DNA of 55,564 nucleotides, the filler included, from Sluysia triapertura (taxonomy: Eukaryota), in assembly GCA_046118255.1 (NCBI GenBank). It is 4 parts of 4 records of this genome, joined end to end, with 100 filler letters (N's around TTAATTAATTAA, not from the genome) between each part and the next. Parts side by side here need not be neighbours in the genome. Positions count along the whole stretch, not along the records: positions 1 to 10,936 come from JBJNIA010191285.1; 3 more parts are not named here. One strand, 5' to 3'. How positions within the stretch are numbered: position 1 is the stretch's first letter; each line of letters begins with the position of its first letter. Made by a program: the position numbers and the translations under genes. The notes beneath the pieces are model-generated. The model was not told the DNA's origin and ran no database searches. It worked only from the letters and a program-made list of their open reading frames with translations. This document shows, in pieces, positions 1 to 55,564 of the stretch.

Positions 1-170
1 TTTTCAGATATAGTCGAATTTAAATAAAGAGAGAAGGGTTAAAGACTGAGATAGATTTTCACATTGGTATATAAGTTGTAAAATAATAAATTCTACATAT
101 ACAAAAATATTTATTACAATATTAATAATAATTAATAAAAATTTACGTCTTTTACAAGTGAATAAATTGT

Positions 171-172
<2 letters not shown>

Positions 173-212
<40 letters not shown>
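173..212. repeat. (TAA)n microsatellite
   Basis: Direct reading of the tandem TAA run. Confidence 0.95.
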
Positions 213-215
<3 letters not shown>

Positions 216-1493
216 TTTTAATAAATTTATGCTAATAATGAATCAATATTAATACAGATAGTTTCGGCTGAAATTGAATTCTAACATTGTACAACGTGGA
301 ATTTTATATAATTTATTTGTATTGAATTTATAGAATTTTGTATTTGTACATAATCTCTGTGATATTAATTGGTTGAAAATTATAATGGCTGAAATTTAAA
401 TTTCGACTATATCAGTTCAAGACACAAAAAAAGAAAAAAATAAGTAAACAAGAGAAGAAAACAAAGAGAACCGAGAGACCGGTACGTGCATCATCATTCG
501 ACAAAACTTTACGGAATATTTATAACCGCGTCGATTCAGTTGACAGTATCCACGAAAAATTTATTGATTCAGCGAAATTTTTCTAGACATTCTGTAGTAA
601 TACTTACAAACTCAACTATCATTAACTTTAAATTTTGATTTCAGCCTAAGATTGTAAATTTTTTATTATCATTAATTTAACGTTTTATTAAAGGATTAAT
701 TACATTCATATTTTACTATTAATTTTATTGTTTTAAGTGGAAAACTTGTTTATTTAGTCTTCTTTTAAAATCTAATAACAGAAATTGAGAAATAGAATCG
801 GAGAAATTAAGTTAGATATAATCATCGGATATTTAAAGACAAAGTTAGAAAACATTAGAATTGAAATTTACTAATAAATTTGTCAGCGGATCAAAATCGA
901 CATTTATAATAAAGAAACCCAGTAAGCATCCCTCAAAATTAGAATAACGAATACTATGGTAGTTCACTTATAACACTTAAATTATTAGTGACACTAACAC
1001 CTCAAAACTCATAAACCACATAAGAAAATATCTAACTGGAACTGTTATTTTAATATTTTAATTTAATTAGTTAAGTGCTTTTCCTAAATTATCATTCGAT
1101 TTTGATTGGGTACTTAAGATTACTTCAGTTTATTAATCTTTGTGTTACAATATCGACTTCTTGATATCAATTTACATCCGGAAATTGTTTAAATATAAAT
1201 CCCTAATTCAAATTCCTTCTCTATTCTCACATCCAAAAATAAAAAGAAAATAAATTAGTCTTCTACTAAATTTTATCGACGATAAGATAATTAAAAGATA
1301 ATTTTAACAATTTAAAGGAATATTAAAAAAATGTTAATTTAGAATATATTAGTTTTTTTAATTTTGTAAATACATTTTTAGTGATTTAATGTTTGCATTT
1401 AAGAGAAATTTGGACTTAAAATTACCTTAAATATATATTTAATAATAATAATTTTATCATTAAATTCTCTAACCAATATTAATTTCTTATTAA

Positions 1494-1794
1494 CTGTTTG
1501 AGTCCGGCGAAGCGCTATCGCGCTTCACTTGTCGTATGCCAATCATACGGCGCAGCGCGATAGCGCTTTTCTTGTTTTGTATCGATAATGCGAAGATGAT
1601 GCTGTTGGTAAAAAAAGAGTTCATGGAATTTGTGCAGCAAACATTTTTGTAATAAGTGAAAATAAAAAATATTTTTTGATCAAAATTACTTGTTACATAT
1701 TAGTGTTAATTATAACCATTTTCATTGTTCCCCAAAAAAAATATTACGCATATTCTTAGCGTATGTATAAGGAAATTATCTCGCACTCAAACGG
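1494..1794. mobile_element. piggyBac-like MITE (~300 bp)
   Basis: TTAA|CTGTTTGAGT ... ACTCAAACGG|TTAA: TIRs with TTAA on both sides (1490-1493, 1795-1798). Internal GC-rich inverted repeat AAGCGCTATCGCGCT...AGCGCGATAGCGCTT. Confidence 0.75.
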
Positions 1795-2595
1795 TTAATA
1801 ATTTTACTCCTATTGTTACATAAAAATAAATAAAGACAAATTTTAATGTGTTGAAGTACATGAACTAATAGAATACCTTTATATCCTAATGTCACATTTT
1901 GATCTTGTAATATACAAACAAATCAGATAATAGGTGTTACGTTATGGGCACATTTATTATGGTACATATAAATTAGTACAACTTACGATTAACATGAAAT
2001 GATGGATATTTCAACACTTTTAAATTTTGTATTAAAAAGTTTAACAAACAATATCTTTAATATTATTTCTTTATAAAAATTATAGTTAACAATAGTCAAA
2101 ACTTTTGTACTTTCAAATTTTTCGTTAAAACGTTTAGAAAACTATTATTTAATATTTAAAATTTAATATTATTTTTTATCAAAATATTCATTCATAGTAT
2201 TATCAATAATCATTAACACTGATCGTACAACATGAAATCTTCAACAGTTCTATACCTACTAAACAAAATATTTGAATTTTTTTATTTGCACCGATAAATA
2301 GTCATTTTCATCAAAATTCTTAATTCAGCAATGAATCGATTCTTCGATAGTAGTCGTGATAACAAATTCAAATTCTTTAGTAATAATTTCGTATTGATAA
2401 ATTCAATTTCTTCAGTTTAAATTCTTCAATAAATTCTTCAGCTCCGACTTATAATTAATCTTGCCTTCTTAGGAGCGTTTTTTATTTTCAGTAACAGTAT
2501 TTATACAGTTTTTGTTAAGAACAAATAATTAATTTTTGACTTTAAATTTTGTCTGAATATAATTTTTATAATAGTAATAGTTATTATTCAAGTAT

Positions 2596-2597
<2 letters not shown>

Positions 2598-2652
<55 letters not shown>
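2598..2652. repeat. (TAA)n microsatellite
   Basis: Direct reading. Confidence 0.95.
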
Positions 2653-3047
2653 CTTTAATTTAAGTTAATTGTAATTTTAAGTTAAAATAATGTTACTAAT
2701 TTTTAATTACATACTAGTTTTATTCAATCTCAGTTTAACGTAATTTTAACTTACGTATTAAAATGATTTTTATTGGGCTTTACGTTCTTAAAGTTTGATT
2801 TTGCATTCTCTTTATAGATTCTCATTTAAAACGACTATCCATTTAATTTCAATTTAAAATTGGTTAATATTTATTATTAAATTTGAATTTATATTAATTC
2901 TATTAACTCTCATTTTAAGTTGATAAAAGCATTATAATGATAATAATTTTAATTTTTATTTTAAGAAATAAATTTAAATTAAATGGATTTTAGATTTTAT
3001 TTAAAATTTTGAAAGAAAATTAATGAATAATATGTTACTTTTTCCCC

Positions 3048-3487
3048 TCATGGTATGTAAGCTTTATCCCAAAGCTTAAAAGGAAGCTTATGCTTTTCGG
3101 AAAGAAGATTTATATAACGCACTGGATTCTTAGCATATGTTCCAAATGATTTGTAAAAGTTTTTGATCTGTGTTTGTCTTTTGCGTCGACGTTATGAAGT
3201 CAATGCAGGTGATAAATTAGATGGAGGTGGAATAGGTATATTAATATGATATTTTGGTGTCTGACAATATGTGGTAGGTGTAGAAGTTAGCCGAAATTCG
3301 AAGAAATTACGAAAGTAACCTTTAAAGAATAAGGGATAACCTAGTATTTCGGTTCGACAAAGAGCACAGGTTGGAAATTTCGTAGTATTAAATAGACTTA
3401 CTGTGCATTTATAATCACATTTACGATTACAGGAAAACTTTCAACATAACAGTCATTTAAACAATTTTTACAAATTGGACAAGACAT
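3048..3487 (-). pseudogene. Decayed RING-finger (C3HC4-like) protein gene within an LTR element
   Basis: Manual translation: MSCPICKNCLNDCYVES/[frameshift]SCNRKCDYKCTVSLFNTTKFPTCALCRTEILGYP..., giving CxxC...C...CxxC...CxxCR RING spacing, with Arg at the His position. One frameshift and one internal stop. Confidence 0.7.
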
Positions 3488-3691
3488 AAATTATAATTCG
3501 CTAAATATTGAAAATAAAGCGACCAAAAGAAAAATATTAACTGATGTACAATACAATAGTGGGCCGATCATGTGCCGCCGTAAGGTATCGAGATCGGAAC
3601 TTATGAAAACTATAATAAAATGGCATACAATAATAAAAATATAATATTAAGAAAAAATCTGTATATACAAATGCGTTATGAATTAACCTTA

Positions 3692-4012
3692 CTAGTTCAT
3701 CATCATGGAATTGCAGCAACAATTCATTGGATATATAAGTGCTAAACCAGTAATAGGATGAACAACTACACTGTTTAATGCTCCTATGGTATCTAATCCA
3801 TAATGCATGATGTAGGACAATTTCTAATAACTACGAATGTAACTATAATTCTTCGATCGAAAATGTCAACTTCGTTTGCGATTGTTCCAACTACGGGTAC
3901 TGCACGACCCATGCAATTGTAATGATGCGAATTGTTGTATATTGTACGGGGCAGTGGTATCAAGAAGGGCATGAACTAGTTTTTCATTGATTTCTTTGTT
4001 CTGCCATACATA
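3692..4012 (-). pseudogene. Retropepsin (Ty3/gypsy aspartic protease) remnant
   Basis: INEKLVHALLDTTAPYN (ALLDTGA-like) ... CMGRAVPVVGTIANEVDIFDRRIIVTFVVIRNCPTSCI/GLDTIGAL (ILGxD-like). Two frameshifts; lies directly downstream of gag. Confidence 0.75.
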
Positions 4013-4252
4013 AAGTTTGTGGTATTAGGATTTCCTAGCGTTAACAATGGTAATGGATTAGTTATGATTGGACTTTTTTGTCTTACATAGACTTTTTTGG
4101 GTTTCGACCAGCGAAAAATTGAAATAATAATAGAATTCTATTATCAGTAGTTTTATTAATTGAATTGAATAAGTGAGACTTCTTTTAAATAAGATAGTTT
4201 TGCACCGAGATATTTATGTTAAATTTCGGTGTTGTAGTGGTCAGGGAAGTGG

Positions 4253-5366
4253 TTAGTTATCTGAATTATTCCCTTCTACATGAAATTCATTATCGTCATA
4301 GGAATCCGTTGTTATTTCATATGTGAAGTCGTAATCACCTTTTTCATAGGGATAGTTGAAATTTTCTTGGTGATCCTGGCAAATTATTTGACGGTATAAA
4401 TCTTGGTGACCCTCTTCTAGGAAACTGAGTTGGATAATTGTTTCCTGGAGCTGCATGAAATTGTTTGTTACTTTCGTAAGATTTGTAATTGTTTTTATTT
4501 TCAACAAAAGATTTTTTAAATTATTTAACTTATTATAATCACCATTATTTTGCGTGATTTTGGACTATTTGCTTGTTCTTGAACCATGTTTTGTATTATT
4601 GATTTTGGTGTTTCATCGCCATAGCTTACTTATTTTACTTGATCTCTCCATTATAATCTTATTCATTTCAGATATTACATTTATATTATGTTCTTTTTCA
4701 TTGATTTGTTTTTCTAATTCTTGATATCCTTCAGTATTAGAAGCTGTTAATAATGTTCCCATATTCGTTTATATTCATTTAATAAATTTTTGTAAGTTTT
4801 TTAAATTAAATTTCTCTTTTTTCTTCCTTATTCGTTTTGGACGGATACGTTCTTTCTGCTAAGATCCTTAATTGATACGTATTTTCTGCAACTATTGTAC
4901 TCTCTCCCTAAAAAGTCGCTTACTTAAATTCTTTATGTCATCCCCTGCTATATCCTTTATAAAAAATAATTTCAATTTTTCCCAATCTTGTTTTGCTGTA
5001 TCTGGTATAAATTTAAATACATTATCTACGTGACCAGTTAAACATAATACAAATCTTATACATTTTTCATTCATAATCCAACCTAAAATTTCTGCTTCCT
5101 CATAATACTCAGCTAAAAAGTCAAATAATTTATTTTCATTTCCAGAAAATTTCTCTGTTTTAAGCTCTGGTTTATATATTTTCATAGCAGATATAAGCTC
5201 TTCCATCTGCCATATTATCAGTCATTTTCTGCTTATGTGTAGTTTCTTTGGGATTAATTTCTTTGTAATGTAGCACATAATGTAGCGGTTTATATTTATA
5301 TGTTATTACAGGTTTATTCTCTTTATCTGGGTTTGTGTTATAATCAACATAACTTCTAAGTTTCAC
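4253..5366 (-). pseudogene. Ty3/gypsy gag (capsid-like) remnant
   Basis: ORF 4892-5206 KTEKFSGNENKLFDFLAEYYEEAEILGW...KCIRFVLCLTG...KQDWEKLKLFF fits the retrotransposon gag pattern. N-terminal part (5172-5366) is frameshifted; the C-terminal part is broken by stops. Confidence 0.75.
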
Positions 5367-5488
5367 TATTCTAAGGTTCTTTATTCTAAAATCTCAAAGG
5401 TAATATAAAATAGGTAATATAATATATTAAAACTTTTAATAATTTTATTACAACTTTATATTTTATAACTTACTTATGAGCACCGAGT

Positions 5489-5507
5489 ATCCTCAATCTA
5501 GGCACCA
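5489..5507 (-). promoter_or_regulatory. Primer binding site, elongator tRNA-Met-like
   Basis: Minus strand TGGTGCCTAGATTGAGGAT starts 1 nt after LTR end ...TTTTACA. Its complement reads ATC-CTCAA-TCTAGGC-A-CCA, matching T-stem, acceptor strand, discriminator and CCA geometry. A splice-donor-like AAGTAAGT follows. Confidence 0.75.
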
Positions 5508-5508
5508 A

Positions 5509-5895
5509 TGTAAAATGTAAAATTTATAACTTACTTTATTGTACTAATTCAAAATACTTCTGCTAAATACTAGTGCAACTGCTCTAGTGATATTTTCTCT
5601 TAAAAGATTTCTCTTGAGGTACACTTTATCATTAATCGAAGCTTTCTTTATTAGCTTATTCTTAAAATATTCTCTAAACTTCTTTAGTACATCTATTCTG
5701 TCTTCTATCGTGAATTCAGATACTTGTTTAGATGGTTTCAAATGAAAGTGCGAAGTAAGTTTTTATTTTAATATTCGATAAAGAAAATAGAACCTTGCTC
5801 TATTAATAATATGAGCTCAAACGCTAAATTTACATTTTACTAATATAATTTATAATTTCACTTTCCTTTTGGGACTCTATCTTCAACTTGTAACA
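5509..5895 (-). mobile_element. 5' LTR (~387 bp) of the gag-protease-RING element
   Basis: Minus strand TGTTACAAG...TTTTACA termini directly upstream of the PBS. No second copy found in the contig, so the 5895 boundary is inferred. Confidence 0.6.
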
Positions 5896-6036
5896 AATTA
5901 ATGAAGCTAAAATAAACTAAAATTTATTCACTATAACAATTTGAAAGTTATTAGATATATCTACTGAAACAATGATAACAAAAAATATGCAGTGTTTATT
6001 TTTAATGTTCTATCAAAAATTTTTATTTTATCAATA

Positions 6037-7330
6037 TTATTCAGACAAAATATAATATATAATAACATATTTGATAATTATAAAATAACTATTAATTTCG
6101 TATAGACAAACTTTATAAGAATTTAACTTGATTGAAAATATTTCTTTTAAAATTATTTTTAATATTATTCCATAATTTAAAGAGATTTTAAGGTCAACAA
6201 AAGACAAAACTTTACAAGATGTAAATTTATTAATTACTATTACAACTAAAATTTTAATTTTACTTGTCATATATCTACACACTGCATTGATCCTAATCTT
6301 TAATTGAATATCTAAAATAAAAACAACATTTAGATAATTGCAAATATAGACAAATAAAATAATTACGTTAAGACTTTTCGCTAACAAATGAATCATTGTT
6401 ATACTAGACCAATCATCTCGTTTTTGTTTTCCGAAATGACACTTGGTTGTATCGTTTATTATTTCTCGAAATCTATAATAAGGTAGCAGGGATGTTGTTT
6501 CACCAGGTCGATAAGAATCTGTGGTTCTTTCAGTAACCAATCTTGACATAAAACGATGACAGTTCCAAAATCCTATTTTTACTTTAAAATATCTATCTTT
6601 ACTGTAAACTACTACATTTACAGTAACGTACTTTCTGCATTTGTATAAGAGAGACTTAACTAATGGTAACATTAGAAACTGTTCAGGAATCAAACAGAGT
6701 TCCATAAATTGTAATTTCGGATTTTTTGAAAATATCTGTAAACTGACTGTTGCGGTTCGATAATGAGATAGAAATCATGTCCTGATGGACGATTGGCTCT
6801 TTAATGTCTTCAATCAACGTATCATATCTAGTATCCGAATGAATATCTACGAACTGCCAAACGTCTTGTGCAAATATGGCATTCCAAATAAGATCGTATT
6901 TATCAACTTTAATTTCATCCGCAGAACAATAATCTACTACTTTATAATAACCGGTTATTATTTCCCAAGATAATCCAGCATAATTACACATTACCAAAAT
7001 TGAAAGGGCATCTGATACTTTAAAGTCTTTTAATTGAAATAAAACATGCATAGGCACATGTGCTGTCATCCATAGAAATATTAGTCGGGCTTTTTCTATT
7101 GCTTGTAAATTAAATCGATATACCAAATACCAGATTAAATCACGAATGATGGATATTTATTTTGACTTACTAGAATAATATGAGAATCGCCTTTTACGAA
7201 CACTGATGGATCGTCATAAATTTGATGTTTCAAATGACTTGGTGGTCAGGCAGTAGAGCTTAGAACTGTCTACGAAATGTTTTGATGCTAACAGAGACGT
7301 TTGGAATTTATCAAATTTTGTTATCATTGC
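6037..7330 (-). pseudogene. Disrupted cargo ORF with an N-terminal BTB/Skp1-like region (family A, copy 1)
   Basis: ORFs 6683-7126 and 6037-6705 overlap as if frameshifted. RLIFLWMTAH...LKDFKVSDALSILVMCNYAGL resembles Skp1/BTB helices; the GETTxL motif is shared with the region near 45890. Confidence 0.4.
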
Positions 7331-7369
7331 ATTTTTTCTTTTCGTAAAATTTTTGGTACTATATTTTAA

Positions 7370-8729
7370 GTATTAAATTGTGGTAAGTGTATATTTTATT
7401 TATAATTTGGATGTTAATTGGTGGGCAGTTAAAAATTTAGCGAGACGAAATAAAAATACTAATGATTGAGTGAAGAGCCATCATCAGTATTGATATAAAT
7501 GTATTTGCAATGATGAGTATTGTCAATACTGATGATGGTAGATACTCTCATATTTATGTAGTTCGTAAAATTTTCATAATAATAAAGAGATTATTTATAT
7601 GACTAAATAAAATTATAAAATTTAATGTTAATAATAACAATAATGTTGCTGTTATTATTAATACACATTCTTTCTTATCTTACTTCCTTCTTAACACATT
7701 ATAAATTGAAATGGAATAGAAAAATGATAAAATTGAATGCAATAACAACGATAACAAGATGCGCGATGTTCAAGCTATTGTTGTTATTGCATTGCATAAA
7801 CTTGAATTCTTTAAAACTGTACACGATCTTCCTTTGATTCTTCCAGATTTCTTGACATTGTAATAATTTTAAAATGTGTTTAGAACTAAAGTTTCTGAGA
7901 AGAAATTGCTTTGAATGAATTGGTAAGTGTAGTTAGCGTTTCAAGATATGATAGTTGATTTAAGTCGTGACATGAAATAGAGAATGTTAGAATGAGTTCT
8001 TAGATGGTGATTAAAGTTCATAATTGAAAACGACGTTTAGATGTTGGAAGATCGTGGATATAAGGCCTATTGAGAAGATTGAAATTTGGTAAACGTAAAG
8101 AGGCAACTACAATACAACTCTTGGTATATTTAAAATATTATTGTGCAGTGTTTTATGTAATTTGTTTATTTGTTGTTTTTAAAAGGTATTGTATGGAGTT
8201 GATGGTGATTATGCAGAGACAAAAGGTGAATTTAAGGTGTTGTAATTGATTCGAAGTTGTAAAGCAAATAAGTTTAAATGTGGATATTATTTGGTTGTTA
8301 AGGGTGTTGAATTACGTGTTTTGGATAGGTTTGTTGGTAAAAGTTGATGGTATTAGATGTAACTGTGGTTTGTATATTATGAGTTTGTGAATATGGCTTA
8401 GTTTAGGCAAATGAACTATTTTGTAAGTGTGTAAATATTAAAGTGTAAAATGAAGGATTCGAAAGTATTGAGTGGATTATCTCGAAGGTGTTTGCTGTTT
8501 GATTATTATGAATGTCGAGTAACATGTTTTTGGTGGATTAGTTGGTGTAAATTGGTAACGTTGGGTGTAATTGTGATTTGTATGTTGTGGAATTGTGGGT
8601 ATGAATTGATTTTAGTAGGTAAACTGTTTTGTATATATGTAAGAGATGAATGTTTGAGTGTTAGAGTGTAATGAAAAAAGATATTAGTTTTTAATAAAAT
8701 TTTAGTGGTTGTGAAGGTTGGCCACCACA
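7370..8729 (-). mobile_element. Family A LTR-like/leader segment, copy 1
   Basis: Starts TGTGGTGGCCAACC on the minus strand. Clearly homologous by eye to the reverse complement of 43765-44850; strong G/T versus C/A strand skew. Confidence 0.7.
7478..7538. ncRNA. Conserved 61-nt stem-loop (pre-miRNA-sized; function unknown)
   Basis: CCATCATCAGTATTGATA / TGTCAATACTGATGATGG forms an 18-bp stem with one G-T pair. The homologue at 44672-44730 has a compensatory A-T to G-C change. Confidence 0.4.
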
Positions 8730-10936
8730 CTTAACAATATTGGATAGTCGAGTTTTAATAATCAACAAAGTAATGCAAAATGATTTACGTATAATTCAAA
8801 TTTAAATGTGCTACGTTTAAATATTGTAATCCAAATTTGTGTACTGATTTACACAATTTACAGTATGAAAGAGTTTGATTAAAATCGAATCTGAATTATT
8901 AGGAGATATTAACTGTCAACAATTATCTAATTCTACATTTACTCGTCAGAATGAAGATTTCATTCGTGCAATAAGGTGTCACCAATTATTTATTAACATT
9001 AAATTAAATCACAAGTTATGTTGGAACGCTGTACTAAATCCAGCTCCGTCAATACTGACATCAAAAATTATGTGGTTTTCTTAATTATTAACCTACGGCA
9101 AAATAAAAATTGAACAGAGTCCGGTTGCAGTTAGCGTCTTACAACTAGTAGTTGGCAACTGTGTAACTAATAAGTTGAAAATCTTACTACAATTACTTAA
9201 AATATTACGTTTAACACGTTTAGAGGGTCTTAAACTTAAAATATTACAATGAATAAAAACTCAATTAACTTTTGAAGTACATTAAATTAAAGACACACGT
9301 AGAGTAGATTATAAAACAAAATAAAAGATAACAAAATAAAATGTGGTTAATATGTTAAGATTTAAATCCTTTTGGATATTAGATCTGATGGTTTTTAAAG
9401 TTTAAGTATAAAATTTCCCTTCAATATATTGGGGTCCATACTAGAAAATTGATATTATAACTAAAAAATAGGACATCAAAATACCTTAATAATAAAATAA
9501 TTTACCCTTGCATGGAACATAAAATCCTTCGATGAAAAAATTTGACTGCAATCCAATCTGAGCTGTTAGAAAAAAATTCTGTATTCCAAATTGCAAATGG
9601 CGCTGAAAATTTAGCTTGACTGAAAATTTTTTAAAATGGCTACATAATTAAAATGACGATTTTCATTAAACTGATGCTAGTTTATATACTAGAATGGAAT
9701 GTTCTAGAACATTCTATTCTCTTTATAGAAGCAAATTTTCTTTTTAGGAATTTTATTTTCTTTTTTGGAAAATTAATATTTTTAGGTGTTTTGACATTTA
9801 TAAATAATTTTAAAACATTTTGTTTGATTTTAAAGGGTCGTAATGGCAACCTAGCAAAAAATTCACCAGATATAACGAATAACTGTCATCCATCAATGTC
9901 GAAGATTACAATTTATTTTTCTTTAACAAAAAGTGTTTAAAATATTTTATTGCAAAATAGTACTCTGACAGATAGTAATAGTTATCACTACAAACTGCAA
10001 GTTGTTATAAGAATTGGAATTTATGATACATCTAAACCAGCTCCAGATTTGAAATCATCACGGTCTGAGTTGCCACCTTATTTATCTGTCATAATTAATA
10101 AAAACACTGTCAATTAGGTGATATTTTACCAAATAATTCTATTGATAAAGAAAGAAAACGACACCGAATTAATATAACAGAATTTCTCAAATTTAATAAT
10201 AATAATGAATTTATTCGACAATACCTTACATTAGCTTGGTATCAAATACCAGCTCTGTTTATTTTGGAATTTTTTAGAACGTAAAATATCAGTTCACGAA
10301 TATTTAACTAATTTTTGTAACGGTGTCAGTCATCCATGCAATTAATTTAACGGAAATTAAGGGATGAATCTAAAATCAAATTGGATGATACTGAACTTAT
10401 CGTAAATATTTGTTGGGATTGCCCAACTGTAGATCAGAAGATGAGTGAGAAACATGTAAAACTATTAAATGAAAGAAAAACTGATACAAAGTGTTGGAAT
10501 GAACACGGCAAACATTGTTGGAATAAGAATCATGACAAAAAACATTTATAATGATTTTAACAGCTAAAGAATATCTTAAGGTTCCTAAGACCTATATAAG
10601 GGTTCGAGACCTTGTGGGAGCTAGAGATGGACTTGAAGAACTTTTGAAACCTTTGAACTTTAGAACCTATGGATCATTTAAGACCTTAGCAACCTTTAAG
10701 CATTCTTGGAATATCCATAAGCATTTGAGATCCTTAAGTAACCTTATAAAGTGTATAAAATCTTTAAAACGTTTCAGAAATAAAATCTTTTTTCAAAATA
10801 ATTAAGATAAGTTCATTATAGTAATAATTAACATGAAGAAGTAGAAAAATGAATCAGAAAGGTGAAGGTGAAAACATCTAGAGCCTCCTGAATACCTTAT
10901 AAATTACCAAACAATTTTAAAACCTTAATAAAACCT

Positions 10937-11036
10937 NNNNNNNNNNNNNNNNNNNNNNNNNNNNNNNNNNNNNNNNNNNNTTAATTAATTAANNNNNNNN
11001 NNNNNNNNNNNNNNNNNNNNNNNNNNNNNNNNNNNN
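10937..11036. other. Artificial contig linker
   Basis: N44-TTAATTAATTAA-N44, giving stops in all six frames. Confidence 0.97.
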
Positions 11037-11197
11037 ATTTGTATAAATTCTGAAGTAATATTTTGCCTAAAAATTGATACAATTTTATTAAGGAATTCGC
11101 TTCGTTTATAAATCTATCTCGTAAAACAACGAATTTGTTTGGGCTATTTTTAGTTCGCTTCATTCAAAATGATGAAAAAGAAGAAATGGCAGGCATG

Positions 11198-11198
<1 letters not shown>

Positions 11199-11239
<41 letters not shown>

Positions 11240-11344
11240 GTAATTAAAAATATATTTATTATTTTCTTTTAAAATGAGTAAGATTGTATCAAAATTTTAA
11301 TGTTTTATTATTTAAATAAATTTATAACTGTATAATATTTATTC

Positions 11345-11397
<53 letters not shown>
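11199..11397. repeat. Two (TTA)n microsatellites
   Basis: Runs at about 11199-11239 and 11346-11397. Confidence 0.9.
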
Positions 11398-11402
<5 letters not shown>

Positions 11403-11675
11403 ATAAATTATCAATTAAATAGGTTTATGATGATTGTTTTTCATATCAGAGACTGGTTCCGTTCTTAGTAGTCTAATTAAGCTAAAGCCTCCAATTTCTA
11501 CACTTAAAAATAAGTAAAGCGCTTAACACATGAAAGTGTATTTAATGACATATATAAACACAATATAATTTAATTCACTTTAAATAGTACTTACTGATTA
11601 TTTGTACAATTTATTAACTCAACTATATAATGCATAATTATATAATCATATTAAAGCATAAAGAACTGTACAGTG

Positions 11676-11960
11676 TAGTGATTCTCAATCACAGTGCCAC
11701 GAGATTCTTGAATTGTACCGCCACTACTACCACCATTATGTAAACGACGTCAGAAAAGTGTACAATGCGCATGAATATTACAACTTCAGCTACGAGCTTA
11801 TAATATTATATATTGTTTAGTCTACTAGTGGACAGATGGAAGTGTGCATATAGGTACATCAATCAATTAAAGACGTGAAATTCTTTTAAATTTATCTTAT
11901 TGTTACTTTATTTTTGTTATTAAAAGTGTGCCGCAACAAGAAAAATGTTGAGAATCATTG
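11676..11960. mobile_element. hAT/Charlie-type MITE
   Basis: TIRs TAGTGATTCTCAA...TTGAGAATCATTG resemble Charlie CAGTGxTTCTCAA. Subterminal GTGCC(A/G)C motifs; degenerate 8-bp flanks GTACAGTG/GTGTAGCG. Confidence 0.7.
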
Positions 11961-12792
11961 GTGTAGCGTATAACCACTATTAATCAGAAGTATTAATTGT
12001 ATCAACATACGATCAATTGTATGATGTTATTTGTATAATTGTATGCATATGTTATCATTTGTGGAAAACCTCGTTTTATATAATGCTTTCTACTGACATT
12101 ATATTTAATATCATAAAAACGATTTTAATAAATGTATGGTAAACTTCATCAAATAATTAATTTTCTTTTATAATATTTGTTTTTCTGCATTTATTCATTG
12201 ATTATTTTATGTACTAGTTTCATTTAGTCGTTGCGTGTTAGTTTGCTTTAGTCTGTGTTTGCTAGTATTCGGTTTTTAGAACTTTTAAGTTGTTTCTTTT
12301 GAAGCCATCGAGATTACTAAGATATTGTAGATATATTTTAGTAAGATATGTTTTAAATTATAAAAGATTATTATTATTATTATTACCAATTTTAGTAATT
12401 CGGCAGCTACAAGAATTTGAATATCCATATGTGTCATTAAAAGAAATTAATCAATCATACAATTGTAAAATAGTTATTCGAAAAAAGTATATTGTCATTA
12501 TTTTTATTATTATATTTATGTTATTAATTTTATAAACATTACTAAAAATTAAATTATCATTACTACTCATATTACTGATATCTTCATTAATATTATGATC
12601 ACTAATTAAATACTAATAATTTAATCCTGCATTAATATTGTGAATATTTACGCATTTTTATTGTAATTATCGATTAATAATTTGTTTGTTGACTTTGATA
12701 AGTTATTTATAAACTTACCTGAGCATTTTAACTGGTTAATAATAAATAACGATTTTTTAATAATAATAATTATTATTATATCGATTTATTAG

Positions 12793-12970
12793 AGTATGGG
12801 ATAATGATCGTGAATTAGATCTCTTATCATCACCTTCGTCAATCTCTGGTTTAGAAGTTTTATTTGCTCAAATTTGTGCCGAAGTCAAATATAACTGGTT
12901 GTCAGTATCAGACACTGATCCTAGATTATCCAGACTTCAGAATTTGATTGAGAATCGATCTCGCAAAGAG
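12793..12970 (+). CDS. SNX17: Internal exon, SNX17/SNX31-like FERM F2 subdomain
   Basis: ttattAG|...|GTttga, 178 nt, open (phase 2 to 0): VWDNDRELDLLSSPSSISGLEVLFAQICAEVKYNWLSVSDTDPRLSRLQNLIENRSRKE. Resembles SNX17 WD...GLNLLYAQ...GWI...QLKSLQEKVSKKE. Confidence 0.6.
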
Positions 12971-15047
12971 GTTTGATATGATATAATAAAAAATTCCAAT
13001 TTTAATTTTTACAAAATTGATATTTAGAGAGAGATAAAAGTTTAAAGTTAATTTTAAGCCCATTTTATTTTATATATTAAGTGTTCTTTACTTAATAATA
13101 AATCAGACGTATTCCTTGCAATTTTTTAAATTTCGGAAGTATTGAATTTTAGTTTAAACCGATTAAGCTTAGAATAAACCTCTTTCATGATTGAAAAATT
13201 GACTAATTGTTCGGAATGAATGACTTTATGTACATTTGCCACAATATATCTATTATTGCTACACCAGATGTATCATCGATCGTAGATATTACCTACTTAA
13301 CAAATTTATATAAATGTAATAAATTGAACTGTAAAATAAATAATAGCTGAATGTATGTCGGAAATATAAAATATGGAAATCTAAACATAAAATTATTGCT
13401 TGTGCGTTTTAAAATCTTTAAAGATATAAAATTTAGAATTGTATGAACCAATATAAAAATAGATTTGTACTTTCAAACAGATACACAGCAATACACTACA
13501 ATATATATAGAATATACGTAGCATTAAGGCGGATATAAATTTATAATAGTAAATAGTATTATATTGTAGAATGCAATAGGTTAATATATAGAAAAAATTC
13601 GCCAAATAAAAGTAAAAATATGAGGAATAAGATTAAACGGCTCCTTTTATTACAAAGTAAAAGTGGTTAAATAACGCGAATAATCATGGTAAAAAATTAC
13701 AAAGAAATCATCATAGAAGAGAACTAAATAAATGTTGAGTCAGCGTACAACATCACAAAACAACACCATATAAAACAATTTCTACTAAAGAACTTTGTCA
13801 GCCAGGTCAAAAAAATATTTTGTTTGAATTATTGATTTGAAAAGATATTAGTAACTATTTGGAAATGATTATTGAGTTTGATTATAAATATAATTAATCA
13901 AATTATAAGTACAATATCCTTTTAAACTTAAAGTAATTATTAAATTTGATTAAATTGAATATAATTTATAGATAATAAATTGTTTCGTAAATTTGTATCA
14001 TTATGTGTACTTGTTTTTTTCATTTTTTAACGTTATTGTTATTAGCTTATCTACGTCCAATAATATATTTTGATATTTAATAAATGTTTAGTGACTAAGT
14101 TTTGCTTTATACTGACTCCGAAATTTAGATTCAATTAGCACTTCTTTAAGAAAATTAAAGTAAAAGTTCTATTACAAATAATTTTAAAGTGAATAAAATG
14201 ATTATTATTCATAAGTATTACGAGATGGAGTTGAAATGTGAGTAAAAATCATTACTCATAAAACAGAGAAGAATGACAAATTTAATTTAAGCTTGCAGTT
14301 TTGAAATATAATTCATAAAGTTATTACATAAAGTCAGTTTATTGTTGCGACTCTGTCCACATTATAAATTTGCAATAAATACAAGTTTAAAAGTTTGAAA
14401 GTAATTTATAACGCTGTTTTATATTGTGAATTATCACAAATATTTTGAAAAATTTATTCAATTCACAATGACAAACTTTAAAATTTTTATTGCAAATTGT
14501 TTCGCATTTGTACTAATTAAAAATGCAATAATTCTGGTTATTTATTTCCTTTAAATAATATTTCTTTTTAAATCAGAAAATTCATGCGTATATGATTCAT
14601 TTAAAATCTTATTGATGATTAAAGTTTTTATACAGTCATCCTTAAATCAATTTTTAAATCAATATTCTTTTAGACGAATATTGAAAACATGAAAAAATTT
14701 TAAGTTATTCAAATCGTAAATCTAGATTTTCTTTTATGATAAATCCTAATTCACAGCTTCCGAAATTTTTCCAACTTCACTACAATCAACTTCCTTTTGC
14801 AACCAAATTCTTATATCAAACCAATTTAATTTTTATAATAATTTACACATACTTGATCTTAAACTATGGCTCTCTCTATACATTAGTTAATCATTTTTAT
14901 ATTATTGTTTTGACCATTTATTTTCTCTATATTATTTAATTATAATTCTAGTTCTAGTTTTTTATTCAATTTTTTCCGTCTTATTAGCTAGTATTTGTGC
15001 TTGTTAGTATTCACAGAATTTTTTGTTTTAGTAGCGTTTACGTTTAA

Positions 15048-15249
15048 CACTAAACGTACCAAGGTTTGATGCATACTTATTCATACCATCACCGGTCATT
15101 TGACCGGTACCTATATATAAAACTAAATTTAAAATTAAATATAAAATTAAAAGTCATATAATAAAATGGTAGAAACAATATAATTTCAAAGTATTTTTTG
15201 AAATTAAAAACTAAAAACGGACATTTGACCGGTCGTGGTACGTTCAGTC
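15048..15249. mobile_element. piggyBac-like MITE (~200 bp)
   Basis: TTAA|CACTAAACGTACC...GGTACGTTCAGTC|TTAA, with subterminal CATTTGACCGGT motifs at both ends. Confidence 0.7.
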
Positions 15250-16175
15250 TTAATTAGTAGATATTTTTACACATGAATTCTACAACTGGCTATTTTCTTT
15301 ATTTTTATTTTTGTCTTGTTATTTAAAAGTTTTCTAAGTGCTAAGTGTAGTACAATTTTCGTTATAATTTAGAATGGGTTTTAAAAATGGGTTTTAGTAA
15401 TCTTTAATATAACCAAGTTAAGCTGACCATATTTTATGGTCCGTTGCAAATTTTTTTCAAGATTTTCAAAAATGAAATTGTACAAACTACAATAACATAA
15501 TTGGAGTAATTATTTTAGTATAAGAAAGATAAATATTAAATTTATCCAATATCAATATATATAAATTCATTAATTTCGATTTTATCATACATATTATCTC
15601 ATAAATTTATAGTTTCAGTTAGGTTTTGATTAAATGCTTTCTTTTATGAAATAGATCTTTTATTATTGGGAGGTAAGGAAGGAATCATGCTTTCATTAGC
15701 CATTAAACAAAACTCAGGTACAAAGTCGTTCCCACATTCACGATATTCAAGTATCACACGTACGGAATCTATTAAAGTATTTCTACACCTTACTGCAACT
15801 GTCAATAGATGGCGTAGTAAAATACCAGAATCATAATTTTCGATTGACATATGTGATCTTTTTATTTTGTTAACTGATGATTGTGTTGAATGGAATAGTG
15901 CTAATGTTAAAATATCTTCAATAACTTCTTGTTATTTCAAAATTTGTGGATTGATTTGTAAAACCTCTTTCACTTGCTTGATTCTATTCAAAATCATCAT
16001 TTTATCAACTCATTAACACACTTGATAATAAAAATCCGAACGTAGTATAATATAGTTTTGGTAGATAATGTTATTTTAGATGTGAATCAAAAACTTAATT
16101 AAAATTTAAAAACATGAATAACAACCGTACTAATGATGACGGTACTGGATACTTATAATGATGTTGGGTTATAAT

Positions 16176-17515
16176 TAGGGCGACCAGACGTCACGGATTT
16201 TAGTACACAGTCCCGTTGTGACGTTTGTCCCGAAATAGTCAGATATATTTTTTTAGAATGTTTCAATTACCAATAAAGAGATTGGTTGCATTATAAATAC
16301 ATTGTTATACCAATAAAGCAGAACGGGCAGTAGAAATACATCAGTATTGAAGCGTAGTGCGCGCTCTGTTTTGCCTAAGCATAGCTAGCAAATGTATGTA
16401 TGTCGTAAATGCTAACATACTGCATACATGCATGTGCACAATGTATTGGAAACGGCTGATTCTGAATTAGTGTACTTGGTTTACTTATGATGGTTAGTTG
16501 CGTCAAATCAAAATCTATATAAAAAATTATACAAATTTCCGTGCTTTTTCTTCCATAAATGCGGAAGTAATAAATTTCAAATTAAAAATGACTTCGAAGA
16601 AAAGAACATGTAAATTTACTAGTGATCTTGCCAATGAATGTTATTTCATTAAAAAACAAAAGATTCAGATTCAGACGTTCATTGCAATTCCAATTTTTCC
16701 ATTATTTATGGTGGGAAAAACAACATTATAGGACATTCAATCTGACAAACCTAAACGATGTGTATAATCGGCTGCTGGATCAAATATTATTCAATTTATG
16801 CATAGTAAAACTTTTAGTATTGAAGTTTGCTATTACAGAATCAGTTTTTTCATTTCATTTGATTTTTCTCAACCAGTCATTTTGGTCAATGGACAGCACT
16901 TTTCGATCCAAAATTGTCCTGTGCATGCACTAAAAAGGAAGCTATCGCAAGAAATGTTTTATACCTCACTCTATAGCTGAAATGAAAACAACTCTGGAAA
17001 AGATACTATTTCTTACATTATATTCTGATGCATCAAATCATAAAGATATAAAATCGTTTTATTAACTAATTAGATACTTTGACCTAGAAAAAAGAATTTG
17101 CGAGGAACAAAGAATAATATTTAATAATAATATTTGGACGCATTGAAAGCAATGGTTATTGTAAAGTGCAATATTTCAAAATCTTGTGAATAATTACAAA
17201 CTGTATTAATGACAACGATGAACTTTTAAGAAAAATACATGCTTCAGAAAATATTAATTTAAAAAATCTTTGTTGTATAAATGATAATTATGTTTTTGTA
17301 TAATCGTATTATCAAATAAATTTAAAAGTTTCTTTATATTGTATTATAAATAAAAAATGTAACAAAATCATTAGAAATTATATTTTGAATCTAAATGTTT
17401 GTTATCCTTTATTATCTACATATATTTAGCACATTTAAGTACGTAAAATTTTAATTTTTAATTTTTAAATTTGTTTGATGTCCCTGATTGGGATCGAGAA
17501 AATCTTGTTACCCTA
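16176..17515 (+). mobile_element. hAT-Blackjack-like transposon, internally deleted and decayed
   Basis: TIRs TAGGGCGACCAGA...TCTTGTTACCCTA with subterminal GTCCC motifs. Transposase N-terminal relics MTSKKRTCKFTSDL and NSNFSIIYGGKNNIIGH. No intact TSD. Confidence 0.75.
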
Positions 17516-18059
17516 TTCTTACATTAAAATAACAATTGTTAAAATTATGAAAACTTAAAAATTATGAAATTAACTTTAGTTTTTGTAATGAAATTAATTT
17601 TAAGTTCCTCACATTCACTTTTCTAATGGAAAATATTTAAGATCATCATTCCTAAACAAACCATTTCGCAAATATTTCAACCTCATTTTGGATTCTCCTC
17701 TTTCATAGCAATCAATTCATATTCAGTTCAATATTTTTTCAACATTCTAAATACAAAAAATTCAACATTTTTAAATTAAAAATTAATTAAAATTCGACTC
17801 TGCTCAATATGGAGGCTTTCCTCGCATAGACTCGGTCAAATCTTATCTTCATCGGAAGATCTTTTTTAAACAAATGCATATAAAGTTAGAAAATTTAACA
17901 TAGTATTCCGCATTCAAATGTTATTATTATTATTAATAATGATAGTTATCATTATTATTGTTATCCTAAAAACGCATAAACCCTTTATTTCTAAACTCAC
18001 ATGATCTGTCTTTTGAAACTCTTAAATTTCTAAACATATTAAACTTATTAAAAAAGAAA

Positions 18060-18789
18060 AACATTGAAAAATTATAGTTCTAATGCAGTACGGTAATGTA
18101 TAGGACGTTTAAAATGAATTTTTAGATGTTGATTAATGTTTTTAACTGAAGATAATGTTTGAATATTAGGAGACTGTGACGTAAAGATTGTGGTTTAGTG
18201 AATGTAAAAAAAGGTAAATTATAGCCCAACTTTTAGTATGTTGCAAAAATGATTATAGAATGTTTAAAATGTGATTTATTTTCTTGATATGTTTAAGTAG
18301 TGATGTCTTTATGTGTTGTTGAGAATTAAATGAAGCAGATCATGAATTTAGAATGTTTGAATTAGTTTGAAGATACCTGATGGTTAATTTCGAATGTGGC
18401 TGTGGTTAGATTATTCTGAAATGACAAATGAAATATTTTTAATGAATTTCTTAGAGTAATTTGATGGTATTATATGTGATTGTGGTTTGAATGTTATAAG
18501 GTTGAAGATTTGAAATGTTTTGACAAGTAAGAGTTTATTTTGGTGAATGAGAAAAGAAATAAGGTATAAAAACGGTTGTAACTAATTTTACAAGGTTCTT
18601 AAGTGGTGTTGAAACGAGTATGATTTTAATTATTTTTGTATTAATTGTAAATTTGGAAATGTGAGTTGTGGACTTTGGGGGTGTATGTTATATGTAACAA
18701 AAATGTTTTTAATGAATTTTTGAAAATGGGTAAAATATTTAGGATACATTTTTAATAAAATTTTTTAAGGTAATAGGTTGGCCACCACA
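18060..18789 (-). mobile_element. Family A-related LTR-like segment
   Basis: Same terminus TGTGGTGGCCAACCT as at 8729 and the same strand skew; the lower boundary is approximate. Confidence 0.55.
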
Positions 18790-19172
18790 ATCATAAAATA
18801 ATCATATAAACGAGAAATATATGTAGAAACAATCCTTGTGAAAGAGTGATTTCGAATGATATTTATTTAATCGAAAAAATTAAAAATTAGAAGTTGTCAA
18901 AATTAGAGAAAGGCATATCGAAAGTTAACTGGGGAAAAATTTGTCAAGAGTTGTGACATTATAATGATATTAGTAATTATAATGATAAAAATAATTATTA
19001 TTTTAATAAAGATAATAAGTATAATAATGATTAACAATAATAATAACGATAATAATAAAAATAAGTATAATAATTATTATTTTAATTTAATAACGCCCAG
19101 TAAAAACGTTATTAAATATTGCTATAGGCGTAACAATTTATTATTTTGATGAAGGATGTAACACCCAATTAA

Positions 19173-19250
19173 CACGTTGACGCATGCTTTTTTTCCACCA
19201 TTGATTACAAACAAAAATTGGTTCCTCTGGTCGCACTTTGCGGAAACGTG
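19173..19250. mobile_element. Minimal 78-bp piggyBac-like MITE
   Basis: TTAA|CACGTT...AACGTG|TTAA. Confidence 0.55.
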
Positions 19251-20744
19251 TTAATGAAAGTATCTAAATAGCGATCAACGCTAATTACGTTGGCAAAATA
19301 AAAATAAGAAAGAGAAATAATTAAAAAATTCTAACAAAAATTCTATTTGATATTGACCACGAACACTATTTAGCGATTATTTGATTCCAAGCAAGATTTA
19401 GTGGCTTTCCAAACACAAGCTTGGCATTGTTAAAATAATCGTAAGTTAATATTTGTTACTATGCATCCTTAAATAATATAAAATTAAAATCTTAGGCAAA
19501 CTCATTAATTTTGATTACTAGAATAATTCTAGTATTAAAGTCTGTCTAAAATTTTTATATTTAATATTAATTAAAATCCTTGATAATTTAATCTCTTATT
19601 TTTATCAATTTTGTACTACAATTCTTTTCTATAATAAAGTTTCGATTTTCAGTTTAGTTAATATTTAATTGAGTTTTAAGTATAAGTAATTTAGGAAGTT
19701 ATTATTACACATTTAAATTAGGTGATAAAGTGACAACGTTATTAACTAATTTTTTGAAAAGTTTATAAACCAAAAACACAGCCTAGCTTATGTTGTCTTT
19801 ATTTAAAATTATTAACAATAACTCTCGACATATTTTCAATAATCACAAAACAAATACAACTTATTAATAATTCATTAACCACAATATATTCTCAATATTC
19901 ACAATTATAAATCAATGTCCTTAAACAATCAAATAAGAAAATAAAATACTAAAAATCCTAGGGTAACACAATTAGCGCCCGTATTTAACAAAATAAATAT
20001 AACAAACTCATGGATTAACGAACCACAATAATAATAAAATATCATTATAGAATTTACTGAGCACAAGCATCAAAAGTGTTGCAGCAGCTTTCCTACAGGA
20101 ATCGAAGTTTTTACTTTACTCGATTTTCTGTTACTTATGTCTTCTGAATATTTAACAGAAATGCGTCATCTTGTACAGTAGTAAGATTAAAAATTGGAAT
20201 TTAGAAGTAATCACTTTATGTAATTACTTATTCTTTTAAGTCGGTTATAAGCTGACTAATTTTAATAATTGAATTTCAACGATAATTTCCGTTGAATTCC
20301 AAATTTATCATCTCCCAGCAATTACCCAAATATAATTAAAATTAACAAAGATAATTAAATATAACACATGCAATTATTTGTACTAAAAGTTTGCAAAATA
20401 ATTCTCTGAAGGGGAGTTCACCTAATAGATGCCACTTATATCTGGTCGAAGGAGTCTATTAGGATTTGATTTAAGAACTTAAAAAGAATGCTAGACGATG
20501 TCAATAGTTAAAATGTTCCATTATACTTTTTAAGAATCAACTCCATATCAAATTCAATAAATTAAACTAGCCGAATTATGGTCTAGTTTCTAAAAAAAGT
20601 TAAGCTAGCCGATTATTGCCTAGCGTACAAGTAAAAATAATTTAATAAGGTTAGACGTTGAGCTAGCCTATTTAAGGTCTAGCAAATAACTAATATTTTA
20701 GAGTTACAAAAGAAAAACTACTTTAAAAATTTTATTAAATAAGC

Positions 20745-21700
20745 AACTAACTATAACAAATAATGGCAAATGTAATAAATAGCAATAGTATCAATAAGTA
20801 TTTTAATCACTTAAGGAAGGAACTTCCTTAGCACTATTTTAGATTTTAAAAAGGAAATTAAACTAGCCGTTTAATAATTAATAATTTAGTCTATTTTACT
20901 TCTTCCCTTAAGATAAGAATTAAAAACCTTAAACAATAAACAAATTACTTGTTCATTGATTTAGAAATCATAAATTGACGATTAGAATTTTTCTTCTGGT
21001 ACTACATTAAAAATTCAGCAATTTATATAGCTAAATTTTTAATGAGATAGCCATATTGAAAATTAAAATTGTATTTGTTTAGGTGATTTAGAAAAAGAAA
21101 AGAAAATTAATTTAGAAAAACAAATATTTTAAATTATAAGAAATGAAATTAAAACTTTTATCACAAAAAATAAAACTAATTTAAAAATGAAACTATCTTA
21201 AAGTTTTTAATTCTTTTATAATAATATATAATATTTATAATAAATTCAAATATAATAAAACGTTCACGTTCTTACACAAAATTAAAATTTAGCATGAATA
21301 AACAACCGACTATAACAAATAATGACAAATGTAATAAATAGCAATAGTATCAATAAGTATTTTAATCACTTAAGGAAGGAACTTCCTTAGCACTATTTTA
21401 AATTTTAAAAAGAAAATTAAACTTGCCGTTAAGGTCTAGTGTCCAAATTAATAATTTAAGTTTATTTTAATTCTTCCTTCAAGATAAGAATTAAACCCTT
21501 AAATAATAAACAAATTACTTGTTTATGGATTTTGAAATCATAAATTGACGATTAGAATTTTTCTCTGGTTACTACAGTAAAATTCAGCCATTTATATAGC
21601 TAAAATTTTACTGAGGTAGCCATATTGAAAATTAATATTGTATTTATTTAGTTGATATGGAAAAAAACATTTTAAATTATAAGAAATGAAATTAAAAATT
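20745..21700. repeat. Tandem duplication, period about 559 bp
   Basis: CTATAACAAATAATG(G/A)CAAATG...TAAGGAAGGAACTTCCTTAGCAC... begins at 20751 and at 21310, with high identity over about 400 bp. Confidence 0.9.
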
Positions 21701-22988
21701 TCATACTTAGACTTAAACATCATAACATATATAAATTCAGTTTTACATTATAAAAAATTAATTAAATTAAATAATTAGCTGTCAACATGCTTCGTAATAT
21801 CTCATCATTAGTAACACTAATGAATCTCAACATTATATTTATATATTATTTTATCATATATTATTTTATCGTTTACAAGCACCTTTCATAAAATTATTGA
21901 ATCAAAACAATTTTAAATTAAATTAATTAATAAATGCACTTTAATATTTTCACGAGTAAAACCTCTCCTCGTATCTTTATTTTTATTTTAATTTAAATAT
22001 TTTTTAAATGTATTTAATTAACAAATACAATCTAACATAGTGATTTGTTTTATTCTTTTATTAATAAGTGTCAATTTTGTCCCAAAAAAGGAACTGAGGG
22101 TATGTATATTGTGTGTTGTTAATTAAAAATTATAGAGATAAATGGAATTAAAAATGTACTCTATAATTGAGTTTATTTCACTTCTAATTTTACAAAATTA
22201 TTGAATTTTGAACCAAGGATTGTGTTTAGTTTAGCATCACTGAGTGAAAAGCCGTGCGTTAGATTCTAACATTAAAGTTAAAATATTATGTTTCGTCCAA
22301 CGTCAGTCAACAGAAAGTCATGCCTAAATTCGAGTAATATTTTTAAAGGTAATGATTTATAATTACTTCGTTTTGCATTGATTATTTTGATTTAATTTTT
22401 CGGAAAAATTACACTTTTGGTTGCAAATTCAGTTAATTTTCTTAAATATTAATTAATTGTTATTTGATTTATGATTTAACATTTAATTAACATCTATTGT
22501 ATTAATTGATATTTTTGTAATAATTGACAAATTGTGTTATAAGAAATATATTTTCATATTTTAGTTTAATTTAATATTTTAATTTTGAGAATCATTTAAA
22601 ATTTGACTTTACTCAACATTAATACTTTTGCACGAATTCGACCAAATCATATCATATCTCATCAAAAATGAACTCATACACAATTGCAATTTTATAATTG
22701 TATTGCGCATTCAAACTTTATTTTAACGTATTTTTCTTTAATTAAGTTAACGAATTAATTTATTTTTGGAATTTATCATAATTCAATTATGAAATGATAC
22801 ATCAAAATGGATATCGTCAGTAGATAGTTAATATAATTTGTCAACAAAACTAGTCAAGTTTGAGAGGCATTTAAAAATGTTACATGCATTATCTATAGAA
22901 TTTTATAGAATTGTCGATAGAATTTTATGACAATTTGGCTTTACATTATATTAAACTTTTTTGAAGTTGTCCAGTAAAATAGTCAATT

Positions 22989-23088
22989 NNNNNNNNNNNN
23001 NNNNNNNNNNNNNNNNNNNNNNNNNNNNNNNNTTAATTAATTAANNNNNNNNNNNNNNNNNNNNNNNNNNNNNNNNNNNNNNNNNNNN
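22989..23088. other. Artificial contig linker
   Basis: N44-TTAATTAATTAA-N44. Confidence 0.97.
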
Positions 23089-23162
<74 letters not shown>

Positions 23163-23359
23163 TGCTATTTTAAAAATGACATCAATATAAATTGTTTTAT
23201 GTATTCTTTAGTCTATAATATTAATTATTTATTTATGTTCTAGTTATGTTATTAATAAATTATTAAATACATAAAATAATCAAAAATAATCAAATAGATA
23301 AAATAACATATCAAATGAACCGACATTTATATTAATTTTTTAATTGTGATCCATTTCTA

Positions 23360-23427
<68 letters not shown>
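23089..23427. repeat. (ATT)n at the contig start and (TAA)n at about 23362-23427
   Basis: Direct reading. Confidence 0.9.
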
Positions 23428-23428
<1 letters not shown>

Positions 23429-25229
23429 TATAGCAATAATTATGATGGATTACATTAATTAGAAGAACATAGTAATGTCAAGGTATAAAACGAGTTATAA
23501 AAATCAAACGTGTATTATATTGCGTACAGCGTTATTTCGGGAAGTTTTAATGATAACAACAAAAACAATAATAATTATAATAACTGAAAATTAATAAAAT
23601 CATTAAACAAATAATAATAATAATTGTAATAATACAGTAATTTATCTATAATAAATTTGCCAAAAATTACAATATAATATTATATTTTATTATATTTTTC
23701 TATTTTGTATTTTCACCGGAAATTTAATTATCAGCGACCTTTCAAATAGGCTTTTATCTAAGAAAATCATTTTAAAATATATAAATTATTTGGATTAAAA
23801 GTTGTAAAATCTGTTTTCAAAGGTTATTTTAAATAAACCCTTAAAATCTATTTTTTCAAGTTATAATTTAAGTATTTGTAAATTAAAAGAGTCTAATTGT
23901 TAACTTCTTGTTAAGGCTTGCACGCTAATACTCTGTTGACCTTAAACTTTGACTAAAAAATTTCTATGAACAAGCCCTTACAAATGTAAGATCTGCTCTT
24001 TTAAAATAATTCGTTTATGACAGTAAATTAATCACAACAATAATATTTTCGTAAAAGATAAACAGTAGCGTAAAATTATTAACAAATTAAATAAAAATAA
24101 ATAAATTCTGTTTTGTTTATTTTAAATTTTTATTTGTAATAAATGTTTGCTTAATAAAATATCGTTTGACTTGCTGATTTTTTATAGAAAAGTTTTTTGG
24201 GTAAATAATTGTATCGTATTAATATTGATTATACTGTTATAGACATTTATAATATTTAATCTTTTTTATCATAAATGAAATAATTTCAACTTTTTTATAT
24301 ATTATACTTAATACTTTGCAGACGATTTATTTTATTGCTAACTATACCCAGTGGCCACGTTTTTTGAGTCAAATATTTTTATGAATTATTATGTAAAAGA
24401 TTTATTTTCAAAATATATGATTTCTCAATATACATTAAGCCATTGTGGACAAGTAGATTTAAGACCTGCCTTTTCCTCCTTCTGTAACACTGTAACAGTT
24501 TTCATAACTATCATGTTCTAATATCTAATCGATATAAAAATCGAATTAGTTTTATTACTAAGAACCTGAGAATAATAACTTTTAATTCAATACGAAATCT
24601 ATAATCTCGGCGAATTAATTTTCTAGTACATTACTCCACTCCATGTGACAATGCAAAACAAGAATTGTCATTATTGTTCTTTGTAATTTTAAACAAAATA
24701 AATTTACTCTTCGAATATTTTCAATGTTATAATAATTTATAATAATTTAATAATAACTTATAATAATTTAAATGTTATAATACTGACAATCACTTAAATG
24801 ACTTACCAACATATCCTAAAATATTACTTATTATAAATAGAAAAATAACAATGCAAAATCAATGATTTACTTTAGTACATTTAAACAAAATTTCGATTTT
24901 GATTCTTAAACACATACTAAACATTTTCTTCATTCCTTTTTTGTAACTGTAAAATAATTTCTCCTAAAATGATAATGTTAGTTTTATTAATTGTTTTATT
25001 ATTAATTTTCTCAATTATTTGAAAAAATTATATTAATTTTCTCAATTATTTGAAAAAATTATATTAATTTCAGTATATTTTATTATCCCCAATAGTTATT
25101 TTGAACATTCGTAATCATATTGACTTCAAGGAAAACTATCTTATTTTTATTTATTAGCTGGCATCTCCGTTTTAATTTTTTTCTAAATGATTTGATATGT
25201 TTTTCAACATATTTTTCATTAATTAAATT

Positions 25230-26534
25230 TGCTGGGTGTTTTTCTTAATCTAAAAACCTAACCTACAGCAAAATAATTAATTATTCTGAGACTTAATAAT
25301 GGCGTACCTGTAAAAATTACGTGAAAAAACAATTATCAAAATTAATCGTACAAAATACACTGTGCCTTAACTTCAGTAATAATGGGCAACGTGTCGTTTG
25401 TGTCAATTAACAATACATAACTTAAAAACTAATTAAGACAAACGATAGCTTAAGGAATACCTAAATTAATATAAAAATCAAGTAAATAATGATGGTATAA
25501 AAACATGTTGTCTCTTATATCTTTACATCTTAATGTAATGATCGTTAAAACTTTTAAAACTTAATGAGATAATATTACAATCGATATATCCTAGATCAAA
25601 TTTATATTTAATTGCAAATTATTCAAAAAATAGAGTAATTATAAACTTATTTCATGTAAAAAGGATTCAAAAGTCTTTTAATATTTTTATTACACCAAAA
25701 ATAGGACTAAAATAAAATTAATATAAATTTATAAAAATCCAACGAAAAATAAATGTTAATAATACAAAAAATATTAAAAATGATAAATTTATAATAGCAA
25801 TAATAATTAAGCTATAATAAGGACCTAGCCAAAAGACTCTACCCTGTGATACTGATTTTGTCAATTATCTTATGGGCCAACTAAAGTTTTAATATTTTAT
25901 ATTTTAGTTTGATTTTATGATTGGCCTTAATGACCAACCATGAAAAACAGTATTTTAAGTGGATTTTATGGCTCTATGGAAGTTTATAAACTTATGCAAA
26001 TCAAACTTACGAATTTAATTAATAATATAATTTGATCTCTGGATTGAACGATCGAGTTGCTGCTGCTTAGGAAATGCTACCCCTCTAATCGAATGCTCGG
26101 GGATCGCACAATAAATTTAAGGAATTGAAATAAAAAATTTAATAATGAATTGGTTGATGATGAGCTGGATGGTGGTGCGAATAATCTTTTTGTGATGGCT
26201 TTGCTTGTAGATGAATTTCAAAATGGCGCAAATTTTTAATGGATTCCTTATTTGTTTGTGGTTTTTTCTTTATTTGTGAATGTCTTTATATATGTACAAA
26301 GACATCTTTTAACATTTGCATAAACAAATTTCTTTTGACCTACTTTTTGATTTATAATAATAATTTAATTTTTTTACAATTAAAATAATAAGTTTTTAAG
26401 TAATACAATATTTAATAAATTTTTATAATATTTTAATAATTTTTTTTCTATATAAAACCATAGAAATAAAAATATAAAATTAAATTTTTTTATACTTTTA
26501 CAAATTAATTTATTGATTTTATAATTTATAAGCA
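25230..26534. mobile_element. Family C dispersed repeat (possible long solo LTR), copy 1
   Basis: Colinear homology with 37064-38374. Both start TGCTGGGTGTTTTTCTTAAT and share an identical 40-nt block (25822-25861). The right end is approximate. Confidence 0.7.
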
Positions 26535-26662
26535 ACTATATGAATTGTTATTGAATAAAGTTTATAAACTTATTAAAGTTATTTAGTTACTTGAAAGTAA
26601 CGATTATAATGGGAATGAAATTTTCAATATTACCTTTTTATAATAGAAAATTTCTTTTTCAG

Positions 26663-40300: not shown

Positions 40301-41398
40301 CTCAAACTTAATAAAAATAAACTAATGAAAAACAGTAAAAAGTGGAATGATTTGGTCGAATCCACTTTATCGTAAGTTGATACTTAAAACATTGTGACAA
40401 ACTTTGTCTAATTGAGATTGATTTATAGTAATTTTAATTGTTCTTGAACGATTTTGGACAAACAAATCTTATTTCACTAAAATTAATTTTTTTGCAATAT
40501 TTAAATACTTAATTTTTTACTTTAATATTTACAGTATTTTATTTAAATATTTAATTTTTTAAGATTGTACTAAAAAATAATTACATTAAATAAATCCAGA
40601 TTATAATAACAATTAAATTCAATAATACAGATAATCGATAATAATAACAATGTTAAGAATCAATAAATCAATAATAATTGTTTATTAATTATAAAATAAT
40701 TTATTTATTATAAAATAATTTATTTATTTATTATTTATTATAAAATAATAATTTATATAAAATAATTTATTTTATATATTTCATGTATCACTAATTAACA
40801 TAAATACACAACAACAAAATATTATTATTATTATAATTATTATAATTTGGATTAATAAATTTTGCTAAAGGACATGGAAGAAAATATTAAATTTATTGTC
40901 AATGAAAGGAAACATCAAATAATAGAGCCAGTATTAATAATGATACAGTGTACTAAACCCATACTTAGTTTAGTATAATTCAAAATCATTATAATAATTA
41001 TAAATCTTTTGGTTACGTAAGTTCTGAATACCTTTTGAAAATAATAACAGAATATTTAATTAAGATATCAGAAATAATTTGTGGACATAAAAAAGAAAGA
41101 CGTTATTTCAAAAATATTATGACGAATTATAAACACTAATATTAATTATTATTATTATGATAAAAATAACGATTATTAGGTATAAAATATGTGCACAATT
41201 ATTTAGATCAATTAATAAATGAAACAAAAATGTGAAAGCTGTGTAGTTTGGAAATTTTCTCTAAAAATTAAATAATTATCAGTGAAAAATTAAACGTTTT
41301 AATGTATTATTATGTTATTTAATTAATTTGAAATTTTCGAATTAAAATTTTACTTTTTAGTACACTATTAAAACACAACGTAAGCTAATGTGTGACTA

Positions 41399-41399
41399 C

Positions 41400-41452
<53 letters not shown>
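41399..41452. repeat. (ATA)n microsatellite
   Basis: Direct reading. Confidence 0.95.
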
Positions 41453-41454
<2 letters not shown>

Positions 41455-43764
41455 TATTATGTACGACTATGTATAAGTTATGCTTCATTTCTATTAATGT
41501 TATCACATTTTTCAATCATTAATGTAGCGATTTTGTTTTCGATGATTAATAAAAATTTATTTAACATTCAAGAAGTACTAGTTCACAGTCACCATCGCTG
41601 GAAGGATATACAATTTCAAAGGCTTTTGCAATATTGACAGCATCTGAATCTTCTGTTTCCTAAGAAATGACCTATTCTTGGTCCAATCTAGATCATTTAA
41701 AATGCTTGTTTTCTTAAAAGGCTATGAAATTACCTTTTGAAAATTCTAAATTATTATGTAAAGATTTCCTTATTGATTTTGGGGATCCAAAAGTAGGAAA
41801 CAAGTATTCTAAATCACGGTAGTATTCAAACTTCAAAATATATAATACTGTTAAAGATATATAATATTAAAACTACTGTAAGTATTGTAAATATTGTAAA
41901 TTCGATTTTCGTAATTAATTTTTGCTAAATATTAATTTTTATTATTTTTGAAATTGTAAATATTTGTGTATAATTGTAAAAATTCACCATTATTTTAAAT
42001 GATAAACTAATAATTAATAATATAAATATTAATGTTTATTAAAAGACAGAAATTCCATTACCATAATTATTTATTTTCAAATAATTCAACCTTGATTTAT
42101 TTTTAAACAATTGAAATTCGAATAATTTAACCATCTATTTTTAAATATTTAGACCTTGAATTTTTACAAATCAGTCATTGGAATTTAACACGACCAAGCC
42201 TATAATAAGGTATAAAACAAATTTTGCTCACACATAATCATTAATTATAGTCGAAAAAGAATTCGATATTTGGAAGATTGAAATTTTGTTACGTGGAAAA
42301 TATTAGAAATAATTTAGTTGAGAAAACTTATTTGGTTTTTCGCTATTCGGACAATACAGTCATTAAATACGAGGAAATTCGAAATTTCGTTGAGAAGGAA
42401 TACTAAGAAATTTACTGCAGTTGATTATAAAGGACATAACTATCTCAGAATTTGAAAATACCTTTGAGTAAGCTTATTTTTGTTAAGTTTAAGACATTGT
42501 TTTATTGTCGTAATATCTTACTTAAAATCATCTATTTTTTACACACAAAGATTAACTCTGGGTCAAATTTGAATTTAAAATCACATTATTAAAAAATTGA
42601 TTATTTATATTATAAGTTTCTTGTATTCATTTTTAATGTTATATATATTTTTTTTAATTGTTGTATAATAAACTTTTGTTCGTTGAATAATTTATTATTT
42701 AAAAACGGTGAAAGTTAAAAGAATCGCATAAGAGTAAGTAACTTTAAAGGAATTTAGATCGAAAGAATTTAAGATTAACTTTGTTAAAATTTACTATAAG
42801 TATTGAAGCTCCGTTTTAAATTGATTATTTCCAAAAGAAATAAGACTGACATCTTGAAACATATATTGACCCTCACTATTACTCTTTTTCATCAAATCCT
42901 ATGTACGCGTCCTTTTTTAAGATAAACCGCACTACGTAGGCGAACCCATTCTTTTTGAGTCTTCATAATTGTTAAGCTAAGAAAAGCGAACACTATTAAC
43001 TTAGGGAATATATTTTATTCTTAGTGAAATCGTGATAAAATTCCAATTAATCTGCAATTATTCTTGAGCTTGTAACAATTTCTTATATGCCAAAGCTTTT
43101 TCAATTACTAATTCTTGAAATTTATTATAAATTTTTATATGCTGGTCCTCACTCTGGGCACCAGTTTATTTTGCTAGATTTTTCTTAGCTTAAGAATAAA
43201 TGATGAATGATTATAGTGAGTTCACAAACGGATTTAAACTTACCATTTAGGGCTAGCGTTGGATTTTAGAAGCAAATAAATATAGGAGGTCAAATAATAA
43301 GCTTATAATTTAGATGTTACAATTAAATCAATATTCTCAAAAATGCTTCACTAGATTATTTTTATAGTCTGTAAGAAAATATAACAGATTTTAGGAAGAA
43401 TCCGTTAAAAGAATTCACAAATGAAATATATATTATGGCGTCAATAAAATTCGACGATACACAAAACAAATTTTGATTTTATTCTCTTTAAAACTATTAA
43501 ACCTTTTATTGTAATTACTGATAAGACAAATGTTCTCAAAGTATATTAATGACAAAAAATATGACAATTTCATTATAATAATATATTACACAATTAAAAT
43601 AATAATTTTAACAGATATTTTTCGGTAGAACTTTTAAATAGTTCTAAAATAATTTAAATTATGATTTTAAGTCGAAAGTTACGAATGTACCTAATAGATA
43701 CGTTCTTAATGTAGTGGATAACCTTTATAACTGTTAAAATTTTAAAAGAAAAAATTAATTAAAC

Positions 43765-44850
43765 CTTCAACACTTTAATATTCACACACTCACCTCCTAC
43801 ACACTTACAAAACAGTTCATTTGCCTACACTAAGCCATATTCACAAGCCATATACAAACCACAGTTACATCTAATACCATCAACTTACACCAACAAATTT
43901 ATCTAAAACATGTAATCCGACATTAATAACAACCAAATAATATCTACATTCGAAATTATCTACTTTGCACCTTAGAATCAATTACAACACCTTAAATTCA
44001 CCATTTGTCTTTGCATGGTCACCAACAACACAATACAACACCATTCAAAAAAATCAAATAAACAAATCACATATAACATTGCACAATAATATTTTAAGTA
44101 TACCAAGAGTTGTATTGTAGTTTACCAAACTACACTCTTCTCAATAGGTCTTTTATTCACGATCTTCCAAAATTTAAATATACTCTTAATCAGAAACATA
44201 AGTCATTACCTAAAAGTTCATCCCAGTGTTTCGCATTTAATTGCATTGCATAACAAATACTATTATAATTGAAGACGTTAATCACACATATAAATGCATT
44301 CTAACTAATCGGTACTTCAAGATTATTAGTTTAAAATACGTTAGAAATCTAGCAGAATTAAAGGAAGATTGTGTACAGATTTAAAGAATTCAAATTTATG
44401 CAATAAATAACAACACTAACATGTGCATCTTGTTATTGTTGTTATTGCATTCAATTTTATCAATTTTTATTTCATTTTAATTTATAATATGTTAAGAACA
44501 AAGTAGTAAAGAAAAGAAAGCTCATGTGAAATTATCATAAGAAGTTTATGCGATTTTTAATATTTTTGTTCAAAAATAACATTAATAATAATAACAACAT
44601 TGTTGTTATTATTGTTATAAAGTTTTATTAAACTAATTAAATTTTTAAAAAATAATATAATTTGTTACTACCATTACCAGTGTTGACATTGCTCATCACA
44701 ATCATCATTATCGCGTCAACACTGACGATGACCAATCACTCGTCAGTACTATTTTAATAATGAAAATTTCGTTCACATTACTGTCATCCAATCAGAATAA
44801 ATTTTATTAAAATATTATTACCATAATTCTGATTGGATGACCAACCACTA
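43765..44850 (+). mobile_element. Family A leader, copy 2 (5'-truncated) with hairpin cluster
   Basis: Reverse-complement homologue of about 7370-8460. Hairpins at 44399-44449, 44581-44618, 44672-44730 and 44783-44841. Confidence 0.7.
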
Positions 44851-44971
44851 AACATGGTCTAAAAAAGAATTGTCATATTTTTATAGTGCTGGTTAGAAAG
44901 GACTCATTTAATTATATTACGAAGTTATTATTACTACTAATAGCAATTATCATTTTTATAGCTTCATTTAA

Positions 44972-46268
44972 TCAATAAAATTCGCGGATATTACTTTTAT
45001 GATTGATGATCCTGATAACAATTAAACAAACAATAAAATTCCCTTATGTTCAATTTCAAATTGTTAGTCCTATCATAGTTTTATCTTGGAACGAGTTTCC
45101 GAAAGACAATACAACCTTAAAGTTACAAGTAACATTTTATCTGATTGAAAATGATGATATTATGATTGAGTCGTCATTAATAAATAAACATTGGCAACAA
45201 CTGAGAATTATCTATGATAATACTGTTGTTAATTCGTCATATTCATTATTAAGTACTATTTCAAGATTTTGCAAACGTTTGGTACCTGCTTTAAGCTTAA
45301 AGTTATACGATTCAGTTTTATTGTATAGTTTAAAACCTTTAAAAGTATCGAACGAAACTAAATCAATAAATGCAATCGATGCTAGATTACAAAATTATCC
45401 AGAAATATATCACGTACAAATAAAATGCTTAATAGATCTCATCATTTTACCTATAATCTTCAGAGTCCGGTTTAGAATTACCGTTATTTTTAGTAAATGA
45501 GGATCCTAAATTTAATAAATTAAAGTTTATTTGGGTTCGAATTAGATATACGATTCAGAAGAATGTTGTTTCTAATAGTTTATATGATTTGATTTATTTA
45601 GTTAAATTGAGCATAATGATTCAACAAAATAAAGCCATCTGTATAGTTGATATTCAAAGTAGTACAACTGAGGAAAGTATTCCGGATCACTTAACTAATC
45701 TTATTCTAATATTTATAAATGTTTATCTTAACGACCCTGCGCACGACTAAGTTTTGTTACGATCATATTTCGAATTTGAAATATGTCGTCTTGTTCCAGT
45801 TAAATTGGTTCACATTGATATGCGTCGTGTCACAAGAAGATCCAAGAATATCAAGCTGTTTCAGAATGGAGACGATGATGGGCATGGTGAAACGACATTT
45901 CTAGTAATTTTTTATTTTTCTTGTTCATTTTTTATTTAAGTATTCTATCTTTTTTAGACCATAATCCCAGTGCGAGGCCTATTGAAGTACAGCAGGGTGC
46001 AGCCATAAAAATAATAGATTTAAATTTCGTGTTAGATGAAAATGTGAAAGTTACTTATTCTTATTTTAACTCAGTGTATAAATTAATAAAAATTTGTTTT
46101 TGTGAGTTTTATAAATATGTTGTCGATGACGTAATAAGAAATAATTTTAATTTTGCAAGAAATTTTCACGAAATAAAAAAAGGTCTTACGAATTACGAAC
46201 TTACGTATTTACAACCACTCAACGATAAACTTTTTAACGTTAACCTCATCAAATTTTATATCGTGTAA
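44972..46268 (+). pseudogene. Disrupted cargo ORF, BTB-like N-terminus (family A, copy 2)
   Basis: KFADITFMIDD/...FQIVSPII resembles a BTB start (SDVTF...SPVF). Downstream ORF fragments at 45003-45500, 45754-45939 (GETTFL) and 45921-46268. Confidence 0.35.
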
Positions 46269-46287
46269 TAAACTCTTATCAAACAAG

Positions 46288-46782
46288 TGTAAGGACCCTA
46301 ACATAACTTTATTAATTTAGTATAAAACAACACCACCAAATCCTTCTCAGGCAATTCAAACTATCTTACCAAAATTTCGATAAAAATGCATATATTCTTT
46401 GCTTTGAGACTTTATACACGATCTTTCTTTGCTTGTTTTGTGTTACTTAACATATCTATGTTGTAGAAATGAAGAGAGCTTTCAGTTTTGTGAATTTAAA
46501 GCGATAAGGTTTTTCTTCGTGGCTTTACCTTCTTTTATGTGATTGTTTCTGATATTCTGGCTGAAATAATATTATTGTCTGAAGTGTTATTAATATATGT
46601 ATAGTTTTGAGATGAAAACTTAGAATAAGGTAGACGTTAAGTAAATAATGATGGTGTTTGGTTGTGAATGTTGATGTAATTAGGTTGTTTGGGATGGAAA
46701 GATGTGGATATAAAATATTTTGAATTAAAATGTTTTGATGGTTTGGAGTATTAATGTTAAAGTTATGAGTTTGCCTACCACA
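46288..46782 (-). mobile_element. Solo-LTR-like element related to family A
   Basis: Minus strand TGTGGTAGG...CCTTACA. Contains the AAGATCGTGTA motif shared with about 7820 and 44370. No TSD seen. Confidence 0.5.
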
Positions 46783-46899
46783 TACTCTGTATCTGGAATC
46801 CTGGATCAGATGAATCAAATTCCATCAATTTCTTAATATTTAGGTCATCAACATTTTCAAAGCCATTATTTCATTATTTCACGTAATTCTAAAATGTGA

Positions 46900-47562
46900 C
46901 ATATCTCAGGTTCGATAGAGTGCGAAACATTACTTTCTACATTTGACAAAATTTTCAACACCGATCGAGTTCGTGTTATTGGCTTAATTTTGTTCCAAGA
47001 TTTAACAGCTCCATATATTGCATCCAACAAAGTCGTCCTTTAATCCCAATGAATCATAAAAGAATTTGGTTTTATGTGCAATTACGGAGACTGTAATTGG
47101 CATTCCTTCTGCTCGCTTTTGATTAAACCATTTAAGCATAGCTGCATCTAAATCTTCATACTTTTTCCATACTTTTCCGAGTTGAAGGTCCTGCATTAAT
47201 ATCGCAATCTCTTGTAAACTGCTCCAACTTTCTTTTTTGCTTAATTATATCGCGAACTGTTTGATCACCAACTCCATATTTCGATGTGGATTTCAATTAA
47301 CTGAAGTTTTTATTTTACAATCAGTTTGACTCTTTTTGCGATTATTTGACATTGGGATAGGGTATTTTTCTGAATTTAATTATCATAAGTTATCTTAAAC
47401 CTAAAGAAAAATAAACGATACATACCGGCAAATCAATAAAATTAAAGTTGTACTTCTTAATCTATATATATAAATGTGTGTGCGTGTATTTATTTGAACA
47501 ATTATGCATTTTCTAAATATTATCCACGGATAATCTGCACGGATAGTCGGTAGTTTATATTG
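46900..47562 (-). mobile_element. Tigger/pogo transposon remnant (5' end plus CENP-B HTH)
   Basis: KYGVGDQTVRDIIKQKRKL and YEDLDAAMLKWFNQKRAEGMPIT...AHKTKFFYDSLG; TIR-like CAATATAAACTACCGACTATCCG at 47562. Confidence 0.85.
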
Positions 47563-48098
47563 ATAAATTATCCAATAAATGTCTTTATTAACCAAATATA
47601 ACTTTTACAATGAGTTAAATCCGAAATTATAAATTAATCCTTTATACAATAATCATCCATATTGTTAATTCAAATTACGCAGTTATTGCACTTAAATGAA
47701 ATTGTTATATTGCTTGATATATTATTGCTCCATCGCAAAGGTTAATTCTTTATTTAGATATTTATTACAAATAAATTATAACTTGGTCGATAAGCTTTTT
47801 TTTATGAATCTATCTCGATAAGCTATTTCTCCGCGTATCCATCTGCTTTGATAACCATATCCACATACATCACTGATTTAATATTAGGACATTGATTTTG
47901 AATTTTTTATTGCTAATTCAATCAAATTAGTTCTCAATTCTTAAAGTTTTCATAAACGGTGATTATTAATTTTATTAATCATTAAATGATTTTGTTATTA
48001 TTTATACTATTTAGTTTAAACTTAGTTAGATTTATATGAAATATTTAGTATTATTACTTTATTCTTTAGTCATATGTTACATTTTATTATATTTTTAG

Positions 48099-48231
48099 AA
48101 ACAGATCGAATGATGAAAGTCTGGAATCTTTCTGTTTTTTCCTTGAATCTCCAGAATTATTTACTTTATTGAAAGAACAAGGAATATCCCTTACAGATTT
48201 GAAAATGATGGATGAAGAAAAATTGATATCT
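48099..48231 (+). CDS. SAM-domain gene (ASZ1/GASZ-like), exon A
   Basis: tttttAG|...|GTttgt, 133 nt, phase 2 to 0: NRSNDESLESFCFFLESPELFTLLKEQGISLTDLKMMDEEKLIS (SAM helices 1-4). Confidence 0.75.
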
Positions 48232-48289
48232 GTTTGTATTTATTATTTCAAATGATAAAAATATTTCATGATAATGTCTTTAAACACCT

Positions 48290-48820
48290 TGTAAATTAAT
48301 TTTTGGTATCGATAATTTATAATCAATTTCATTTTCCCATATCACTAGTTTGATTTCATAATTTCGATCCATTTCGAACAGGTTGTGAATAAAAGGCAAT
48401 TTCAAATAAAAATTCTTTATTGGAAAATCACACATGCTTCCATAGATTACTGGAAAACTTTTCTAACAAATTGTTGGCTTCATTCAACCTGGAATCATGA
48501 AATGTAAACTTTAATTCACAACACATAACATTTCAGATTAGACAATTTTAAAATATTAAACATTGAACTTTGAAAATACCAAGTATCACGAATTATCATT
48601 TTCGCGATATGATTGAAGAAACCACAAGTAACATTACTGCATCTCTAGTAAATTAAGTCGTTGGAAAACATAATTATGTGATAAAAATTAATTTTTTCAC
48701 ATTATTAATAACACAATTATTAAAGTTATTATATCCAACAATTTTTGATCGAAATTTATAAGTTTAGTGTCTTATATTTCAATTAATTTGCAGCACGCTT
48801 TTTTCATTAAAAATGTATCA
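48290..48820 (-). mobile_element. Ty3/gypsy integrase relic in an intron
   Basis: KMIIRDTWYF (H2C2 region), WKHV and SKWIEIMKS motifs in integrase order; decayed. Confidence 0.45.
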
Positions 48821-49938
48821 TTACATTTTTCATGTATTGTGAATCATTATCATTATCATTCAGATATGGTAACACACTTAACAATGTACAACGAAATTGT
48901 ATTAAAATTTATAACTTTATTTTAATTACTGTGTTTGTAATATTTTATCTTTATATTAGGATTACTTGAATAATCATGAATGTCTTGAATATAATTTTTG
49001 TCTTGTTAAATCGATTTATAATTAGTCTATATTGCAGAGGTTGGTTCTGAATTCGTCCCTATTGTTATAGAAAGATAACAAATTTTAGTAGTTAAAGTCT
49101 TGAATCCATGTACTCAAGAATAAATTATACGAAGGCATTTTTAATAACGAAAATAAAACATAAGTATATACTCCAAAGACTACGCAATAGTTAAGACATT
49201 ATTCAACTTTAATTTTAAATGATTACTTACAAGTTATGATTTCCAAATATTCATTCTAATATAACATGCTAGAAGGAATTAAGATGTTTGAAAATGATTA
49301 TTAGTAGATTTCGAAATAAGGTAGGGCGACCTATCTTACAACAAGTTTGAAATGATTTTTCAAAATTTTATACCTTTACATTTTTAAAATGATTAATCGT
49401 TATTTAAAATCACAAAATATTTCAGTTTGCAAAGAAAATAGATATATACATTTAGGAAATTTTGTATTTATGAGTATATCGTGTCTCAAACAAAGATTGG
49501 ACAAAAAGATCAACCACTGTTTTATATTTACCAATTGCTGCTATTCCAGATCAATGTCGATATTATCGTAACATCGAAATTTGTACGTATATATTTGCAT
49601 AATTAGACTTTCTCAATAGTAATTTGGAAACCGTTTTGTTTTTTCTATCTGGAAACACAATTCCCGAATTGAACAAAAAGGAAATTCACTGGATGGTAAA
49701 ATAATTGATTTAATTTTAAAGATTCGAATATCACAATGATTTAAAAATTAATATAAAACCAAATTTAGTTTATGATTATGATTTGAAGTTTCATGTTCTG
49801 AAAACTAATCTGCAAAAAAATAACAAATCTATTTAAACCAAAATTGTAATTTTTAAATAGTCACTATTTCATTGTTCAAACTATTTATAAATTATTTATA
49901 TTTTTCTAATAAAATTTATATACAAATTTTATTTTTAG

Positions 49939-50054
49939 TTAAATGTACCCACCGATATTTCTAAGAAAATTATAAATTCAATGTTAGATATGAAAGTAGC
50001 ATCTAAAAATCCAATCAATCGAAGGATTAGTTATGAGTATGGAAAACCTTTAAA
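49939..50054 (+). CDS. SAM-domain gene (ASZ1/GASZ-like), exon B
   Basis: tttttAG|...|GTAAGT, 116 nt, phase 0 to 2: LNVPTDISKKIINSMLDMKVASKNPINRRISYEYGKPL(K), completing SAM helix 5. Confidence 0.8.
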
Positions 50055-50074
50055 GTAAGTCTTCGTTTAACATT

Positions 50075-50135
50075 TATATAACTTATAAATATATAACTTA
50101 TAAATATATAACTTATATAAATATATAACTTATAT
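50075..50135. repeat. About 15-bp minisatellite (TATATAACTTATAAA)x4
   Basis: Direct reading. Confidence 0.85.
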
Positions 50136-50227
50136 ATTTATATTATATTATATTTATATTATATATTATATATTTTACGACATAATAGGCAAAGTTGGTT
50201 GATAACTTACAAACATAAGGAATCGTT

Positions 50228-50790
50228 TTATTCATCAAAGTATGCACCCATATTATCTACATACTTTTGCCATTTAAGGAGCATGTTATTCAGGCCGATG
50301 CTATAAGACCCTGGTGGGAGAGAGTTGTCTAAATTGCGGATGAAGTGGTAGTCAGTGGGGGCTAAATTTGTCAACAGTAGTTTTGTCACAGTCGCTTGTG
50401 CAATCTAAGCTGATTTTAAAGTTTTTGCTTTATTTCTTGCAATATTCTGCTTTGATCGATGAACCTGGATTCATGAAATAATAATGGATCACACCTGTCC
50501 TAGATCACTAAACACTCACCGTCAGTTTCTTTTGGATTCATTATCCAACATACGTGCTGAACGTTTGCAATTACCATATTGGATCTATTTATCATCCAAA
50601 GGGACAATTCTATTCACATTTGTGACAAGAAAACAACATCAAACAAGCTTCCGGATGTTTTTGTTTCTGTTTTTCGTTAATACACGTATCTATCTTTTTC
50701 ACTTCAACTATAATTCATAGATGGGTCAGACTCACCGATGATCTTTAGTTCGTCGTTGATTCTGGGCGACCGCTGTGGTGGCTCAAAACT
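50228..50790 (-). mobile_element. mariner transposase remnant
   Basis: INDELKIIGESDPS, RIVPLDDK*IQYGNCKRSA (RIVTxDEKW), NLAPTDYHFIRNLDNSL and LKWQKYVDNMGAYFDE*. Confidence 0.9.
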
Positions 50791-51579
50791 AAAATTATAA
50801 TTTTATTACCTACGTCCACAGATACAACATTCAATACGCAACATCAATACGCAATTCCAATACATTCTAATTCAAACAATTTCTCACTCTCAATAACTCT
50901 TCATATATTTAAACTCCAACTTGCATAATCCTTGCTATATCATAAGATACTTATTATATCAAACTTAATTAGGTAACACACTTTCAATTTATACCTGTAA
51001 CATTCAAAATAAATAGATTATTTAGAACTTTATGGATTATTATTATTTATTATAATAAATAATAGATTATTATTATTCATAACCTATGCGAATCATTCAT
51101 GCATAATTTAATTTACAAATCACTCGAATTACCGAATTTATAATTAATATTTTACTATACACTTTTAAACTTATAAGATTAAAGAAATTATCACAATAAA
51201 GTGCTCAAAATGCTTAAAATATTGTCCTATAACACATTTCATTAATTCAAAATAAAATTTATTGAAGAACGTTTGGAACATTTAGTAGATTTTGTTGCAA
51301 CTTTAATTCTACAAATTTATATCTCTCAATTCACTTATCTTATATTTGAAAAAGTTATTAAGAAAGTTTTTCAAATTATTTTATGAATATATGTTAAAAA
51401 TTTCAAATATGTACTCTAATAAATAAAATTTAAATGCTAATAAATAGAATAGAGAGAAATCAGTTAATAGTTTAGTGCTATCTAACAATTTATTACAAAA
51501 AGTTTCAGTTTTTATTTTATGAATCAAATGTACTATAACAGCTAATTTCTATATATGATCTAATTTTTTATATTTACAG

Positions 51580-51712
51580 ACCCTTATCCATTTTGGATAT
51601 GTCAGGAAGTATAGTAGATCATATAGGAACAATTGAATCCAGAATAGAAGAACTGGTTGATCATTTGAATAATAATATGCATAAATATCGCGAACAATAT
51701 CAAATTGCAAAT
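51580..51712 (+). CDS. SAM-domain gene (ASZ1/GASZ-like), exon C (helical/coiled-coil)
   Basis: tttacAG|...|GTtagt, 133 nt, phase 2 to 0, in frame with exon B: PLSILDMSGSIVDHIGTIESRIEELVDHLNNNMHKYREQYQIAN. Confidence 0.75.
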
Positions 51713-52849
51713 GTTAGTTTCTCTTAAAAGTTAATATTGCATTTTGAGTTGAAATATTTTTATATTTTTACTTATAACTCTACTAAAACATTGTGTTTTC
51801 ATTTCACATATAAATTGAGTGAAAATTAAAAAAATTTCTATTATTAAATAACGGATATTCCAATTTATACACAGCAGAGAAATATCCAAAACAAATTTAA
51901 GAATACAACATGAATTTGATTAACGCTTTTTCAATAATTGCGTTCTCGAAACTTAAAAATCTCGGAATTTAAATATATTCAAATTATTGTGCCATTTAAT
52001 CAATTCATATAAAGTTAGATTATTTCTGAACATGACCAATCAAAACTTTGACATTTTAACACATTTTTACTGTGTGTTAAAATAATCTCATTTAACGATG
52101 TTTCATTTAGCGCTTTATTCTGTGCTTTACTGAAAGGTGTTCCAAATATCAAAAGCATAAGTAAATGAGAAAATAACAATCATGAATATGAATGTTGACA
52201 AAAACTATTATGCTATAATAAAAAATTTTTAATGATATAATAAGGTGTTGCAGTGATTAAATAATAAAAAATAATCGGTAATTGACGAGCATATTGGTAA
52301 CTGGTTTGAGTATTGAGGATGTTTTATCAAAACTATCTTTCTGATTAGACTACTTTTATAGTAAATAGATTTATGATTCTTTGCAACACTTTGTCACTTT
52401 ATCTTTACATCCAAAATTTACAAAAATACATTATATTCAGAGACAGTATTGATTTGTGCATGTTATTTGACAGGCTTGTTAGATAGGTTTTTTCTTAATT
52501 TAACAACCAATTGTTTTAACTTTACTTAAAAATATGTTTGTACTCTAGTATGATATTTTAACAAGATGCTTAGTTATATCAAAATGAGACATCCTATATC
52601 TATTGCATTGCATAAAATTTGTTTGGATTAACAAATGCGTAAAATTCACTTGGAATTATAAAAGCAACTGAATTTCGATCACAATGAATATTAGCATTTT
52701 TTAGATAATTTTAGTACATTCAAATATTTAATGTAATTAAAGTTAATTTTGCTTAGCACTCGGAATACTTCAACTTTTTTTAAAAATGCATCTTATCAAT
52801 TTCCAAAACGTTTTGCATAATTTAAATTTATAATATTGACAATAAAGTA

Positions 52850-53330
52850 AATTGCAATTATCTTTATTCAGTAGTTCTGTCTGGCTGTTCAGATCATTTC
52901 TCCCAATTCATTATTATTATTAAGTTGAAATCAATTATAAATTCGGTTTAGCATTTTCTATAATTTTCATATCAGAAGAACACGGTGACCACTGGGATTT
53001 ATATTTTCAAAATACGCAATTTTTCGTTTTAAAATTTGTGAACTTGAAATAGTATAGTTAGGATTACACAATAGTTTTTTTTATTACATTCAAATTTTCC
53101 ACAAATAAATTTTTCTTGCAGCTTTTTTTTCGGAATAAATGAATATTTATCATGTATAAAATGAACGGTAATTAAAAAGTATTACTCGTATAAAGTCAAT
53201 CCAATGTGAGTTCTTCATAAGAAAAATCCATTTTACTGATATATAAGGATAATTTTGTTCCAACATAAATTTACATCTTTTTCTGATAACCTGAACTTGA
53301 TTTTCAATTATAACTGATATTGTACTGTGG
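52850..53330 (-). mobile_element. Tc1-like transposase remnant
   Basis: QWSPCSSDMKIIENA at 52950-52994 resembles WPPxSPDLNxIENxW; boundaries approximate. Confidence 0.6.
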
Positions 53331-53371
53331 GAATATGTAGAGATAAAATAGAATAAAGTAGGATTTTAACG

Positions 53372-53900
53372 AGAGTCCGCAACGTACTAGGCTTACCAGT
53401 TAGGGCTAGCCATTGGATTTTTTTCTATAATTAAAAAGGATTTTCACTAAGGAAAATATCTTAATGTTTGCTTAGGCTTTAAAGAATGCTCTAAAGTTAA
53501 GATCTGCGTACATCTAATTAGTTTGCAAAATTTATAAGGACAATTAAATCTAGATCTGGAGGTATTTTAGTTGTAGCACTGAAAATCGTTTATAATTTTA
53601 ATAATAATAAAAGTCGTTTATAAATGATTTTTCGGAAATCCTATTAAAATGATTTGTGTTTGAGATAAATAATTTGTCGTTGTCAAAATTATACTTTGAC
53701 TAAAAACTTTACTGGTAATGATAAATTTACGTATTTTAAAACTATAAAAATTAATTTCTGTTCAATAATAATAAAGGCTTTTTCGTAAAAGTGTATTTAT
53801 CAAATATATTACAACAAAAATCGATAATAGATTTTTAAAATTTTCAATTTAAAAAATATATTTTGCGAGAAACTGTCAAATGTTTCAAGGTATGTTACTA
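53372..53900. repeat. Family B dispersed repeat, copy 2
   Basis: Shares the identical 26-mer and patchy downstream similarity with 39768-40300. Confidence 0.6.
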
Positions 53901-54627
53901 AATGTATTTTGAGTGTATTTTACGGAGATACTATTATAGTATAGAACCTTAGAATAAAATAAACTAACGTTACAAAATTAATTTATTGAAAGCCAAGATT
54001 GAAATTCGTCTTTAGAACTGAGTTATCAGAAAATACTGCGTGCATCTGTATAAAACTCGGATGACTTGTATAATTCTTTTGTATTCTTTCTGTTAAAAAT
54101 TTGTGAAATCTGTTTAAACACTTGTTGGAAAGCTTGTGAAATCCTGCAAATTCTGTATGTGTTTATTGTATAAAATTTTTTGGTGAGTTAATGTAACAAT
54201 GTACGTCTTTTTATATTTATTTTGGATTGACCTTGGCTTTCAAATAACAATTTAAACAAATAAAAATATTAAATTGAATTTATATATAATATTTACATTT
54301 AAAAATTAAAAACACTTATTAAATTAATTTTAAAAATATTAAATATTAAATAATACCTACATTTAAAATGTGAACTACTTCCAGAATTAAACAGCCGAGT
54401 TAAAAATTAATAATAATAAAAATAAAAATCTATAATAATTATAATGTACAAATAAAAAAATCAATAATGTCAATTAATATACATAATATACACATAAATG
54501 TGTGCCTGCACAATGTTCAGTTATGTCACAGTGTTTATGTTTCCTTACAGTGCGTTTAATTCTTTATGCATGCTTAATTAATTATTTGTTTTTAATTAAT
54601 TATTCAGTTTTTGATTAGAAGGTTAAG

Positions 54628-55190
54628 TGTGGTGTCCCACTTATACAAAATTCGTTTTACATATTGTCATCTCATTACATCCAATATAATTCACAAATAA
54701 CAGATTAAAAAAAGTTCATACATAAAAATTCAGTTTTCATCTTATCATTTCATTACATCCAATATAATCTACAAACAATAAATTACGAATGACAAAATAC
54801 TAAGACACATTCAATTATACTAAATTTGAATAATCACTTGTATCAACACTAATTGTAATTTATCAACATCATAGTCCTTGTTTTCATTATTATCACTTAA
54901 TTATTATTTATTTATAAACACCATAAATCTAAATTCTGGATTATTATCTTTATATATAAAACTTAATATACTCAATTGTAATGAAGTTATATCTAAGCAG
55001 AACTTGAACAAGAGACAAGTAGAAGTAAAGGTAAAGCAATTCATATTAGATATTTAAATTTAAGAATCTGAGTTTCTTTCGATTAAGTCGTGAAGATTTG
55101 GAAAGTTATAATTATGTGAAAGGGTGTAGTGAAAAAAAATTTTAATGCACCGAAAAATTTTGAAATATTTGGAATGATTAGCTTGTCACA
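54628..55190 (+). mobile_element. LTR-like element (family A-related) followed by a decayed PBS-like motif
   Basis: TGTGGTG...TGTCACA termini, C/A-rich 5' half and a TATATAAAA box. Followed by GTGAATGAACGATGCAGGA...TAAGTAA. Confidence 0.45.
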
Positions 55191-55466
55191 GTGAATGAAC
55201 GATGCAGGACGTTGCTCGAGTTAAGTAAAAGTTATAACTAATTTTAACTTTTTGTTTTTATTACTTTATTAGATTGCAAGCTTCTGTCTGTGGGATTTTA
55301 CATCTTGTATTTAGCGTTCGATTTTCTGTGTAAAACTTTTATACAAATTATGAATAAATATATTAAATGTTATTTTAGTGAAATTTTTATTTATTTATTT
55401 TATTATATTTATTTATTTTAAAACTAGATTGTTTTTATTTTATTATAGAAATTTTGTTGTAATGAT

Positions 55467-55505
55467 TACTACTACTACTACTACTACGACTACTACTACT
55501 ACTAC

Positions 55506-55564
<59 letters not shown>
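55467..55564. repeat. Compound (CTA)n(TAA)n microsatellite at the window end
   Basis: Direct reading. Confidence 0.95.

Follow-up and report, generated by a model that had tools for sequence, protein, structure and literature searches.

The locus analysed here raises a question: Why should a mobile element of an animal genome carry, ahead of its cargo ORF, a cluster of near-perfect hairpins that have the size of microRNA precursors? The window, i.e., the whole stretch of DNA studied (55,564 nucleotides, filler included), joins four stretches of the AT-rich genome of Sluysia triapertura, the assembly of which amounts to 619 Mb in 263,945 contigs. Its first-pass annotation described a mobile-element leader with conserved, pre-miRNA-sized hairpins, possibly a small-RNA cassette. 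The reading that we prefer, and to which we give about an even chance of being right, is that the hairpins form a promoter-proximal inverted-repeat block working as DNA, with paired regulatory sites placed before a predicted CCAAT promoter.

The hairpins reside in a repeat that appears to be a solo-LTR-like unit, present in the window as two copies and one distant relative:

6063-8729, minus strand: copy 1, solo-LTR-like unit with TG at 8729 and its AAA end lost; homology to other copies runs from 8729 to about 6063
7800-8729, minus strand: shared terminal segment of copy 1; on the ORF strand it is rich in C/A and poor in G, and it contains an internal duplication with a period of about 208 nt
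43710-46373, plus strand: copy 2, a full-length member of another subfamily; its cargo ORF, at 45003-46268, is an orphan
17920-18789, minus strand: third relative, distant and truncated, with the same TG end, C/A-rich segment and HP2-like repeat

The analysis supports the original proposal that the repeat is a mobile element. Full units measure 2.4-2.8 kb, while shorter units carry internal deletions. They start sharply with TG, and 61 contigs of run X1 (contigs of unknown kind, used for depth and ends only) have loose ends at 8729. At the opposite end, every cargo class examined has AAA, with the last 40 nt alike across classes; the termini thus differ from the TG...CA of LTRs, but an imperfect 8-bp terminal repeat remains. 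Target site duplications (TSDs) have a fixed length within the 4-6 bp range of LTR elements: an exact 5-bp TSD flanks five of the 21 copies in which both ends were called by script, and one more has a TSD with one mismatch, several of these 21 copies having a lost or cut end and others not matching at the TSD. Exact 5-bp TSDs were recognised by eye in L187 and L004. The order within the unit is TG end, HP3, HP2, HP1, CCAAT cluster (with HP4) and cargo ORF. Hence the hairpins do lie between the LTR-like segment and the cargo ORF, as first annotated, but these are not separate segments, for a single TSD-bounded unit holds them all.

Of the 127 distinct copies in our collection, 102 gave a location for HP1, 108 for HP3 and 62 for HP4; HP1, HP3 and HP4 were not found in the relative at 17920-18789. 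The family likely counts thousands of copies, judging from the 1368-2478 candidates of a first look, the depth of run X1 (16,000-31,000 over the terminal kilobase vs 20 in unique flank, depth not being equal to copy number) and the 330 element ends that have TGG next by chance. The terminal segment (7800-8729 in the window) is strongly skewed, with 15-27% C and 4-11% G on the ORF strand; each of the 43 copies checked shows this strand skew in its terminal segment.

A search through 80 upstream and 53 downstream flanks of this fragmented assembly, and through a set of 29 downstream flanks, revealed no PBS, PPT or internal region that the copies share beside the element; pattern-matched ends also gave no shared internal region, either in the 100 listed of the 330 followed by TGG or in 51 of 51 followed by pyrimidine. 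Because no flank with a PBS or PPT emerged, U3 can be used here as a tentative label only, and the repeat may instead be an element of unit length that an integrase-like enzyme mobilises. In subfamily B, a PBS-like TGG motif 34 nt in from the end was rejected as a real PBS, since homology continues past it to the AAA end. Units of 33-34 nt make up this end in subfamily B, and each has a possible terminus as its last part (L104:2690-2750, L126); copies stop at different units, one has an extra unit, and the last unit opens with the PBS-like TGG.

A second LTR element adjoins copy 1:

5509-6058, minus strand: 3' part of a different LTR of about 1.4-1.5 kb, TG..CA, with a 4-bp target duplication; outside the hairpin element
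3040-5260, minus strand: broken gag-like, protease-like and RING-like frames plus a purine tract, labelled by eye from motifs

After this LTR part comes a PBS-like TGG motif, at 5507. The gag/protease region was considered as part of the hairpin element and then discarded, since it belongs to this second, canonical TG..CA family, which abuts copy 1 at 6058 in a junction present in one of the 127 hairpin copies, namely copy 1 only. The frames of 3040-5260 have no Pfam match, and neither RT nor integrase was seen in 3040-6058 (minus strand), which looks like a non-autonomous element of Gypsy type having a RING-like frame just before the purine tract; the same RING-PPT-LTR junction occurs in L068. 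Elsewhere the window contains a fragment of a Tc5/pogo-type transposase DNA-binding domain (47002-47244, minus strand; PF03221, E 1e-6), a local 430-nt tandem duplication (20738-21161 / 21297-21704), a dispersed 220-nt repeat (21749-21964 / 28362-28572) and, at a contig start, a 340-nt fold-back of ATT microsatellites (23089-23427).

The cargo of copy 1 can be described as follows:

6063-7332, minus strand: broken, intronless cargo ORF, related to transglutaminase-like proteins that we presume to be of KY/hillarin type

This cargo has no Pfam match, and a search with the window cargo protein among longer proteins retrieved none at E<=0.001. Its relationship is given by an intact host exon (L160:868-1620, minus strand) of a gene with the Transglut_core domain (PF01841, E 4e-10), which matches the cargo of copy 1 by BLASTP with E 3e-9, at 25-31% identity; the gene of this exon is a candidate relative of the cargo's donor. 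Among 114 copies with sequence past the block, KY/hillarin-like cargo is present in 55 and the orphan frame known from copy 2 in 32, which leaves 27 unclassified; this last group contains at least five further frame types, nearly all in sense, so that there are at least seven cargo ORFs overall. All 87 classified cargos lie in sense behind the block, likewise 14 of the 15 unclassified copies having a frame. A 372-aa frame of the copy 2 cargo type (B), taken from L104, had 0 matches among 1.84 billion representatives, and 22 other cargo frames had no Pfam match above cut-off. More cargo classes without Pfam matches follow the same block in L188, L202 and L207; in L212, L229 and L237; and in L145, in L203, in L231 and in L232. 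At the 3' ends of L104, L022 and L110, which represent both main classes, the cargo frame is open through the element end, with no stop in the unit.

The hairpins themselves, listed without strand, are:

7478-7538: HP1 of copy 1, with 17-18-bp arms and a 27-nt loop (90 of 102 located copies), showing the strongest covariation
7626-7663: HP2 of copy 1, a short inverted repeat of AAT/ATT triplets that varies in length (66 of 89 copies, 26-62 nt)
7736-7793: HP3 of copy 1, with 19-bp arms of AAC/AAT triplets and a 20-nt loop (82 of 108 located copies)
44671-44731: HP1 of copy 2, from folding
44581-44618: HP2 of copy 2, from folding
44399-44449: HP3 of copy 2, partly decayed
44783-44841: HP4 of copy 2, a paralogue of HP1 with two inverted CCAAT boxes

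All the stems reported for copy 1 were recovered in place, with fold z-scores on the plus strand of -7.7 for HP1 (7478-7538), -2.9 for HP2 (7628-7660, an AAT/ATT triplet-repeat palindrome) and -3.4 for HP3 (7736-7793). Those said to occupy the same positions in copy 2 are present too, but weaker (z from -1.1 to -3.8, by stem and strand), and HP4 of this copy had been overlooked. A filter requiring at least 14 of 16 WC pairs, a span of 45-75 and at least four G+C in the arm found five stems in the window vs 0 in each of four block shuffles. The pre-miRNA-like span of 58-61 nt was borne out, modal spans being 61 nt for HP1, 59 for HP4 and 58 for HP3, with stems of 16-19 bp; the hairpins thus have the 16 or more complementary arm positions and the length of about 60 nt that characterise canonical pri-miRNAs. 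The spacer between HP1 and HP4 is 26-69 nt (modal 51) and that between HP3 and HP1 180-379 nt. HP1 and HP4 align with a score of 61, exceeding all 500 shuffles, and their flanks are also paralogous. The 13-bp arms of HP4 have 134 perfect copies genome-wide vs 0 for the reversed control, and perfect arm pairs span 54-60 nt among the 50 matches listed; the HP4 hairpin is missing in 43 of 96 copies.

Since the inverted repeats are short and perfect, one could regard the stems as TIRs of tiny nested MITEs, or as products of chance. We consider this highly improbable, for the cluster is conserved as first suggested, occupying fixed slots in fixed order across the 127 copies rather than behaving as independent insertions; moreover, flanking duplications were not seen by eye, the paralogy between HP1 and HP4 includes their flanks, and the shuffles contain no comparable stem. 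Other hairpins were observed alongside the block. One of equal size class (59 nt, G+C-rich, 15/16 pairs), the loop of which contains a CCAAT box, lies outside the element at 1510-1568, and another of 52 nt (25394-25445) is found in one member of a 1.3-kb repeat pair of 67% identity (25230-26502 / 37064-38311), being decayed in the other; this pair lies in a stretch with an exon of a T-type voltage-gated calcium channel (26555-27487, plus strand). L203 and L207 have an extra short hairpin downstream of HP1, as well as an HP4 variant with a longer outer stem and further compensated pairs.

How is the pairing of the arms maintained while the family diverges? The compensatory change from A-T to G-C in the stem core, which the first-pass annotation had seen as one covarying pair between two copies, is real and marks a whole subfamily (AU in 19 and GC in 25 of 46 copies), and the 127-copy collection reveals far more. 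In alignment A2, which retains 87 of the 102 HP1 copies (leaving out 12 with other loop lengths, the inverted L168, L142 and L151), 8 of 18 HP1 pairs have changed on both sides and 94% of the cells pair, vs 21-63% in slid controls. Pairs with at least two WC types in at least three copies number six in HP1, two in HP3 and three in HP4. In the wider set there are 8 two-sided pairs vs 5.6 in shuffles (26/500 shuffles) and 67 cells vs 18.1, these cells counting copies and not events; subfamilies A and B only (46 copies) yield 2 two-sided pairs vs 3.0 in shuffles, hence no excess, so that the covariation signal needs the wide set. Between subfamilies, divergence is 0.15-0.37 in the arms vs 0.50-0.60 in the loops, while subfamily-level transversions per column are 0.03-0.15 in stems, 0.20-0.59 in loops and 0.36 in the control. 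HP1 and HP4 both keep the modal 27-nt loop; loop-length constancy is modestly above that expected from local indels, with modal shares of 0.88, 0.63 and 0.76 vs a control median of 0.79.

The loops of HP1 are inverted in two of 102 copies (L002 and L168), which points to template switching between the arms, and L017 shows one precise loop deletion. According to the available text of PMC8604942, template switching inverts spacers and homogenises arms, and has been linked to the conservation of inverted repeats, also by switching alone. Because template switching itself homogenises the arms, the covariation documented here does not require RNA; clear covariation in a repeat family can stem from arm-to-arm copying and is not a proof of RNA. 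Carried to its extreme, this argument would make the stems neutral inverted repeats that perpetuate themselves, fold-back duplications that owe their perfection to template switching alone and have no function beyond the CCAAT boxes, in agreement with the loop inversions, the precise deletion in L017, the triplet-repeat-like arms of HP2 and HP3 and the switching-only conservation just cited. We judge it improbable nevertheless, since conversion alone should not slow the net divergence of the arms so much with respect to the loops, and HP1 is kept in nearly all subfamilies.

Next to the hairpins in copy 1 lie two elements defined by their sequence:

7417-7421, minus strand: single CCAAT box in the HP4 slot, 85 nt before the cargo ATG
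7397-7404, minus strand: TATA-like stretch

Of 96 copies, 92 have CCAAT in the 200 nt that follow HP1 and 74 have it twice or more, the upstream background being 0.47 per 200 nt; CCAAT is also kept in 40 of the 43 copies without the HP4 hairpin. The cluster is situated 90-150 nt before the cargo and the hairpin block lies upstream of it, so the block is probably not the leader of the cargo mRNA as the initial label implied, and HP1-HP3 would probably sit upstream of the predicted promoter, outside the cargo leader.

This arrangement brings us to the preferred reading of paired DNA sites. Together, the terminal kilobase and the block of inverted repeats would serve whichever gene the unit carries as its enhancer and promoter, with NF-Y binding the predicted CCAAT boxes; the symmetry of the arms would be preserved by copying from one arm to the other when the element is replicated or reverse-transcribed, and selection on sites within the arms would slow their change. 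Promoter activity, NF-Y binding, factors at the arm cores, selection on the arms and LTR identity are all things that we infer. We take the TGACA core of HP1 to be a TALE motif and the AACAAT core of HP3 a Sox motif. The clustering of CCAAT boxes after HP1, their retention when the HP4 hairpin is lost, the sense orientation of the cargos and the failure of the RNA-strand tests presented below (G-U bias, MFE, wobble intermediates and basal stems) argue for such DNA sites, as do the loop inversions in L002 and L168, a template-switching product described in the accessible part of PMC8604942. Other features fit less well: the shared spans of 58-61 nt and the 27-nt loops of HP1 and HP4 would suit an RNA-processing ruler better, the spacing between motif cores is about 30, 44 and 30 bp, and arm complementarity extends outside any motif. 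Arm conversion, furthermore, should erase the persistent U-G pair of HP1 and the 14:0 ratio of HP3 pair 12 reported below. The geometry of DECA-CCAAT, namely GAnnGAC-11bp-CCAAT, is present in 0 of 127 copies and a TATA-like box in 14 of 96 only.

Could the hairpins work instead on an RNA strand, as small-RNA precursors? The basal stems of HP1 (classes A and B), HP4 and HP3 have 3-9 pairs, equal to flank-shuffled controls, vs the total stem of 35+/-1 bp, with a stable basal stem, that the available text of PMC9856966 gives for canonical pri-miRNAs. A loose count of at least 31 pairs in 57% of HP1, on the plus strand only, is explained by the shuffle control, and a lower stem of 7 bp, noticed by eye on the plus strand, did no better than flank shuffles. 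Among sequence motifs, UG at -14 occurs in at most 0.1 of copies, CNNC in about 0 and apical UGU in 0.03-0.19. The T4 runs expected of Pol III terminators just 3' of the hairpins have frequencies (ORF strand/plus strand) of 0.08/0.12 for HP1, 0.02/0.00 for HP4 and 0.39/0.02 for HP3, while T4 lies inside HP4 in 0.44 of copies; the hairpin spacers are incompatible with a foamy-type dumbbell of 111-128 nt. The Rfam search that had been recommended gave 0 matches at gathering score and weak ones only below it, the best being mir-301 with 28 bits vs a cut-off of 56. The pre-miRNA reading thus lacks its canonical features testable in DNA: basal stem, UG/CNNC, Pol III terminators and an Rfam family. 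The core of the HP1 3' arm, which we take to correspond to miR-8/miR-200 family seeds, is in the wrong position for a seed and lacking in subfamily C, a likeness ascribed to chance; C/D-box-like words in HP1 produced sub-threshold Rfam matches only.

Attempts at calling a strand gave a similar picture. MFE is better on the plus strand in 77/101, 55/61 and 81/99 copies, but shuffles behave likewise, the effect being compositional, and the G-U bias towards the window plus strand is not significant, the shared types standing at 22:11 where control mutation rates would predict about 1.3:1. Wobble intermediates at transition-compensated pairs show no strand preference in HP1 (15:21) and HP4 (7:7); those at HP3 pair 12 are 14:0 for G-U on the window plus strand. 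One U-G pair persists in 54 of 86 HP1 rows, and AATAAA is found within 50 nt of the TG end, on the window plus strand, in 25 of 43 copies.

These results bear on two other explanations. In the first, the element would encode a small-RNA cassette, with HP1 and HP3 (HP4 too) cut to RNAs of about 22 nt, by a non-canonical or cluster-assisted route, from a transcript that a two-way CCAAT promoter would probably drive in antisense to the cargo. We regard this as doubtful, yet grant it some probability in view of the 58-61-nt span common to the hairpins, the U-G pair that persists and the AATAAA near the TG end. The 17-19-bp stems, the covariation at 8 of 18 HP1 pairs and the G-U tendency to the plus strand are also in its favour, foamy viruses place miRNA cassettes in U3 (PMC6950176, available text), and cluster assistance can rescue suboptimal hairpins (PMC9856966, likewise). 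Weighing on the other side are the shuffle-like basal stems, the rarity of UG, CNNC and UGU, the few T4 terminators 3' of HP1 and HP4 against those internal to HP4, the dispensability of HP4 and the absence of an Rfam family; both arms, besides, change together, would-be seed positions included. In the second explanation, the stems would be RNA or single-stranded-DNA signals of the life cycle (3' genomic RNA, packaging, export or strand transfer), selected only in active lineages. The scarcity of subfamily-level transversions in stems, the retention of the block before very different cargos and the strong strand skew, which suggests repeated retrotransposition, are consistent with it. We find it rather unlikely, as no strand is preferred more than mutation bias would predict, one of the hairpins may be missing, and neither an autonomous partner nor a PBS or PPT was found among flanks and pattern-matched ends.

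On the preferred reading of DNA sites, the family would constitute a very abundant portable promoter, with one block placed before at least seven intronless genes in an unusual TG..AAA unit, and one cargo taken from a host transglutaminase-like gene. A more speculative proposal, which we advance tentatively and with a small chance of being right, is an antisense-transcribed cluster of covarying hairpins of about 60 nt, driven by a two-way CCAAT promoter, processed to small RNAs and coupled to host-gene capture; if true, it would extend the microRNA cassette of retroviral, foamy-virus-like type to an invertebrate transposon. Searches of literature listings and abstract openings brought up no report of this hairpin family or of such a transposon-encoded cassette.

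How does the element compare with known systems? The nearest to it in layout are the U3 cassettes of foamy viruses and the solo LTRs of giant Gypsy-like elements. As in the Pol III miRNA cassettes of foamy viruses and BLV, in the available description of PMC6950176, several pre-miRNA-sized hairpins lie in the upstream, non-coding portion of a unit resembling an LTR; unlike in those cassettes, they are 26-379 nt apart, form no dumbbell and have no T-run terminators on HP1 and HP4. Also unlike these viruses, no gag, pol or env was identified in the hairpin element. Canonical clustered pri-miRNAs (PMC9856966, accessible part) similarly have clustered hairpins of about 60 nt with at least 16 complementary positions and loops varying more than arms, but not the near-perfect 17-bp stems, open loops of 25-27 nt and co-changing arms seen here, which come with no basal stem or UG/CNNC/UGU. 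Template-switched short inverted repeats share arm homogenisation, spacer inversion and arms more conserved than their surroundings; those in the available text of PMC8604942 belong to yeast genes and bacterial intergenic DNA, whereas here a fixed four-slot block resides in a mobile element. The solo LTRs of planarian Burro-type giant Gypsy-like elements, compared by their description in the accessible part of PMC6431247, resemble our unit in LTR size (2.4-2.8 kb), TG start, short imperfect terminal repeat, 5-bp duplications, a family on the scale of thousands and accessory genes from the host, while differing in that our unit ends in AAA rather than CA and has the cargo ORF inside, running to its end; moreover, no internal region, PBS or PPT was found beside the hairpin element. 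The available portion of PMC11410931 contains nothing on termini. The DECA-CCAAT system of TALE, NF-Y and Sp2 (bioRxiv 10.64898/2026.02.16.706105, available text) is alike in having TGAC-type cores near multiple CCAAT boxes, its exact geometry being the one found in none of our copies. Finally, solo LTRs of flatworms are known to act as promoters (PMC4558846, accessible part).
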